This document shows positions 1 through 64,000 of a stretch of DNA of 64,000 bases, in pieces. The notes beneath the pieces were generated by a model. It saw only the letters and a list, made by a program, of their open reading frames with translations, searched no databases and had not been told where the DNA came from. The translations under genes and the position numbers were made by a program. Position 1 is the first letter of the stretch. The number at the start of each line of letters is the position of its first letter. The stretch is from a virus (taxonomy: Duplodnaviria > Heunggongvirae > Uroviricota > Caudoviricetes > Herelleviridae): positions 4,381-68,380 of the IMG/VR virus record IMGVR_UViG_2595698877_000001; one strand, 5' to 3'.

Positions 1-73
1 TTTCGGAGCAATGAATATACTATATTGTATTATTTGCATGTATAGATACAATGAGTGAAGGAGAAGCGACCTG

Positions 74-259
74 TTATAGTCGCTCTACGAACCAAAACGC
101 AATATGTATGATTAGCGCTACTCCTGTAGTGGCACATATAACGGCATGTAACATGAACCTACCTACAGTGTACTTACGTATATGTGAGAATCCATCGAAT
201 AACTTATATGTTGACCAGATGAATGCGAATACAATTGTAATAAGGAATACTATCTCCAT
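74..259 (-). CDS. small membrane protein (2 predicted TM helices)
   Basis: 61-aa ORF with two hydrophobic stretches; SD AGGAGAG upstream. Confidence 0.7.
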   Translation of the reverse strand: MEIVFLITIVFAFIWSTYKLFDGFSHIRKYTVGRFMLHAVICATTGVALIIHIAFWFVERL

Positions 260-271
260 ATGAATCTCTCC

Positions 272-718
272 TTAACCTCGTAGTTTATTTCCTAATTTAT
301 CGAAGTATGTATATGTGGCTTTGTCATAGTCGTCGATAAACCCGTAGACAGTATTTCTACCTAACTCATATGTATAGAAACGTCCCTCACCATCTTCATA
401 TAAATAGTATTTATTCTCCTTGAGTACCTTAGGATTCTTTTTAGCTAAGTCTATAATACGCCATAATAACGGTGTTTGACCATTGTGTTTTTTCTTAATC
501 TTTCGCAACTTCTTCTGTAGTCTGTAGTTACCTACTAATGTTTTCTTATATGTATGTTTAAGGTTGATTAAGGTCACTGTATGGAATGATGCATCTAAGT
601 CCTCAAGACCTCTGTAAAACGCTTCTACATCTTTGATTGGTTCGTTCTTAATTGTTTTCCCTTTCGTTTTAACCCCTAAACCTTTATAAAGCTGTCTTAC
701 GCGTGTATGTCTTGTCAT
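272..718 (-). CDS. hypothetical early protein, MTRHTR-tag family member 1
   Basis: 148 aa; SD AGGAGGG; N-terminus MTRHTRVRQLYK. Confidence 0.85.
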   Translation of the reverse strand: MTRHTRVRQLYKGLGVKTKGKTIKNEPIKDVEAFYRGLEDLDASFHTVTLINLKHTYKKTLVGNYRLQKKLRKIKKKHNGQTPLLWRIIDLAKKNPKVLKENKYYLYEDGEGRFYTYELGRNTVYGFIDDYDKATYTYFDKLGNKLRG

Positions 719-730
719 TTTAATTCCCTC

Positions 731-910
731 CTAATTTATGAACATATAATCGATATAGCCTACTATGTAAAGCATAGATATAAGAAAGCAAGTGAGTACG
801 ATAGCAAAGTGAATTATATCGTACTCTTGTGGTCTATCTACCATATCTTGCATAGCAACTAGCCCTAAAACGAGTATAACTACGAATATTAATAAAGCTA
901 TATGTATCAT
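731..910 (-). CDS. small membrane protein (59 aa, not in ORF track)
   Basis: Manual translation MIHIALLIFVVILVLGLVAMQDMVDRPQEYDIIHFAIVLTCFLIYALHSRLYRLYVHKL; fills the gap between flanking genes with a 4-nt overlap. Confidence 0.65.
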   Translation of the reverse strand: MIHIALLIFVVILVLGLVAMQDMVDRPQEYDIIHFAIVLTCFLISMLYIVGYIDYMFIN

Positions 911-1704
911 TGTTTTGCTTCTCTATTCTTCTTTTCTATTTGTTTATGTAGATATGCTGTATGTGCATTATCTTGTGTTGTGAACAATTGAACTGGAGCT
1001 GTATCGTGTAATGCAACTTCGAATAGCGTGTCATTGTTGAAGATTAATGTTTCTAGCTCGTTTACCTCGTTATCCTTATTAACAGGTGCCGCAGAGAATA
1101 CTTCTAGAGTAACGCCTAATACTTTATATTTTTGTGTCAGAGTACCATACGTTTTGTCAGATTCGTGATACAGTTTACCATAGAAGATATCCCCAGCTTT
1201 GGGTTTTCCTCTCCATAGTTCATTCTCCATTACTAGTTTCTCTCTATATGTAAGTGCTTTTTCTTTTGAATACCCTTTTTTATAGTCTAAAAACGGTTGT
1301 CGCATCATATCTTTTACAGAGAATAGGTACATTTCGTCACGATATAAGTATGGGTGTCTATCTCTGTGTGCTGGTTCTGCAATGAACGTATCTTTCTCTT
1401 CATTGATGCTCGTTACTTCTACTTTCATGCAATTCCAATCCAGATGTGGTTCTCCTCCTATTACATCACATTTATATAGGATATCTCCTACCTCGATTGG
1501 GAATGGCTCTCTTACTTTCACTTCTTCTTTCACTTCTGGTTCCTCCTCTTGTGTAACCTCTTCTTTTTGTTCTTTTTGTTCTTCTGGTTCTGGGACTTCA
1601 TTTTTTTCTAATTCTACAAATATAGTATCGAGTTGCTTCTCTTCCGGTTCTACACCAAACACTTTTTTAAGTCTAGCAAATACATCTACCACATCGTCAC
1701 CCAC
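907..1704 (-). CDS. hypothetical protein with acidic N-terminal linker and two small beta-barrel-like repeats
   Basis: 265 aa; E-rich stretch then IEVGDILY... and PKAGDIFY... motifs. Confidence 0.8.
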   Translation of the reverse strand: MGDDVVDVFARLKKVFGVEPEEKQLDTIFVELEKNEVPEPEEQKEQKEEVTQEEEPEVKEEVKVREPFPIEVGDILYKCDVIGGEPHLDWNCMKVEVTSINEEKDTFIAEPAHRDRHPYLYRDEMYLFSVKDMMRQPFLDYKKGYSKEKALTYREKLVMENELWRGKPKAGDIFYGKLYHESDKTYGTLTQKYKVLGVTLEVFSAAPVNKDNEVNELETLIFNNDTLFEVALHDTAPVQLFTTQDNAHTAYLHKQIEKKNREAKQ

Positions 1705-1937
1705 TCTCTACTACCGTGTTTTGATACTAGCGTGTCCATATACTCTTGTGTTGTCTCTTCGTGGAAGTTAGTTTCTGCATACTCTATACAATCTACGAAC
1801 AAGTTCTCTAATTCCCTGTCATTTACACCTTGTACCATTAACCATTCTTCTATGTACTCTTTCTTCTCTCGTGCCTCTGCGAATAACTTAGCTGCATCTT
1901 TAATCGCATCTGCTACATCAATCGGTAATTGCCTCAT
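1686..1937 (-). CDS. hypothetical protein
   Basis: 83-aa ORF, SD GGGGGA, operon context. Confidence 0.75.
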   Translation of the reverse strand: MRQLPIDVADAIKDAAKLFAEAREKKEYIEEWLMVQGVNDRELENLFVDCIEYAETNFHEETTQEYMDTLVSKHGSREWVTMW

Positions 1938-1948
1938 TTTAGTTCCCC

Positions 1949-2251
1949 CTATGATTTTATATCGTATCCGAAGTATAGATTTAAGCTTCGTAATTGCATC
2001 TCCTCTGTAATTATACCATGATAGTAGTCTAAATTACTAGAATATATTTCTATTTCTTTACCTTTAAACCACAGTCTAACATCGCTACCAAATACAAAGT
2101 GTACACGTAATACTTCCCCATATAGCTCGTGGTTCTTATCAGATACTATGTACCATTTAGAATAGTCATTTATCCATACGGCTTCTCCATCAAAGTTCCG
2201 GACGTACTCCTTAAATTGATGTGACATGTCTGTATCTAGTATATCTAACAT
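1949..2251 (-). CDS. hypothetical protein
   Basis: 100-aa ORF, SD GGAGGT. Confidence 0.8.
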   Translation of the reverse strand: MLDILDTDMSHQFKEYVRNFDGEAVWINDYSKWYIVSDKNHELYGEVLRVHFVFGSDVRLWFKGKEIEIYSSNLDYYHGIITEEMQLRSLNLYFGYDIKS

Positions 2252-2260
2252 GTTTACCTC

Positions 2261-2425
2261 CTATAAGTTATTAATAACCTTTTCGTATTCTTTACTCCAT
2301 GTATTGCAGTACACGTATACAGATTGAGCCATTCGATACTTATCTAGTTCACCTGCTAAGAATGATTGGTACTTCTTCTTTAATTCTAGTAAGGCTGCTG
2401 CATGTTGCAGTTCATTCATCTCCAT
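2261..2425 (-). CDS. hypothetical protein (54 aa, not in ORF track)
   Basis: Manual translation MEMNELQHAAALLELKKKYQSFLAGELDKYRMAQSVYVYCNTWSKEYEKVINNL; SD GGAGGAGG. Confidence 0.7.
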   Translation of the reverse strand: MEMNELQHAAALLELKKKYQSFLAGELDKYRMAQSVYVYCNTWSKEYEKVINNL

Positions 2426-2585
2426 TGTTCTCCTCCTCCATCATTTTAAGAATGCGTCTATACGCTCGTAACTCTCCAACCCATCGGTTATAACAGGCGA
2501 TATGTAATGGCGATACCAATCTATCTCTGTCTTCTTTCAATACTTCTTCTATACATGTAATAGACAATTTTAGTTTCTCAATCAT
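2412..2585 (-). CDS. hypothetical protein (57 aa, not in ORF track)
   Basis: Manual translation MIEKLKLSITCIEEVLKEDRDRLVSPLHIACYNRWVGELRAYRRILKMMEEENNGDE; TAATG coupling with the upstream gene. Confidence 0.65.
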   Translation of the reverse strand: MIEKLKLSITCIEEVLKEDRDRLVSPLHIACYNRWVGELRAYRRILKMMEEENNGDE

Positions 2586-2944
2586 TATTCTTTTTCCTTA
2601 ACTTTACAAGCCCAAGAAATATGATTCGTACTAACGCTAGATTCAATATCGTAGTTATCGCCTGTGTAAATCGTTACAAAACGCTCTGCACTTAGTAGAG
2701 CAGTTAATGAAGGATAACCAGCTAAATCGACAATACCTGTATTATGAACCCATTTATCTTCATAGTTATAATTGATTTTCATCATACCTTCTTTAATTAC
2801 TTCCTCTTCCTCGTGCATATAATCTAGATAACATGCGTCTTTATCACTTGTTACATTTGCATCATAGATAACGCCTTTACTTATTTTCTTATTCAGAATA
2901 TCTTGATGCTTTTCAAAGCAGTCTTGACAAACTCTTACGTACAT
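2585..2944 (-). CDS. hypothetical protein (CxxC; possible second in-frame start at 2785)
   Basis: 119-aa ORF; internal AAGAAGGT-ATG. Confidence 0.7.
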   Translation of the reverse strand: MYVRVCQDCFEKHQDILNKKISKGVIYDANVTSDKDACYLDYMHEEEEVIKEGMMKINYNYEDKWVHNTGIVDLAGYPSLTALLSAERFVTIYTGDNYDIESSVSTNHISWACKVKEKE

Positions 2945-2945
2945 C

Positions 2946-3221
2946 TTAACCCCTCCATCTCTTAATCTCGTCTGCTACTGTCTTCCACTTTCCTTCACCC
3001 ATACCTTTTGTCCATTTAATCTTTCTAGGTATTGCTCCGATTAGTGTATACCCATCCTCATCCACTTCTATTTTACCTTCTTCTACAGCCTGTGCAAATT
3101 CGGTAAATGCATCTGCTACGTCTAATAGGAATGATTGGTCATCTTCTGTTGTAAGTAGTTGGCTTATAATGAACAGTCTATAGAATTTATGCCAATCTCT
3201 AAGGGACTCCAATTCGTTCAC
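2946..3221 (-). CDS. hypothetical protein
   Basis: 91-aa ORF, tightly packed operon. Confidence 0.75.
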   Translation of the reverse strand: MNELESLRDWHKFYRLFIISQLLTTEDDQSFLLDVADAFTEFAQAVEEGKIEVDEDGYTLIGAIPRKIKWTKGMGEGKWKTVADEIKRWRG

Positions 3222-3222
3222 C

Positions 3223-3411
3223 CTAACCCCTCCAATTCGTTTCTGTATCTACGCAAACCTTTAAGTTCTTCTGTAACATCTCGTAAAACTTATCCTCATC
3301 AACCTGTATGTACTGATATCCTTTATCCGTTTGGACTTCGATACGAACTTCATTATCGAATCCGGTTCCTGTTACATTGACGTATCCACCCCATAAATCA
3401 TTTTTAACCAT
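3223..3411 (-). CDS. hypothetical protein
   Basis: 62-aa ORF with SD. Confidence 0.75.
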   Translation of the reverse strand: MVKNDLWGGYVNVTGTGFDNEVRIEVQTDKGYQYIQVDEDKFYEMLQKNLKVCVDTETNWRG

Positions 3412-3423
3412 TATTTTCCCTCC

Positions 3424-3645
3424 TTATTTAACATCTACTACTCTGAAAAATCCGCTTGTTCTTGGCGCAAATGTAACAAAGTGACCAAACTCGTCATCTG
3501 TCTTGTATGGACTCCACCATTCAAAAGTCTTGTCTATAAACAAATTTGTTTTATTCCCCTCTACAATAACGATAGTATCTTCTGAAATGATGCTTCTTTC
3601 TCCAGTAGCTTTCACCATTTGTCTATTACGTGTATGTCTAGTCAT
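3424..3645 (-). CDS. hypothetical early protein, MTRHTR-tag family member 2 (start corrected to 3645)
   Basis: ATG at 3645 overlaps the stop of the upstream gene; N-terminus MTRHTRNRQMVK; 73 aa. Confidence 0.8.
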   Translation of the reverse strand: MTRHTRNRQMVKATGERSIISEDTIVIVEGNKTNLFIDKTFEWWSPYKTDDEFGHFVTFAPRTSGFFRVVDVK

Positions 3646-3910
3646 TTCCAATCCCCCATGAATTTTTAACTTCATACCGCTCGTTAAATAATAGTGTGTA
3701 ATCACCTTCACCGTTTTTAAATAAACTTTGAATCATTTTCTCTCGGTGAAGTATGTCGTCTTTCAAATCTGCGATAATACGCTTCTGTACGTTCATTCTA
3801 GCAGCTTTATCCTCGTAACAACTCTTACAAAGCACTTCATATCCGAACGCCATCCATATATTCTGCTTACGTACATCTTTATTGCAGCATTCACAACATA
3901 GTTCCATCAC
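3638..3910 (-). CDS. small zinc-finger-like protein
   Basis: CCECC...CKSC pattern, 90 aa. Confidence 0.75.
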   Translation of the reverse strand: MMELCCECCNKDVRKQNIWMAFGYEVLCKSCYEDKAARMNVQKRIIADLKDDILHREKMIQSLFKNGEGDYTLLFNERYEVKNSWGIGND

Positions 3911-4095
3911 TCATACCCCTTTTCTCGTAACATAATCGCATGTATCGCTTCTAATACCTGATAAGATAGTTCCTTGTCCCCTTTTAATCGTTCAAACGGT
4001 ACATCTGCTAAAATTACAATACCTGCATACCAGAATGTGAACCCATCTTCATTTACAGTGAACGAAACTAAATCATCTAGTTCTATCATTCTCAA
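3907..4095 (-). CDS. hypothetical protein
   Basis: 62-aa ORF, coupled overlaps on both sides. Confidence 0.65.
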   Translation of the reverse strand: MRMIELDDLVSFTVNEDGFTFWYAGIVILADVPFERLKGDKELSYQVLEAIHAIMLREKGYE

Positions 4096-4282
4096 TCATC
4101 CCTTCTATTACTAGAATTGCCATCCCATACGCAGTAGCGCTACCTGCATGCATACCTTTATATAGTATTCTCTCTTCACGCTCTGTAAGTGTCGAGTTAT
4201 CAATATCATTATAATACTCAAGTAATTTTTCTTGTCTTTCGCATTTTCTATCTAACCTCTTAATAAGCTCATTAGCGTCCAC
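4073..4282 (-). CDS. hypothetical protein (GTG start at 4282)
   Basis: SD GGGGAGG before GTG; 69 aa. Confidence 0.7.
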   Translation of the reverse strand: MDANELIKRLDRKCERQEKLLEYYNDIDNSTLTEREERILYKGMHAGSATAYGMAILVIEGMIENDRTR

Positions 4283-4385
4283 GTTTCTTCCTCCCCTTCT
4301 TGTCCTCTTTATATCTATCACGAGCATACAAGAGGTCTAGTATGCATCCTATAAGCTCTAGTACACACTCTATTAATGTATGCAT
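4272..4385 (-). CDS. very small hypothetical protein (37 aa, not in track)
   Basis: MHTLIECVLELIGCILDLLYARDRYKEDKKGRKKRGR; SD GAGGGG. Confidence 0.5.
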   Translation of the reverse strand: MHTLIECVLELIGCILDLLYARDRYKEDKKGRKKRGR

Positions 4386-4389
4386 CTTA

Positions 4390-4578
4390 TTACCCCTCTT
4401 CTATGATGCCGCTAATTCGCATTTCTTTAAAGAAGTCCGCTTTAGTCATACTCACAGCGCCTATTAGCTCCCATTCTCTCATAATACTAATCTCTATCAT
4501 TCCATTGTCATATAAGTCGATATCTACCCAATCCCCTTCTTTAGTATTGGCGTATAATCGCGCTGTTTTATCTATCAT
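4390..4578 (-). CDS. hypothetical protein (start corrected to 4578)
   Basis: SD GGAAG before ATG; 62 aa. Confidence 0.7.
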   Translation of the reverse strand: MIDKTARLYANTKEGDWVDIDLYDNGMIEISIMREWELIGAVSMTKADFFKEMRISGIIEEG

Positions 4579-4696
4579 CTTCTTCCATTCTCCTTTCATC
4601 CTCGGCATAGATACAAGGGAAGCATATCACCTTGTCATCCCATATTATACCACTACTTACTAGACCACCGCAATCCCAACATTGCTCGACATCCAT
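4568..4696 (-). CDS. small CxxC-CxxC zinc-ribbon protein (42 aa, not in track)
   Basis: MDVEQCWDCGGLVSSGIIWDDKVICFPCIYAEDERRMEEDDR; SD AGGAGG. Confidence 0.65.
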   Translation of the reverse strand: MDVEQCWDCGGLVSSGIIWDDKVICFPCIYAEDERRMEEDDR

Positions 4697-4698
4697 AT

Positions 4699-4935
4699 TT
4701 ATTTCCTCCTAAATAAGTTTGTAAATCCAATCCAGTAGTTATATACAGTTAACTCCGCTTCCATATCTAATATCATTTCCTGTATTTCACGCCATGTACT
4801 ACCTAGTGGGTGGAAGCTTTGATACATATTACTACATCTCCACTCCCCACCGAACGGTATATCTTCTGGTATTCCGTATTTCTCTTTCCTAACCTTTCGA
4901 ATAGCCACATCTATGTCGATATATGGCTTCTTCAT
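4699..4935 (-). CDS. hypothetical protein
   Basis: 78 aa; SD GGAGGAGG. Confidence 0.75.
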   Translation of the reverse strand: MKKPYIDIDVAIRKVRKEKYGIPEDIPFGGEWRCSNMYQSFHPLGSTWREIQEMILDMEAELTVYNYWIGFTNLFRRK

Positions 4936-5098
4936 TCCTCCTCCGTTCTCTCGTCTATTCTGTCGATGTAGTCTCCTAGTTGTTCTGATGTAATAATGTC
5001 TGCGTGATACAGCTCATGTAATGCTAGTGTTAATGTGTGTGCTTTTTCTACAGTAAACAGGTTATTCATAAATATCTCTCCTTTGTTGGTCATTTCTA

Positions 5099-5473
5099 TT
5101 ACAAATCGAAGTCATATAGGTTTTTAATACGGCTACGGAGTCGGTACAGCTCGTCCAACTGCGCTTCATACCTAATGTATGTTAGATACTCGAAAGCCGT
5201 GTGCTGGTTTTCTGTGACGTTATTTTCTATTACTTTCTGCTTCTTCTCTTTGAGTTCTATTTCATTCTCGATGTCGAAGATAATGTTTACACTTGTATTA
5301 TATAAATAGTATAACGTCTCTAATACTGCTTCTGATTCTACAATTTCTTTGAATGCATGAGCTTTACGTAAGTGATGTGATTCTAATACGTATCTCTCTT
5401 GAATCTTCGCTTTCTCGTAAAATTCTATTCTCTCTTCCATTATGTTTGCAATTTCTTTTACTTGTTGAGCCAT
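5099..5473 (-). CDS. hypothetical helical protein
   Basis: 124-aa ORF. Confidence 0.75.
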   Translation of the reverse strand: MAQQVKEIANIMEERIEFYEKAKIQERYVLESHHLRKAHAFKEIVESEAVLETLYYLYNTSVNIIFDIENEIELKEKKQKVIENNVTENQHTAFEYLTYIRYEAQLDELYRLRSRIKNLYDFDL

Positions 5474-5476
5474 TTC

Positions 5477-5752
5477 TTACCACCCTTTCGTTTTAACTGG
5501 GAACCATGTACCGTATGTATCTTCATTACCGCCGAACTCTACCACGTTAAACGTACCTTTTTTAGTTAGCCATCCCCAACCTTCGAAATTACGGTGCCAT
5601 TTAAAAGTTGCATCTAAAGTTCCGGTAGATGTTTTTTCTATTCGACGCATACTTTCGATAGGCATGTTACGAAACTCTTTCCACTTCTTTTTCCATTTAC
5701 TTTTGTTTTTATTAAGCTTGTCCATTTGTCGGTTACGTGTGTATCTTGTCAT
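5477..5752 (-). CDS. hypothetical early protein, MTRHTR-tag family member 3
   Basis: N-terminus MTRYTRNRQMDK; SD GAGGAGG; 91 aa. Confidence 0.85.
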   Translation of the reverse strand: MTRYTRNRQMDKLNKNKSKWKKKWKEFRNMPIESMRRIEKTSTGTLDATFKWHRNFEGWGWLTKKGTFNVVEFGGNEDTYGTWFPVKTKGW

Positions 5753-6399
5753 TAAATTTCCTCCTCTAAGTTAATCACATGCTCTCTTAAACATACAGGT
5801 GTAACTTCGGACTCTTCTACTTCTCGTTGCATTTCTTGTTCATTTCCGTCTCTGTCATCGACAACAAATCGAATTAACAACATTTGATACTTGCTTCCGT
5901 AACAATCTCGCTTATACTCGCCTATAACCTCCGCTAAACGCTTTCCGTATTTCACAATATCTCCTCTAACATACTCTTGTTTTCTACCTACTTTATTGAA
6001 TGCTAATTCTATTTTATGTGAACGAATTTCTTCATCTGCTAGTTTTACGAATGATGCTTTTTCTAAATGAATCCAGCTTGCGTATTCGTCGTTATCCCAG
6101 TGAGCAGAAACTCTATAACCGTCGTCGATGCTCGTTACCTTTCCTTTATACACTTTACCGTTCTCCGTAGCTGCTACCCATTGACCTACTTCCGGGATGA
6201 ACTTATATAAAGAAAACTCTTTTTCTAGTAACCAATTAAATGCAGCGTGGTATGTATGCCATCCTGTCTTACCCAACTTATTCATTAACTTTAGTTGTCC
6301 TTCTTCCATCTTAAACAGTACGTTCGGTGTCGTTGTTTCGAAAACAATCTCTCCATCCATTAAAGCGTCAATTGTTTGTTTATTTTTAAGTGTTGTCAT
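5752..6399 (-). CDS. hypothetical protein with tandem SH3/KOW-like segments
   Basis: 215 aa; PEVGQWV...GKV and VRGDIVKY...AEV motifs. Confidence 0.8.
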   Translation of the reverse strand: MTTLKNKQTIDALMDGEIVFETTTPNVLFKMEEGQLKLMNKLGKTGWHTYHAAFNWLLEKEFSLYKFIPEVGQWVAATENGKVYKGKVTSIDDGYRVSAHWDNDEYASWIHLEKASFVKLADEEIRSHKIELAFNKVGRKQEYVRGDIVKYGKRLAEVIGEYKRDCYGSKYQMLLIRFVVDDRDGNEQEMQREVEESEVTPVCLREHVINLEEEI

Positions 6400-6400
6400 T

Positions 6401-6814
6401 TTATAGTTCCCCTTTCACTTTCTCTTTAACTGTTATTTTTATGTATCTCAATTCAGATATAACCATGTTGCATGTAGCGTAATCTAGATAGTCTTCATAT
6501 AATAAAGTGCTAACTTTCGCCGCCTTTTCTATATGATTACGCGCGCTAACCTTATTTCTTATCAATCCATCTATTAACTGATTGATTTCTAAGTCCGTCG
6601 TTAATTTGCTAATGTCATATAATAAGAAGTTAAGCTCCTCGATACGTTTCTTATGTAGAGATATTCGTTTTAGGATACTTTCTTTATCTCTTAAGCTCCA
6701 CATATCTTCCCCTTCGTTAGCCGCAAACTCTTTCGTTAATGAATTAATACTAGATTGAATATTAACAACTCTTTCCTTAATCTCTTCTTCCATCATTACT
6801 TTTATCTCGTCCAT
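6401..6814 (-). CDS. hypothetical coiled-coil protein
   Basis: 137 aa, SD GAGGAGGT, first gene after an early promoter. Confidence 0.85.
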   Translation of the reverse strand: MDEIKVMMEEEIKERVVNIQSSINSLTKEFAANEGEDMWSLRDKESILKRISLHKKRIEELNFLLYDISKLTTDLEINQLIDGLIRNKVSARNHIEKAAKVSTLLYEDYLDYATCNMVISELRYIKITVKEKVKGEL

Positions 6815-6843
6815 ATGTATTACCTCCTCTTTGTTATACCTTT

Positions 6844-6872
6844 ATACTACACTACCTTTTACTTAAAGTCAA
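6844..6872 (-). promoter_or_regulatory. early sigma-A-type promoter
   Basis: TTGACT-17-TAGTAT with upstream A-tract. Confidence 0.8.
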
Positions 6873-6901
6873 CAAGTTTTTTAAGAAAAAGAGAGTATTT
6901 T

Positions 6902-7120
6902 CTACCCCCTTTTTAAACTTCTTTCATACTCTTCTTTTATAAGTTCTCTTCTAAGGTGTCTTGTCCATTCTGCTGCGCTTACCTCTCTATTACTTTCACA
7001 CTTAGGACAAAAAATTCTAACACGCGTCTGGTAAGCCCTACCTGTCCATTCTGGGTAAGAATCTACTTCAAAATACTTATGGTCACATCTTAGTATTTTA
7101 AACAAACTGAACATAATCAA
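6902..7120 (-). CDS. small zinc-ribbon protein
   Basis: CDH...CPKC motif, 72 aa. Confidence 0.75.
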   Translation of the reverse strand: MIMFSLFKILRCDHKYFEVDSYPEWTGRAYQTRVRIFCPKCESNREVSAAEWTRHLRRELIKEEYERSLKRG

Positions 7121-7123
7121 TCC

Positions 7124-7393
7124 CTACTTCCATGTTCTTACGTCAATAATTTTAAATATTCTAGCTTTCATAGCATCAAACGATTCCTTACCTGTAAGAT
7201 AAATTAAATTAGTCATTTTAACTTGGTGCCATCTACGCGGTGAGAACCACAAGAATCCTTTATCTAAGACTCCCATAGCCTTGTACACTTGTCTATTTTC
7301 CTCAATTGTAGGTGTTCGTAACATAATGCTATTGATTGTTGCTTGTTTAATGGTCGCCTTGTTTAGTTGTTTGTATCGCACATGTCTAGTCAT
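7124..7393 (-). CDS. hypothetical early protein, MTRHTR-tag family member 4
   Basis: N-terminus MTRHVRYKQLNK; SD GGAGAGGGAG; 89 aa. Confidence 0.85.
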   Translation of the reverse strand: MTRHVRYKQLNKATIKQATINSIMLRTPTIEENRQVYKAMGVLDKGFLWFSPRRWHQVKMTNLIYLTGKESFDAMKARIFKIIDVRTWK

Positions 7394-7734
7394 TAAAATT
7401 CTCCCTCTCCTAAATACGATTCGATTGTTTGCTTCAATTGTTCATTTTCCTCTTCCAAATCTTCTAATTGTTCTTCTAAATCACTTACTTCCCCACATAG
7501 TTCGTCATATGACTCTTCCAGTTCTCTAGCTCTAGATTCAAGGTCATCATATTGATTATCTAATTCTGATGCCTCCTCTTCGATTGATTTAGCTAATTCT
7601 TCCAGTTCCTCGTACATAACCGGAGATAACTTTTCTATATTGTTATTAATAAACATTTCTACTAACTCACCTAAAGCAGTACTTCGTGACTTAGCCTGAT
7701 ACACTTCTCTTCCGTTAATAATTAATCCGTCCAT
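7393..7734 (-). CDS. acidic coiled-coil protein
   Basis: Heptad repeats LEE..LE..; 113 aa. Confidence 0.85.
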   Translation of the reverse strand: MDGLIINGREVYQAKSRSTALGELVEMFINNNIEKLSPVMYEELEELAKSIEEEASELDNQYDDLESRARELEESYDELCGEVSDLEEQLEDLEEENEQLKQTIESYLGEGEF

Positions 7735-8144
7735 TATGCTTGCTCCTTTCTTTTCATTGCATGTTTATACCATAAGTTTTTTACATACGATTCCGCTATA
7801 GCATCATCTCCGGTTGTTTTCTTAACTTCTTCAATAAACTCTAGAACCATATGATGATAGTAGTATTTCAAGTCATCTAGCTCTTTGTTAGTTTTAGACA
7901 AGTTATTGATTAGCTCTTCCATCGATTGGTCATATTCATTCATTACTACGGAAGCTTGCTCATCTTTTTCCTTTTCTTGTTCCATGAATCTTACGCGTTG
8001 CTGCAACTGATTAACTTGGGCGCGAAGGTTTTTATTCTTTTCCCACATATCAGATTCACTTTGCGAAATAACTTCACCTAACTCCTTTTTAAGCGCTTTG
8101 TGATTCTCATTTATTACCGTCATTACTAATGCATCTGTTCTCAT
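7734..8144 (-). CDS. coiled-coil hypothetical protein
   Basis: 136 aa, TAATG coupling. Confidence 0.8.
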   Translation of the reverse strand: MRTDALVMTVINENHKALKKELGEVISQSESDMWEKNKNLRAQVNQLQQRVRFMEQEKEKDEQASVVMNEYDQSMEELINNLSKTNKELDDLKYYYHHMVLEFIEEVKKTTGDDAIAESYVKNLWYKHAMKRKEQA

Positions 8145-8722
8145 TATTCTTCCTCCTTAAGATTAGCTATTTCTTCTTCCCAAGCTACAGCTAGTCTTGC
8201 GTAATAATCCGCGTATTCTTCCGACTCTTTTAACTTCTTCTCGTATGTTTTGATGCGGTGAGCCTTAGTATGTTCGTCCCATTTCTTTTCTGCTTTCCAC
8301 ATATCACGCTGATTACCTTGATATTTGTAGATACCTAGACTTGTAACAACTTCTGCTTCGAACGCAGGAGCAATCCAGTCGCAACCATTCCCGCAGCATC
8401 GCTTAACCGGGTTGTATCCCTCATCTTCCGGTTTACAATCGCAGTAACCCCACATTCTGTCGTCAGGTAGCAGTTTAATGTCGTAACGTCGCCCTGTGTC
8501 ATGGATATACACTTGAATCGTCCCATCTGTATGCCCTCTTGTTCTATCCTTGTCATAGTCGATGTCGATACCATGTTCCTCCACATCTACTAAAAGAGTA
8601 GAAAGTACATCTGCATAATCTACCATGTTTTCATAGTGTCGGATAAGTGTTGCCATATCATCCGGTGATTCCCCTAAAATAAATTCTTTCAATTTACCAA
8701 AAAACTTTTCTCCAAATTGCAT
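8144..8722 (-). CDS. hypothetical Cys-rich phage protein
   Basis: 192 aa; WGYCDC...RCCGNGCDW motif. Confidence 0.85.
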   Translation of the reverse strand: MQFGEKFFGKLKEFILGESPDDMATLIRHYENMVDYADVLSTLLVDVEEHGIDIDYDKDRTRGHTDGTIQVYIHDTGRRYDIKLLPDDRMWGYCDCKPEDEGYNPVKRCCGNGCDWIAPAFEAEVVTSLGIYKYQGNQRDMWKAEKKWDEHTKAHRIKTYEKKLKESEEYADYYARLAVAWEEEIANLKEEE

Positions 8723-8781
8723 ATTTTGTTTCCCCCTTGTATATACTCTTAGTACAAACTTATTTAATTGTAAGTTATGTA

Positions 8782-8982
8782 TTATTTCTTGTTGTTTTCC
8801 AATCCTGTATTTAATAAAGCAGCGATAAAGTTTACAGCGATAGCAGCGAATACGAATAGAGAAACAATCAATGTTTTATTATCTACTGTTGAGTTATAAA
8901 ATTCCCACGCGTATCTAAAAGCAATAGTACCTAATGCAATGCCTGTATAGCGGATAATGTTGTTTTTCACTTTGTCCCTCAT
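8782..8982 (-). CDS. small membrane protein
   Basis: 66 aa, two hydrophobic helices. Confidence 0.75.
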   Translation of the reverse strand: MRDKVKNNIIRYTGIALGTIAFRYAWEFYNSTVDNKTLIVSLFVFAAIAVNFIAALLNTGLENNKK

Positions 8983-8984
8983 AA

Positions 8985-9593
8985 TTATTTAGCCTCCTTA
9001 GTAATAACTTGTCCGTTTTCTTTCACTGGTGCCGCCTCATTAAACGCTTCTGTCATAGAAGTAAGCTGTTTAGGTCGGTAGCAACGACTTTCTTGCTTGT
9101 TCTTAACTTGTTTCGTTTGTTCAATGCACTTCTTGAAATCTTTTTGTAAGTCTTTGTATTTTACTAACATAAGTTTAAATGGTTGCGTGGCTTCTTCGAA
9201 GTTCTTAGCTCCACGACGCTCTTTTGCAATTAATCCTAGTTTATCCCAGTTATCCGCTTTCTCTTCTGATGTTAACTCATCTAAGAACTCTGCACCATGA
9301 TATAAGTCTTGACGTGCTTTATCTAGGCGACCTACATCGTCGTATGCTTGGTTATGCGCTTTAGGGTAATCGATTAAAACCTTGCTCATAATTTCCATGT
9401 TAGCGATTACTTCTTCTGTAGAAGGGTATCCTAGTGTAATACCTTCTTCTTCTAACCATACTTTACCATCTGTAGCATTCACCTCATCATCTACTAGTTT
9501 AAAAGCTTCTTGTAAGCGCTCTTTCGCTGCTTTTGTCATTTTACCTGCTGTTACTACGTCTTTTAATAAATCTCTCACTTTTTTAAGTTCCAT
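8985..9593 (-). CDS. hypothetical helical protein
   Basis: 202 aa, SD AGAGGT. Confidence 0.85.
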   Translation of the reverse strand: MELKKVRDLLKDVVTAGKMTKAAKERLQEAFKLVDDEVNATDGKVWLEEEGITLGYPSTEEVIANMEIMSKVLIDYPKAHNQAYDDVGRLDKARQDLYHGAEFLDELTSEEKADNWDKLGLIAKERRGAKNFEEATQPFKLMLVKYKDLQKDFKKCIEQTKQVKNKQESRCYRPKQLTSMTEAFNEAAPVKENGQVITKEAK

Positions 9594-9698
9594 TGTTATG
9601 TACCTCTTTCTATTATTTTATTTTTCGTCTTCTATGTATGAATCGTGGTGTTTCTTTTATATAGTTACTTTCAACTTATCACCTCCTCTATGAATCTA

Positions 9699-9727
9699 AT
9701 TCTATCATAGTATTCACTTAAAGTAAA
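9699..9727 (-). promoter_or_regulatory. early sigma-A-type promoter
   Basis: TTTACT-17-TAGAAT. Confidence 0.7.
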
Positions 9728-9744
9728 CAACATTTTTCTACTTT

Positions 9745-9954
9745 TTATTCAAAATACCAACCTGCATCTAGAAATTGTTCTTCCCATGTTTCGAAAGCCA
9801 TCTTCAAGAAAGCTTGTACCTCTTCTTCTGATGTGCCATCGATATCCGGGTCATAATCTAGCTGACCTAACGTGAAACTTTCTTCTCTATTAGCGCCGAC
9901 GATTCCGATGTGGTGATGGAAAGTTACTCTTGTATCCACAGTATATTTACTCAT
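9745..9954 (-). CDS. hypothetical protein
   Basis: 69 aa, coupled start. Confidence 0.8.
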   Translation of the reverse strand: MSKYTVDTRVTFHHHIGIVGANREESFTLGQLDYDPDIDGTSEEEVQAFLKMAFETWEEQFLDAGWYFE

Positions 9955-10562
9955 TTACCTTCCTCCCCATTCAATTGTTTACCCATCGCAAGCAGCATAT
10001 CTCTAAATACTGGTAAATCTCCTCGGTTGTCATACCCCATAGAGTAGGTGAAAATACGAGACTTACCTAGATTATGTGCCTGATATTGTCTGTATGCTTT
10101 TGCTTTGTCTAGGATAAAGAAGAACGCTACATCTTCCCATTCTTTTGTTTCGAAAGCAATATGTACGTTACTAATTCCATGAGCTTTAATGTACGCTTCT
10201 TCATCATGGATATAAACCTCTTCGCCATATACGTCTGTGATTAAACTGTGTTCTACTTCTTCATATGGTTTGATTTCGATAGGGCAATCTTCGCCATTAC
10301 CATCGTAGTAGTCCTCTACTAGTTCCTCCGGCTTCTCATACCACACTTCATAGTCATCATCCCATGTGTATCGCATATCTTCACCATCGTAGTAGTCTAA
10401 TAGCTCGTCCACAAAGGGGATAAAGCCTTTTCGCTCTCTCTGTACGACGTGGATAGCGTCACATGTGTAACGATTATCTTCTGCACCGTCATAATGTTTG
10501 CTATTAAACTCTTTTAACAATTCGACCTGCTTGTCCGTAAGTTCGAAAGTAATTTTAGTCAT
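9951..10562 (-). CDS. acidic conserved phage protein (start corrected to 10562)
   Basis: SD GAGGAGG before MTKITFEL; 203 aa. Confidence 0.85.
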   Translation of the reverse strand: MTKITFELTDKQVELLKEFNSKHYDGAEDNRYTCDAIHVVQRERKGFIPFVDELLDYYDGEDMRYTWDDDYEVWYEKPEELVEDYYDGNGEDCPIEIKPYEEVEHSLITDVYGEEVYIHDEEAYIKAHGISNVHIAFETKEWEDVAFFFILDKAKAYRQYQAHNLGKSRIFTYSMGYDNRGDLPVFRDMLLAMGKQLNGEEGK

Positions 10563-10866
10563 TCCAGATTCCCTCCTCATCATCTAAAAATTCAGTTACG
10601 GAATCATCTATGATAACACCGTGTAGCGCTGCTTGCTCAACAAATTCTCGCCAAGAGCAGTAACCACTCCATTCATCTCCGTAATTAATACCTACTAACT
10701 CTTTTCCATCTACTTCGATACTCATCCATCCGCCTCTATATCTACAATAGAAGTATTCACCATATTTTGTCTTACCTTCAAATTGAGTAGGACAAGCAAA
10801 GCATGTCTGCGATACTTTATCTAACTTTACGAATCTTTTAAATTGAGTAAAATTTCTTGTGACCAC
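10555..10866 (-). CDS. hypothetical protein
   Basis: 103 aa; CFACPTQFEG...YCRYRGGW motif typical of a phage family. Confidence 0.8.
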   Translation of the reverse strand: MVTRNFTQFKRFVKLDKVSQTCFACPTQFEGKTKYGEYFYCRYRGGWMSIEVDGKELVGINYGDEWSGYCSWREFVEQAALHGVIIDDSVTEFLDDEEGIWND

Positions 10867-11132
10867 TATAACTCCCCCTCCCTATTTAAAATATTCTCTA
10901 CAGCGTTGTCAATCGCTTCTAGTAAATCTTCTACACTTTTAGCTTCACTTTCTCGTAAGTCCTTATGTAATAATGCAACTAAAGCTTTTGAAACGTTAGC
11001 GTAGTACCCAACCACTTTATAATCGTGACCCACAACCTCGTTTTTCTTATTCTTCTTCTCGTACTTCTCATTGATGATAACGTTCATCGGGTCTGACGTA
11101 AGCTTGTACTTTTCTCCTACATAAATTTCCAT
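10866..11132 (-). CDS. DUF5405-like phage protein
   Basis: KYKLTSD.MN.I.NEK...GYY...AL..L...LRESEAKS pattern, recognised from memory. Confidence 0.6.
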   Translation of the reverse strand: MEIYVGEKYKLTSDPMNVIINEKYEKKNKKNEVVGHDYKVVGYYANVSKALVALLHKDLRESEAKSVEDLLEAIDNAVENILNREGEL

Positions 11133-11154
11133 TTGTTATCTCCTCCTTGATTTA

Positions 11155-11183
11155 ATATTACTACATTATTTACTAAAAGTAAA
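11155..11183 (-). promoter_or_regulatory. early sigma-A-type promoter
   Basis: TTTACT-17-TAATAT. Confidence 0.7.
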
Positions 11184-11201
11184 CAACTTTCTTTAAAAAT
11201 T

Positions 11202-11702
11202 TTAATCTACTTTTTTATACACTCTAAAGCGGAAGTTAGCACCCATCTCTTCTATACCAGCTTTCGTTGCTGTTCGCTTATAGAAACGCTTATAAATATT
11301 TTTGTCGAACTCCGGGAAAAAGGAATCCGCATCATACTCTTTGTCGATTTCCGTTATGTATAATCTGTTAGCCATCGGCATAAACTGTTTGTAAATAGAA
11401 TCTCCACCGATTACCATTAGCTCTTTCTCGTCCTTGAAGTCGTTTAATACTCCGTGGATATTATGATATATGCGTACATCTTCGTGTAGCGGCTTGAAAT
11501 CTTTGTTTCTAGTAAGTACGATGTTAACCCTACCCGGTAGGAACTTACCTATGGACAAATGCGTCTTACTACCCATAATCACAGGCTTACCCATCGTCTT
11601 TTCTTTAAACCAGTCAAAATCTTCTTCGCTGTGCCATAGCATCTTATTGTCTTTACCAATCTCTCTATTTTTACCATGTGCAGCTATTAGTGATATAATC
11701 AA
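11202..11702 (-). CDS. folA: dihydrofolate reductase
   Basis: IG.DN.MLWH..ED..WFK..T.GKPVIMG.KT..SIG.FLPGR.NIVLTR; VIGG..IY; LYITEID; D.FFPE motifs. Confidence 0.97.
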   Translation of the reverse strand: MIISLIAAHGKNREIGKDNKMLWHSEEDFDWFKEKTMGKPVIMGSKTHLSIGKFLPGRVNIVLTRNKDFKPLHEDVRIYHNIHGVLNDFKDEKELMVIGGDSIYKQFMPMANRLYITEIDKEYDADSFFPEFDKNIYKRFYKRTATKAGIEEMGANFRFRVYKKVD

Positions 11703-11729
11703 TCTTTCATCTCTCCTTTCAATAATTTT

Positions 11730-11758
11730 ATAATACTAGCATATTTTCGAAAAGTCAA
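11730..11758 (-). promoter_or_regulatory. early sigma-A-type promoter
   Basis: TTGACT-17-TATTAT, immediately after a terminator. Confidence 0.8.
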
Positions 11759-11790
11759 TAAAAAAAAGACTACTTTTTTAGTAGTCTCTT
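11759..11790 (-). terminator. intrinsic terminator
   Basis: AGACTAC stem followed by a U-tract on the minus strand. Confidence 0.75.
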
Positions 11791-12157
11791 AAATTTCTTT
11801 ATCAGCGATAAAAGCTTCGAAACGTCTTGTATAGATTGAACTTTCTGATATGAACAGAGCGACGACATGCATAGCTGCGTGGTATGTATGTTCTTCCATT
11901 TCCTCGTCGATGATTAATGCGAATGTTACATCTTCGTCATCTGTGTATACGTAATAGTTAGGGTCATCCGCTTCTAGTTCACCATTACTAAACGCATGTT
12001 CCCATTCTTGAAATTGTTCTACACTAATATAGTCTTTACCCCTAGCCCAGAACATGAAATTAGCTGCATTGATATTATAACCGAATCGGTCAAGGAAGCT
12101 CTCCCCCACTTCATGCTCATAGTCGATAATTGCGTCAAATACTTCTTGTTTATTCAT
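11789..12157 (-). CDS. acidic hypothetical protein
   Basis: 122-aa ORF. Confidence 0.8.
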   Translation of the reverse strand: MNKQEVFDAIIDYEHEVGESFLDRFGYNINAANFMFWARGKDYISVEQFQEWEHAFSNGELEADDPNYYVYTDDEDVTFALIIDEEMEEHTYHAAMHVVALFISESSIYTRRFEAFIADKEI

Positions 12158-12159
12158 TA

Positions 12160-12426
12160 TTAGTCCTCCACAATGGTAAAGTCTGTATTTTCTGCATGGT
12201 CTAAATCTATTATTCCTCTGCTATATAAGAAGTCGAGGAATCTCTTATCTACATTTCCGAACTCATGCAATTCAACGTGGATACCATCTTCGTCGTAGTC
12301 GTCCGCCTTATCGATTTTCGTAACACCTTTAACTAACATTTCATTGTACACTGATTTCGCGTCGTAATTCTCCATAAAATGTCTTGCTGCTCCGTCTCCA
12401 TCACCATAAACTAATAATACTTTCAT
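12160..12426 (-). CDS. hypothetical protein
   Basis: 88-aa ORF, SD AAGGGGGA. Confidence 0.8.
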   Translation of the reverse strand: MKVLLVYGDGDGAARHFMENYDAKSVYNEMLVKGVTKIDKADDYDEDGIHVELHEFGNVDKRFLDFLYSRGIIDLDHAENTDFTIVED

Positions 12427-13014
12427 TTAATTTTCCCCCTTGTATGTTTTTGCATATATGTCTAGCATAACTGCATCTAGTTTTCTATGTAAATCTTCGA
12501 TTGTACCGTCATTCACAATATCGTAATGTACTTCTTCATTCATAAGAGTAACTTCTGTTTCATGTAGTAAGTCCTCTTCCTTAAAGTCATCCCCAGCTTC
12601 TAATGAACGTTGAATTTGAAGCTCCTTAGGTGCTGATACACGGATGATAATGTAACCTTCCTCTCTTAACCTCTGGAACTCGTTAGGCTGTCGTACTCCA
12701 GTGATAAGAGGTTTAAATGGTACACCATTCATTTCTACTAACTTCGCCCATCTCGAACTTCTTTTTACTTCAACGGCGTAGAAACACTTATCCACCCAAT
12801 AGTTTTCTCCGTGTACATACCTCATAAGTTGTCCGTACAACTGATAACCCTTACGTGGTTTAGGTTCGCGTAGGATGTGCTTAAATTCTAGATGGAAATC
12901 ATCCTTTAACGCATCCGCGAAGTCGAAGGGTGAGCAGTCGAACTTGTCCACCAAATAATTCTCCGCTTCCGTTTTCCCGACACGTAACCCTCCAGCTAGT
13001 GCCAGTTTAATCAT
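12427..13014 (-). CDS. deoxynucleoside monophosphate kinase
   Basis: P-loop-like GGLRVGKT; FADALK; RKGYQLYGQ.MR; ITGVRQPNE; LHETE; adjacent to thyA. Confidence 0.85.
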   Translation of the reverse strand: MIKLALAGGLRVGKTEAENYLVDKFDCSPFDFADALKDDFHLEFKHILREPKPRKGYQLYGQLMRYVHGENYWVDKCFYAVEVKRSSRWAKLVEMNGVPFKPLITGVRQPNEFQRLREEGYIIIRVSAPKELQIQRSLEAGDDFKEEDLLHETEVTLMNEEVHYDIVNDGTIEDLHRKLDAVMLDIYAKTYKGEN

Positions 13015-13895
13015 TTAGCTTCCTCCTTTAGACCTACAGATACAGGAGCTTTAATCGCCTTATGCGGTTTGTACCTTACTATTTCAAAGTCCTCAATCAC
13101 GTAATCTTCTAAGTTACTTCGTTTATTCTTGATTACTAATTTAGGAAGCTCTCGTGGTTCATTTAATATTTGTTCCTTCGCCTGTTCAATATGGTTAAGG
13201 TATAAATGAACGTCACCGCCGTTGTAAATCAAGTCTCCTACTTCTAACCCACATTCTAAAGCGATTAAATGTAAGAGTAATGCGTAACTAGCAATATTAA
13301 AAGCTAGTCCTAAAAATCCGTCATTAGAACGCATGAAGAATTTTAAGTCTAGTTTACCGTTATTATGTACGTATAACTGGAACGCGTGATGACAACAAGG
13401 AAGTGCAGCCTTTTTGAAGTCTGTAGGGTGCCACGCACTCACATATAGACGACGAGAGGTTGGGTTTCTTTTAATCTCTTGAACTACTTCTTTAATCTGA
13501 TTATACCCTTCTCCGTTCCAGTCTGTCCACTGAGCGCCATAGATTCTACCTAAATCAAACCCGTCCTCTTTAACCATCTCGATAAATTCTTCTTTCGTTA
13601 GGTTGCCACCAAGCTCTTTATACCAGCGATATCCATCCGGAGTCCAAATATTTACATTTTTATCTACTAATGTTTTTAAATTCGTATCACCTTTTAGGAA
13701 CCATAGTAACTCTTCCGCTACTAATCTAAAAGCTACATGTTTTGTTGTTAGTAACGGGAATCCTTCTGACAAATCGAATTTCATCGTGTAGTCGAAGATA
13801 CTTAATGTACCTGTTCCCGTTCTATCACTTCTAATTTCTCCATGCTTAATTATGTATTCATATAAATCTAAAACCTGTCTATCTACATTGTTCAT
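13011..13895 (-). CDS. thyA: thymidylate synthase (intron-free)
   Basis: DRTGTGT, FPLLTTK, ELLWFL.G.TN, YGAQW, ALPCCH, RSND.FLGLAFNIASY, GDVHLY.NH. Confidence 0.98.
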   Translation of the reverse strand: MNNVDRQVLDLYEYIIKHGEIRSDRTGTGTLSIFDYTMKFDLSEGFPLLTTKHVAFRLVAEELLWFLKGDTNLKTLVDKNVNIWTPDGYRWYKELGGNLTKEEFIEMVKEDGFDLGRIYGAQWTDWNGEGYNQIKEVVQEIKRNPTSRRLYVSAWHPTDFKKAALPCCHHAFQLYVHNNGKLDLKFFMRSNDGFLGLAFNIASYALLLHLIALECGLEVGDLIYNGGDVHLYLNHIEQAKEQILNEPRELPKLVIKNKRSNLEDYVIEDFEIVRYKPHKAIKAPVSVGLKEEAK

Positions 13896-13901
13896 TATGT
13901 A

Positions 13902-14138
13902 TTAATCTCCTCTTCTCTTTGACTGCTCATCTTGAAACTCTTTAATCCATGCTGGGATTCCAGCATCATCGCGGAGTTCATAGTGTCCTGTTGTCTCTTT
14001 ACATTTAGGACAGTACATATGTTTTAAATGCTGCTTTTGTTTCATTTTACTCCTTTTTCTCCACAGCATTGTTACATTGCCACACACCTCGCATTCTAAA
14101 TGAGTAGAGGCTGTGACAGTTTTAGCCCCAACCGCCAT
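13902..14138 (-). CDS. ribosomal-protein-L33-like zinc-ribbon protein (start corrected to 14138)
   Basis: SD AAGGAGGTG before MAVGAK; LECEVCG...YCPKCKETTGHYE pattern; 78 aa. Confidence 0.6.
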   Translation of the reverse strand: MAVGAKTVTASTHLECEVCGNVTMLWRKRSKMKQKQHLKHMYCPKCKETTGHYELRDDAGIPAWIKEFQDEQSKRRGD

Positions 14139-14163
14139 ATCTTTCACCTCCTTCTTAAACCTT

Positions 14164-14192
14164 ATTATACTGTGTTGTTTACTTAAAGTCAA
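14164..14192 (-). promoter_or_regulatory. early sigma-A-type promoter
   Basis: TTGACT-17-TATAAT consensus. Confidence 0.85.
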
Positions 14193-15607
14193 GCACTTTT
14201 ATATTCTAAATCATGTTTTTTAGCAAATCTAGTAAGAGCTTGTTTTTCCTCTACTGTAGCGGCTCTATTAGCGAATCCTCTAGCTTGTACAATTTTATTT
14301 CCGCGAATCTCTACAGTTACTAATGGCTTGTCCAATTCTTCATTGGAACGTAGGAATACAATAATCGTATCACCCTTCGCCACTTTAGGCGCATAGCTCG
14401 CCACGCAATGATGTTGAGCATTACCTTCTGTAGCAATGTCTTTCATCTCTTTTGGAACCAGTACGCTGTAACCTCTCATCTTAGTTTCGTATTTTTGGAA
14501 GTATTCTTTCTGCTCATCAAATCGTTTCTTCGTCATTTCATCTTCTACTAGCTTATAATTTCTAGCGGTAATGTCGTGACATAGTTTGAGTGAACGGGGA
14601 TACTTATCGAAATCCTCATGACCTAGTAACAGGCTTGTCTCGTAATAATCTTTATATTGCCCTACTGCTTCATGGAACTCCATACCTTGCGTGACTAAAG
14701 CTCCAAACAGTAAGTATTCTACTAATCTATGCATGTTTTTGATATTGTTTCTAGGTCTTAATACAAATCCCCAGAACATATGTCCTTTGTAATGTCTTAT
14801 GTTATTTCTATCGCACTTAAGTATTTCTAAATAATCGCTAACATCAGAATGACGAGTAAACTGTGTTAATCGGTTCTCTAGGTTGTATTCAACCTCTAGT
14901 TCTTTTATGTAAGCGATAACACCTCTATATGTATCTAAATCTCTTTGTGTTGCATAAGCTATGTTATGTACTGCACTCATAAAATCATCTGTATCTGTTG
15001 TATACTCGCTGATGAACTTCAATTGAGCTTTCGTTACTCCGAATATCTGATGTAACTTCGTCTTACCTTCTTCCATACTAGCGTTGTAGACTTTATTTCT
15101 AAAAGAAGAGTTAGACATAGCCTTTACATCGATTCCGGACTTGTAAATCAACTCCAACTTATTATAGCTGGTCATGAGTCGGATGAGCGCCCTTGATGAC
15201 ATATTAATTATCTCTTCTCCTAAAGAACCGATTACAGTAACCATCTTCGCGTACATCCCTTTATTCTCTTCCACAGATACCATGTCGAAGAAAATAGATA
15301 CGTTGTCGCTGTTATAGAAACTATCTTTGTACCAACCGTCTTTTCGTCTTGGTACCACTAAATCTACGTTATGTATATTAAACTTTACTTCTCTACCATT
15401 TCTTTTTATGTAATATTTCTTGTTTCGTAAATCGTACAACATTTCCGTTAAAACTAGATTTCCATTGTCGTTTTGGTACGTTGCGTAAAAATGAAAGGAA
15501 TATCCCGTCTTCTCAATCATATAATAAGCTACATGACCGATAGTTTGTGTTAGTTCCAATTCCCCATTTTTAATCTTGTCTAGCACTTCGTTTGTCTCTT
15601 TACTCAC
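14189..15607 (-). CDS. PcfJ-like domain protein
   Basis: C-terminal P.SLK..HD...EG..QHHCVASY...I.FLR...PLVTVEI....IVQARG..NR signature; 472 aa. Confidence 0.8.
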   Translation of the reverse strand: MSKETNEVLDKIKNGELELTQTIGHVAYYMIEKTGYSFHFYATYQNDNGNLVLTEMLYDLRNKKYYIKRNGREVKFNIHNVDLVVPRRKDGWYKDSFYNSDNVSIFFDMVSVEENKGMYAKMVTVIGSLGEEIINMSSRALIRLMTSYNKLELIYKSGIDVKAMSNSSFRNKVYNASMEEGKTKLHQIFGVTKAQLKFISEYTTDTDDFMSAVHNIAYATQRDLDTYRGVIAYIKELEVEYNLENRLTQFTRHSDVSDYLEILKCDRNNIRHYKGHMFWGFVLRPRNNIKNMHRLVEYLLFGALVTQGMEFHEAVGQYKDYYETSLLLGHEDFDKYPRSLKLCHDITARNYKLVEDEMTKKRFDEQKEYFQKYETKMRGYSVLVPKEMKDIATEGNAQHHCVASYAPKVAKGDTIIVFLRSNEELDKPLVTVEIRGNKIVQARGFANRAATVEEKQALTRFAKKHDLEYKSA

Positions 15608-15651
15608 TCTATTCCTCCTCTTGTTATTTACTAACTGTTAACTACAAATCT

Positions 15652-15680
15652 ATCATATCACAATAAAAAAAGAGAGTCAA
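15652..15680 (-). promoter_or_regulatory. early sigma-A-type promoter overlapping a terminator
   Basis: TTGACT-17-TATGAT; the -35 lies in the 3' arm of the terminator hairpin. Confidence 0.75.
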
Positions 15681-15690
15681 TAGACTCTCC
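15663..15690 (-). terminator. intrinsic terminator
   Basis: GGAGAGTC-TATT-GACTCTCT + U-tract. Confidence 0.8.
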
Positions 15691-15697
15691 TAAAAAA

Positions 15698-16582
15698 TTA
15701 CTGATTATTTTTAATATATAAATGGTAGTTCCAAGCAGCCATTAAGCCACGGTCTGTCAACTCTAGTACTTCGTTCTTATCCGCCTCTTTAACGTGGATT
15801 AGGTAAGCTCGAATTAACGCAAAGTCATCTTCTGATAACTCTTTTACGGATGCTCCAAGCTTTTCGTTACCAAAGTATTCTGAGATAACGCGTTCTAATT
15901 CATCAACATCGCTTTCGATATAAGACAGGATAGAGTCTACAGCGTCGTAAACGTCTTCTTCCCTGTTTTCATATTGGCAAGCTAGACAATTGCAAGGCTC
16001 TTCTTCCTCTTCTTCTTCGTACTGGTAGCTTTCTTCTTCCTCGTACTCTTCTTCATACTCTTCGTAATCGTCATCTTGCTCTTCGTACTCCGAACCTGAG
16101 TAATCTTGGTGTTTTTCTTCTTCTTCAAAATCGAACGAGAACCCTTCGTCACCCATCTCGATTCTAACAGAACCTTTTTTAACTGTTAATTTAAACTTGA
16201 CAATTGCACCATTTTTAATACCACCAGCGATGGTTCCGCCTCCACCTTTGCGTTTGATATCGTTAATTGTATCAATTAGTAGTTGTCGGTAGTTAGTTCT
16301 GATGTCTCCCGCGTAATCGAACTCGTCCATAAATTCATTAATGAACTCATCAAATGTCTGCTTGTGTTCCTCTTCTGCTACTTCTGCTTGTTCACTCTTT
16401 GGAATAGCTGTATCAAAAGCTTCGTTTAAGTTAAATGCGATAGTACTGAATCGGTCACGAACTCGCTCTTTACCTGCTTCTGTCTCAACATCTAATCCGT
16501 TAGCTACCTCTTCTACTAACCCCATAATTTTGTTTTGTGCAATCACCAATCGATTTAAGAATAATCCTTTTTTGTTAGACAT
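15698..16582 (-). CDS. highly acidic hypothetical protein
   Basis: 294 aa; E/D/Y low-complexity tract and CNCLAC. Confidence 0.85.
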   Translation of the reverse strand: MSNKKGLFLNRLVIAQNKIMGLVEEVANGLDVETEAGKERVRDRFSTIAFNLNEAFDTAIPKSEQAEVAEEEHKQTFDEFINEFMDEFDYAGDIRTNYRQLLIDTINDIKRKGGGGTIAGGIKNGAIVKFKLTVKKGSVRIEMGDEGFSFDFEEEEKHQDYSGSEYEEQDDDYEEYEEEYEEEESYQYEEEEEEEPCNCLACQYENREEDVYDAVDSILSYIESDVDELERVISEYFGNEKLGASVKELSEDDFALIRAYLIHVKEADKNEVLELTDRGLMAAWNYHLYIKNNQ

Positions 16583-16604
16583 ATTATATTTTCCTCCTAA
16601 TATT

Positions 16605-17321
16605 TTAATCTTCTGTTTTATATGTACCTAGCTTGTCCGCAAATGTAGCGAACTTCCCACGATAGTTGTTTGTTAACTCCGCGAACTCTATTTCTTCGAA
16701 CTCCCCACTCAACTTACCTTGTTTAAAGTGGTGTATAAGCGCTGAGAATCCAGAATCTTGTGGTTTAATATCAATCTGACCTGTATGCCCTACCATAGCC
16801 ACATAGCAGTTATCCCAGCATCTTGTTAATGTTTTCTTGATTTCATTTATAGTACCGTTTTGTATCTCATCCACAATAACTCCGACATTCTCTAAGTTTC
16901 TACCTCTCAAAAACGTATGAGGTACCACTTTGAACTCGAAATCATTAAATGAACTTGTCATCAATTCCATATTCAAGTATTGTGGGTTGACTCCAGCTTC
17001 CGTAAGCGCTTGACAGAACGGGACAGCATATTCACCAATTTTATCCGCGATTCCGCCCGGTAAGTATCCTACCGAACGTTCTTGTACCGGGAATACAACG
17101 TAATATATTTTATTTATGTACTCTTTCTTCTTTAAAGCGTTCATAGCCTGTGTTAGTACAGTTGTTTTACCTGTCCCAGCATTCGCATTTACAACAATAC
17201 GATTATACTTGTACAGCTTCTCAACCATATCTTCTTGCTCTCTATCTAATTTCTTTATGTATGGGAAATCCTTTTCGCTTAGTTTACTCAACGTAAGTCG
17301 TTCTTGCTTCGCCATAAACAT
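16605..17321 (-). CDS. phoH: PhoH-family ATPase
   Basis: Walker A NAGTGKT, GYLPG, FLRGR, IVDEIQN, GHTGQID. Confidence 0.92.
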   Translation of the reverse strand: MFMAKQERLTLSKLSEKDFPYIKKLDREQEDMVEKLYKYNRIVVNANAGTGKTTVLTQAMNALKKKEYINKIYYVVFPVQERSVGYLPGGIADKIGEYAVPFCQALTEAGVNPQYLNMELMTSSFNDFEFKVVPHTFLRGRNLENVGVIVDEIQNGTINEIKKTLTRCWDNCYVAMVGHTGQIDIKPQDSGFSALIHHFKQGKLSGEFEEIEFAELTNNYRGKFATFADKLGTYKTED

Positions 17322-17403
17322 TCTCCTTTAGATTTATTGAACTCCTTACTTTTATTATATCATATTCCCGTTCGTAGCGGCTCCTCCTCTCTCTTATACA
17401 CTT

Positions 17404-17432
17404 ATAGTACACTAGTAATTACGTAAAGTCAA
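17404..17432 (-). promoter_or_regulatory. early sigma-A-type promoter
   Basis: TTGACT-17-TACTAT. Confidence 0.8.
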
Positions 17433-17457
17433 CAAGTAAAATAAAAAAACTACTAAA

Positions 17458-17823
17458 TTAATTAGTAGTTTCTAGTTTTGCATCTATTAATGATAGAATA
17501 CCTTCGAAATCAGTGAATTGACTGAACCCGAATACAAATTCTAATCCGCCGTGACCGCCCGCATTCATTTCTTCCACCGTAACCGGACAACCATACTCTT
17601 TAGTTTTTCGAATCGCACGAGCCAATAAGATGAAGTCCGTTGTTTCTACAAAAGCCTCATTTAGCGAAGCGGAAGGGATAAAAACACTATGCTCTGCTTT
17701 CACCGCTCCTAATGTTTCTCGTTTACTATACCCAACAACTGCATCTCGTAAGTATTCAAGTAAGTTACGAGGTTTTTCGTTCTTTTTAATATCATCTGAT
17801 AAAATAATTTCTTTCGGTTCCAT
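17458..17823 (-). CDS. hypothetical protein
   Basis: 121 aa, SD AGGAGGT. Confidence 0.85.
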   Translation of the reverse strand: MEPKEIILSDDIKKNEKPRNLLEYLRDAVVGYSKRETLGAVKAEHSVFIPSASLNEAFVETTDFILLARAIRKTKEYGCPVTVEEMNAGGHGGLEFVFGFSQFTDFEGILSLIDAKLETTN

Positions 17824-17832
17824 GTTTACCTC

Positions 17833-18579
17833 CTACGCGTTGTTAACAACTAATTGGAATTTTGCATCTTCGGTTTTACCTTGTTTCTTTTCCTCTTGGT
17901 CATCTGGGAAGTTATTTTTGCACCATTCTGTGTACTTCTCTTTCTTAACAAACGCGATAATGAAAGCAATCTCTGAACCTTCTAATCCCGTGTTAATAGA
18001 TGATACACCTGTAGGCGGGTTACCTGTACCGTCATCCGTGATAACCATTACTTCTGCTCCTAAGTCAACTACATGACCTGCTCGTACATGTTCTGCAAAT
18101 AAATTACGTAACACTTTCATATTAGCTCCATAATCAATACCTTTACGGAATACCTCTTTATGTAATTCTGGGTCATCATGCCAGTTACTTACAATTTGCA
18201 TAAAGTGTGCCTCTCTTGTTTCATCTTGTGCCGGGAAATATGTAAATTGGTAATTATCAAATCGGTTCTTAGCTAATTGCGTAAGTAACGAAATGATTTC
18301 CGCGTAATCGGTAATAGATGCCTCTCTTGTTACTAAATCTGTTAAACTTAATTTATTTGTTGATGTTTTTACTTCTGTCATTTTATTATCTCTCCTTAAA
18401 TTATCTTTCATTTCATTTAAAACATTTATCGCACCTTTGATGGATGCGGTGTAATTATTATCTTCTCTATGTTCTCTTATCGACTTTTTAAACCCAAACA
18501 CGACAACCAGAGTATAGATGAACAATGCTACTATAATAGCTTTCACGAGTAGTATGTTGTATTCAACGGGCGGATACAA
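17833..18579 (-). CDS. hypothetical protein; likely main start at 18381 (182 aa) with an in-frame upstream TM-containing extension
   Basis: Strong SD AGGAGAG before MTEVKTS at 18381; upstream 66 codons open in frame and hydrophobic. Confidence 0.75.
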   Translation of the reverse strand: MYPPVEYNILLVKAIIVALFIYTLVVVFGFKKSIREHREDNNYTASIKGAINVLNEMKDNLRRDNKMTEVKTSTNKLSLTDLVTREASITDYAEIISLLTQLAKNRFDNYQFTYFPAQDETREAHFMQIVSNWHDDPELHKEVFRKGIDYGANMKVLRNLFAEHVRAGHVVDLGAEVMVITDDGTGNPPTGVSSINTGLEGSEIAFIIAFVKKEKYTEWCKNNFPDDQEEKKQGKTEDAKFQLVVNNA

Positions 18580-18580
18580 C

Positions 18581-18793
18581 TCAACTTGTCCCTTTGAACG
18601 GACTCGAAATTTTATCGTAAATCAACATAGCAACACCAATCGGAATGAAAACTACCAATAATACTACGGTGATACCTATTACGAATAAAGCAATCGTGAT
18701 TGCTAGTATCATGCATAACGTTGTAAATATAATCTCTACTATCCATGTTAACACTTGGTAGAGAAATAGAACTGCTAGGTCAAGTACGAACAT
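18581..18793 (-). CDS. very hydrophobic small membrane protein (holin candidate)
   Basis: 70 aa, about 50 contiguous hydrophobic residues. Confidence 0.7.
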   Translation of the reverse strand: MFVLDLAVLFLYQVLTWIVEIIFTTLCMILAITIALFVIGITVVLLVVFIPIGVAMLIYDKISSPFKGTS

Positions 18794-18865
18794 TTACTCA
18801 CCTCTATGTATTCTTCATTATTTTCACTTGTCATATTTAACCACCCTTACTTTTATTATAACACA

Positions 18866-19147
18866 TTACAGCGCTAGAGACAGTTGACCTTCATCTTCTT
18901 CTAATGTAATTGGCTCCTCTTCTACAATCTCCTCCTTCACAGGTTCTTCATGTAAAGTACCATCAGCGTTAATCCATTTCCCGCCAAGTTCATATGTACG
19001 TGTTGCGATAATTTCATAGTCTTGGAAAATGCCACGCTTGTCCATTTCTACTGGAATCTTACTCATCGCCTCCTTTACATCCTTACCAGCATTCGTAAAT
19101 AAATGCACTTTACCATTCTCTGTTTTTACATCAAATTGAAATAACAT
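18866..19147 (-). CDS. hypothetical protein
   Basis: 93 aa, coupled start. Confidence 0.8.
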   Translation of the reverse strand: MLFQFDVKTENGKVHLFTNAGKDVKEAMSKIPVEMDKRGIFQDYEIIATRTYELGGKWINADGTLHEEPVKEEIVEEEPITLEEDEGQLSLAL

Positions 19148-19323
19148 TATTTAACATCCTCCCTTAAGTCCTTGCCACAGTAAAGACAATATCTAAGCCC
19201 TTCTAGAACTGTTCTGTCGTATGAACCTTGAAGTGTGATTAATGTCCAGCTATCGATGAACTCTAGAGTTACTTCTGTATCTCCATTGTTCATGTTTTTT
19301 AGACCTTCACATGTATGTTCCAT
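19147..19323 (-). CDS. small zinc-binding protein (start corrected to 19323)
   Basis: SD AGAGGAGGAG; HTC...YCLYCG. Confidence 0.75.
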   Translation of the reverse strand: MEHTCEGLKNMNNGDTEVTLEFIDSWTLITLQGSYDRTVLEGLRYCLYCGKDLREDVK

Positions 19324-19346
19324 ATTATCTCCTCCTCTATGTACAC

Positions 19347-19376
19347 AGCATAACATGAGTATTTTCTAAAAGTCAA
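19347..19376 (-). promoter_or_regulatory. early sigma-A-type promoter
   Basis: TTGACT-18-TATGCT. Confidence 0.65.
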
Positions 19377-19390
19377 CAAGTTTTTTACAT

Positions 19391-19416
19391 AAAAAAAGAA
19401 GCCCCGAAGGACTTCC
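19391..19416 (-). terminator. intrinsic terminator after endolysin
   Basis: GAAGTCC-TTCG-GGGCTTC + U7. Confidence 0.9.
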
Positions 19417-19426
19417 TAATTATGTA

Positions 19427-20215
19427 CTATTTGAACGTACCCCAGTAGTTCTGACGTTTTCCGCCTTTAGATTCACCTGTAGCAAGATAGCCGTAACCAT
19501 CGCTACGTGGTTGACGAATCCAAACGTAACCATCATATTCGATACCGAAGCCATTGTAGTTAACTGTAGAACCAGCCGGAAGTGTAGCGATTACGTCTGC
19601 ACTTGTGAATGGTGCTGTACGTAATTTGATTGAAGTATTTGTTACGAAAGTACCAGTCTCTTTTGTAAACCAGCTAGAATCGTAACCTCCACCTGTAGAG
19701 CCACCGCCTGTACTTCCTCCGCCGGAACCGCCTGTGCTACCAGAGCCTCCACCGTTATCTACTGCACCGCCATTATCCGCAGGTGGTTTTTGTCCGCCTA
19801 CTACATCGTATAATTCAAAGTGAGGATAATCTTTAAATGAAACCCAATCTCCACCCCATTTGAAGCCTTGTGCTTTCATTGCTGCGATAACCTTACGGAA
19901 ATTACCTTCAACTGTCCAGATAACGTCAGAACCGTCTTGTGTGTACAAGCATAAGTCTACCGCTACTCCGTAGTTGTGGTTCGATTGTCCACCTCGTGCA
20001 TTTGTTACGATGCTACCCGGTTTAGTACGACCTTGTGCGTATAAAGCATCCTGTTCAGCAAACGAACGGAAACCTTGCGCTACGCAGATATAAATACCTT
20101 GTGCATGCATTTGTGTGATGACTGCACGGGTACGGTCTGCTACGTCTTTACGCATCCCAGAAACGTTCAACTTACGGTTCGCCTTGTCGATTAAAGTTTG
20201 TAATGCCATTGCCAT
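19427..20215 (-). CDS. lysB4: endolysin, L-alanoyl-D-glutamate peptidase (M15/VanY-like) + Gly-rich linker + SH3_5 cell-wall binding domain
   Basis: 262 aa; R...EQ..LYAQGRT, SNHNYG.AVD, WGGDW...D.PHFE; recalled as near-identical to LysB4 of B. cereus phage B4. Confidence 0.93.
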   Translation of the reverse strand: MAMALQTLIDKANRKLNVSGMRKDVADRTRAVITQMHAQGIYICVAQGFRSFAEQDALYAQGRTKPGSIVTNARGGQSNHNYGVAVDLCLYTQDGSDVIWTVEGNFRKVIAAMKAQGFKWGGDWVSFKDYPHFELYDVVGGQKPPADNGGAVDNGGGSGSTGGSGGGSTGGGSTGGGYDSSWFTKETGTFVTNTSIKLRTAPFTSADVIATLPAGSTVNYNGFGIEYDGYVWIRQPRSDGYGYLATGESKGGKRQNYWGTFK

Positions 20216-20299
20216 TCTACTTCCACTCCTTCATTTTTTCTATTACTCTACTAATATAAGAGAGAGGGCTAATTACTCCCTATCTCTATTATACCATAC

Positions 20300-20785
20300 T
20301 TAGACTACCGCAGCTCCCGTCGCGTCCACCCATCCGTTGTTATCTTTATTACGCCAGATAGGTTTATTCAACGTAGTATCAAAGAATGGTTGTCCTATAT
20401 AGGTTCCTGTTGTTGGTCTTGTAGCTCCTGATGTGATTAACTGCACACTAACTTTTCCAGCAGCATCCGGGTTAGAACCATTTACTGATTGTACAAAGCC
20501 AGTTACAGCGCCATTCCCATCTGGAGTCTTACCGTTGACCGTTTTCACAAGCCCAGTTAGAGCTACGTTCCCATCTGTACCCGGTTTAGTACCATTAACG
20601 CTTTTCACCATACCTTTGATATCATCTTTCGTTGCGAAATCTCCTGTAGGTGCACCATCCACTTGAACGTTACCATTCTCATCTGGAGCCTTTCCATTGA
20701 CTGTCTTGACCGTCTTTTCTAAATCACTTGCCATTTCCCGGATTATCTTTTCCGGAGTTCCATCATACATAGAATCTCTAAGCAT
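20300..20785 (-). CDS. putative virion fibre/decoration protein with four VxxVNG..P...G.V repeats
   Basis: Repeats visible in translation; C-terminal RPT...GQPFFDTTLNKPIW...WVDATG module. Confidence 0.65.
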   Translation of the reverse strand: MLRDSMYDGTPEKIIREMASDLEKTVKTVNGKAPDENGNVQVDGAPTGDFATKDDIKGMVKSVNGTKPGTDGNVALTGLVKTVNGKTPDGNGAVTGFVQSVNGSNPDAAGKVSVQLITSGATRPTTGTYIGQPFFDTTLNKPIWRNKDNNGWVDATGAAVV

Positions 20786-20840
20786 TCTTTAATCCCTTCC
20801 TTTCTATTCAACTAGTACTAATATAATAAAAGCTAAAGGA

Positions 20841-22637
20841 TTAATACCCTTTAGCAAATATATCTGTGTGTTGCGGACGCATAATGTCTACAGTTGTGTA
20901 AGCAAAAGCGTTTTCTTGCTCTTTCGTTATGTACGGTTCCAATACGTGTTCCATACCAACCATAGAGTATACAGAAGACTGAGCAAAGTGGTCGTCACCT
21001 TTGTCCATAATAATCTGATAGATTGCTTTTGTTTTTTCGTCTTCTTCATCTCGAATTACCACGTTTTTCCAATGTTCAAGGTATAAAGCTAATTCTCTAT
21101 CCATTGTGTTGTAGAATCCTAATCTACCCATCTTCATATCAGAGATATGCTTTTTATTTTGTGTTAACTTATCGACTGTAACCATGCTTCGTTGTTCTGA
21201 CCAAATCGGAACAATCTGTCCAGTAGAACGAGGGTTTGGGTTAACTTTAACACCATAAGCTACGCCAGCACCGAAATGTTGGATTAACTTATCCACGTAG
21301 TTACCAGAGTCACCGATATCGGCGCAGATAATATCCGGTTGATACGGGATTAATTCTAAGATTATTTGTTCTAAGTCCGCCTCGATGTTCGCTACACCTC
21401 TAGCTCGTTCAACAGAGAACATACGGATTAAATCGATACGTCCATCATCCTTAAACCCACGAATTGTAACCCAATGACGGTTACCCCAGTCAATACCTAC
21501 AGAAATGAAACGATAGTCGCCTCTATCCATAAGTGGAGCCGATAAATACTCACGCATGTTGTTTGTGATATCTCTATCCTGTACGGCTAATGCAACGTCT
21601 TGGTACGGGTACCCTAAAACGTAGTTGTAGAAATGCTGTTTAGATTTCGCTTCCAGTTCCTTACGTTTTAATGCATCTGCGCTAAACCATACTGCATTTA
21701 ACTGTGTGATTAAGTATCCGCGAGTACCTTGATTATTCAAAGTGCGGTCTGGGAACTCTGCTACCCACTCACCGTTGTACCATCTATCTAATGTCTTACC
21801 ACATTTCTGACAAATGAATCGGTATGTACCATCTCGTACTGTTTGTGCAAGAACGTCTACACCACTCTCATCAATACACTCAATATTTTTCTCGTAATCT
21901 AGCTGCTGTCTCATTCCACAATGTTCACATTTATGCATGTACACTCGTTTATCAGAGCGGTCATACAAATCGTGAATACCGAAGTTAGGTACAGTAGGTG
22001 TTGACCAACGACGTAAAATACCATACTTAGATGAAGACATAGACTCCATCGCAGAGATTTCTGCACTAGCATTTACACGGTCATACTCATCCAGAGATAA
22101 ATAGTCGATATCGACACCCTCTACCGCAGCTCCCTTACTAGAAGAACGAAACAGCATGAAACTATTTCTAATCTTTTTCTTCTCCAACGAGTCAATCTTA
22201 GGGTCAGAGATAGTAGAGTAATATCCTTTCTCAAGTAGTGGGTTAATACGAGTCGATACGAAGTCCTTCATTTGTCGGTTCGTAGGGAACGTGTAGAGGC
22301 ATTTTACCCCGGAGTAGGAGTGTAGGTCTGCAAACCACAACATCTCGCCTACACCGACCTCTGAAAGCCCTAACTGACGTGATTTAATTACAGCCTTGTT
22401 AGGATGCGTATCATTGATAATTTCTGTTTGCCACGGTCTGTGCGCTTGCGCTCGTAATGAGTCTTTACCGCTAACGTGGAAGGTAATAGGATGACCCTTT
22501 ACCGTATGATTCTTTAATAAGTAGGACGAACAGTTTAACATTGTCAGTACATAGGCTAGTTCGTCTTTTGTTAACTCCGTCCTACCGAACGTTTGTTTAG
22601 CTACGTTTTGTATCATTTCTCCTGTTAGATTATTCAT
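20841..22637 (-). CDS. terL: terminase large subunit (uninterrupted)
   Basis: KSRQLGLSE Walker A, LSLDEYD Walker B, STPT coupling motif, CEHC/CQKC, VGIDWG and DDHFAQS nuclease motifs. Confidence 0.96.
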   Translation of the reverse strand: MNNLTGEMIQNVAKQTFGRTELTKDELAYVLTMLNCSSYLLKNHTVKGHPITFHVSGKDSLRAQAHRPWQTEIINDTHPNKAVIKSRQLGLSEVGVGEMLWFADLHSYSGVKCLYTFPTNRQMKDFVSTRINPLLEKGYYSTISDPKIDSLEKKKIRNSFMLFRSSSKGAAVEGVDIDYLSLDEYDRVNASAEISAMESMSSSKYGILRRWSTPTVPNFGIHDLYDRSDKRVYMHKCEHCGMRQQLDYEKNIECIDESGVDVLAQTVRDGTYRFICQKCGKTLDRWYNGEWVAEFPDRTLNNQGTRGYLITQLNAVWFSADALKRKELEAKSKQHFYNYVLGYPYQDVALAVQDRDITNNMREYLSAPLMDRGDYRFISVGIDWGNRHWVTIRGFKDDGRIDLIRMFSVERARGVANIEADLEQIILELIPYQPDIICADIGDSGNYVDKLIQHFGAGVAYGVKVNPNPRSTGQIVPIWSEQRSMVTVDKLTQNKKHISDMKMGRLGFYNTMDRELALYLEHWKNVVIRDEEDEKTKAIYQIIMDKGDDHFAQSSVYSMVGMEHVLEPYITKEQENAFAYTTVDIMRPQHTDIFAKGY

Positions 22638-23056
22638 TAGAATGTTCCCTCATTTTCTGCGTTCTGAGCTATGTCCATATTTCTGATTAGGTCTGCTACA
22701 TCGTTCATATCCATTGAAGATACATCGATTTTACCTTCTTCATCAGAGGTCATTTTACCCTCACGAACCATATCGTCAACAACTTTCTCTTGACGCATGT
22801 TAATTTCTGGTAACATTCCAGAACCTTGCTGACCATTCATCATTTCATCGATACCGTACAGTTCTTTATAAGCCCCGAATACACGAATTGCATCCGCGAT
22901 ATTGTCAATAGGAATCTCACCCATTTGTAACTTAGTAATAAACTGAGACATCGCTGCGGAAAAGCCCTCACCTAACTTATTACGTAATTCTTCTTGAGCA
23001 TCGAAAACGCTATTCTTTTTCTGGATGCCCTTCTTTATATTGTCTGCCATTGACAT
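22637..23056 (-). CDS. probable terminase small subunit
   Basis: 139-aa helical protein directly upstream of terL; position conserved in Herelleviridae. Confidence 0.55.
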   Translation of the reverse strand: MSMADNIKKGIQKKNSVFDAQEELRNKLGEGFSAAMSQFITKLQMGEIPIDNIADAIRVFGAYKELYGIDEMMNGQQGSGMLPEINMRQEKVVDDMVREGKMTSDEEGKIDVSSMDMNDVADLIRNMDIAQNAENEGTF

Positions 23057-23330
23057 CTTGCAGTTCCCCTTTCTGTTTTAGTACACGATAACAAGAGTTA
23101 ACATCCTTACAGATGTGGATATGTACGATATCACTTAACTCGAATCGTATCTGGTTTTGTGTTGTTATGTATTTTTGCGTTTGCCTCGAAAGAGCCGATA
23201 GGGGTCTTCCGCATATGGAACATAATCTTGGTGTGAAGACCCGTCTATCTCCTTTCTTAAATTCCCTATAATTTTCTGAATTTTGAAATAATTTACGTCG
23301 CTTTTCGACTACCTCTCGTTTCGTTATCAT
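23010..23330 (-). CDS. conserved zinc-binding hypothetical protein of the terminase operon
   Basis: CSICG...HICKDVNSC. Confidence 0.75.
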   Translation of the reverse strand: MITKREVVEKRRKLFQNSENYREFKKGDRRVFTPRLCSICGRPLSALSRQTQKYITTQNQIRFELSDIVHIHICKDVNSCYRVLKQKGELQDVNGRQYKEGHPEKE

Positions 23331-23854
23331 TCATCGTCTAGCTCCTCATCGAAGCGCTGGTCTACTTTCTCCAGCAAGTCTTCGTAAGCGTACAGTCTGT
23401 CATCTAAAAATACATCGGAATCGTCAATATCTTCGTAAACAGCAGCAGAATAAAGGAAAGGGAGTTCTAGGATTAGCTCGTCCAAAACAACATCGATAAC
23501 ATCAGATGAAAATACAATTCCATAGCTTATGAATTGGTGCATCAGGTGACCTTCATATTTCTCTCTTAATTTATCTACAATCTCATGTTCAGTATCTCCA
23601 ACTGTATCTCTGTAGTCCTTTTGGAAATCCGCATATTCGTAAGCCATATGTGTTAGAGTTAATGTCACTACAGTTTCCACATCTTGTAAAATGCTAGATA
23701 GGAATGTAGGGTCTACTTTAACTCCTGTTTCTGTTCTGTATGCTGGTGCTACAATCTGAGCTTCGTTTTCAAAAATAAGCATGACTGTCGTTCTAGCGTA
23801 TTCCTGTGCAGAGCCTAAAAAATTCTCCATCTCTCTTTCCGTCATTTCAAACAT
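23327..23854 (-). CDS. acidic hypothetical protein
   Basis: 175 aa, operon context. Confidence 0.8.
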   Translation of the reverse strand: MFEMTEREMENFLGSAQEYARTTVMLIFENEAQIVAPAYRTETGVKVDPTFLSSILQDVETVVTLTLTHMAYEYADFQKDYRDTVGDTEHEIVDKLREKYEGHLMHQFISYGIVFSSDVIDVVLDELILELPFLYSAAVYEDIDDSDVFLDDRLYAYEDLLEKVDQRFDEELDDE

Positions 23855-23856
23855 AG

Positions 23857-24153
23857 CTATTTACCGCCTTTCTTCTCCGTATGTGTATTAGTTAAAATCG
23901 TATCATATCTTCGCATTGCATGATTTAATGTGCATCGTAACTCTCGTTGCACTTTCGCAGTCTGTCGTGATTGAATATGTTCATAGATTCCTAACGCGAC
24001 AAATGCAAGGATAGACCCTGTAATAAAGTATGACAGTGTTGTACGCTCTACTTGGATACCTCCCAGACTTAAAAGTGATGCGATACCAAACCCTACCATT
24101 TGTACTAAAACAACTAGTAAGACTTTAGTGATTAAACTTTTTTCTACTTTCAC
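23857..24153 (-). CDS. membrane protein (2 TM; holin candidate)
   Basis: 98 aa, two TM helices and a basic C-terminus. Confidence 0.75.
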   Translation of the reverse strand: MKVEKSLITKVLLVVLVQMVGFGIASLLSLGGIQVERTTLSYFITGSILAFVALGIYEHIQSRQTAKVQRELRCTLNHAMRRYDTILTNTHTEKKGGK

Positions 24154-24180
24154 GGGCTACTCTACCTCCACTTGAGAAAT

Positions 24181-24250
24181 TTTTTGGTACTACCCTAATA
24201 TAGTAGTTATCCAAAAAATATCAGTACGAAGTACTATATTAGTACTGATA
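24181..24250. promoter_or_regulatory. back-to-back divergent late promoters, each in an inverted repeat
   Basis: TATATTA at 24196-24202 (-) and 24235-24241 (+); resembles the TGTTATATTA late motif of Twort-like phages. Confidence 0.7.
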
Positions 24251-24275
24251 AATCTCTAGGAAGAGGGTAATTACA

Positions 24276-24587
24276 ATGGTGTATTTCGTGCTGTCTATTG
24301 CCTTTACCCTAATCTTCTACCTCGTAGCGTCTTATATGTCGTACATTACTGCTTCCATTCTTCATCGAGGTATTATTTTTCGCTTAATTATTCCGACTGT
24401 AAAGGCTGTCATGTTTATTACAATTGTCTATACCTCTATTATAGCAGATATCGTACTGTTCAGCGGTGGCAAGTACGAGACGATAGCATTCAAAAACGGT
24501 GTCATGTCTACAGTTGTAGTTACGTCGTTAACAACGAATAAGGAGAAAGGGGGAGGAAAAAATGATTCCCGCAGGAAATCCAAGTAA
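24276..24587 (+). CDS. membrane protein (2-3 TM; holin candidate)
   Basis: 103 aa hydrophobic, charged C-terminal tail. Confidence 0.75.
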   Translation: MVYFVLSIAFTLIFYLVASYMSYITASILHRGIIFRLIIPTVKAVMFITIVYTSIIADIVLFSGGKYETIAFKNGVMSTVVVTSLTTNKEKGGGKNDSRRKSK

Positions 24588-24924
24588 TATGGATGTAAAG
24601 AACGAACTATGTGAGCTTATTGATACTATGGTGAATGGTCATCGTACAAGTTTCCATATGTATACAATTCATCGTTTGTTATCTTTAAGCTTGTTAAATA
24701 GCTATGAATTTAAATATCTAGAAACTCCAGAAAGTGATTGGATTCGAGTACAGATAACTTTCGATAAGGAGAAATCTGTTACAATAGGAATTAATACGTG
24801 TTCTCAATATGGTCAGATAGAGGACGAGGAAAGTCTTGATATATTGAAGGAGATTTCTAAACAGAAAGTACATACGGAAGGGAAGGGCGCAGTTAGTAAA
24901 AGTTTTTTAGCATTCAGTAGATAA
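24562..24924 (+). CDS. conserved hypothetical protein
   Basis: 120 aa, SD GGGGAGG. Confidence 0.8.
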   Translation: MIPAGNPSNMDVKNELCELIDTMVNGHRTSFHMYTIHRLLSLSLLNSYEFKYLETPESDWIRVQITFDKEKSVTIGINTCSQYGQIEDEESLDILKEISKQKVHTEGKGAVSKSFLAFSR

Positions 24925-24939
24925 AATAAGAAAGGTGGA

Positions 24940-25266
24940 TTGGTCATGGCTAATCAACAACAATTCGAGTACAGACTAAAAGAAATCGAAAACGTACTGA
25001 AAGAACATGCGGAAGAATCCGAAGACATCAGAAAGGTGTTAGAGGAAATTCAAGACATCGTTCGAGACATCGACAAAAACGCAGCAATCAACGAAGAAAA
25101 ACAATCCCACCTATTCTACCGAATTGACCTCCTACAGCAAAAATTAACAACTTTAGAAACAAGAGGCGAGAAGGGTACGGATAAACAACGTGCGTTGGTT
25201 GAGAATGCCCTTATGGTTGTATTAGGTGGTATCATCAGTTACATTTTCAGTTTATCTCAAAAATAA
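24940..25266 (+). CDS. coiled-coil protein with C-terminal TM helix (XhlA-like architecture)
   Basis: Heptads followed by ALMVVLGGIISYIFSL. Confidence 0.7.
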   Translation: MVMANQQQFEYRLKEIENVLKEHAEESEDIRKVLEEIQDIVRDIDKNAAINEEKQSHLFYRIDLLQQKLTTLETRGEKGTDKQRALVENALMVVLGGIISYIFSLSQK

Positions 25267-25275
25267 GAAAGGAAG

Positions 25276-25515
25276 TTGAACATGGCAATAAAAAAAGATG
25301 TAGAAGTAACTTTAATGAACGGAGTAATCGCATACATTCCTGAGGATGCTTTTGTTACCGCAGGAATCGCAGATACTCCGGAAGCGGTAATTGGTAACGC
25401 AGTTCGCGGTAGTCGTTCGCCAGTATTCCACGTTAACACAAAAGCAGATATGACAGGAGAGTGGTTGTACGTAATTGCACAGAATATCCTAAGTTTCAAG
25501 GTGACGCATAAATAA
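25276..25515 (+). CDS. hypothetical protein
   Basis: 79 aa, SD AAAGGAAG. Confidence 0.75.
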   Translation: MNMAIKKDVEVTLMNGVIAYIPEDAFVTAGIADTPEAVIGNAVRGSRSPVFHVNTKADMTGEWLYVIAQNILSFKVTHK

Positions 25516-25532
25516 AATAAAATAGGGAATAG
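25513..25532 (-). repeat. inverted copy of 20-bp CTATTCCCTATTTTATTTTA motif
   Basis: Exact reverse complement of 26886-26905. Confidence 0.85.
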
Positions 25533-25533
25533 T

Positions 25534-25572
25534 AAAAAGACCTAATAGTTTTCAGAAAATTAGGTCTTTTTT
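25534..25572. terminator. bidirectional intrinsic terminator
   Basis: AAAAAGACCTAAT-loop-ATTAGGTCTTTTT. Confidence 0.8.
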
Positions 25573-25613
25573 TGTTATATTATCACTATAACAGATAGAG
25601 AAAGAGTGATAGT

Positions 25614-26036
25614 ATGAAAAAAGTAATAAGCGAGAAATACGGATTCGAGTACCCAATATGCCCTCAATGTAATGAACGTAGTCGTAAATTCAACTACTTT
25701 AGCAAGAAGGATGGAAGACCTTTATTTAAAAAGCTATGCGGAACATGCAGCGGTAGTCGCGAGAAAGAACGAGCATACGCTAAACTTCAAAGAGAAAAAG
25801 GTGTAGTGAAGTACTCGTCTAAATACGGGGATGTAGGAAAGCGAAGGATTACAGAACTAACTTGTGATACGTGCGGTTTTAAAGCAGAGCATCGATGCCA
25901 ACTTGACGTAGACCATATTGACGGTAATCACGATAACAACGAACAGTCTAACCTACAGGTCTTATGCTCTAATTGCCATCGGTTAAAAACGTGGAAAAAT
26001 AAAGATAACCGATATCTTTATTCTAGCAGAAGTTAG
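25614..26036 (+). CDS. free-standing HNH endonuclease
   Basis: CPQC/CGTC zinc knuckle; CDTCG...LDVDHIDGN..NN..SNLQVLC.NCH; own late promoter TGTTATATTA at 25573-25582. Confidence 0.92.
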   Translation: MKKVISEKYGFEYPICPQCNERSRKFNYFSKKDGRPLFKKLCGTCSGSREKERAYAKLQREKGVVKYSSKYGDVGKRRITELTCDTCGFKAEHRCQLDVDHIDGNHDNNEQSNLQVLCSNCHRLKTWKNKDNRYLYSSRS

Positions 26037-26047
26037 ATATCGGTCTT

Positions 26048-26440
26048 TTAATGTACGCAGCCAGTTTCTAGTTCTAGTAAACAGCCTTGTACATAATTCA
26101 TAATATGCATCCCTAGTAGTCTTTGGAAATCTAACCCGTTGATGTGTTCGTAGTAGTCCATCTTTTGTCTTATAATGTATTTAATCATGTAGATTAGCGA
26201 ATCATTTATAGGTTTACCCATGCACTCGTCAAGTGCTTCTTTTAGCTCGGTTTCCGATACAAATCTAATTATAAAGTCATTGATTGCTTTTGTAACCATG
26301 TCTCTATTTTCCCTATTTTCTACAATAGCCAGTACTGAGAAATCAAATATTCCTATCGTGAGTCTATTTTGTGTATCCTTTCTAACAGAAATTTCTACTC
26401 CATTCCGTATTATATAATCTACATCACTAGTTAAAAACAA
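26048..26440 (-). CDS. hypothetical protein
   Basis: 130 aa, coupled to the XRE gene. Confidence 0.75.
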   Translation of the reverse strand: MFLTSDVDYIIRNGVEISVRKDTQNRLTIGIFDFSVLAIVENRENRDMVTKAINDFIIRFVSETELKEALDECMGKPINDSLIYMIKYIIRQKMDYYEHINGLDFQRLLGMHIMNYVQGCLLELETGCVH

Positions 26441-26728
26441 TTAATTTCCCTCCGCTACCCTATTTTTCTTTTCTAATAAACCATATCGTTTTGACTCCAG
26501 TTCCCTATTTTCTGCATCAGTTAAATCCTCGAATAATTCTCTGTAGCTTACTTTGAATAAATCTTCTAGCTCCATTAACTTTTCTTGTCTTGGGAACTTT
26601 AGTCCACCTTCCCAGTTACTTACTGTTGAGAAACTTACCCCCAACTTGTCTCCTAATGAATACGTTGTATAACCTGCATCCATTCTATATTTTTTCAATC
26701 TCTTAGGTGTTCGTTCTTTTTTTGCCAT
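26441..26728 (-). CDS. XRE/Cro-C1-type HTH transcriptional regulator
   Basis: LKKYR...GYT...LG..LGVS..TVSNWE.G..FP...L..L..LF. Confidence 0.92.
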   Translation of the reverse strand: MAKKERTPKRLKKYRMDAGYTTYSLGDKLGVSFSTVSNWEGGLKFPRQEKLMELEDLFKVSYRELFEDLTDAENRELESKRYGLLEKKNRVAEGN

Positions 26729-26772
26729 TCTATTTTGACACTCCTCTTCTTTTTATTTGTTGTTGTACATCT

Positions 26773-26801
26773 ACAATAGCACCTTATTTCCTAAATGTCA
26801 A
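26773..26801 (-). promoter_or_regulatory. sigma-A-type promoter of the XRE operon
   Basis: TTGACA-17-TATTGT. Confidence 0.75.
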
Positions 26802-26806
26802 CAACA

Positions 26807-27180
26807 TTCCCTAATTATTTTTTGAAGCAAATCTTACACTACCTAGTATATCTTTTCTGAGTACAAGTTATTCCTAATAAAATAACTATTCCCTATTTTA
26901 TTTTAACTTTTTCCTGATGAAATAGGTTTACCTTATTATTGAGAAACCCTTATATATCAAGGTTTATCTGACATATTATTAATTCTTATTCTGACTAAAG
27001 TATTAATTTTTAAATAAATAATAAGTAATATTCCTGATACTATTCCCTATTTTATTTTTAACTGTTCCCTATATCTATTAGTGTATTTATTACTTATATT
27101 TAATTACATATATAATATTTAATATTAGTTATTTTATTTAGTTATATTTATTATACTCTACGTCCAAAAATTTAATTAAT
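26807..27180. repeat. direct repeats TATTCCCTATTTTATTTT plus AT-rich tract (putative replication origin)
   Basis: Copies at 26886-26905 and 27040-27058; shorter cores at 26807 and 27065; 27081-27160 has 8 G/C in 80 nt. Confidence 0.55.
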
Positions 27181-27415
27181 AAAAGACAAGTAGCTCATCA
27201 GGACAGACGAAGCCGACAGGAGCCGATTGAGCGATTCTAATGTAATTTATCTAACAATAAAGCAGGAACGCTGTACGAGGCTGCTAGGTACCTCATATAA
27301 GTTGATAAACGAGTTAAACCTTTGTCAAGATTAACCCTAAAATAAATATTCAGAATTTTTAAAATATTTTACTTGTTAGTGTGTATTTTTCTTCAATACA
27401 GGTTATAATATAAGT

Positions 27416-27604
27416 ATAGGTTCCCCCATAACCTATCAGTATCTAGTTTTCTCCTCCTCTGATTCGTGAAATCTTAGATACATGTTTTGTTAGGCATATT
27501 ATCCTTCTCACTTTGAATAGGTTTAACTTTTCATTCGTTTTATGCTAACACGCTCTTAAATGAAACGGATTCGCCCTACTACGTATCGTGGTGGGGCATT
27601 TTTT
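27416..27604 (+). ncRNA. candidate ~190-nt sRNA with C/U-rich loops
   Basis: TATAAT at 27404-27409; three stem-loops; 11-bp terminator 27573-27597 + T-tract; no SD-led ORF. Confidence 0.6.
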
Positions 27605-27703
27605 ATGTCCGCAAAAACAGGGAGATACCTTATATATGGTATAATAGAAGTAAGGACATTTCCGACAAAATCAACTACTTAGTACTATATTAATAAATAG
27701 GGT

Positions 27704-27976
27704 GTGGTTTTATTGACCTCATATCAAAAAGATGAAAAATGGAATAAAGCAAAGCAACTTTTAGCTACAGGTTTAACTTGGATTGAAGTGGTTAGTTACT
27801 ACAGGCTCTTAGGTGGAACGAAAGTGAAAGTGTACGCCATCTTAGACCGAGAGAAGTTGTTAATCATGGATATGACTGGAGATAAGAATGTAGCCTTAAT
27901 TGATGCGAACGGGGAAATAGTCTATGCAAGTTATCTAGATGTCAAGAACAGTCGTAAGGTTTTCGAATACAGATAA
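27704..27976 (+). CDS. conserved hypothetical protein upstream of portal
   Basis: 90 aa after TGGTATAAT (27637) and TATATTA (27686) promoters. Confidence 0.75.
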   Translation: MVLLTSYQKDEKWNKAKQLLATGLTWIEVVSYYRLLGGTKVKVYAILDREKLLIMDMTGDKNVALIDANGEIVYASYLDVKNSRKVFEYR

Positions 27977-27983
27977 TTCAGAA

Positions 27984-28000
27984 TATTCCCTATTTTATTT
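27984..28000 (+). repeat. 17-bp copy of TATTCCCTATTTTATTT motif in the portal leader
   Basis: Identical to the cores at 26887 and 27041. Confidence 0.75.
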
Positions 28001-28014
28001 GAATAGAAGGTGGA

Positions 28015-29751
28015 ATGCAAATGGGATTCTGGGATTTCCTAAAAAAAGCTCCTTCAAATCCGCTAGAGTTATTGAATCCAGAGGACAAGCACTCTGAGAT
28101 ATCTACAATGATTCGACAGATTGAAGAAGAGCAGATTATGAAAAGTACAACAGCCAAAGAAGGTAGAGCTAAAGCTTACGAAGAACCGATATTAGGTCAG
28201 TTCTCAATTAACCCTGATTACAAAGAAGCTCCTTCAAAAGATGGTAACTACAATCTGTTAGAAAACCTAAAGTTGTGGTCACGAAAGAACATTATCGTGA
28301 ATGCCATCATCAATACCCGCGTTAACCAAGTCTCAATGTTCTGTAGTCCAGCTCGATATAGTTCGAGAGGTGTGGGCTACGAGGTTCGATTGAAAGACCC
28401 GTTTAAAGACCCAACTACACATGAAGAAGCTGCAATCCAGCGCATAGAAGACTTCCTGCAATACACCGGAAAGGTTAAGGACGACTTCACACGAGATAAC
28501 TTCCGTGGATTCATTAAGAAGATTATCCGTGACCGCCTTATTTATGACAAGATTAACTTCGAATTAATCTACAATAAACAGGGCGAATTAACTCGTTTCA
28601 AAGCCGTTGACGCTTCTACAATCTATGTAGCGGTTGATAAGGAAGGTAAAGAACCTAAAGGCGATAACGCTGATAAGTTCGTACAGGTATTAGACCGCAG
28701 ACCAGTAGCTCATTTCAAAGCAAAAGAGATGGCTTGGGAAGTACATAACCCGCGTACTGACATGACTGTAGGTAGGTATGGTTATTCAGAACTAGAATTA
28801 GCAATGAATCACTTACAATACCATGAGAACACAGAGTTATTCAATGCTCGTTACTTCGCTCAAGGTGGTACGACTCGCGGATTACTTCACATCAAAACTG
28901 GACAAGACCAATCAAGACATGCTTTACAGGCATTCCGTCGCGAATGGCAAACAATGTTTAGTGGCATTAATGGTGCTTGGAAGATTCCGGTTGTATCCGC
29001 AGAAGATGTTAAGTTCATCAATATGACTCAATCATCGAGAGATATGGAGTTTGAAAGATGGCTAAACTATCTAATCAACGTTTTATGTAGTATCTACGCT
29101 ATCGACCCATCGGAGATTAACTTCCCGAACCGTGGCGGAGCTACTGGTAGTTCTGGTAGCACACTAAACGAAACAAGCGCACGAGAAAAGAACCGTATCT
29201 CTCGTGACAAAGGATTAGAGCCTCTATTAAAGTTCCTAGAGGACGCAATTAACAAATACATAGTTTCACAGTTTGGTGACAAGTACATATTCACATTCGT
29301 TGGTGGAGACGCACAGACAGAACGTGAAATCTTAGAAACTCTTGAATTACAATCTAAAGTTGGTCTTACATTTAATGATATTCGTAAGAAGCTTGGCTAT
29401 CCTCCAGTAGAGGGTGGAGACGTAATCAACAGTGGTGTTCACGTACAAAGTCTAGGTCAAATCATGCAAGAGAAAATGATGGAGCAACAGTTCGCATTAC
29501 AGAAACAAGAAGCCAAACAAGCGAATGCAGCAGCTAAAACCAAGACACCAACCAAAGAGCAGTCAGAAGCACAGCAGAAAGGCATGAACGGTGATTCCGG
29601 TAATGTCAATGGTAAAGGAACCTATAACAAGACCGTAGGTAAGGATGGTCAAGTAAAAGGAGCTAGAAATACCAACTCTGCAAAGCAAGGCGGCAAAGGA
29701 AACAACGGTGAAACTGTAAATAGTGATGCTAAGAAGGGCGGTAAGAAGTAA
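28015..29751 (+). CDS. portal protein
   Basis: 578 aa; SPO1/Twort-type portal motifs (RDRLIYDKINFE, YFAQGGTTRGLL, IDPSEINFPN). Confidence 0.93.
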   Translation: MQMGFWDFLKKAPSNPLELLNPEDKHSEISTMIRQIEEEQIMKSTTAKEGRAKAYEEPILGQFSINPDYKEAPSKDGNYNLLENLKLWSRKNIIVNAIINTRVNQVSMFCSPARYSSRGVGYEVRLKDPFKDPTTHEEAAIQRIEDFLQYTGKVKDDFTRDNFRGFIKKIIRDRLIYDKINFELIYNKQGELTRFKAVDASTIYVAVDKEGKEPKGDNADKFVQVLDRRPVAHFKAKEMAWEVHNPRTDMTVGRYGYSELELAMNHLQYHENTELFNARYFAQGGTTRGLLHIKTGQDQSRHALQAFRREWQTMFSGINGAWKIPVVSAEDVKFINMTQSSRDMEFERWLNYLINVLCSIYAIDPSEINFPNRGGATGSSGSTLNETSAREKNRISRDKGLEPLLKFLEDAINKYIVSQFGDKYIFTFVGGDAQTEREILETLELQSKVGLTFNDIRKKLGYPPVEGGDVINSGVHVQSLGQIMQEKMMEQQFALQKQEAKQANAAAKTKTPTKEQSEAQQKGMNGDSGNVNGKGTYNKTVGKDGQVKGARNTNSAKQGGKGNNGETVNSDAKKGGKK

Positions 29752-29915
29752 TGACCAATTACGAAAAAGGATTACTAGATGGTTACCGTATCGCGCTGTA
29801 TAATAAACTTCCTAGATTCGGTTGCGAAGGTGACGATACTCCTGAGTACAAACAAGGTATACGAGATGGACAAGTACTTCAAGAGATTGATTATCGAAAG
29901 AAAACATGGAAATAA
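29751..29915 (+). CDS. small hypothetical protein (54 aa, not in track)
   Basis: TAATG-coupled to portal; MTNYEKGLLDGYRIALYNKLPRFGCEGDDTPEYKQGIRDGQVLQEIDYRKKTWK. Confidence 0.6.
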   Translation: MTNYEKGLLDGYRIALYNKLPRFGCEGDDTPEYKQGIRDGQVLQEIDYRKKTWK

Positions 29916-29931
29916 ATAGAATAACCCTCGA

Positions 29932-29981
29932 CTAAGTGGTACTTTTGCTATATTAATATCAGTTACTATCGTACCACTTAG
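29932..29981 (+). promoter_or_regulatory. late promoter inside an 11-bp inverted repeat
   Basis: CTAAGTGGTAC...TATATTA(29949-29955)...GTACCACTTAG abutting SD AAAGGAGG. Confidence 0.7.
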
Positions 29982-29990
29982 AAAGGAGGA

Positions 29991-30806
29991 ATGCAGTTGG
30001 AAACATATGTGGATAAAGCAACAGGTAAGTTTAATATGTTCGTACCAATCGACATTGAAGAATCTATTAAAAAGAATGACGATTCTCCTTCCGAGAAATC
30101 TTGGTATCTTCGTGGGTACGCAACTACTCGTGATTTAGACCGACAGGATGACATTGTTGACCCTGCTGGTATCGACATCAATTACTTCTTGCAACATGGA
30201 TATATAAACTATGAACATCAACAAGGAGACTTCTACAAAATAGGAGTTCCAACAGAAGGGACGTATGTTGACCCGGAAGTTGGTTTGTATGTTGAATGTA
30301 AACTATACAAGGACAACCCTTACGCTAAGACTATGTGGGATTTAGCAACAAACATTAAGAAGTCCGGTATCAAGCGTAAACTAGGATTCTCTGTAGAGGG
30401 GTTCGGTTACGGACGGGACGAAGATGACCCACGTATTCTTAAAAAGTTAAAAGTTACAAACGTAGCAGTAACATCGAATCCAGCTAACCCATTTGCAACA
30501 TGGGAACACTTTATGAAGTCCTTTACGGCTGGTTATCCTATCTCTCCAGAAAACGCTTTAGATGCTGGAGCATTAAGCCCGGAATCTTTTGCTAGAAGTC
30601 TTTATAACCTTACATGGACTTTAAAGAAATCTAGTGATTCTGAGTTTGAAGAAACATGGGATAAAATAGGAGATTACCTAGATGCGATGGATAGAAATAC
30701 TCCTGAGTGCGCGATGCTATTCTTGCAGATTGCTAAAGGATATTCTAGAAATGAAGCATTAGAGAAATTAAAAACATTTTATTCGAAATCCAGAAGGGAG
30801 CAATAA
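29991..30806 (+). CDS. prohead protease
   Basis: GYAT..DLDRQDD.V.P.G; INYEH; GFSVEG; VAVTSNPANP. Confidence 0.92.
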   Translation: MQLETYVDKATGKFNMFVPIDIEESIKKNDDSPSEKSWYLRGYATTRDLDRQDDIVDPAGIDINYFLQHGYINYEHQQGDFYKIGVPTEGTYVDPEVGLYVECKLYKDNPYAKTMWDLATNIKKSGIKRKLGFSVEGFGYGRDEDDPRILKKLKVTNVAVTSNPANPFATWEHFMKSFTAGYPISPENALDAGALSPESFARSLYNLTWTLKKSSDSEFEETWDKIGDYLDAMDRNTPECAMLFLQIAKGYSRNEALEKLKTFYSKSRREQ

Positions 30807-30809
30807 TTA

Positions 30810-31724
30810 ATGACACAAGTAAAAATTTCTGAGTTAACGAAAGAACTAGAGGGAATGTCAGAGAAGGAAGAAGTTTCAAAATCTATGGAACTAGCTGTCG
30901 AACAAGACGTTACCCCTGTAGCCGAGGCTAAAATTCCGGAACCAGAAGAGAAGGAAGAAGAAGCTAAAGAAGACGAAGAAAAAGTCGAAGAGGCTAAAGA
31001 AGAAGAGGAAGAAGTTGTCGAAAAGTCTGCTGATAAAAAAGAAGACAAAGAAGACAAAAAGGACGAGAAAGAAAAAGGCAAGGACAAGGAAAAAGGTAAA
31101 GATAAGGATAAAAAAGAGGACAAGGAAGAAGTTAAGAAATCTGAGGCACCTACAGCTCCAGCAGAAGCTTCTGAATTGATTTCTGGTGCAGAACTATTAA
31201 CTGCGTTCGAAGCCGTTGTAAAGTCTTATGAGGGCGTTAAAACAGAATTGAAAGAACAGCGTACTTCTATTATCGAAGAAGTAACTAAATCTATCCTTCC
31301 TGTGATTGAAAATATCGCTAAACATTTCGAGAACCTTAAGAAAGAAGAGGTTAAGGAAGAAGTAGTGGAAGAGCCTAAGGAAGAAGAAGTTAAAGAGCCT
31401 GAGGTTAAGGAAGAGGAAGAAGTGAAAGAGGAAGTTGTAGAAAAATCTATGACTGCTGTTGAAGAAGAGGAACCAGAAGGTAAAGCAGTAGAGTATATTG
31501 CTAAATCTGCTGATATCTTTGTCGAAGGTGACGAAAAAGAAGAGGAAGTAGTTGAAGAAGTATTTAAAGCTGCTGACTATACTTCTCAAGTAGTAGATAT
31601 CGCTATCGCTAGTAAATTTGATGCAGGTACTAACCACCGTGTATTCCACGCAGTTAACCGTGTCAAAGAAGGACGCGAAACAGAAGATGATATCGCAATC
31701 TTCAAAAAAGTTTTAGGTAAATAA
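30810..31724 (+). CDS. acidic scaffolding-like protein
   Basis: E/K low complexity; located between protease and capsid; internal EKS motifs resembling protease cleavage sites. Confidence 0.7.
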   Translation: MTQVKISELTKELEGMSEKEEVSKSMELAVEQDVTPVAEAKIPEPEEKEEEAKEDEEKVEEAKEEEEEVVEKSADKKEDKEDKKDEKEKGKDKEKGKDKDKKEDKEEVKKSEAPTAPAEASELISGAELLTAFEAVVKSYEGVKTELKEQRTSIIEEVTKSILPVIENIAKHFENLKKEEVKEEVVEEPKEEEVKEPEVKEEEEVKEEVVEKSMTAVEEEEPEGKAVEYIAKSADIFVEGDEKEEEVVEEVFKAADYTSQVVDIAIASKFDAGTNHRVFHAVNRVKEGRETEDDIAIFKKVLGK

Positions 31725-31752
31725 TCCATTTCCGAAAAAAATAAGTAAGAAG

Positions 31753-31835
31753 TGTTATATTATACTCGTAGGCTCTAAAAATACGAAAAGGTAGCTTCCC
31801 TCCTCCTAAGTTACCTTTTCCATTTGTGGTATAAT
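31753..31835 (+). promoter_or_regulatory. capsid leader: late promoter TGTTATATTA, 13-bp hairpin with CCCTCCTCCT loop, second promoter TGGTATAAT
   Basis: Motifs at 31753-31762, 31785-31820 and 31827-31835. Confidence 0.7.
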
Positions 31836-31909
31836 AGAGTTAAGGGGAGATAAATTACGTTATCAATAAAATATATAAAATACATATACTAGAAAGGAAG
31901 AATTTATAA

Positions 31910-33349
31910 ATGACAGAATTACAAAAAGAACAGAAAGTCGAAGCTCGTAAGCTCCCTGCTGGCGCAGAAGCGGAATTAGCGGAATTAGTTTCGAAGTCAT
32001 TTACAACTGGTACTGGTATTACTCCAGATACACAGCATGACGCAGCAGCTTTACGTCGTGAACTTTTAGACGACCAAGTAAAAATGCTTGCATTCACAAA
32101 TGGAGATTTCACTATTTATCCGTTGATTAACAAGCAACAAGTTAACTCAACAGTTGCTAAATACGCAGTCTTCAATCAACATGGTCGTACAGGTCACTCT
32201 CGTTTCGTTCGTGAGGTTGGGGTAGCATCTATCAATGACCCTAACATCCGTCAAAAAACGGTTCAAATGAAGTTCTTATCTGACACTAAGCAACAATCAC
32301 TTGCTGCTGGTTTAGTTAACAACATCGCTGACCCAATGACTATCTTAACGGAAGACGCAATCTCTGTAATTGCTAAATCTATCGAGTGGGCTATCTTCTA
32401 CGGTGACGCAGCATTAGCAGCAGAAGCAGACAACCAAGCTGGTATCGAGTTTGATGGTTTAACGAAGCTTATTGACGAAGCTACTAACGTTATCGACCTT
32501 AAAGGTGAACGTTTAGATGAGGCTACTTTAAACAAAGCGGCTGTAATCGTAGGTAAAGGTTATGGACGAGCTACAGATGCGTTTATGCCGATTGGTGTGC
32601 AAGCCGATTTTACTAACAATCTATTAGACCGTCAACGTGTAATTCAACCATCACAAGCTGGTGGATTCTCTACTGGATTCTCTATCAACCAGTTCTTATC
32701 TACTCGTGGTGCTATCAACTTACACGGTTCTACAATCATGGAGAACGACAACATCTTAGTTGACCGTATCCCAGAACCAAACGCTCCTCAAGCTCCTGCA
32801 TCTGTAACTGCTACAGTTAAGACAGGCGATAAAGGTGCATTCCGTCCAGTGAAAGATATTAAGACTCACGGTTACAAAGTAGTAGTACACTCTGATGATG
32901 CAGAATCATTAGCATCTGACGAAGTAACAGCAGTTGTAGCTAACCCTACTGACTCTGTATCAATCGCAGTTAAGCTTCAATCTTTATACCAAGCTAAACC
33001 GCAATTCATCTCTATCTACCGTAAAGGTAACGAGACAGGTCACTACTTCTTAATCGCTCGTGTTCCACTTTCTAAAGCGGATGAGAACGGTGTAATCACA
33101 TTCGTTGACCGTAACCAAGTGATTCCTGAGACTACTGATGTATTCATCGGTGAATTAACTCCACAAGTAATCAGTTTACTAGAGTTACTTCCAATGATGA
33201 AGTTACCATTAGCTCAAATGAACGCTACTACAACATTCACAGTCCTTTGGTACGGTGCATTAGCATTATACGCTCCTAAGAAATGGGTTCGTATCAAGAA
33301 CGTTCAGTACATCCCAGCTTTAGCAGCAGATGTTACTTACCGTCCTTAA
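31910..33349 (+). CDS. major capsid protein
   Basis: 479 aa; KSFTTG.GITP.TQ..AAALRRE.LD, GRTGHSRF.RE.G, LELLPMMKLPLA typical of Herelleviridae MCP. Confidence 0.96.
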   Translation: MTELQKEQKVEARKLPAGAEAELAELVSKSFTTGTGITPDTQHDAAALRRELLDDQVKMLAFTNGDFTIYPLINKQQVNSTVAKYAVFNQHGRTGHSRFVREVGVASINDPNIRQKTVQMKFLSDTKQQSLAAGLVNNIADPMTILTEDAISVIAKSIEWAIFYGDAALAAEADNQAGIEFDGLTKLIDEATNVIDLKGERLDEATLNKAAVIVGKGYGRATDAFMPIGVQADFTNNLLDRQRVIQPSQAGGFSTGFSINQFLSTRGAINLHGSTIMENDNILVDRIPEPNAPQAPASVTATVKTGDKGAFRPVKDIKTHGYKVVVHSDDAESLASDEVTAVVANPTDSVSIAVKLQSLYQAKPQFISIYRKGNETGHYFLIARVPLSKADENGVITFVDRNQVIPETTDVFIGELTPQVISLLELLPMMKLPLAQMNATTTFTVLWYGALALYAPKKWVRIKNVQYIPALAADVTYRP

Positions 33350-33368
33350 TTAATACATACCAAAACTA

Positions 33369-33446
33369 GTTAGGGTTTCTATTAGATAGGCATACCGACC
33401 TCTTAATTGAGGCGGTATAACCCTATGACAACTACCATACCCTAAC
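33369..33446 (+). other. structured RNA element in the capsid 3' UTR
   Basis: GTTAGGGT/ACCCTAAC outer stem enclosing the ATAGG-ATACCG-CCTC/GAGG-CGGTAT-CCTAT hairpin. Confidence 0.45.
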
Positions 33447-33496
33447 CTGATAATATCATAGTGTACGTCCTTTGACAACTAAATAAAAAATTGAAT

Positions 33497-33526
33497 AGGA
33501 GCAGACAAAAAATCTGCTCCTTTTTA
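33497..33526 (+). terminator. intrinsic terminator after the capsid gene
   Basis: AGGAGCAGA/TCTGCTCCT + T-tract. Confidence 0.85.
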
Positions 33527-33558
33527 TTTCAAAAAATACGATATAAAGGAGATTTATT

Positions 33559-33783
33559 ATGTTAGTAAATGAACAATTAGCAGGAAAGACAGTAGCATCA
33601 GCCTATGGAGATATTACCTTCAACGAGAAAGGTGAAGCTGTAGATATTAAACCAGAAGTAGAGAAAGCTTTAGCGCATGTTCAAGGATTCACTCTAGTAG
33701 AAGAAAAACCGGAACCAAAGAAAGAAGCTCCAGCAAAGAAAGCTCCGGCTAAAAAAGCTGCACCTAAAGCAGATAAAGAATAA
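33559..33783 (+). CDS. small head-associated protein
   Basis: 74 aa, KKAPAKK tail; conserved position after MCP. Confidence 0.7.
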   Translation: MLVNEQLAGKTVASAYGDITFNEKGEAVDIKPEVEKALAHVQGFTLVEEKPEPKKEAPAKKAPAKKAAPKADKE

Positions 33784-33795
33784 TAGGGAGTAGGG

Positions 33796-34674
33796 TTGTA
33801 TATGTTCACAAATAACGAAAGAGGAAATCAATATCAACATAACAACGAGAAACTAATCAATGTAGAAGATATTGAAAAACTACGACTAGAAGACTATGGA
33901 TTAACCGTAGATGCCATTAAAATGAATCACTTTGGTATTACTGTTACTGACCCTAGAACTGGTGAATACATGCCGGATGCATTCTATCAATCTAAGATAG
34001 AGCAAGCTGTAGCACAAGCAGAGAAGAAGTTGGACATCGTAATACTCCCTCGATACAACTCCGAACATCATGACTACTATCGTAATGATTTCGAAAGCTT
34101 CATGTTCATCAGACCAACTCAAAGACCTATCATGCAAGTAGAAAAGGTTACATTAGAGTATGGTGGAGGAACCGTTTTCGACTACCCTACGAAGTGGTGG
34201 AGAGTTTATAAGCTAGAGGGTCACTTAGAGATGTTACCAACTCTAATGCTGTCAGAATCGGGTCAGAACATGAATTTAGCGCAAGCCTACTCCGGTTATC
34301 CTATGATTGCTGGCATTCCTCATTTAGTAGGTAATAACTACGCTCCACAGATGTTCCATGTAGAGTATGTAGCTGGAATGTTACCCCCAAAACGAAGAGG
34401 CGTATCGCAACCGTGGGAAATGCACCCTGACTTATGGACACTCATTATCAAGATTGCTTTAAAAGAAGTATTCCAACAATGGGGTCGCTTAATTGTAGGT
34501 GCAGGTATCGCGTCTATGGATATCAGTATCGATGGTATTTCACAACACATTGATACAACTCAATCTGCTATGTATGGTGGAGCATCAGCCGATATCATGC
34601 AGCTAGATAGAGATATCCAAGAATTAGTAGATGGATTGAAATCTTACTATGGAGTTAACTTAGGAATTATTTAA
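33796..34674 (+). CDS. head-tail adaptor/neck protein
   Basis: 292 aa; synteny; SIDGISQ...TTQSA.YGG motif. Confidence 0.7.
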   Translation: MYMFTNNERGNQYQHNNEKLINVEDIEKLRLEDYGLTVDAIKMNHFGITVTDPRTGEYMPDAFYQSKIEQAVAQAEKKLDIVILPRYNSEHHDYYRNDFESFMFIRPTQRPIMQVEKVTLEYGGGTVFDYPTKWWRVYKLEGHLEMLPTLMLSESGQNMNLAQAYSGYPMIAGIPHLVGNNYAPQMFHVEYVAGMLPPKRRGVSQPWEMHPDLWTLIIKIALKEVFQQWGRLIVGAGIASMDISIDGISQHIDTTQSAMYGGASADIMQLDRDIQELVDGLKSYYGVNLGII

Positions 34675-34689
34675 GAGAGGAGGTAGAGT

Positions 34690-35475
34690 ATGGCGGATAA
34701 ACCGTATATGTTGCAAGCTACCGCACAGGCAACGCATAGATTACCCGACTTAGATAGTCATATTGACAACTTCGCCCAACGTGTGTTATGGGAGAAATCT
34801 TATTTATGTCCTTGCCGCGATAGAGCAACAAGACAACCACAGCAAAGCTGTAAAATCTGTCACGGGAGAGGGATTGCCTACCTACCTGCTAAAGAAATAG
34901 GTATGATGATTCAATCCCAAGAGAAAGGTGTATTCAATGGTGACTTAGGTTTAATCGATACAGGCTCCGCAATTGGCACACCAGAACGGGCAACACGAGT
35001 CGCATTCCGTGACAGAATAACCGTTCCTAGAGCTGTTATATCACAGTCATTCATTTTTGATGCTTCCAAGCGTAGAATCGAGCATGGTTTCTTCATGGTC
35101 TATGATGTAAAGAAAATCGAGTTCGTTACTTCTATGCAAGGTGAATTACTAGAGGGACAAGATTACACAGTTGATTACAACAAGAATCTATTCTTCCCTA
35201 AAGAGCATCTAGAAGGACACAATATATCGATTAATATTGACACCACTTTACGATACCTAGTAGCAGACCTGTTAAAAGAACATCGATATGTACGAGATAT
35301 GGATTACTCACAACACAATGCAGTTCAAAAGATATTGCTAAAGCGTGAAGATATTTTCATAGACAAAGAAGCTTTCGAAACAGGTGTCAATAATAAGGAA
35401 GTAGATACTATCATTGATGCGAAGCGTAAGCCAAGTACAGATGGATTAAACGGATTCTTCAAAGGGATTGGTTAA
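34690..35475 (+). CDS. neck/head-closure protein
   Basis: 261 aa; CPC...C..C.GRG motif; synteny. Confidence 0.65.
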   Translation: MADKPYMLQATAQATHRLPDLDSHIDNFAQRVLWEKSYLCPCRDRATRQPQQSCKICHGRGIAYLPAKEIGMMIQSQEKGVFNGDLGLIDTGSAIGTPERATRVAFRDRITVPRAVISQSFIFDASKRRIEHGFFMVYDVKKIEFVTSMQGELLEGQDYTVDYNKNLFFPKEHLEGHNISINIDTTLRYLVADLLKEHRYVRDMDYSQHNAVQKILLKREDIFIDKEAFETGVNNKEVDTIIDAKRKPSTDGLNGFFKGIG

Positions 35476-35477
35476 TA

Positions 35478-36110
35478 ATGGCTAAGAAGAATAATAGAAG
35501 ACCTAAGATTTTCCAGAGCCAAGCGCAAATGAAAAAGGCGTTAACCAATCTGGGAAATAATTTAGGTAACCAAGTGCTAGATGAAACGGCGGAAGCCATC
35601 ATTAAGAGCAAACCACAGAATATGGAAGTAAAAAGGAAACCGAAGTACCTACAGTTAACAGAAAAACGATTAGATTCTATGGGTGTCATCGACCTTAAGC
35701 CTTACTTCGCACAAAGTAGTAAGCGTAAAACAAGTAAGGATGGTGGATGGTACCTTACAATCCCAATCAGAAGGAAAGCAAGAGGTATGTCACGTAGGAT
35801 GTACGAACAACTACGGGCTATTGATATCCAACCGAACACGCGTAAAACAGTTATATCAGATTACTTGTACGATAAGAGAGAACAATCTGATGCAAGCATG
35901 TTGAACTACACACCAATGTCTAAGAACATCACGAAGATAAAAGTGGGAAATAATCGACATGACTATGTAGCATTCCGTACCGTATCAGACAAATCTCCGG
36001 CTAGTAGCTGGGTTGTAAATAGAAGTAAGGTAACTGTCAATAACACTTCTAAAACCTTCGTATCGAACGTTAACAGGCTTATGAAGTGGAATATGAAGAA
36101 TGGTGTTTAG
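35478..36110 (+). CDS. basic virion neck/tail-completion protein
   Basis: 210 aa; synteny; FRTVSDKSP.SSW. Confidence 0.6.
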   Translation: MAKKNNRRPKIFQSQAQMKKALTNLGNNLGNQVLDETAEAIIKSKPQNMEVKRKPKYLQLTEKRLDSMGVIDLKPYFAQSSKRKTSKDGGWYLTIPIRRKARGMSRRMYEQLRAIDIQPNTRKTVISDYLYDKREQSDASMLNYTPMSKNITKIKVGNNRHDYVAFRTVSDKSPASSWVVNRSKVTVNNTSKTFVSNVNRLMKWNMKNGV

Positions 36111-36132
36111 AGCTTAGAAAGGAGGAGAAAAC

Positions 36133-37008
36133 TTGTTATCTAGTATTGATACATACCTACATACCCAGATAGAAACGACTCTGGGGAATTTGTTGACGAA
36201 CCGCTATATTATAGAAGAACTATTAAAAGAGGTTCAACCGAACGTAAGAGAAGCGTTTATCAAGGCTTATGTATACGACGAAAAACGTAACCCGGCTCCC
36301 CCGGAAATACCCATCGTATACACAATGCCACAAGATAAACAGATGCTTCGAGGAGCCATTTATATCGGTCTTAGAGAGGGAGAAGAATCTCACACTAGTA
36401 TCGGTAACCAAGAAAGCACATATGGCGCTCCATCGAGAGGTTTATTATCCGAACAATCCGCAGTCAAAGTAGACCAAACGAACGGAAAAATGTATTTAGA
36501 GGTTAGTAAGCCTATTGCAGAAGTTGATAGCGTAACGGGTATTACATTTTCCAAAGGTGAACTTGAGTATAAAGGTAACCGGATGTACTTCGATTACAAC
36601 GAAGTGTTAGAAAATTTAGAACCTTTTACTGTATGGTACGAGGCGGAATCAGAAAATCCAGCTCGTAAAGGTGAGTTCGGTGTACGTTCTGGTTTCACTA
36701 CTACGGAATACTATTCCATTCTAGTACTCTCTACCAACATGAATACAGTAAGATGCCTAGATTTATTGCTTAAAGCAGTACTCATCTATATGAGAAGTAC
36801 AGCAGAAGAGCATACAAACAACCTGTTACAAGGCGTTAAGTTCGGTCAGATAGATGAGATACCAGTAGGTGAAAACGCTGGCGGTGGCGCTAAAGCAGAA
36901 ACCCTGTATGGACGCGAAACCATCATCAAATACGTTACATCTTATAGTTTAGACGTTCCAATCGAAAACATGATTAAGGAACTTCAAATAAATAGTAAAT
37001 TCAATTAA
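36133..37008 (+). CDS. tail terminator/completion protein
   Basis: 291 aa; synteny before sheath. Confidence 0.6.
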   Translation: MLSSIDTYLHTQIETTLGNLLTNRYIIEELLKEVQPNVREAFIKAYVYDEKRNPAPPEIPIVYTMPQDKQMLRGAIYIGLREGEESHTSIGNQESTYGAPSRGLLSEQSAVKVDQTNGKMYLEVSKPIAEVDSVTGITFSKGELEYKGNRMYFDYNEVLENLEPFTVWYEAESENPARKGEFGVRSGFTTTEYYSILVLSTNMNTVRCLDLLLKAVLIYMRSTAEEHTNNLLQGVKFGQIDEIPVGENAGGGAKAETLYGRETIIKYVTSYSLDVPIENMIKELQINSKFN

Positions 37009-37026
37009 TAGAACGGAGGGTTCATA

Positions 37027-37236
37027 GTGGAAAAGGAAGCGAAAGAAGTAAAGAAAAAAGTAGAGCCGCTTGCACCTTACGTCCACATTGATACGTTCAT
37101 CCAAACAGCGAAACACTTATACGATTTAAGTGATACTCAATTGGCTGGATTCAGAGCATTAATGAATGGACAACACTACCAAAGAGATGAACTAATTTTC
37201 TTGGAAAAACTTAAGCAACACTTTAATTTAAAATAA
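37027..37236 (+). CDS. conserved small virion protein
   Basis: 69 aa immediately before sheath. Confidence 0.7.
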   Translation: MEKEAKEVKKKVEPLAPYVHIDTFIQTAKHLYDLSDTQLAGFRALMNGQHYQRDELIFLEKLKQHFNLK

Positions 37237-37264
37237 TCATACATAGGAAAGGAAGATTACATAT

Positions 37265-38974
37265 ATGGCAGTTTCATATGGTTTCAACAGAAAACGTCCA
37301 CGTACCGAAGTATTCTTGGACTCAACAGCTTTAGGTTCTGCTAACGCTCAAAGTGAAAAACCAATTATCATTCTTGGTTCAGCTTTAGATGGTAAACCTA
37401 ACGAACCAGTAGAATTAACAAACTTAGCACAAGCTCGTACCGCTTTCCGTGGTGGTGAGTTAGTAGATGCTATCGAGATGGCTTGGAACCCAGCATTAAA
37501 CCTTAACGGTGCAGGTAAAATCTACGCTGTACGTACTGACGATGCAAAGCAAGCTTCATTAACAAATCTTGGATTGAAATTCACATCTAACGTATATGGC
37601 GCAGATGCAAACAACATCCAAATCACGTTAACAGATAACGCTTTAACGAAGTCTAAACGATTCACTGTTTACTTCACAAAAGAGAGTTACGAAAAAACAT
37701 ACGATAACATTGGTAACATTTTCGACCTTAAATACACAGGCGCACAGAAAGCTAACGTAGAGGTTACTGTAGATTCTGCTACTAAACTAGCTACTAAACT
37801 TATTTTAAAAGTAGGTGCAGATACGCAGTCACTAGCAGTAGTTAAATCTTACGAGTTAGGTACAGGGGTCTTTGAGGACGTTAACGCGCTTATCAATGAC
37901 ATCAACAACCTACCAGACTTCAAAGCTAGTATGAGCGGTCTAGGAGGCTATAAGAACGTTAAAACACAATACTTCGACGTTATGGCTGCTAAAGACTTAA
38001 CGAAAGACAAAGCGGAGCCAATCAAAGCTATCGCTGCTGACTTAGCTAACGCATTAGCTTCTGACCGTTACGTAAGTGTTGAGGTAGATTTCACTAAAGG
38101 TATCCCAGCTTCAATCCCAGTAACTAGTTTAGCTGGCGGTTCAACTGGAACGGTTCCTACTTCTTGGGCTGATATGTTCCTTAAGGTAGCAGACGTTGGT
38201 GGTTACTACATCGTACCATTAACAGCTAGTGAAGCTATCCATGCAGAGCTTTCTCACTTCTTACGTACAGAATCTAACGCTGGTAACCAGTTACGCGGAT
38301 TCGTTGGTGGAGGTTTCGATGAAACATTCGAAAGTCTTAAAGCACGTCAAGCGAATATCCGTAACGCTCGTATCGCTCTTGTCGGTGACGATGTAGTTCG
38401 TCGTATGGCTGATGGTCGAGTTTATAAAGCTCCGGGTTACATGTACGCAGCTCAAATCGCTGGTTTAGCAAGTGGACTAGCTGTAGGTGAACCAGTTACT
38501 TACAAGAAAATGAACATCGAGTCATTAGGTAAGAAATACATCGGTGAACAGTTAGACCAATTGGATGCATCAGGAGTAGTAATGACAGAGTTCGTTCGTA
38601 ACCGTAAAGGTTCAACTTACCGTGTTGTTTCTGACCCGACTACATACAACCGTATTGATGAGCCTGTACAAAACCGTATCTCTTTAGGAGAGGTTTCTGA
38701 CTTCTTAACTACAGAGTTACGTACTGTACTTGATGAAGAATTTATCGGAACACGTATCCGTAACACTTCTGCATCTATCATCAAGAACCGTATCGAGTCA
38801 TTCTTAGATGTCCAAAAGAACGTAGATGGCTTAATCGTTAACTACAGCCCAGAAGACATCCAAGTAGTTATCAATGGTAACACAGCAATCATCAACATCG
38901 CTGTACAACCAACACAAGGCTTAGACTACATCAACGTGTACCTGTCTTACAAAGATAACCACTTATCAGCATAA
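37265..38974 (+). CDS. tail sheath protein
   Basis: 569 aa; R.RP.TEV.LD, G.A.GG.P, GGELVDAIE.AWNP, GE..DFL..ELR..LD..FIG. Confidence 0.95.
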   Translation: MAVSYGFNRKRPRTEVFLDSTALGSANAQSEKPIIILGSALDGKPNEPVELTNLAQARTAFRGGELVDAIEMAWNPALNLNGAGKIYAVRTDDAKQASLTNLGLKFTSNVYGADANNIQITLTDNALTKSKRFTVYFTKESYEKTYDNIGNIFDLKYTGAQKANVEVTVDSATKLATKLILKVGADTQSLAVVKSYELGTGVFEDVNALINDINNLPDFKASMSGLGGYKNVKTQYFDVMAAKDLTKDKAEPIKAIAADLANALASDRYVSVEVDFTKGIPASIPVTSLAGGSTGTVPTSWADMFLKVADVGGYYIVPLTASEAIHAELSHFLRTESNAGNQLRGFVGGGFDETFESLKARQANIRNARIALVGDDVVRRMADGRVYKAPGYMYAAQIAGLASGLAVGEPVTYKKMNIESLGKKYIGEQLDQLDASGVVMTEFVRNRKGSTYRVVSDPTTYNRIDEPVQNRISLGEVSDFLTTELRTVLDEEFIGTRIRNTSASIIKNRIESFLDVQKNVDGLIVNYSPEDIQVVINGNTAIINIAVQPTQGLDYINVYLSYKDNHLSA

Positions 38975-39029
38975 TCGGAGGGGACAAGTTCCCCTCTACT
39001 AAAATTTAATAATAGGAGTGAATGAATAT

Positions 39030-39458
39030 ATGGCAAGTTTAGCTAACCAAACTGTCCAATCGGCAAATACCGTGTACTTCATGATTAAGAACGTTCCGAT
39101 TGCCCGCGCTCAATCTATCAGCTCTGAACGTTCATTCGGTACTCAAGGTGTTTACCAAATTGGTTCAATCATGCCACAGGAACACGTATACTTACGTTAC
39201 GAAGGTTCTGTAACGGTAGAACGTTTCCGAATGAAGAAAGAGAACTTAGCTTCTCTAGGATTCGCTGCTTTAGGCGAAGAAGTTTTACAAATGGATATCA
39301 TGGACATTGTACTATATGATAACTTGACACAAGAAGTAGTAATCGCGTATCGTGGTTGCTCTATCGATAGCTACAATGAAAGCGTTAACGTTGGTGAAAT
39401 CAGTTCAGAGACAGCTCGTTTCTACTTCCTAACTTCTGCTAACGTTCGTAGCGCATAA
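39030..39458 (+). CDS. tail tube protein
   Basis: MAS.ANQTVQS.NTVY...GVYQIGSIMPQEHVYLRYEG; directly after sheath. Confidence 0.93.
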   Translation: MASLANQTVQSANTVYFMIKNVPIARAQSISSERSFGTQGVYQIGSIMPQEHVYLRYEGSVTVERFRMKKENLASLGFAALGEEVLQMDIMDIVLYDNLTQEVVIAYRGCSIDSYNESVNVGEISSETARFYFLTSANVRSA

Positions 39459-39463
39459 CAAAT

Positions 39464-39495
39464 AAGGGGACTATTAATTTAGTCTCCTTTTTTTA
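39464..39495 (+). terminator. intrinsic terminator
   Basis: GGGGACTA/TAGTCTCC + T-tract. Confidence 0.8.
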
Positions 39496-39526
39496 AATCA
39501 TAATAATAGAGGAAGTCGGTGATTTT

Positions 39527-41680
39527 GTGGCTGGTGTATCTCCGCGTTCAATTTTTACGGCTGTCTATGAAAGAGGACTCAATCTAAGAGACTTTGCCCC
39601 TTTCACAAGAGATGATGATGCTAGTAGTGGATTCGAAGAAGCATTCGAAAAAATGGAAAAGTCCGGCATTAAAACAATGTATGTTCCGGGAGATACATAT
39701 AACGTATCGAAAACAATTGTAGTACCAAGAGGTGTACAACTAGTCTTCGCACCAAACGCCATTATAAAACCTCGAAGTAATGTTAACATATTTCAAATGA
39801 AACCTTTAGCTTCTGTAGAAGGAGCTACAATCGATTTAAAATCTTTCCCCTCTTATGATAAAGCGTGTTTCTACTTTAACGCAGCAGATATATTTCAATT
39901 CTACGAACAAAGTCATGTACTAAAAGATATAAATATCATGGGTGTCCAGAAGTCTTCCGGTTGGCTGGGTACAGGAATACTCATGGAAGCAAACACACCT
40001 GATTCATATATAGATAATGTTAAATGTAATAATATAACAATGACGAACATCGGTAAAGGTATTCACTTACGCGTAGACCCGTCTATTAAAGATGACAATC
40101 ATCCTTCGTGGGTGAACGCGAACCAATTCCACCAAGTAACAATTATGAACTTTGATTACGGTATCTATTTAGAAGGGCATAACAGTATACCTCGTGATGT
40201 TGGCGGTAACTTATTTAGTCAACTACAACTACAAGCAGAAGCAGGTTCTAAGCGCATGATTTATTGTGAATCAGCATTGAATCATTTCGACGGATTCTTC
40301 TGGGATTTACATAAAATGAAAGTTACAAACCCTGCATTTGAATTTACAAAAACATCCAAGTTCAACGAAGTGAAATCAGCTATGGCTCAAGAGTTAACAG
40401 AGTCATGGGTAGATGATGGATACTTAAACTCATTTCCTAGTCCAAATAACTATGTAGCAGATAAACGTATCAACGCATTTCCTGTTTCTATTCCGTACAC
40501 TCCTAACTTCTTAGGAAATCAGGATGACTGGATGGTAAATGGGGATAAGCGCGGATTCACTATCACACAAACATCTACGCATCCGATTATATCAGGGGAA
40601 CTAACAGACCTATTATCATTCGACACAGAAGCCGGAGTTACATTTAATATGTCCAATGTAACATATGAAAATCCGGTTGTATTAGAAATAGATTTATCTA
40701 CCGACCCATGTTGGTATGCATCCTTCCTGACAGCCGTTTCACCGTGGGGATTCCAACCACAAGGATACGAGTTAGATATGTTTGATAGCGTATCAAATAA
40801 ATGGATGGGTGGGGTTCACTGGACAAAGAACAACAAGTCACAGAGCCACGCCGTATCAGCACCGTGGGCTGGAGCAGATAAATGTACAAAGGTTAGAATT
40901 AAGTTCTGGGGTAATAATAAAGTAGATGACCCTAAGAAACCATCACCTATACCTGTAGCTACCATATCTAGAATCATGATGACAAGTACAAAAGATGGTG
41001 GACGCGCATACATGCCATACACAGCTACACCTACATTACCACCACCAGATATTACGCCTATACTACCAGCAGATAAAACAATGGTAGGTGACCAAGACGA
41101 TATCCTAGTACAAGCAGATAAACGTTACACAGTCGCTTCAATAGGAGCAGCTAAGACAGGCGGAAACATCTTCGGTATGTTCTCTCTTCGTAAAGAGCAG
41201 TTCTGTAGATGGACAAACCCAACTCTAGCGGCACCAATCGTTATAGAGATAGATTTTGGAGCTAAACCAATACCGTACATGGAATCTGTAGGTATAGCGT
41301 TTGGTCAAGGTGAGACTCCTACCAATGTAAAGATAGAACGTGTAACTGCTAATGGTGGTTCATACGTCCAACTTACAAACCAAGCAGGATTAAAGACATC
41401 TTCATTACACGTAGCTTCCAGAGCTGTACAAACATATAAGCTTAAATTCACAATCTGGGGCGCTAACAATGTAAACACACTTGTTCGTATCAACCGTATC
41501 TTTGGTACAACTGGAGATGGTTACCCAGTCGCATTCGTTAACACAGAGAGTGATAACACTGTTTACGGTGACTTATCCTTCGGTGATACAGCAAAAGGTA
41601 TTGTACTTCGTTCACCAGACGGTAGCAACTGGAAAATGAGCATAGGTAACGATGGAGTACAAAAATGGACAAAAATTTAG
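39527..41680 (+). CDS. putative polysaccharide depolymerase/tailspike (pectate-lyase-like beta-helix + two beta-sandwich modules)
   Basis: NLRDF...DD.S.GF..A....K.MYVP..TY.V..TI.VP.GV start of beta-helix; internal duplication GNQDD.../GDQDD...; C-terminal GIVLRSPDG..W motif. Confidence 0.7.
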   Translation: MAGVSPRSIFTAVYERGLNLRDFAPFTRDDDASSGFEEAFEKMEKSGIKTMYVPGDTYNVSKTIVVPRGVQLVFAPNAIIKPRSNVNIFQMKPLASVEGATIDLKSFPSYDKACFYFNAADIFQFYEQSHVLKDINIMGVQKSSGWLGTGILMEANTPDSYIDNVKCNNITMTNIGKGIHLRVDPSIKDDNHPSWVNANQFHQVTIMNFDYGIYLEGHNSIPRDVGGNLFSQLQLQAEAGSKRMIYCESALNHFDGFFWDLHKMKVTNPAFEFTKTSKFNEVKSAMAQELTESWVDDGYLNSFPSPNNYVADKRINAFPVSIPYTPNFLGNQDDWMVNGDKRGFTITQTSTHPIISGELTDLLSFDTEAGVTFNMSNVTYENPVVLEIDLSTDPCWYASFLTAVSPWGFQPQGYELDMFDSVSNKWMGGVHWTKNNKSQSHAVSAPWAGADKCTKVRIKFWGNNKVDDPKKPSPIPVATISRIMMTSTKDGGRAYMPYTATPTLPPPDITPILPADKTMVGDQDDILVQADKRYTVASIGAAKTGGNIFGMFSLRKEQFCRWTNPTLAAPIVIEIDFGAKPIPYMESVGIAFGQGETPTNVKIERVTANGGSYVQLTNQAGLKTSSLHVASRAVQTYKLKFTIWGANNVNTLVRINRIFGTTGDGYPVAFVNTESDNTVYGDLSFGDTAKGIVLRSPDGSNWKMSIGNDGVQKWTKI

Positions 41681-41703
41681 GGACTATAATTAGTCTCTTT
41701 TTT
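41679..41703 (+). terminator. intrinsic terminator
   Basis: AGGGACTA/TAGTCTCT + T-tract. Confidence 0.8.
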
Positions 41704-41704
41704 A

Positions 41705-41732
41705 TTGACATTTTTTAGTTGGCATGTATACT
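41705..41732 (+). promoter_or_regulatory. sigma-A-type promoter of an inserted moron
   Basis: TTGACA-16-TATACT with TG extension. Confidence 0.7.
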
Positions 41733-41753
41733 AAAAGTAAAGGAGGAGAGAAT

Positions 41754-42026
41754 ATGAAAAAGCCAACTAAGTTAGTTAAGTATATCGCGGACAACCTGTT
41801 ACCAAGCAATACGAAAATTACATACTTCGATAGTGGGATTATCTACTTAGAAGATGGTTGGGGATGTGAGTTCGTTATAAAGGTAGTAACAACACCGAAC
41901 ACTATTAGAGCATTTTTATACCATTGTGACTACACTAACGATGACGAGGGTTATCTAGAACAACACGAAACATACATCAAAGGAATGACGTTTACAATTA
42001 CACAAATCAAGGAGGAATTAAAATGA
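41754..42026 (+). CDS. hypothetical moron protein (start corrected to 41754)
   Basis: SD AGGAGGAG before MKKPTK; 90 aa. Confidence 0.8.
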   Translation: MKKPTKLVKYIADNLLPSNTKITYFDSGIIYLEDGWGCEFVIKVVTTPNTIRAFLYHCDYTNDDEGYLEQHETYIKGMTFTITQIKEELK

Positions 42027-42541
42027 ATGATAAAATGAGAGATTTAATGAGACAAGCTAGTTTTCGTCAGATGTACTATGTAGACGGAAACCTACCAACG
42101 TCAGAGGTTACAATGTATAAGAATACAGGTATCGATACAACAGAAGCTAAGAAGAAACTAAAGTTAAGCTTCAATACAGAGGAAAAGGTAACGAATAGCG
42201 CTAATAGATGGCAAGACGTATGGAGCAGACATATGAATGATATATCAGATAAAATAAGAGAAATACAAGACATGAAATTCCGTAAGTGGTTATATCTAGT
42301 TGTACTAGAAGACTTTGGTTATGATTTCATCGGTTGTAAAATTGAACCTGTTGAACAAAATACTGTTAAACTAACTAATATATCGACAGATGAATTTTTA
42401 ATACTATACATAGAACGAACAGAAGTGGATAATCTTACAAATCATTGGATGGAGTTAAAGTGGAAACTCTACCAACACGATAAAAAAATCAAAGAGGGTC
42501 GAGATTTCTTGAATATGGAGATTAAATTTAAACTAGTCTAG
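42023..42541 (+). CDS. hypothetical moron protein
   Basis: 172 aa, ATGA-coupled. Confidence 0.8.
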   Translation: MNDKMRDLMRQASFRQMYYVDGNLPTSEVTMYKNTGIDTTEAKKKLKLSFNTEEKVTNSANRWQDVWSRHMNDISDKIREIQDMKFRKWLYLVVLEDFGYDFIGCKIEPVEQNTVKLTNISTDEFLILYIERTEVDNLTNHWMELKWKLYQHDKKIKEGRDFLNMEIKFKLV

Positions 42542-42559
42542 TAGGCTAGTTTTCTTTTT
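42530..42559 (+). terminator. intrinsic terminator
   Basis: AACTAGTC/GGCTAGTT + T-tract. Confidence 0.75.
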
Positions 42560-42574
42560 GTTTACTAACGGTTT

Positions 42575-42591
42575 ATTACAATACTATTACA
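42575..42591 (-). promoter_or_regulatory. WalR (YycF) box
   Basis: Reverse complement TGTAAT-AGTAT-TGTAAT matches TGTWAH-N5-TGTWAH exactly, upstream of a 3D-domain gene. Confidence 0.7.
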
Positions 42592-42679
42592 ATTCCTTTA
42601 CATCCAATGATTTCCTGTATGTTTGTGTTACATTAAGAAGTATAAGCAATACAAATATAATGTAGAGGAGAACGAATTA

Positions 42680-43294
42680 ATGAAAACATTAAGGAATATC
42701 GTAACAACATTAGCAATCGGTACAGGAATCTTGTTTGTAGGAGGTCACAGCGCACAAGCTAGTGAGACAAGCGTAGTAGATTACCTATACCAGAAAGGTG
42801 AAGACCACAGTTTCTCTAACCGCAGTCAACTAGCTTCTGATTATGGAATTGGTAATTACACAGGAACAGCAGAACAAAATATTAATCTATTATCTTTACT
42901 AAAAGGTAACACACAAGAAGTCGTACATACGCAAGCTCCGGTTCAAGCAGAACCTAAGAAAGAAACAGTAGCTCAAAAGCCATCAGGTAAAACACTTACA
43001 GTTGTTGCTACTGCATATACAGCTTCACCAGATGAGAATGGCGGTACATATGGCGGAGTAGTTAAAACAGCAATGGGTCACAACCTATCAGCAAATCCTA
43101 GTATGAAAATGGTTGCAGTTGACCCGAACGTAATCCCACTTGGGTCTCGTATTTATGTAGAAGGTTACGGAGAAGCAATCGCTGGTGATACTGGCGGCGC
43201 AATCAAAGGTAATCGTATCGACGTATTGATGCCAAACAAAAAGGTTTCTAGCGACTGGGGAAGAAAAACAGTACAAGTTACAATCCTAAATTAA
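42680..43294 (+). CDS. secreted YocH-like cell-wall protein: signal peptide + DUF3597-like domain + 3D (MltA-like) domain
   Basis: Start corrected via SD GAGGAG; AQA signal cleavage; SVVDYL...SF.NR..LA..YGI.NY.GTAEQN; ATAYT, VAVDPNVIPLGS..YVEGYG.AIAGDTGGAIKGNRIDV. Confidence 0.88.
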   Translation: MKTLRNIVTTLAIGTGILFVGGHSAQASETSVVDYLYQKGEDHSFSNRSQLASDYGIGNYTGTAEQNINLLSLLKGNTQEVVHTQAPVQAEPKKETVAQKPSGKTLTVVATAYTASPDENGGTYGGVVKTAMGHNLSANPSMKMVAVDPNVIPLGSRIYVEGYGEAIAGDTGGAIKGNRIDVLMPNKKVSSDWGRKTVQVTILN

Positions 43295-43304
43295 TAGACC
43301 ATTA

Positions 43305-43338
43305 AGTAGACACGAAAAATAATCGTGTCTATTTTTTT
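43305..43338 (+). terminator. intrinsic terminator
   Basis: TAGACACGA/TCGTGTCTA + T-tract. Confidence 0.85.
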
Positions 43339-43347
43339 ATTTTCTTG

Positions 43348-43376
43348 TTGACTTTTGGGAAATACCTAATTATACT
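43348..43376 (+). promoter_or_regulatory. early sigma-A-type promoter of an inserted moron
   Basis: TTGACT-17-TATACT. Confidence 0.85.
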
Positions 43377-43407
43377 AAGGTTATCAAATGACAAGGAGAT
43401 GCATAAA

Positions 43408-44076
43408 ATGACAGTAACATTTACAGAAAGACAAGCTATAGAAAGAATGATGAATTATATCGAAGAGGAGCGCGCTCGTCTATTAACAGAGTATGTAAAG
43501 AACTTAGATAGATTAAGAGAGCTAGACGAAATCGATAGAATGAGCGAACAAGCTGCTAAAGTGGACGAAGTTATGTCAGAGGCTTACGAAAGACCAATGG
43601 TTCCACAAGAAATGGTAGAAGAGGCTAACAAATCTGCAAGAGAAGAATTTAAAAAAATCGTCCCAGAAATGATGGACGAGCTAAAAGTTCTAATAGATAA
43701 CATGAAAAAAGAAGGAATAACAATTGCAGAACCAACGCAACCTACAAACTTATGCAACGAAATTGAGCAACCAGACATTCCACCTCTTAATGTGGACGAG
43801 CCTAAAGAAAAACCTTCTGCTGGTCTTGAACCTGATAAGTTAGAAATGAGAAAGACACTTATGAGAGGTAGCACAAACGATAATAGAGTTGTCGCTCAAT
43901 TCGCTAAAGTAATTCTTAAAGAGCATGTTGAACCAATGAAATCTAAAGAATTAGTTAAAGCTTTAAACAAAGCAGGAATCCAAATGAATCACCCAAGTGA
44001 AACATTAAGACAAATTAGAACATATGAACCAACAATCAAGAATGTATCTTACGGTTACTATCAATATGTTAAGTAA
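43408..44076 (+). CDS. coiled-coil protein with C-terminal winged-helix-like domain (start corrected to 43408)
   Basis: SD AAGGAG; C-terminal ILKE..EPM...EL..AL...G......L...........YG.YQY. Confidence 0.7.
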   Translation: MTVTFTERQAIERMMNYIEEERARLLTEYVKNLDRLRELDEIDRMSEQAAKVDEVMSEAYERPMVPQEMVEEANKSAREEFKKIVPEMMDELKVLIDNMKKEGITIAEPTQPTNLCNEIEQPDIPPLNVDEPKEKPSAGLEPDKLEMRKTLMRGSTNDNRVVAQFAKVILKEHVEPMKSKELVKALNKAGIQMNHPSETLRQIRTYEPTIKNVSYGYYQYVK

Positions 44077-44082
44077 TTTACT

Positions 44083-44115
44083 AGAGGGCTATCCAACAAG
44101 TGGGTAGTCCTTTTT
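44083..44115 (+). terminator. intrinsic terminator
   Basis: GGGCTATCC/GGGTAGTCC + T-tract. Confidence 0.75.
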
Positions 44116-44185
44116 ATGTTATAATAGATATATAGGGAAAAGCAAGTGCTATATTATTAATAGATAACTTAGGAGGCAAATAAAT

Positions 44186-44614
44186 ATGACAAATTTACAG
44201 AATATTCAGAAAGATATTGAACACTTACAAGAGGCTAAAACACCGGAGCAAATAGAAGCAGAAAGACAAGAAGAGCAACGAGAGGTAGTAGATAGAATTA
44301 TCCGAGGTAAGAATGACGTATTTAGAAAAGAGTATGACTTACCAGAATTTGACTTGAAATTTACAGTCGCAATCAAAGCACCGAACGCGATTGAAGTCGG
44401 TAAAATCCAAGCGATGACAGCAGGATACTTAAGCGGAATGAATACATACATGTCACAGTACTACTTAGTCGTATATCAAACATTAGCATCTCTACGAGTT
44501 TGCGGTAAAGAAGTTCCGAAATGCTTAGAAAAGGATGAGGATATTTACAATTTAGATATCTTATATGCAATCGGGGTTGATTTCTCCGCATGGATGCAAA
44601 CCTTTCGTAGATAA
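44186..44614 (+). CDS. tail assembly chaperone (G-like)
   Basis: 142 aa; upstream of the tape measure gene; preceded by TGTTATAAT and TATATTA promoters. Confidence 0.8.
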   Translation: MTNLQNIQKDIEHLQEAKTPEQIEAERQEEQREVVDRIIRGKNDVFRKEYDLPEFDLKFTVAIKAPNAIEVGKIQAMTAGYLSGMNTYMSQYYLVVYQTLASLRVCGKEVPKCLEKDEDIYNLDILYAIGVDFSAWMQTFRR

Positions 44615-45239
44615 GGTAAAGCAGTTCGGCGGGTTAAAACAATTAGCTCGTACCCCTTATATGCGAAATCTGTGGGCATTAATGAGAGAGTTTAAAATAC
44701 TCCCAACTAGTCCAGAGTTTAAAGCTCTATCAGATATCCAGATAGACTTAATGCTTTATTCTATGGCGGAAGATGCTAGGGAAATGGAGCGCGCACGTAA
44801 AGGTGTACAAGGCGATGGCGACCATTATGACTCATCATTCGATGAAGAAGTATGGAACCGCGATGTTGGTGATTGGGAAGTACTTAAAGACGGTCACGAC
44901 GGTAATAAGATTGCTGAACAGATTAATGCTATGACGAAAGCGGAAGACCTTAAAAACCTTGAGGGTCGATTCGACGGACTGGATGAGTACAATGAGCATC
45001 TGGAAAACGGCGGCATGACATCTCGTGAATCCGAAGTCACTCAATACATAAACAAACAGCTAGAGAAAGCCGAGGAGCTTGCTAGAGAACGTTCTAGAGG
45101 CGGTAAAGGTAAACGTCTAGTTGATGACCGGGAGCTTGCTGGTGAGGCTCCTACGTCCGATTACGCATTGAATAAGAAAGCAATGGACAAGGCTATTGCA
45201 TTATTCGAAGACGATGACGACGAATATACAACACTTTAA
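44565..45239 (+). CDS. tail assembly chaperone extension (GT-like), probably made by +1 frameshift
   Basis: Open +1 frame overlapping the chaperone 3' end, no SD-led start, ACC_TTT_CGT site at 44600-44608. Confidence 0.75.
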   Translation: MQSGLISPHGCKPFVDKVKQFGGLKQLARTPYMRNLWALMREFKILPTSPEFKALSDIQIDLMLYSMAEDAREMERARKGVQGDGDHYDSSFDEEVWNRDVGDWEVLKDGHDGNKIAEQINAMTKAEDLKNLEGRFDGLDEYNEHLENGGMTSRESEVTQYINKQLEKAEELARERSRGGKGKRLVDDRELAGEAPTSDYALNKKAMDKAIALFEDDDDEYTTL

Positions 45240-45298
45240 AGTGGGTAGAGGCGATTTTCCCTCTACTTTTCTTTAAGTAAAAAGGATGGTGAGGGAAC

Positions 45299-48200
45299 TT
45301 GGCTAATAAAGAAACATTTATATTTGATGTCAATGCGGATATAGAAAAAGCCATGAAAGGCTTAAATAAAGTTAAACAAGCTATGGACGATATTGACAGG
45401 CTCCAGAAAAAAGGAGAAAGTCGCGGTCACACTACAAACGATAGTGATATCCTCAACAGTATGAAACATGCGAAGCAAGCAGCCCAAGAGTATAGAAAAC
45501 TCCAAGCCTTGCTTAAAGATTTAGATAAGAGTCTTAAAGGCTCTAACCAACGTATGTTCCAGAATAATGACTCTGACAAAATGAAGAAAGTTACTGGCGT
45601 TGACATGAAATCAAAACAGGACTATCTCAAGTTTGTTCAAGAGCAACGTAGAGAGTTAGACCGTACATATACAAAAGCAACAAATTACCAAAAGAACTTA
45701 GCTAAGTTTGGGCAAACATATACAAAGAACTTTAGCACGAACTACCAACAAAAAGGTATCATGCATGTCGATACAAAAAATCTAAATGAAGCTAAACAAA
45801 CTGTAAAAAGTATCCTTGCGGATATTAACGCTTCATCAGGTCAGTTAGATGATGTACTACATCAAATTAAAGAAGCTAAAAAACTTGACAGACGTTCGGA
45901 AAGTTTAGCTCGTCGAGCAAGCGCTTCCGGGTACATGTCACATCAACAAGCATCTAACTTTACTAAGGATTACCAAACTGTTAATGGCTCATACAAAAAT
46001 AGTAAAGATGCTAACTTAAATCGGTTAACAGAAATCTCTACACAGTTAACAGACTTCGCAAAACAGCTTAATACGATTGAGTCAAATCCTAACGCAACAA
46101 ATAAGGATATGCAACAACGTGTGAAGTTACAAAATAACATTAGAGCATTAGACCAAGAATGGACAGCTCGTACAAAACTGAATAAAATTTTAGAAACTAC
46201 TACATCTAATATGCAATCGTATCATGAATCTTTAGTAGGCACAAAACAAAAAGCAGATAGAAATACAGTTCAGGGAATGATTAGCGAACGCGCCCCGGCT
46301 ATTGGTATGGCTGTTACAGGTGCAGTCGGAGCGACTATCGGCGGTCTATATAGTAAAGGTGGCGCACTAAGTAAAGAGATGCGACCTAGCGAAGTCTACA
46401 TCGGTCAACAAACTGGTATGGATGGCTCTAACTGGAGAACGGATATTCGTAACAATGCTATGACAGCCGGAAAAGCTAATAAATTAGGTTTCTTAGGTAC
46501 AGATATGTTAGCATTCCAAGAAAACTATTTAACAGCTAGAGGTAACACTGGTCGTAAGGATTTACAAGATGCCATGAGTGGGCAAGCAACATTTAGCCGT
46601 TCCACTGGTATCAGCGCACAAGACACACAACAATTCTTTGATACAGCTTACCGTAGTGGCGGCGTAACTGGAAGCTCAACAAAACAATTCCAGAATGCAT
46701 TCTTAGGAGCTATCAAACAGAGTGGAATGGAAGGTCGTGAAAAAGACCAACTTAAAGCTCTAGATGGTATCTTACAAGGAATGACACAGGGACGTTCTAT
46801 CACAAACCAAGACATGATGCAAACAATGGGATTACAAGCAGCTTTAGCTAATTCCGGCGTATCCGCATTACAAGGTAGCAAAGGTGGTCAGGCGTTAGCT
46901 GGGCTTGATGAAGGTATCCGTAATGGATTCGGTGACGCTTCTGTTCGTGTAGCGTTCGGTCAAGGTACCGAGTATCAAGGCGTAGAAGGACGTTGGAAAC
47001 TAAGACAGGAAATGGAAAAGGGTGTCGCTAGTCCAGAAATCGTTAATAAGATGGCTGGTATTGCTAAAGCAGCAGGTGGCGGTAATAAAGAAAGAGAGTA
47101 CGAAGCTTTCGCATCCTTCGCCAATGAACGTCTAGGTGCCAAACTTACTACACAACAAGTACAAGGTATTATGGACGAATACAACAAAGGTAACTTATCT
47201 CAAGAAAACATAAGTAAAATTATGGAGAAGAACCAAACAGAAGGAGAAAAGGAATCTAAGAAGCGTCTTAGCAACTACCAGAAATCTAGTGCAGCTACGG
47301 ATAGTCAAAGTGAAGCTACATCAGCAGAACAAGCAGTAAAAATTAACGATATGGGTGAAGCAGTTCGTGAAGCTAATATTGCTCTAGGCGGATTACCAGC
47401 CCCTCTATATGGAGCTGTCCTTGCAGTAGGAGCATTTACAGCATCAATGTTAGCAGCAGCCGCATCGTTCGGACTTGCAGGTGTTATTAAAAACAAGTCA
47501 CTAGGAACATATGGTGGTGGCGGAGGCGGAGCTGGCGGTGGAACTGTAACACCGGGAGGCGGTACTGGAGGTAGACCACCAAGTGGTGGCGTAGGTACTG
47601 GAGCAGGAGCTAATATTCCTCCGGGGTATGGGACATCTTCTGGTGGAGTAATTGTACCAGAAAGCGCAATACCACCAACAACACCAGCAATTCCGGGAGG
47701 CGCAACTCGACAATACTCTCAAGGTGGAGTCGGTAACTGGTTTAAAGGTTTATTCGACCCTAGCGCTAGAGCAGGTGGATTAGCTAACTTCGGTACAGGA
47801 GAAGCAATCGCCGGAGGAGCCGCAGTAGCAGGTGGAGCAGCAGCCGCAGCAAACGCGAATAAATTCCCTAACTTGTTCAAAGGCGGATTAAAAGGTAGTG
47901 TCGCTTTCAAAGGACTTAATAAAATTTTACTACCTCTTGCAGCATTAACCGCTGTTAGTTCGATTTCTTCCGCAGAATCAGAAGACAAAGGTAAAGCTAC
48001 TGGTAGTGCAATAGGCGGTATCGGTGGAGGTATCTTAGGTGGAGCAGCAGCCGGAGCAGCAGCAGGTTCTATTATCCCGGGTGCAGGTACATTAGTCGGA
48101 GGAGCTATCGGGTTAACTGGTGGTATCATCGGTTCTATCTTCGGTAGTAACATCGGTGAAAGTATCGGTGGATGGTTCGACCCAGAAAAAGGTAAAGAAA

Positions 48201-49243
48201 AGAGCATTGCACCAGAAGCACCAAAATCATCTCCATCTAGTGATGTTCCAGCAGCTACGAATACATCTACATCAGGAGCTACACCAATGGCTACTAGTAT
48301 GGCGTATTCTCCAGACTCACAGATGCCTACTAACATGCCGAACACAGCAGGTAATCCAAACGCTATCAAGGATTTAGTAGACAAGGAGAACACGAATACC
48401 AAACAGCGTACCGAATTGAAGAAGACTGATAACTTATCTTATGAAAGAGAGAACTTGACTCTGTATGAGAAAGCACTTCAAAAGGCGGAAGCGTTATTAG
48501 CACAAGCTCGCGCTCAAAACGGAATCATGGGTACAGCTCAAGGCGGAGCGGGAGGCGCTGGAGGTATCAATGGATTCACTGGTGGAGGCTCATTGAGATT
48601 CTTATCAGACGGGCAAAAATGGTCAAACAGCAATGTAACGCAGCATGACTTAGGTATGACTGATGCTAAGTTAACAGCAGAAGACTTAGATAAGTGGATA
48701 GATTCTAAAGCACCTAAAGACTCTATGATGCGCGGTATGGGTAAAGTGTTTATGGAAGCAGGACAGCAGTTCGGTCTTGACCCTCGTTACCTAGTTGCTC
48801 ATGCAGCCGAAGAATCAGCTTGGGGTACATCTAAGATTGCCCGCGACAAAGGTAACTTCTTCGGTATTGGTGCGTTCGATGACAGTCCTTATTCAAGTGC
48901 CTTTGAGTTCAAAGACGGTGGAGGTTCTGCTGCTGCTAACGGAATCATGGGTGGAGCTAAGTGGATTGCAGAGCATTACTATGGTAAAGGTAACACAACC
49001 CTAGACGCAATGCACAAAGCTGGTTATGCTACAAACTCTGACTGGGCTACAAACATCGCAAGCATTATGAAGGGCGCACCATCAGGTTCCGGTTCTGGTA
49101 ATGTTACAGCGACAATAAACGTCAATGTTAAAGGCGACGAGAAAGTATCGGATAAGATTAAAAGCTCATCTGATATGAAGAAGGTCGGCAATAACATTGC
49201 GGATATGCTTGGTTTCTATTCTAAAGAGATGGTGATGGTCTAG
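45299..49243 (+). CDS. tape measure protein with C-terminal GH73 glucosaminidase (tail lysin)
   Basis: 1314 aa; helical and Gly/Ala-rich body; LDP.YL.AHA..ESAWGTS..A..K.NFFGIGAFD, YG.G..TL..M..AGYAT...WA..IA..M. Confidence 0.9.
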   Translation: MANKETFIFDVNADIEKAMKGLNKVKQAMDDIDRLQKKGESRGHTTNDSDILNSMKHAKQAAQEYRKLQALLKDLDKSLKGSNQRMFQNNDSDKMKKVTGVDMKSKQDYLKFVQEQRRELDRTYTKATNYQKNLAKFGQTYTKNFSTNYQQKGIMHVDTKNLNEAKQTVKSILADINASSGQLDDVLHQIKEAKKLDRRSESLARRASASGYMSHQQASNFTKDYQTVNGSYKNSKDANLNRLTEISTQLTDFAKQLNTIESNPNATNKDMQQRVKLQNNIRALDQEWTARTKLNKILETTTSNMQSYHESLVGTKQKADRNTVQGMISERAPAIGMAVTGAVGATIGGLYSKGGALSKEMRPSEVYIGQQTGMDGSNWRTDIRNNAMTAGKANKLGFLGTDMLAFQENYLTARGNTGRKDLQDAMSGQATFSRSTGISAQDTQQFFDTAYRSGGVTGSSTKQFQNAFLGAIKQSGMEGREKDQLKALDGILQGMTQGRSITNQDMMQTMGLQAALANSGVSALQGSKGGQALAGLDEGIRNGFGDASVRVAFGQGTEYQGVEGRWKLRQEMEKGVASPEIVNKMAGIAKAAGGGNKEREYEAFASFANERLGAKLTTQQVQGIMDEYNKGNLSQENISKIMEKNQTEGEKESKKRLSNYQKSSAATDSQSEATSAEQAVKINDMGEAVREANIALGGLPAPLYGAVLAVGAFTASMLAAAASFGLAGVIKNKSLGTYGGGGGGAGGGTVTPGGGTGGRPPSGGVGTGAGANIPPGYGTSSGGVIVPESAIPPTTPAIPGGATRQYSQGGVGNWFKGLFDPSARAGGLANFGTGEAIAGGAAVAGGAAAAANANKFPNLFKGGLKGSVAFKGLNKILLPLAALTAVSSISSAESEDKGKATGSAIGGIGGGILGGAAAGAAAGSIIPGAGTLVGGAIGLTGGIIGSIFGSNIGESIGGWFDPEKGKEKSIAPEAPKSSPSSDVPAATNTSTSGATPMATSMAYSPDSQMPTNMPNTAGNPNAIKDLVDKENTNTKQRTELKKTDNLSYERENLTLYEKALQKAEALLAQARAQNGIMGTAQGGAGGAGGINGFTGGGSLRFLSDGQKWSNSNVTQHDLGMTDAKLTAEDLDKWIDSKAPKDSMMRGMGKVFMEAGQQFGLDPRYLVAHAAEESAWGTSKIARDKGNFFGIGAFDDSPYSSAFEFKDGGGSAAANGIMGGAKWIAEHYYGKGNTTLDAMHKAGYATNSDWATNIASIMKGAPSGSGSGNVTATINVNVKGDEKVSDKIKSSSDMKKVGNNIADMLGFYSKEMVMV

Positions 49244-49282
49244 TACCGTCCCTCTCTTCTTTTTAAATAAGGAGGTTTAACA

Positions 49283-49381
49283 ATGCGAGGTACAAAAGGT
49301 GAATGGGTTTTTGCATTATTAGTAAGTGTATCAGCTCCGTTCCTAATGGGGATATTAGTTGGTTATATGTTATTTAGTTAG
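49283..49381 (+). CDS. 32-aa single-TM peptide (not in track)
   Basis: SD AAGGAGG 7 nt upstream; MRGTKGEWVFALLVSVSAPFLMGILVGYMLFS. Confidence 0.6.
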   Translation: MRGTKGEWVFALLVSVSAPFLMGILVGYMLFS

Positions 49382-49395
49382 AAAGGAGGAACAAT

Positions 49396-51663
49396 ATGGT
49401 ACAGATTCAAAAGAGGTATCCAACATTCGAAGTACAACTTATCACGGAAAATACTTCTTATGAACTAACATACGATACAAAGAAGCAACTATCTAGTGAT
49501 TCATTTGATAACGCTATCATTTCATTTAGTTGTAAAAATAGTATGTCCGATGATAGCCCAGCATTCTCACTTATCGTAACAGCAGTTGATAAATGGGATA
49601 AGATTTTAAATGCGAATGACCTCATTAGAATTAAAGTATTTCCTGACGTTACGGATAAAGTACCGGATAATCCGTATATCATGGTTGGGTTAATATCTGA
49701 CATCAAGAAAGATGGAGAATACGCAAACGGTACGCTAGTATATCGTATTACAGGGCAAGCAATGACAAAAGCATTAATCAATTTCCAAGTAGGTGTTATC
49801 CAGCAGTTTGCAGCAATATCTCCTTCTATGGGTTGGTTACCAGATGGTACAGAGAATGGTTTACACTTCTCTGGTAAATCAGCGGCTAGTATTTCTAATG
49901 AACTTATGGATAGGTTCCTATACAAATACGCTCAATACGCTTTCGCCGATGGTAAAGGATTACAAGATTACTTTACACATAGATTCGAGAGTTGGGAAAA
50001 GGATGAGGCTCTACTAGACCCATCTCCATTCGTAAACTATCAAGGTAGCTTAAGACAATTCTTAGAAGACCTTACAGCTAAACCATTTAATGAGTTATTC
50101 TTTGAATATACAAAAGATGGTCAATGTGCTGCGGTTATGCGTCCTACTCCATTCGACCCTGATAAGTGGAATGCACTAGAAACATACAAGTTTAAGAGTG
50201 ATATCGTAATCCAAGAATCATTCGGTAAGAACGATAATGAAGCCTTTTCTGTTTATGTTGTACAGGCTCCTAGCTTACTAGAGTATAACAGTTTAGACTT
50301 AGGTGTGTTCCCTAGATTCCATCCAGAACTTATTAAGAAATATGGATATAAGAAACTAGAAGCACAAAACAGGTATTTGATGTCTGCTGATAAAGCTATG
50401 CAAGGGAACAATGCAGCTAATGGTGGATTAACAAATTTACCAAATACAGGAGGTACAGGTACACCTACTCCTATGCCTAATCCGGGCGGAGGAACTGCTA
50501 CACCTACTCCAGCAGTCATGACAGCTCCACAACCAGCTACTCGTACCGTAAAGCAACCTACATTTAGTGAAGTTGATTCGTTCATCAAGAGTAGCAAGTA
50601 CAATGACCCAGAGACGTTGCGTAAGCGTCGTACAGAGGTAGAAGCAGGACTTAAGGCTAAATACCCTAGCATGACGCAATCGATGACTACGAGCATCGTA
50701 GATGCCTTAAAAGACGGTTCGTTTAACTCGGATAAATATACACAAATTGTGAATGCAGCTACAGGAGATACAAACCAGACGAATAGTTCTGAAAAGAGCG
50801 CAGATAACACAAAATTGAAAGCGTTCACAGACAGACTATATAACTGGTATTGTGAGAATCCTAACTTCTACTCTGGGGATATTCGTGTACTGGGTAATCC
50901 TATGTATCGTGTAGGAACTAGAACATTATATGAGGATGCAGAACAAGAAACAACATGGGAGTTCTACCTAGAGTCAGTTCAGCATGAGTTCAGCTTCACG
51001 AACGGTTATTCTACTATATTAGGAGTAACAAGAGGTTTACCGGAAAGTGGTAAAGCTAGATTCACAAACTTGTGGGGTAAATCAGAAGACTTCAAAGGCG
51101 GATACTTAGGTGAAGAAACACTCGCTCAACTTGCAGAGAAAGCTAAACAAGCCCAACAACAAATGGGTGGAGGAGCTGGAGGTACAGGTGGCATGGGTGG
51201 TGGAGCCGGAGGTACTGTTGCAATGCAAGCTCTAGCTACCGCAAGAGAGATGACAACTAAACCATCGGTATACGTATTCGGTGGCGGACGTTCTGGTAGT
51301 AACCCATTCTTAAATTCCCCAATCAAGATTGACTGCTCATCATTCGTTTGGTGGTGCTACAACCTTCATGGAGTTCAATTGAATGGTGGAGCTACTGGTA
51401 TGACAACAGATACGATTGCGAAGGACTCTCGACTTCAAGTGATAAGTCCTCGTGGTGGAGATAAGAATGCAGCCTACGCAGCTTTACGTGAAGGTGACAT
51501 TATCTATTTCGATACCTATAAATCTGATGGTCACATTGGTATTTACTCTGGTAACAGTAAGTTTATAGGTTCACAAAGTACACCGGGTATTCATGAGGAG
51601 GACTTGACTACCTCGTACTGGAAGAAGGTATTTAATGGACACGTAAGAAGGTTCACAGGTTAA
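49396..51663 (+). CDS. baseplate hub/tail lysin with C-terminal NlpC/P60 peptidase
   Basis: 755 aa; YVFGGG...DCSSFVWW...GD.I.F...GHIGIY.G..FI. Confidence 0.88.
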   Translation: MVQIQKRYPTFEVQLITENTSYELTYDTKKQLSSDSFDNAIISFSCKNSMSDDSPAFSLIVTAVDKWDKILNANDLIRIKVFPDVTDKVPDNPYIMVGLISDIKKDGEYANGTLVYRITGQAMTKALINFQVGVIQQFAAISPSMGWLPDGTENGLHFSGKSAASISNELMDRFLYKYAQYAFADGKGLQDYFTHRFESWEKDEALLDPSPFVNYQGSLRQFLEDLTAKPFNELFFEYTKDGQCAAVMRPTPFDPDKWNALETYKFKSDIVIQESFGKNDNEAFSVYVVQAPSLLEYNSLDLGVFPRFHPELIKKYGYKKLEAQNRYLMSADKAMQGNNAANGGLTNLPNTGGTGTPTPMPNPGGGTATPTPAVMTAPQPATRTVKQPTFSEVDSFIKSSKYNDPETLRKRRTEVEAGLKAKYPSMTQSMTTSIVDALKDGSFNSDKYTQIVNAATGDTNQTNSSEKSADNTKLKAFTDRLYNWYCENPNFYSGDIRVLGNPMYRVGTRTLYEDAEQETTWEFYLESVQHEFSFTNGYSTILGVTRGLPESGKARFTNLWGKSEDFKGGYLGEETLAQLAEKAKQAQQQMGGGAGGTGGMGGGAGGTVAMQALATAREMTTKPSVYVFGGGRSGSNPFLNSPIKIDCSSFVWWCYNLHGVQLNGGATGMTTDTIAKDSRLQVISPRGGDKNAAYAALREGDIIYFDTYKSDGHIGIYSGNSKFIGSQSTPGIHEEDLTTSYWKKVFNGHVRRFTG

Positions 51664-51688
51664 ACGTGTTATAATATAAAAAAGGAGG

Positions 51689-54600
51689 ATGATTAATGCT
51701 ATGACAGAATATCAACCATTAAATGGAATGAGATTCCAATCACAATTAAGTAAAGAAATGAAACGAGCGTATAAGGAGGGTGACAATATTGTTACCCTTT
51801 CTTTTGCGGAAGTTATTAAAGTTAACTATAAATATAACACGGTAGATGTAATCACTACTAAATATAAAAATTCTACAACAAAGAATCCGAACGACAACGG
51901 TAAGTACTCTGCACGTTTACCTATACAATTCGGAGGTAGAACACCGCAAGGTAACGTATACGGAACGAACACGCTTGTAACTGTAGGCTCTAAAGTCCTA
52001 ATCGGATTCGTAGAAGGTAACAAAGACAACCCAATCGTTCTAAATATTTATGGTGCAGTTGACAACCAATCTATGCTTACTAGAACAACTATGACTAGTG
52101 GCGATGAATCTGATGAAGGTGTACAACGTGAGCTATGGCAATTATTTAATTTATATCCGTCTATGACATATACAAATGTTGATGGTCGCGGTAACCGTGA
52201 AGTTACTTTCTCTGGTAAGAGCTTCTTATACGTTACTGACACTGACCAAAACAATGAATACGTACAGGACGAAGCATTTGACTACATGGACTTACCAAGT
52301 TCTCGTTATGCAAACGGAGAGCTGATTGAACCGGAATCACCAAAGGCTCCAACAGTTCTTTACGTTCATCAAGGCATCTACGAGAAACATAGATTTACAG
52401 TGTTCATTAAATCTGATGGTACATTCCGTATGGGTACTCGTAATCCAAACGGTCACGGTATTACATACCAACAAATGAACCCAGATGGCAGTTTCTCCAT
52501 TGTCAAGAAAAATGATACGACAAATCCAGAAGAGGAATCATACGACCAGTCTTCTATGGAAATCCTAAAGAATGGTAACGTACTTCTTCAAAATCCAAAG
52601 CATAAGTTCGAGATTACAGAAGAAGGTATTATGGTAGATGGTAAACCAATCGGCTCCGGTGGTGGTAACGGTGGCGGTACAAACCCAGAATACGATGAGG
52701 CTATCAAACAAATCAATAAAACTATCGAGACAATGAAGATTACTATGGGAGCAGTAGAGGATGGACTACAGACAAAGGTAGAGAAAAATACATACGAGAT
52801 TGACCTTGACGAAATCAAAGGCGCGCAAGATGCGTTACTTGCAGAGATTAAAACAATCCTAGCAACTCTAAAAGCTTCTCTAGAAGACTTACGTACATTC
52901 GTTGGTTCTGCTTTCCCAGATGGCAAAGTAACTGATACTCGTAAGATAGAGTTAAACAAAAAGATGCAAGCGATTGACTCATCTAAAACAGTTCTTGATG
53001 GTAAGTACGCAGAGGTTATGGCTGACCCGTTCTTATCGGATACACTTAAGAACACACTAAAAATCTCTAAAGACCGTGTAGATGGTTACCACCAAGCATT
53101 ACATAACGTAATCGATGCATCTATCACAGACGGTACAATTACAGCACAAGAGAAGACAGATATAAACACAGCTATCACAAACTATGTAACCGCTTTAACT
53201 AACATAGAACCTGTGTTCACTTCTAGTATCGAGGCATCTATCGTCGAGCGTATCAAAGAAGCTGTGGAGAATCCAGTAAACTACACGAATAAAGAGATGA
53301 AGAAACAAAGCGCTGTCTTCACTCAACTATTCAATGCTATCTCTATGAAAGTTAGTACAGAGCAGTTAACATCTCAAGTACAAGACTTAGAGCTTAAGAT
53401 GGCTACAAAGGAAGAACAAATAGCTATCACAAATGACCTTGATAAAGTAAAGGAAAAAGTAGATGGTGCTTTATCGAATCTACCGTATCGTGTAGAAGTA
53501 ACCTCTACAAATGGTACTGTGTTCGTCAATGACTTTATCGATTCTGTGGTATCTGCTAGATTCTACAAAGGTGCGGACGACATCACATCTACAGTAGGTA
53601 TCGGAGATATTATCTGGACGCGTGTATCAGAAGACCAAGCCGGAGACTTAGCATGGAATAACAACCATAAAGGTATTGGTAACTCATTCCGATTAAGTGT
53701 AAACGACGTTCGAGATAGAGCTACATTCTTCTGCTCATACAAGACTCCTCCAGTAGCTACAGGTAGTATTACAGTAGCGAACTTAAAGGATATCTCTGTA
53801 TCGAAAACAGAACCAGTAAACCCACGTCAAGGTACAATGTGGTACAACATGACGGATGGTAAGTTATACGTATACATGGATGGAAAATGGCAATTCTCAG
53901 CAGATGGTCTTGACTTCAACATTCGTAACTTACTTACAAACTCACGAGATTGTACAGGCGGAGGTTGGACGCTTCAAAGTGCAACAAGAACAAACAACCA
54001 ATGGCAAGGTACGTACATCATCGAAACAGCAGCTAACTGGGGTAGCGCGGACTATGCATGTGTGGACTTATTCACTCGTGGCGTAGTAGCAGCTAACGAC
54101 GAAGTTACATTCTGTGTACTTGCTAGATTAACAGGAGCTACAGGTGTTACAAGACCTTTACAATTCTTCTGTGAAAGCTCTGATAAGAGCGGTACAACAG
54201 TAGGCACAGTAACTACAGAGTGGAAGCCATTCTACATCACGTTCAAAATGTTGGCGGCAATGAATACAGCAGGAGCTAAGATGCGATTCGAGGTTGCTGA
54301 TTTAACATCAGCTAACTTAAAGCTACAAGTAAACAGTCATATCTTAGTACAAGGTAACTCTCCTGTAAACTGGGTTCCAGCTCCAGAGGATACACAACGA
54401 GAAATCGATGGACTTAACACTTCTGTAGGAGACATCCGTACAAGTGTAGATGCACTAGGTGATGATGGCAAGCTAACTCGATTCGAGAGAAGTTTAATCC
54501 GTTCATGGATTGCAGATATCACAGGTACATACTACAACCCAACAGATGTTCCAGCACCGTTAACAGAAATCGATAAGACTACTTATGGAAAAGGTAAGTT

Positions 54601-57600
54601 GTACTCAATCCGACAACAAGCTCGTAACATCGGTTTAGACACTACAGCAAGCCCTTACTATAAGAAGCTAGGAGACGCTTATACAGCGTTAATAGCGTAC
54701 CTTAATGGTTTTACACCTAAACCGTGGGATGTAAGCTCCAGCGCGATTATACCTATCGCAGACAGAGTGGTATGGAACCAGAAGTGGAATGACTATTACA
54801 ATTTCTATTCTCTGTTCGAAATCGAAGTACAGGACAGACAGAAACAGTACACAGAACAGAAAGCGCAAGAGATGTCTGATAAAACTATCGCTGCAATTAG
54901 TACACCGGGTAATCATGACACTGTTCCATTTACAAATCCAGTAACGGTCACACCAAAAATCGCAACACTTGGTTTACCAGAATTTGAAGGTAATCATCAG
55001 GACAGTTGGGATTGGAACGGACGAAATTACATTTTAAGTTCTGACGTTGCCTATTCTTGGACAGGTAAAATGAACGATAACGGGTTTTCTACTAAACAAT
55101 TCAGTCCTTTAGCGGTATCTGCATTCGATAAACAGCGAATAACAATGTCATTAGCATACAAGTTAACTGATGTAGTATATGGAACTGTTAACCCGTGGGT
55201 TGGGATGCAAATCACAGTTGAATATACAGACGGTTCAAGAGAGTACCCTACTTGCATGGGAGGTAAAGCAGATGGTTCTCCAACTACTAGCGATTTCGTT
55301 CGTCGAGCGTTTTCATTTCAGTTTAACGCAGCTAAAACAATAAAAACTTTATCTGTTATGTTAGGTGGACGAGACTTAACAGGGAAAGTAGAGATAAAAG
55401 ATTATAAAATCGAAGTAGGTAATAAAACGGTTGACCAAGTAGTATGGACTCCTGCACCAGAAAGTGCGTGGGGTGCAATGGGGAATCGTATTAGACCTGT
55501 TACAAACCCAGTATTCAGTAGTGGAACTGACTTAACTATCTTAGCTAGTTTCTATGGTGACGGTACAGTTAATGATAAGTTCTCTTGGGACACAAGCGGT
55601 ACACCCGTGAAGGTTAAATACTGGATTGACAAGTCGCTGGATACACAACAACAGTGGGTTTACTCATCTAAAGGTTTGAATACGGACAGTATAAATAAGG
55701 TAATTAAGTCTAGCGCTAATAACGAATACCCTATTTTATTCGATGATACTGTTATTAACCGTACTGGAAGGTCAACATTATCGTTTTATGAAGACTATGT
55801 TATCTTAAACTGTACTGATGGTTCTGACGCATTCTACCAGATAGGTGATTACAATATGAACCTACACGGGTTTAGCACAGGAGAGACTATCACATTCTCA
55901 GCAGAAGTTAACGGAGATTTAGCAGGGGCTTACATGTCTACTTGGATTAGTGATGGTACGAACTGGATTGAAACAAGAGGGGACGTAGGTATAGCAGGTA
56001 CATGGCAAAAGCTTAAGCATACATACACAATCCCAGCTAATGCTAAAGGTCTTTTCTTCCGTATCTATTTCCCTCGTGGTACAGCAGCAAACAATACGAA
56101 GCTAAGATTTAGAAAGGTACAGGTAGAGAGAGGAAGTATTGCTACTAATTGGGTTACTGCAAACAAACAGACGTTCAAACGTGTCAGAGGGGACGGGGCA
56201 ACATACGCAGCTATCGCTTACGCATCAGAGATTGTAGTAAAGCACGATGGCAAGCGACTATCTAGAGACGGTAACACACCAGAATACGACCAAATGGCGG
56301 TAAACGCTACGACTGGTCAATTGTATTTATCTCTAGCAGATGTAGATACTGGTTGGAGCGATTCTTACACACCAACAGTAGAGGAGATTAAATCTTACTT
56401 CTTAGGTTGGAGAATGTGTAACGGTCAGTTCGGCGGTCAATACGTTTCTGGAGGTAAGGTTTGGTATCCACAAGGAGATAAGAACTTAGACCGAGCAGTA
56501 ACAGGTAGAGCTTCTGCACCAACAGAATTATCACCATCAATTAAAGACAACACGATTAGACCATACCAGTTCTTATACAGACTAGTAGACCCAATTCAAG
56601 AAGAAGTTTCATTTGATGGTATCCTAGAATTACTTCCAAAAGCCAACGTCATCACAACGTACTATCCGATGTGGACTCCGCCAATACGTGTAGGTACTAT
56701 CAAGTATGGTACAAACTTAGCTACAGTAGCGCAGGATACTCGTTATATCGTACCAACGATGATGAAACGTATTGCGAATGCAGAGCAAAAGATAACTGAT
56801 GAAGCTATCACAAACACAGTTGTCAACTCTAGGGAGTACACACTAGGTCTTAAGAGTAAAGCGGATGCTAGTGATTTAGGTAATTACGCTACGAAAGACG
56901 AGCTAGATAACGTTAATAAGGGTGTAGATGACCGTATCAAAGGTGAGATAGATAAGCTAGACTTCTCCCCATTCGTAGAGAAATCCCAACTAGAACAAAC
57001 AGCTAGAGACTGGAATGCGAAGTTCTCCGCAGCAAACGGTATGAACACTATCAAGAACTCTATCGGCTTTAGTGGTACGGACTTCTGGAATATGTACGCA
57101 CCTAGCACAAACGTAGAAACTATTTCAAACTCTGCTTTAGATAGTTTAGGTTTAGGTAGCGGGTTCTACTTTAGACCAGATGGTAAGGACAAGGGTATCA
57201 TGCAAACAGTGAAAGTTATCCCGAACCAACCTTACACGCTAGGGTTCTACTTAAATAAAATGACAAAAGGAGCCGTAGGTGACTCTACATTTAGATTATG
57301 GATTCAAATCCGTAATAGTGCAGGGGTAACGATAAAGCAAGTAGATAACAATAGCGATAAAACGACAAACGGTTTAGAGGGAGGATATTTAACATTTACA
57401 CCTTTAGAGGACACTGTAACAATCTGTTTCATAGCATACTCGAAGGTTGAAGCTATCGTTTCTGGTATAATGTTAAATATAGGGGATATTCCTTTACAGT
57501 GGACACTAGCAACAGGAGAGCTATACAACACAAACGTTCGTATGAACTTAAATGGTTTACGTGTAGCACAGCTCGACGCTAATGGTGCCGAAGTTGGTTA

Positions 57601-57802
57601 CACACAAATCACACCGTCAGAGTTTGCCGGGTTCTACAAAAACGGTAATGGCGGATACGAGAAAGTGTTCTACTTAAACGGTGACGAAACTGTAACTAAG
57701 AAGTTAAAAGCAACAAAAGAAATAACACTAGGTAACATCAAGATAATTGACGTTACTAGTACAGACATAACAGGTTGGGCATTCGTACCAACTGTTAAAT
57801 AG
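51689..57802 (+). CDS. giant baseplate spike/tail fibre protein with several carbohydrate-binding-like modules
   Basis: 2037 aa; N-terminal A.V.KVNYKYNTVDV spike-type domain, coiled coils, repeated RN.L..S/N.IKNS beta-sandwich modules. Confidence 0.75.
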   Translation: MINAMTEYQPLNGMRFQSQLSKEMKRAYKEGDNIVTLSFAEVIKVNYKYNTVDVITTKYKNSTTKNPNDNGKYSARLPIQFGGRTPQGNVYGTNTLVTVGSKVLIGFVEGNKDNPIVLNIYGAVDNQSMLTRTTMTSGDESDEGVQRELWQLFNLYPSMTYTNVDGRGNREVTFSGKSFLYVTDTDQNNEYVQDEAFDYMDLPSSRYANGELIEPESPKAPTVLYVHQGIYEKHRFTVFIKSDGTFRMGTRNPNGHGITYQQMNPDGSFSIVKKNDTTNPEEESYDQSSMEILKNGNVLLQNPKHKFEITEEGIMVDGKPIGSGGGNGGGTNPEYDEAIKQINKTIETMKITMGAVEDGLQTKVEKNTYEIDLDEIKGAQDALLAEIKTILATLKASLEDLRTFVGSAFPDGKVTDTRKIELNKKMQAIDSSKTVLDGKYAEVMADPFLSDTLKNTLKISKDRVDGYHQALHNVIDASITDGTITAQEKTDINTAITNYVTALTNIEPVFTSSIEASIVERIKEAVENPVNYTNKEMKKQSAVFTQLFNAISMKVSTEQLTSQVQDLELKMATKEEQIAITNDLDKVKEKVDGALSNLPYRVEVTSTNGTVFVNDFIDSVVSARFYKGADDITSTVGIGDIIWTRVSEDQAGDLAWNNNHKGIGNSFRLSVNDVRDRATFFCSYKTPPVATGSITVANLKDISVSKTEPVNPRQGTMWYNMTDGKLYVYMDGKWQFSADGLDFNIRNLLTNSRDCTGGGWTLQSATRTNNQWQGTYIIETAANWGSADYACVDLFTRGVVAANDEVTFCVLARLTGATGVTRPLQFFCESSDKSGTTVGTVTTEWKPFYITFKMLAAMNTAGAKMRFEVADLTSANLKLQVNSHILVQGNSPVNWVPAPEDTQREIDGLNTSVGDIRTSVDALGDDGKLTRFERSLIRSWIADITGTYYNPTDVPAPLTEIDKTTYGKGKLYSIRQQARNIGLDTTASPYYKKLGDAYTALIAYLNGFTPKPWDVSSSAIIPIADRVVWNQKWNDYYNFYSLFEIEVQDRQKQYTEQKAQEMSDKTIAAISTPGNHDTVPFTNPVTVTPKIATLGLPEFEGNHQDSWDWNGRNYILSSDVAYSWTGKMNDNGFSTKQFSPLAVSAFDKQRITMSLAYKLTDVVYGTVNPWVGMQITVEYTDGSREYPTCMGGKADGSPTTSDFVRRAFSFQFNAAKTIKTLSVMLGGRDLTGKVEIKDYKIEVGNKTVDQVVWTPAPESAWGAMGNRIRPVTNPVFSSGTDLTILASFYGDGTVNDKFSWDTSGTPVKVKYWIDKSLDTQQQWVYSSKGLNTDSINKVIKSSANNEYPILFDDTVINRTGRSTLSFYEDYVILNCTDGSDAFYQIGDYNMNLHGFSTGETITFSAEVNGDLAGAYMSTWISDGTNWIETRGDVGIAGTWQKLKHTYTIPANAKGLFFRIYFPRGTAANNTKLRFRKVQVERGSIATNWVTANKQTFKRVRGDGATYAAIAYASEIVVKHDGKRLSRDGNTPEYDQMAVNATTGQLYLSLADVDTGWSDSYTPTVEEIKSYFLGWRMCNGQFGGQYVSGGKVWYPQGDKNLDRAVTGRASAPTELSPSIKDNTIRPYQFLYRLVDPIQEEVSFDGILELLPKANVITTYYPMWTPPIRVGTIKYGTNLATVAQDTRYIVPTMMKRIANAEQKITDEAITNTVVNSREYTLGLKSKADASDLGNYATKDELDNVNKGVDDRIKGEIDKLDFSPFVEKSQLEQTARDWNAKFSAANGMNTIKNSIGFSGTDFWNMYAPSTNVETISNSALDSLGLGSGFYFRPDGKDKGIMQTVKVIPNQPYTLGFYLNKMTKGAVGDSTFRLWIQIRNSAGVTIKQVDNNSDKTTNGLEGGYLTFTPLEDTVTICFIAYSKVEAIVSGIMLNIGDIPLQWTLATGELYNTNVRMNLNGLRVAQLDANGAEVGYTQITPSEFAGFYKNGNGGYEKVFYLNGDETVTKKLKATKEITLGNIKIIDVTSTDITGWAFVPTVK

Positions 57803-57822
57803 AATCGACTGGAGGAAAAAAC

Positions 57823-60492
57823 ATGGCAAGTGGCTCATTTAATGTCACTACCAGTAATAGATATGTTTTGGGTACTGTTAATTGGAGCAGTACCCCGAAC
57901 ACTGGTGGTAACTATAGTGAAGTATACGTAGAGATGCGTTTCTCTCGTACAAATACCGGGTATACAACATACGGAAATGGTACATTCGGTTTATACGTGG
58001 ATGGTCAACAAGCAGTAAACACAACAAGTTTCTCATTCACTTATAACTCTAACACACTAGTAGTTAGCGGTTGGTTTAGAGTAAACCATAACTCTGATGG
58101 TTCTAAAAACTTACGTATTGGTGCAAGTGGTTATACGGATGTATTTTCTATTAATGACGCAGTAGCATACGTAGACTTAGACCGTATCCCGCGAGCAAGT
58201 ACACTATCTTCAAACGTAAGTTGGACAGCAGGATTAGAAAACTTACCTATCACAATCAACCGGGCTTCTAGTGCCTTTGACCATATTGTGTCTATCGATG
58301 TATATACACCGAATAATAACTGGGCTGCAATCGCTTGGAGAAGTAGTGTAGGAGACTCTACAACGTTCACATTCACTACAGAAGAGAACACAATCTTATA
58401 TCAAGCTATCGGTGGTTGGGAAGACAGACCAGCTAGGGTACGAGTCCAAACATGGTATAATGGTAATGTAATAGGTGAAACAACAAAAGAAGGTCGGGTG
58501 TACGGTGCGACCCCTGCAACCCCTGTTTTATCTGATTTCGATATAGGTACGAAGTCTGTACCTGTCATGTTAGATTACTACTATGCTCAATTCTCATATA
58601 CATACGAGTTTTACTTTGGGAGTTTCAAGAAAGTATTCACAGGCGTAAGCAAAAATTTTAACATGACATTCACAGATGACGAAGTAAAGCAGATGTACCA
58701 GCAAGTACCAAATCAGAAGTTAGGACAAGCAAGGGTTTGGGCTAGTACAAAGTACAATGGAGTAGAAATAAATGATGGCGCACCTAAAGACCAAAATAGG
58801 TACATCACTTTACGCGTAGTCAATAGTGAACCAACATACGATGGTGGGTTTACATACGCCGATATAAACACTACTACGAAAGCGCTAACAAATAATGACC
58901 AATACATAATTCAAGGTAAGTCTACTTTACAAGTTAAACTACCTGTTTCAAAAAAAGCTGTAGCAAAAAACTACGCAACGATTACACGATATGAAGTAGC
59001 GGTCAACGGTGCTGTACAATCTATAAACTATTCTGATACGGCGGATTTAACCCTTAACTTCGGTATCGTAGATGTTAGTACAAATGCTACTATCGTCGTT
59101 TCTGCAATAGATAGTAGGGGTTTTAGGACTTCTGCATCTTCTACTATATTAATATTACCGTATGCGTTACCATCGTATAACTTCGTTGCAGAAAGGGTAA
59201 ATAACTTCGAAACTACTACAAACTTAAAAGTAGTCGGATTCGCTTCACCATTGAGCATAAATAGCGTGAATAAGAACTCAATAAAATCATCTAAGTTTAA
59301 GTATCGACAAGTTGGCGTAACAACATGGAGTGGAGAAGCGGATTTACCATTAACTGGATTCCCTAACTTCACATCTAGTAACAAAACAGTAGAGCTAGAC
59401 AACACAAAAGCATGGGAAGTATCGTTAACGATTACAGATGTACTAGGTTCCGTTACAAGTGTTAGTACAGTAGCAGTCGGAACGCCTATTATGTTTATCG
59501 ATACAGCTAAGAAATCTATAGGTGTTAACAAGTTCCCAAGTGGTAATAATGCTCTTGAAATCGCGGGTAACTTAGATGTAGATGGTGTAATTAATGCAAA
59601 GGCTAATCAGTGGGTTACACAAGGTAAGTACTCTTACGATGCTCGTAACTCTGACCTGTTCGGTTTATGTGCGTTATACTTCCAAACAGCAGCTCAAAAT
59701 AAAGACCAGGGGCTAAACTTCTTAAGAAGCGGTAAACCAGCTAGGTCTATGAACCAAGCGGATTACGATAGCTTCTGTGTTTTAGACGGAGCTGTCAAGC
59801 TTAACAGCAAAATTATGTTCTGGCAAGAGGGTGGAGCGAACTCATCAAACATCCGTTTCGGCGGGGATGCGTATTCATACTCTAGTGGTGGAGCCATATT
59901 TGATGTGTGGGGCAATATTAAAGGACAACCAACAGCAGGTAGTGGAAATACATGGTCTATAACAGATGCGGATAGTAGAGTTAGATTCTTATGTGGTATC
60001 GGTAAGGGGTCTACAGCATCTACGGAGTATAAATCGTATGGAGGTGGTCATATATTCCACTTTGAAGACGTTCTAGTCGCTTCCATCTGGCAACAAGGCG
60101 GATATCAATACATCTTTAAGTTAGGTAACGGAATACTGCAACACATAAACGGAGGATTCGAATTTAAGAACAGTGACAACACTGGTTGGGGTAACGTATA
60201 CGGTAACTGGGTGGCACCTTCATCAGAATCGTATAAAAAAGATATTTCCGTTTTCGATGATAGCGCATTATCTTACATAAACTCTGTAAAGCCTGTAAGA
60301 TACCAGTACAACGAGCAAAGCGAAAAAGACCCATATACATTAGGTTTAATTGCAGAGGAGTCACCTGACCTCATTTTAAGCGCTAACGGTAAAGGTATTA
60401 ACTCTTACTCAATGATGACGCTGCTATGGAAAGCAGTACAAGAACTTGATGGAAAAGTAGAAAACATAAACAGAAGAATAACACTAAGATAA
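57823..60492 (+). CDS. receptor-binding tail fibre: DUF859-like body + C-terminal intramolecular chaperone (peptidase S74)
   Basis: 889 aa; IPRAS, DSRG.RT; SS..YK.DI...AL..I..V.P..Y.Y...GLIAEE......N.YSM..LLWKAVQEL. Confidence 0.82.
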   Translation: MASGSFNVTTSNRYVLGTVNWSSTPNTGGNYSEVYVEMRFSRTNTGYTTYGNGTFGLYVDGQQAVNTTSFSFTYNSNTLVVSGWFRVNHNSDGSKNLRIGASGYTDVFSINDAVAYVDLDRIPRASTLSSNVSWTAGLENLPITINRASSAFDHIVSIDVYTPNNNWAAIAWRSSVGDSTTFTFTTEENTILYQAIGGWEDRPARVRVQTWYNGNVIGETTKEGRVYGATPATPVLSDFDIGTKSVPVMLDYYYAQFSYTYEFYFGSFKKVFTGVSKNFNMTFTDDEVKQMYQQVPNQKLGQARVWASTKYNGVEINDGAPKDQNRYITLRVVNSEPTYDGGFTYADINTTTKALTNNDQYIIQGKSTLQVKLPVSKKAVAKNYATITRYEVAVNGAVQSINYSDTADLTLNFGIVDVSTNATIVVSAIDSRGFRTSASSTILILPYALPSYNFVAERVNNFETTTNLKVVGFASPLSINSVNKNSIKSSKFKYRQVGVTTWSGEADLPLTGFPNFTSSNKTVELDNTKAWEVSLTITDVLGSVTSVSTVAVGTPIMFIDTAKKSIGVNKFPSGNNALEIAGNLDVDGVINAKANQWVTQGKYSYDARNSDLFGLCALYFQTAAQNKDQGLNFLRSGKPARSMNQADYDSFCVLDGAVKLNSKIMFWQEGGANSSNIRFGGDAYSYSSGGAIFDVWGNIKGQPTAGSGNTWSITDADSRVRFLCGIGKGSTASTEYKSYGGGHIFHFEDVLVASIWQQGGYQYIFKLGNGILQHINGGFEFKNSDNTGWGNVYGNWVAPSSESYKKDISVFDDSALSYINSVKPVRYQYNEQSEKDPYTLGLIAEESPDLILSANGKGINSYSMMTLLWKAVQELDGKVENINRRITLR

Positions 60493-60506
60493 GGAGCTAA
60501 GAATAT

Positions 60507-61022
60507 ATGATATATGATAACCTACCATTATACGAAAGAGAATTAATCAATCAAGGGTTCGACAAAATGGAGCCAAGTTCACAAAACTCTCTTATGAACG
60601 CTATCTCACGTAAAACTGGACAAGCTCTCTGGCAAATTAAACCGGAGGATATTTTGAAATATCATAAGGACTTGAAGATATCTATGCACAACGAGTTCTG
60701 TGAGTTAGCTATAGCGGGTGGATTTACTTCTACGAATGGTCACAGATACCGTACTAACTCAGATGACCAAACAAACTTCTTAGGTAGACTGGTCTTCTTA
60801 CTACTAAAACCAGAAACTACCGAAGTTTCTTGGAAAGCAGAAGACGTAGGAGATTACGTAGTCCATACAAAAGAAGAGTGGCTTCAAGTAGCTCTAGAAG
60901 GGTTCGCGCATAAAGAAGCGCAACTATCTAAGTTCAATGAAAAGACTAAACTTATCAAGGCGGCTACAACTCATGACCAAGTAGTGGCTATATCTTGGAG
61001 CGGTAACGGAGCAAATAAGTAA
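60507..61022 (+). CDS. tail fibre assembly/chaperone-like protein (DUF4376-like C-terminus)
   Basis: F.S.NG..Y....DDQ.N...W.AED......T.EE...V......H....L.K.......I..A.T...V.AI.W. Confidence 0.65.
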   Translation: MIYDNLPLYERELINQGFDKMEPSSQNSLMNAISRKTGQALWQIKPEDILKYHKDLKISMHNEFCELAIAGGFTSTNGHRYRTNSDDQTNFLGRLVFLLLKPETTEVSWKAEDVGDYVVHTKEEWLQVALEGFAHKEAQLSKFNEKTKLIKAATTHDQVVAISWSGNGANK

Positions 61023-61057
61023 TTATGATATAATAGAATTATAGGAGGGATTTTTAA

Positions 61058-61249
61058 ATGAATAACCAACAACCGCAAGGTACACCATTAAATCCAAAGT
61101 ACGTACTTTTGGAGCAGTCACAAACAATACATACATTAACTGACGAGGTTATCAAACTAAGAGCCTACACGATGCAATTAGAAGAAGAAATTGCCCAGTT
61201 ACACGCTGCTAACCAAACCCGCGAGGACGAGGATGCAGACCATAAATAA
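61058..61249 (+). CDS. small coiled-coil protein
   Basis: 63 aa, SD AGGAGGG, TGATATAAT promoter at 61026. Confidence 0.7.
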   Translation: MNNQQPQGTPLNPKYVLLEQSQTIHTLTDEVIKLRAYTMQLEEEIAQLHAANQTREDEDADHK

Positions 61250-61270
61250 GAAAGAGATGTTTATTTAATT

Positions 61271-61300
61271 AGAGACGGGGGTTTTCTCCCGTCTTTTCTT
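61271..61300 (+). terminator. intrinsic terminator
   Basis: AGACGGGGG/CTCCCGTCT + T-tract. Confidence 0.8.
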
Positions 61301-61390
61301 GGTATATTAGTAGTTATTTTTATTCTAAATACTATATTAATAGTAGAGTATCTAGAATTAAGATAATTATGAAAGAACGGAGGAACGCAC

Positions 61391-62167
61391 ATGACAATAG
61401 CTGATGGTCGTAATAGATTACAGAAGATTGCGTTCAGTGTTGGCGGTAGAACATTTAAGTTCGCTATCAACCCAGAGAACATGAACCACAGCATGCCTCA
61501 CCGTACTACGGCTTTAAAAACAAAGAGTCGTATTATCATTGAGGATTTCCAAGCTGATATCCCTACTATAACTATCTCCGGTACAACAGGTTTTAACCCT
61601 ACAGGACGAGCAGAAGATAGAGGGGTAACGAAGATAAAAGAAATGAAAGCTTTTATTGAAGACTACGCGAAGACAGGCGGTAATGGTCGAACATCATCGC
61701 AGGATTTTTATTTCCATAACTTTACAAATGATGAGAGCTTTGTAGTTCACTTGGCTCCAGAAGGTATTTCGATTACACAGGACGCGAACGCTCCCTTGCT
61801 ATACCGATACGAAATCAAACTAATCATCATTCGTAAATCATCAGAACCAGCGGATGCAGATGTTATTAATCCAGAGATAGGTAACAGATTCCCTTCATTA
61901 CCTAATACTGGTAACTACAGACCATCTCCAACGTACCCAACCTTACCAACTCCTTTACCAAACAAGCCCGGCTCCGAGTGGGACATCCCATCAAAAGGTG
62001 GCGGTAGTAATGTCGGTGACGACATCTATAATAAAGGCACAGGAGGCTCATACAGACCAGATAAAGATGGAACAGTACTAAACCCCCAGACACCATCTAA
62101 AGGTGTGTATCAGTACGGTATGGAGGGTTTAGGATTCAATATAGGCTACTACGGAAGGTGGGCATAA
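61391..62167 (+). CDS. baseplate (hub assembly) protein
   Basis: F.F.INPE.M....P.R....KT...I.IEDF......I.ISGTTG; synteny. Confidence 0.75.
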   Translation: MTIADGRNRLQKIAFSVGGRTFKFAINPENMNHSMPHRTTALKTKSRIIIEDFQADIPTITISGTTGFNPTGRAEDRGVTKIKEMKAFIEDYAKTGGNGRTSSQDFYFHNFTNDESFVVHLAPEGISITQDANAPLLYRYEIKLIIIRKSSEPADADVINPEIGNRFPSLPNTGNYRPSPTYPTLPTPLPNKPGSEWDIPSKGGGSNVGDDIYNKGTGGSYRPDKDGTVLNPQTPSKGVYQYGMEGLGFNIGYYGRWA

Positions 62168-62168
62168 A

Positions 62169-62696
62169 ATGGTACAGGCAAAACCAGCAACATTAGTTCG
62201 GTTTATCTCTACCGTAACAGTATTACCAGATGGTACTATTCCGTTTAATACAATGAACGAGGCTCCTATGTACGTATCACAATTGTACAAGCCTGTGTTT
62301 AGTCTTTCTTCTGTAGCAAGACTTGTATTAGACCAGATTAACCAGAACCAAATACCTACTGTTGATATTGAGATAGACCCGAGAACACTAGTAAGACAGA
62401 TAATGGATAGTGATTTAGCTACGTATAACCCGCGTATGTACACGTTGGTTACATCAGTAGTGTTAGAATCCTTTGCAATATTATACAGCATCGAAACAGA
62501 AAGTACAAACTTACAGTACTTATCACAAAAGGATTTCCAAAGAATCCGAGAAAACGTAAACTACATAGCTGATTATTTCAGTACAGTTAGAAGATATAGA
62601 AAGATTATAGAGTCTCTTAGAATTACACATGTGTCACTAGGATATCTAGAGAACCAGATAGATGTAATTCTAACAGATAGACTGGAGGTGAGATAG
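62169..62696 (+). CDS. baseplate protein
   Basis: 175 aa; conserved position. Confidence 0.65.
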   Translation: MVQAKPATLVRFISTVTVLPDGTIPFNTMNEAPMYVSQLYKPVFSLSSVARLVLDQINQNQIPTVDIEIDPRTLVRQIMDSDLATYNPRMYTLVTSVVLESFAILYSIETESTNLQYLSQKDFQRIRENVNYIADYFSTVRRYRKIIESLRITHVSLGYLENQIDVILTDRLEVR

Positions 62697-63436
62697 TGGT
62701 TAAATATGTGAAGAAGATTATAGCAGCAGGAGACACACTACAATCCATTGCTCAACATCATTTAGGTGATTCGAATCAATGGCGAGAGTTAGCAAAGTTC
62801 AATAACCTGCGTTACCCTTACATCGTTGATACGGTAGCAGAGAAGTTAACGAACCCAGACCATCTTGTTACAACGGGTGATACGATTATGTTCCGCTCTA
62901 GTGAAGATATCGATGGTGAGCTCATAGCAAGCTTAAAAAATAGTGCGGTATACGACCAAGAGGAAATCTATGCTTTAACCTTAGGTAAGGATTTAAATGT
63001 ATTGCCGCAGCCTCGTAATATTGGTTCTCCCGGATGGGATGCAGAAATACTAGAGATGAAGGACGATAATAAGGGTGACCTTGCTACGATACGTGGTATT
63101 GAGAACTTAAAACAATCTCTATTAACTCGTATTCTAACTCCAGTAGGAAGCTATTTAAACCACCCTAGATACGGCTCCTATGTTAGTGAATACTTAGGTA
63201 AAAAAAATACAGAGGAAAATGCTACATTATTAGTAGTGGAGTTAGAAAGAGCAATTCGAACAGATGGACGAGTAAGGTCGGTAGAGAAGGTAGGATATAA
63301 CCTCTACGACAACTATCTCGATGTCGCGTTCAAAGTAACATCTATCGCAGTAGATGAAGCGTTCTTACTAGCATTAACAGCAAAAGATAATGGAGATATT
63401 TTCCTTAATGATAACTTCGTAAACAATATCCGATAG
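62696..63436 (+). CDS. baseplate wedge protein, LysM-like + gp25-like
   Basis: GDTLQSIA...LGD...W.ELA.FN; G..NL.QSL..R.LT..GS...HP.YG. Confidence 0.82.
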   Translation: MVKYVKKIIAAGDTLQSIAQHHLGDSNQWRELAKFNNLRYPYIVDTVAEKLTNPDHLVTTGDTIMFRSSEDIDGELIASLKNSAVYDQEEIYALTLGKDLNVLPQPRNIGSPGWDAEILEMKDDNKGDLATIRGIENLKQSLLTRILTPVGSYLNHPRYGSYVSEYLGKKNTEENATLLVVELERAIRTDGRVRSVEKVGYNLYDNYLDVAFKVTSIAVDEAFLLALTAKDNGDIFLNDNFVNNIR

Positions 63437-63448
63437 GCGGTGAAAGCA

Positions 63449-64000
63449 TTGCAATTTAAAGGCATGATGAATATCTACTCAAGATTAGTAGATTACACGA
63501 TAACAAACACAAATAAACTGAATGACTTCTCAGTAGGTAGTGCGATTAGAGCTTTATACGAAGCCGTAGCAATGGAAGTAGAACAGTTCTATGTATTAAC
63601 CGAAGAGAACTTAGAAGAGGCTATACAAGCAGGTGTATACGAGTCCTTTGGATTCAAACGTAAGGCTCCACAAAGAGCGTATGGTAAAGTTAGAATTACA
63701 TTCCATAATGCAGTTCAACAAAACTTACCATTACCTCGTGGTACAAGATTTACATCTAGCTTCCCAGAATACGCAAACATCTATGAAACTGTAGAAGATT
63801 ATTACATACCCGCAGGTGCAGTAACAGCAGAAGTATTTGTATACTGTCTAACATCAGGAGAGGTCGGTAACGTACCCGCAAACGCAATTGACGTTATGAT
63901 GACACCTCTATCGAATGTAAAGCTTGTAACAAACCCTGCTGCATTCCAGACTGGTGAGAACGAAGAGCCGTTAGAAGCATTGAAAGCTCGATTCCGCTCT
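63449..64000 (+). CDS. baseplate J-like wedge protein (truncated by the window end; not in track)
   Basis: TTG start after GGCGGTG; MQFKGMMNIYSRLVDYTITNTNKLNDFSVGSAIRALYEAVA..., frame open to the end. Confidence 0.85.
   Translation, partial: MQFKGMMNIYSRLVDYTITNTNKLNDFSVGSAIRALYEAVAMEVEQFYVLTEENLEEAIQAGVYESFGFKRKAPQRAYGKVRITFHNAVQQNLPLPRGTRFTSSFPEYANIYETVEDYYIPAGAVTAEVFVYCLTSGEVGNVPANAIDVMMTPLSNVKLVTNPAAFQTGENEEPLEALKARFRS

What the first reader, a model, noticed from the sequence alone, without database searches (positions are those of the whole stretch)
27416..27604. Candidate phage sRNA displaying anti-Shine-Dalgarno C/U-rich loops
Seen in sequence: TATAAT at 27404-27409. Hairpin 1 is ATAGGTT-[CCCCCAT]-AACCTAT (27416-27436). 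Hairpin 2 is GTATCTA...TAGATAC (27439-27481) with loop TCTCCTCCTCT. Hairpin 3 is TGTTAGGCAT...ATGCTAACA (27488-27550) containing TCCTTCTC. An 11-bp terminator GCCCTACTACG/CGTGGTGGGGC + ATTTTTT follows, and fresh promoters after it serve the next gene. There is no SD-led ORF. Established: Firmicute trans-acting sRNAs (RNAIII, RsaE/RoxS) use unpaired C-rich loops to pair with SD sequences. Many early genes in this window have AGAGGAGG SDs (e.g. upstream of 6814, 15607, 19323) exactly complementary to loop 2. Inference: a middle/late RNA that silences early-phage or host translation, or sponges a GGA-binding factor.
Basis: partly seen in the sequence, partly recalled or inferred. Interest (0 to 1): 0.75.

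Follow-up and report, generated by a model that had tools for sequence, protein, structure and literature searches.

The report
Phage small RNA with anti-Shine-Dalgarno loop
A Bacillus cereus-group phage carries an unannotated, strongly conserved gene for a ~190-base non-coding RNA whose exposed loop copies the ribosome's mRNA-docking sequence; in related phages the same RNA heads the tRNA gene cluster, so it probably acts on translation start sites, though no experiment has shown this.

Summary
The window is a Bequatrovirus (97.7% identical to Bacillus phage B4). The promoter-hairpins-terminator unit is real. It is the most conserved stretch of its locus, folds better than shuffles on the plus strand only, and its stems covary.

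New here: covariance models find the same RNA in Bastillevirus and Wphvirus. In the Bastillevirus and most Wphvirus phages examined it ends 4-5 nt before tRNA-Asn, at the head of the phage tRNA array. Look-alike leaders with the same CUCCUCC loop head the tRNA arrays of Caeruleovirus and Tsarbombavirus. This phage has no tRNAs but keeps the RNA, with a stronger terminator.

CUCCUCC in the apical loop of hairpin 2 is the motif present in every detected member. Anti-SD pairing is therefore the best-supported mechanism, but it is generic and not specific to early genes (no class bias, p=0.19).

No transcript evidence was obtained, no Rfam family matches, and no paper was found. First readers of this scan flagged the same element on two other Bequatrovirus genomes. 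Follow-up agents described analogous tRNA-linked anti-SD RNAs in unrelated phages.

The parts
27404..27409 (+). -10 hexamer TATAAT of the RNA's own promoter. It has no -35 and no TG extension. The predicted start is about 27415-27417.
   Evidence: The hexamer is invariant in core Bequatrovirus (TATAAC in LBC2). It lies 6-7 nt upstream of the 5' arm of hairpin 1 in four clades. The downstream context TATAATAnAnnTA..GG is shared with the portal and capsid promoters.
27416..27436 (+). Hairpin 1: a 7-bp stem at the very 5' end with loop CCCCCAU.
   Evidence: P unpaired of CCCCC = 0.97. In alignment A7, 6 of 7 pairs show changes on both sides.
27439..27481 (+). Hairpin 2: an 8-bp outer stem plus a 4-bp inner stem. 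The apical loop displays CUCCUCCUC (27451-27459), the family's most conserved motif.
   Evidence: CUCCUCC is present in every homologue detected (Bequatrovirus, LBC2/LY2, Bastillevirus, Wphvirus). In one search, 6 of 8 outer-stem pairs (helix 2) and 3 of 4 inner-stem pairs (helix 3) show changes on both sides.
27482..27532 (+). Central region, variable between clades, with small unstable hairpins and a second pyrimidine tract UCCUUCUC (27502-27509).
   Evidence: It is nearly invariant within core Bequatrovirus but cannot be aligned with other genera.
27533..27570 (+). Hairpin 4: 11 bp including 2 G-U pairs, with a 16-nt loop containing ACACGCUC.
   Evidence: -46.0 against -42.4 kcal/mol. LBC2/LY2 keep an 8-bp stem of different sequence with ACACGCUC still in the loop. 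Chotacabras changes a U-G pair to U-A.
27573..27604 (+). Intrinsic terminator: an 11-bp G+C-rich stem, loop UAU, one A, then U6.
   Evidence: The stem sequence differs between window, Jabberwock-type and C30-1 phages while pairing is kept. In one search helix 5 has 6 of 7 pairs with double changes. The inner motif ACGUAUCGUG is shared with CAM003 and Belinda.
27637..27645 (+). Separate extended -10 promoter (TGGTATAAT) for the small conserved ORF and the portal gene. It is not part of the RNA and marks its right boundary.
   Evidence: It is invariant in all 11 aligned phages. The same motif precedes the capsid gene and the CAM003 portal module after its tRNA array.

Best explanation
Positions about 27416-27604 (plus strand) encode a stand-alone non-coding RNA of about 190 nt. 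It is transcribed from the TATAAT at 27404 and ended by the terminator at 27573-27604. It folds into a 5'-terminal hairpin, a second hairpin that displays CUCCUCC, a variable centre, a fourth hairpin and the terminator.

It is the Bequatrovirus member of an uncatalogued RNA family of Bastillevirinae phages. In most tRNA-bearing relatives examined, the same RNA is the first gene of the tRNA transcription unit.

Shown here: sequence anatomy, purifying selection, plus-strand covariation, family distribution and tRNA linkage.

Inferred: the exposed CUCCUCC loop contains the CCUCC core of the 16S anti-SD. It pairs with GGAGG-type Shine-Dalgarno sequences and so competes with 30S subunits at translation start sites. 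This would be a broad effect, not one aimed at early genes. The 5' hairpin and terminator would make the RNA stable and abundant.
For: Conservation:
- Within Bequatrovirus the RNA body has 1-4 variable columns per 50 nt, against 13-29 in the flanking genes and 15-26 in the upstream spacer.
- The divergent phages LBC2 and LY2 match the query only across 27335-27710, the RNA and its promoters.

Structure:
- The plus strand folds at z = -3.46.
- Homologues fold into the same order of hairpins.
- On the model-fitted alignment A7, 90.6% of cells are paired, against 72% in shuffles and 34-52% when partners are slid. 27 of 41 pairs change on both sides.
- Many G-U pairs make the structure specific to the plus strand.

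Family:
- Model R1 finds CAM003 at the syntenic place in a whole-genome search (E = 0.0016).
- R1 also finds Evoli, Belinda, BJ4 and W.Ph..
- Model R2 finds Eyuki at E = 1.4e-9 and a single copy in the window's own genome.

tRNA linkage:
- The RNA ends 4-5 nt before tRNA-Asn in CAM003 and Belinda.
- The window's genome has no tRNA genes.

Loop:
- CUCCUCC is present in every member, with P(unpaired) 0.65-0.80.
- Loop 2 is predicted to pair with the 274 start regions at a mean of -13.8 kcal/mol. The intragenic control gives -8.8 and shuffled loops give -11.9 +/- 0.9, with none of 30 shuffles as low.
Against: - No transcript was demonstrated. The only RNA-library data obtained carry a whole related phage at flat depth.
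- Complementarity to SD sequences is generic. There is no enriched target class and no long target, so pairing is plausible but not discriminating. Any C/U-rich loop would score well in a Firmicute phage.
- The CCCCC of hairpin 1 is in the loop only in Bequatrovirus and LBC2/LY2. In Wphvirus it is partly in the stem, and Bastillevirus has no CCCCC run there.
- In relatives the hairpin plus a weak U-tract abuts tRNA genes, so there the RNA may be mainly an operon leader.
Confidence: 0.5

Rival explanations
1. A cis-acting leader. The two promoter-proximal hairpins would act on the transcribing polymerase or on the precursor, for example by processive antitermination in the manner of HK022 put or the B. 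subtilis EAR element, or as a processing and stability leader. This would let transcription run through the hairpin into the tRNA genes. In this tRNA-less phage it would be a relic or serve the portal unit.
For: - In CAM003 and Belinda only 4-5 nt separate the U-tract from tRNA-Asn, which leaves no room for a promoter, so read-through must occur.
- U-tracts are short or displaced in the tRNA-linked members (U4-U5 after a spacer) and canonical (U6-U7) in the tRNA-less genus.
- The two hairpins lie directly after the start site in all clades.
Against: - The tRNA-less Bequatrovirus keeps the RNA under stronger constraint than its protein genes. Here it has a strong terminator and an invariant independent promoter for the next gene.
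- CAM003 also has a terminator plus the same promoter between its tRNA array and the portal module, so the portal unit does not depend on read-through.
- No Rfam family matches.
Confidence: 0.2
2. A decoy or sponge for a protein, not for mRNA. The loop would mimic the 16S rRNA 3' tail or present pyrimidine-rich single strands. It would titrate a host or phage factor that recognises them, such as a nuclease or toxin acting on the anti-SD tail, an initiation factor, or cold-shock-type proteins that bind pyrimidine-rich RNA.
For: - The motif present in every member contains the CCUCC anti-SD core and is unpaired in all clades.
- No specific mRNA target stands out.
- Co-expression with tRNAs in relatives points to the translation apparatus.
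Against: No candidate partner was identified, and no conserved neighbouring gene for an RNA-binding protein was found. The neighbours are an HTH regulator, an unknown 130-aa protein and the portal module. Flanks of the CCUCC core differ from the 16S tail.
Confidence: 0.12
3. The conserved CUCCUCC is really the Shine-Dalgarno sequence (GGAGGAG) of a tiny minus-strand ORF, and the region encodes a micro-peptide.
For: - An ATG or TTG lies 5-9 nt after GGAGGAG on the minus strand in LBC2/LY2 (16 aa), CAM003/Evoli (30 aa; annotated as gp75 in Evoli) and Belinda/BJ4 (47 aa).
Against: - Core Bequatrovirus has no canonical start (ATA or CTG only), and a 1-nt indel in Jabberwock shifts the frame.
- W.Ph. 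stops after 6 codons.
- Peptide lengths are 6-47 aa and sequences are unrelated except where they overlap the conserved promoter and hairpin 1.
- G-U pairs and the T-run place structure and terminator on the plus strand.
- The ORF would run across the plus-strand promoter.
Confidence: 0.04
4. A DNA-level element: an operator set, origin component or packaging signal in the large strand-switch spacer, not an RNA.
Against: - Covariation keeps RNA pairing, including G-U pairs that are mismatches in DNA hairpins of the other strand.
- A promoter and a terminator bracket it at fixed distances in four clades.
- In relatives it sits inside a co-directional tRNA unit, not at a strand switch.
Confidence: 0.04

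Closest known systems
RsaE / RoxS of Bacillales (PMC6158497, PMC8216469, PMC5419742)
   Same: A terminator-ended, multi-hairpin sRNA of Firmicutes. Its unpaired C-rich motifs pair with G-rich ribosome-binding regions of many mRNAs.
   Different: There is no sequence or structure match: no Rfam hit even at E up to 10. This RNA is about twice as long, is encoded by a virulent phage, and has the motif CUCCUCC where RsaE/RoxS have CCCC. It is linked to tRNA arrays in relatives. No targets are known.
LhrC family of Listeria (UCCC motifs; PMC4615310, as cited in PMC12282133)
   Same: Several pyrimidine motifs displayed in loops that bind SD regions.
   Different: LhrC is a host-encoded, multicopy, ~100-nt RNA. 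There is no model match. The phage RNA is single-copy.
[quoted passage not shown]
   Same: Small stable RNAs encoded within or at the edge of a virulent phage's tRNA gene cluster, with no known function.
   Different: Unrelated phage and host, and no sequence relation was tested or expected. No anti-SD loop is reported for the T4 RNAs in the paper read (PMC3014915).
c4 antisense RNA of phages P1/P7 (own knowledge; Rfam C4 family)
   Same: A phage RNA cut out of an operon leader (by RNase P) whose loops mask a ribosome-binding region.
   Different: c4 acts on one specific target in its own operon, through sequences that are not the generic SD. There is no Rfam match here.
Abundant non-coding transcripts of the Herelleviridae Listeria phage CKA15 (PMC12282133)
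   Same: Another Herelleviridae phage with highly transcribed, promoter-led, ORF-free regions of unknown role.
   Different: Those lack canonical terminators and UCCC-type motifs according to the authors. Their genomic position differs, and homology was not tested.

Membership tests
Independent bacterial/phage sRNA gene (generic definition) | Own promoter at a fixed distance from the structured body | tested here: met
   The -10 hexamer lies 6-7 nt before the 5' arm of hairpin 1 in Bequatrovirus, LBC2/LY2, Bastillevirus and Wphvirus. This is sequence evidence only.
Independent bacterial/phage sRNA gene (generic definition) | Intrinsic terminator at the 3' end | tested here: met
   11-bp stem plus U6. 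The stem covaries.
Independent bacterial/phage sRNA gene (generic definition) | No conserved ORF on either strand | tested here: met
   Terminator indels that are not multiples of 3 break the only plus-strand ORF, 27560-27682.
Independent bacterial/phage sRNA gene (generic definition) | Structure supported by covariation | tested here: met
   27 of 41 pairs change on both sides, with 0 of 500 shuffles as high. The alignment was fitted to the model, which favours the structure.
Independent bacterial/phage sRNA gene (generic definition) | A discrete transcript of the predicted size | tested here: inconclusive
   Soil RNA-library contigs cover a whole related phage at flat depth, and two raw-read runs held no reads. 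Nothing can be said about transcript ends.
RsaE/RoxS (Rfam RsaE) | Match to the family covariance model | tested here: not met
   No hit at the gathering score or at E up to 10.
RsaE/RoxS (Rfam RsaE) | Unpaired C-rich motifs that pair with ribosome-binding sites | tested here: inconclusive
   Motifs are present and predicted unpaired, and predicted pairing is stronger than controls. Binding was not tested.
Anti-SD (16S 3'-tail-like) loop RNA at the head of a phage tRNA operon (class proposed in this scan's earlier notes) | Exposed loop containing the CCUCC core | tested here: met
   CUCCUCC at 27451-27457, P(unpaired) 0.69. The motif is present in every clade.
Anti-SD (16S 3'-tail-like) loop RNA at the head of a phage tRNA operon (class proposed in this scan's earlier notes) | Position directly upstream of the first tRNA gene | tested here: not met
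   Not met in this genome, which has no tRNA genes. Met in homologues CAM003, Evoli, Belinda and BJ4, and in the look-alikes of Thurquoise and TsarBomba.
Processive antitermination RNAs (HK022 put, EAR) | Model or sequence match, and read-through of downstream terminators | tested here: not met
   No Rfam family matched. Read-through cannot be tested with these tools.

The most novel reading that the evidence does not exclude
Virulent phages of unrelated hosts may have repeatedly evolved a ribosome-tail mimic: a stable RNA co-transcribed with (or descended from the leader of) their tRNA operon, which displays the anti-SD core. It would globally re-weight translation initiation during infection, for example by masking strong GGAGG sites or by decoying a factor that acts on the 16S tail. 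The Bastillevirinae family found here would be its Firmicute representative, and the Bequatrovirus copy shows that the RNA works without the tRNAs.
Probability: 0.25. Interest if true: 0.8.

Novelty: new variant of a known kind. Interest (0 to 1): 0.62.

Why it matters
Trans-acting small RNAs of virulent Gram-positive phages are almost unknown, and no RNA of this kind is annotated in any of the roughly 60 related genomes examined. In several of them a spurious hypothetical protein is called across it.

The family is conserved across at least three genera, with a module-level resemblance in two more. It is tied to the phage tRNA cluster and exposes the ribosome's mRNA-docking motif. That makes it a concrete, testable candidate for phage control of translation initiation.

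It may also shed light on the old question of what small stable RNAs in phage tRNA regions, such as T4 RNAC and RNAD, are for. The phages involved (B4, BigBertha, Troll, Bastille, W.Ph.) grow on laboratory strains, so the tests are simple.

Tried and rejected
- **Expression data.** 20 soil metatranscriptome runs hold about 21% of the sampled words. When laid, they turned out to carry a ~90%-identical phage in contigs of up to 181 kb at flat depth, and two raw-read runs had no reads. This is no evidence for or against a discrete transcript.
- **IMG/VR pattern scan.** It returned only B4-, BigBertha- and related Bequatrovirus copies plus chance hits in GC-rich contigs. No new diversity.
- **Rfam.** Nothing at gathering score. 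At E up to 10 the only overlaps were Spot_42 and NsiR1, over the terminator alone. Only tRNAs were found in relatives.
- **Model building.** A 5'-domain model (R2) was used instead.
- **Other genera.** R1 and R2 do not significantly detect the Caeruleovirus, Tsarbombavirus or Nitunavirus regions. The Thurquoise and TsarBomba look-alikes rest on position, fold and a shared loop word, not on model scores.
- **Long antisense target in the phage genome.** None beyond 14 nt.
- **Early-versus-late bias of SD complementarity.** None.
- **Literature.** No paper on this RNA or on Bastillevirinae transcriptomes.
- **Relic tRNA.** I considered whether the G+C-richer patch at 27190-27250 is one. ARAGORN and Rfam find nothing.
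- **phi29-type packaging RNA next to the portal gene.** Rejected: there are no complementary loop pairs, the phage is a myovirus of the Herelleviridae rather than a phi29-like phage, and in relatives the RNA is separated from the portal gene by the tRNA array.

Full report
**Context.** The 981-bp gene-free spacer 26730-27710 matches 29 Bacillus phage records. B4 and B5S are 97.7% identical, and most other Bequatrovirus members are 87-92% identical. None of the records annotates an RNA there.

The spacer separates two gene blocks:
- A leftward HTH regulator gene at 26441-26728 (Pfam HTH_3).
- A rightward block with a small protein conserved across Herelleviridae (27713-27976; tblastn hits in 612 records) and the portal gene (28015-29751; Phage_portal).

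**Observation.**
- The 197-nt plus-strand stretch folds at -47.3 kcal/mol, z = -3.46, and none of 200 shuffles does as well. The minus strand gives z = -2.2.
- The minimum-energy fold contains hairpin 1, hairpin 2 and the terminator as described.
Forcing hairpin 3 costs 3.6 kcal/mol relative to the fold with hairpin 27533-27543 / 27560-27570.

**Selection within the genus.** I aligned nine Bequatrovirus genomes across 26230-28210.
- The RNA body has 1-4 variable columns per 50 nt.
- The neighbouring coding regions have 13-29, and the upstream spacer has 15-26.
- Variation is concentrated in the terminator stem. Window-type, Jabberwock-type and C30-1-type stems have different sequences but all pair.
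- The two divergent phages LBC2 and LY2 (about 67% identity) match the spacer only from 27335 to 27710, which is the RNA and its flanking promoters.
- In LBC2 and LY2 the loops CCCCCAU and CUCCUCCUC are kept. Hairpins 1 and 2 each show a compensatory pair. Hairpin 4 has a stem of different sequence with ACACGCUC still in its loop.

**A wider family.**
- A covariance model of the whole RNA (R1) found one significant place in the 160-kb genome of CAM003, a Bastillevirus (E = 0.0016).
- That place has the same layout: an extended -10 promoter, a 5' hairpin, a second hairpin whose loop carries CUCUCCUCCUCU followed by CGUGAA, and a terminator sharing the inner motif ACGUAUCGUG.
- blastn from that copy reached all Bastillevirus records and, through the 3' half, the Wphvirus records.
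- With filters off, R1 scores Evoli, Kamfam, Belinda, BJ4 and W.Ph. full-length (E = 3.5e-5 to 0.013 in 8 kb).
- A 5'-domain model (R2) finds Eyuki at E = 1.4e-9, and finds only one copy in the window's own genome.
- On the model-fitted alignment of nine sequences, 90.6% of cells are paired, against 72% in shuffles and 34-52% with slid partners. 27 of 41 pairs change on both sides. Helices 1, 2, 3 and 5 carry most of this.
- That alignment leans towards the model's structure. Independent single-sequence folds of each clade nevertheless give the same order of hairpins.

**tRNA linkage.**
- In CAM003 the RNA ends at L034:1684 and tRNA-Asn starts at 1689. In Belinda the figures are 595 and 601. 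W.Ph. has a 78-nt gap. No tRNA was found next to the Eyuki copy.
- Seven (CAM003) or three (Belinda) tRNAs follow. In CAM003 the array ends at a terminator, followed by the same TGGTATAAT...GTAAGG promoter that precedes the small ORF and portal gene in the window.
- The window's 164-kb genome has no tRNA gene at all. Compared with CAM003, Bequatrovirus has the RNA unit without the tRNA array.
- U-tracts fit this picture. The tRNA-less genus has U6-U7 directly after the stem. The tRNA-linked members have U4-U5 after a 2-3-nt spacer.
- At the head of the tRNA arrays of Thurquoise (Caeruleovirus) and TsarBomba (Tsarbombavirus) lie promoter-led, well-folding leaders of about 165-175 nt (z = -3.8 and -3.6). 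Each has a long hairpin whose loop carries GUUUCUCCUCCGA or CUCCCCUCCCGUGAA.
- These two leaders are not detected by R1 or R2. I call them look-alikes, with a shared loop word, not proven homologues.

**Strand and coding.**
- G-U pairs in hairpin 4 and the terminator, the T-run, and the promoter all place the RNA on the plus strand.
- On the minus strand, GGAGGAG is followed by ATG or TTG at SD-like spacing in three clades. Evoli gp75 and Kamfam_75 are annotated there.
- However, core Bequatrovirus has no canonical start, W.Ph. stops after six codons, and the peptides (6-47 aa) are unrelated. I give the micro-ORF reading 4%.

**Expression.**
- The run search returned 20 soil metatranscriptomes, each holding about a fifth of the words. 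When laid, these are long contigs of a ~90%-identical phage at flat depth across genes and spacer alike. Two raw-read runs had nothing. The existence of the transcript therefore remains an inference.
- IMG/VR holds identical BigBertha-like copies from many such samples.

**Function.**
- CUCCUCC is the only loop motif found in every member. It is predicted unpaired (0.65-0.80) in each clade.
- Against 274 predicted start regions of the whole genome, loop 2 pairs at a mean of -13.8 kcal/mol. Intragenic windows give -8.8 and composition-matched shuffled loops give -11.9 +/- 0.9.
- The effect is generic. GGAGG is in 41-47% of start regions in each of the three main blocks. The leftward (presumed early) block does not differ from the structural block (p = 0.19).
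- The longest exact complement is 14 nt, at the SD of the gene starting at 36133. About 0.2 matches of that length are expected by chance.
- The small ORF (start 27713), portal, capsid and sheath genes have GGTGG- or GGAAG-type sites that pair poorly with the loop (-6 to -12 kcal/mol). This would fit an RNA that spares them, but the sample is too small to count as evidence.

**Mechanism and odds.**
- That this is a real, selected, plus-strand structured RNA gene: about 0.85.
- That it works by pairing its CUCCUCC loop with SD-type sequences in trans: about 0.45-0.5.
- Rivals: a cis-acting leader (antitermination, processing or stability) at 0.2; a protein decoy or 16S-tail mimic at 0.12; a micro-ORF at 0.04; a DNA element at 0.04.
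The terminator is strong, and the portal unit has its own invariant promoter in all relatives, including those where a tRNA array intervenes.

**Comparison with known systems.**
- It works like the C-rich-loop sRNAs of Firmicutes (RsaE/RoxS, LhrC) but is not a member of them: no Rfam match at any threshold.
- By position it recalls T4 RNAC and RNAD, small RNAs of the T4 tRNA region whose roles are still unknown (PMC3014915).
- By processing logic it recalls the P1/P7 c4 RNA (own knowledge).
- Another Herelleviridae phage, CKA15, makes abundant non-coding transcripts of unknown role (PMC12282133).

**Earlier notes of this scan.**
- First readers flagged the same element on two other Bequatrovirus genomes.
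- Follow-up agents described analogous tRNA-linked RNAs with anti-SD loops in unrelated phages.
- I treated these as leads. The tRNA linkage reported here was found independently, through the covariance-model hits.

Noticed in passing
same genome, outside the window: G000:C1:155100-155167 (+), locus L060: A Pistol self-cleaving ribozyme (RF02679) scores 74 bits (cut-off 34.5), E = 7.6e-15. This fits a preprint that reported a pistol ribozyme on a bequatrovirus segment in metatranscriptomes (10.1101/2022.07.19.500677).
   Followed up: partly
window 31753-31845: Upstream of the major capsid gene lies a TGTTATATTA promoter-like site, then a 13-bp hairpin (31785-31820) with loop CCCUCCUCCU. Directly after it comes TGGTATAATAGAGTTAAGG, the same promoter motif as at 27637. 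This is a second anti-SD-like loop on a different transcript.
   Followed up: partly
window 27637-27655, 31827-31845; variants at 17359(-), 18860(-), 24443(-), 61029(+), 27404(+): A recurring promoter word TATAATA-A--TA-GG extends about 10 nt past the -10 and lacks a -35. It differs from the TTGACT-17-TATAAT promoters near the genome ends. It may define a phage-specific promoter class or a conserved 5' leader.
   Followed up: partly
window 27043-27058 and 27986-28001: The 16-mer ATTCCCTATTTTATTT occurs both in the spacer upstream of the RNA and just before the portal gene's ribosome-binding site. Its meaning is unknown.
   Followed up: no
loci L017, L018, L021, L027, L030-L032 (IMG/VR) and runs X1, X2: Identical BigBertha-like Bequatrovirus sequence appears in many separate soil RNA-library assemblies, in contigs of up to 181 kb at flat depth. 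This looks like phage DNA carry-over, a spike-in or a shared contaminant, not transcription.
   Followed up: partly
L039:302-394 (-) Evoli gp75; L040:288-395 (-) Kamfam_75; also Vinny, Janet, Maceta, OTooleKemple52: Hypothetical proteins are annotated across the promoter and 5' end of this RNA in several Bastillevirus records. They are probably spurious calls triggered by the GGAGGAG on the opposite strand.
   Followed up: yes
L015:500-925 (Bacillus phage SBSphiJ5, Nitunavirus): A G+C-rich, ORF-free stretch of about 430 nt lies just upstream of tRNA-Gln. Near its 3' end it carries a tRNA-like T-arm word (GGTTCGATTCC). Neither ARAGORN nor Rfam calls it.
   Followed up: no
whole genome G000: This phage has no tRNA genes, whereas sister genera carry 3 to at least 16 at the syntenic place between this RNA and the portal module.
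   Followed up: yes
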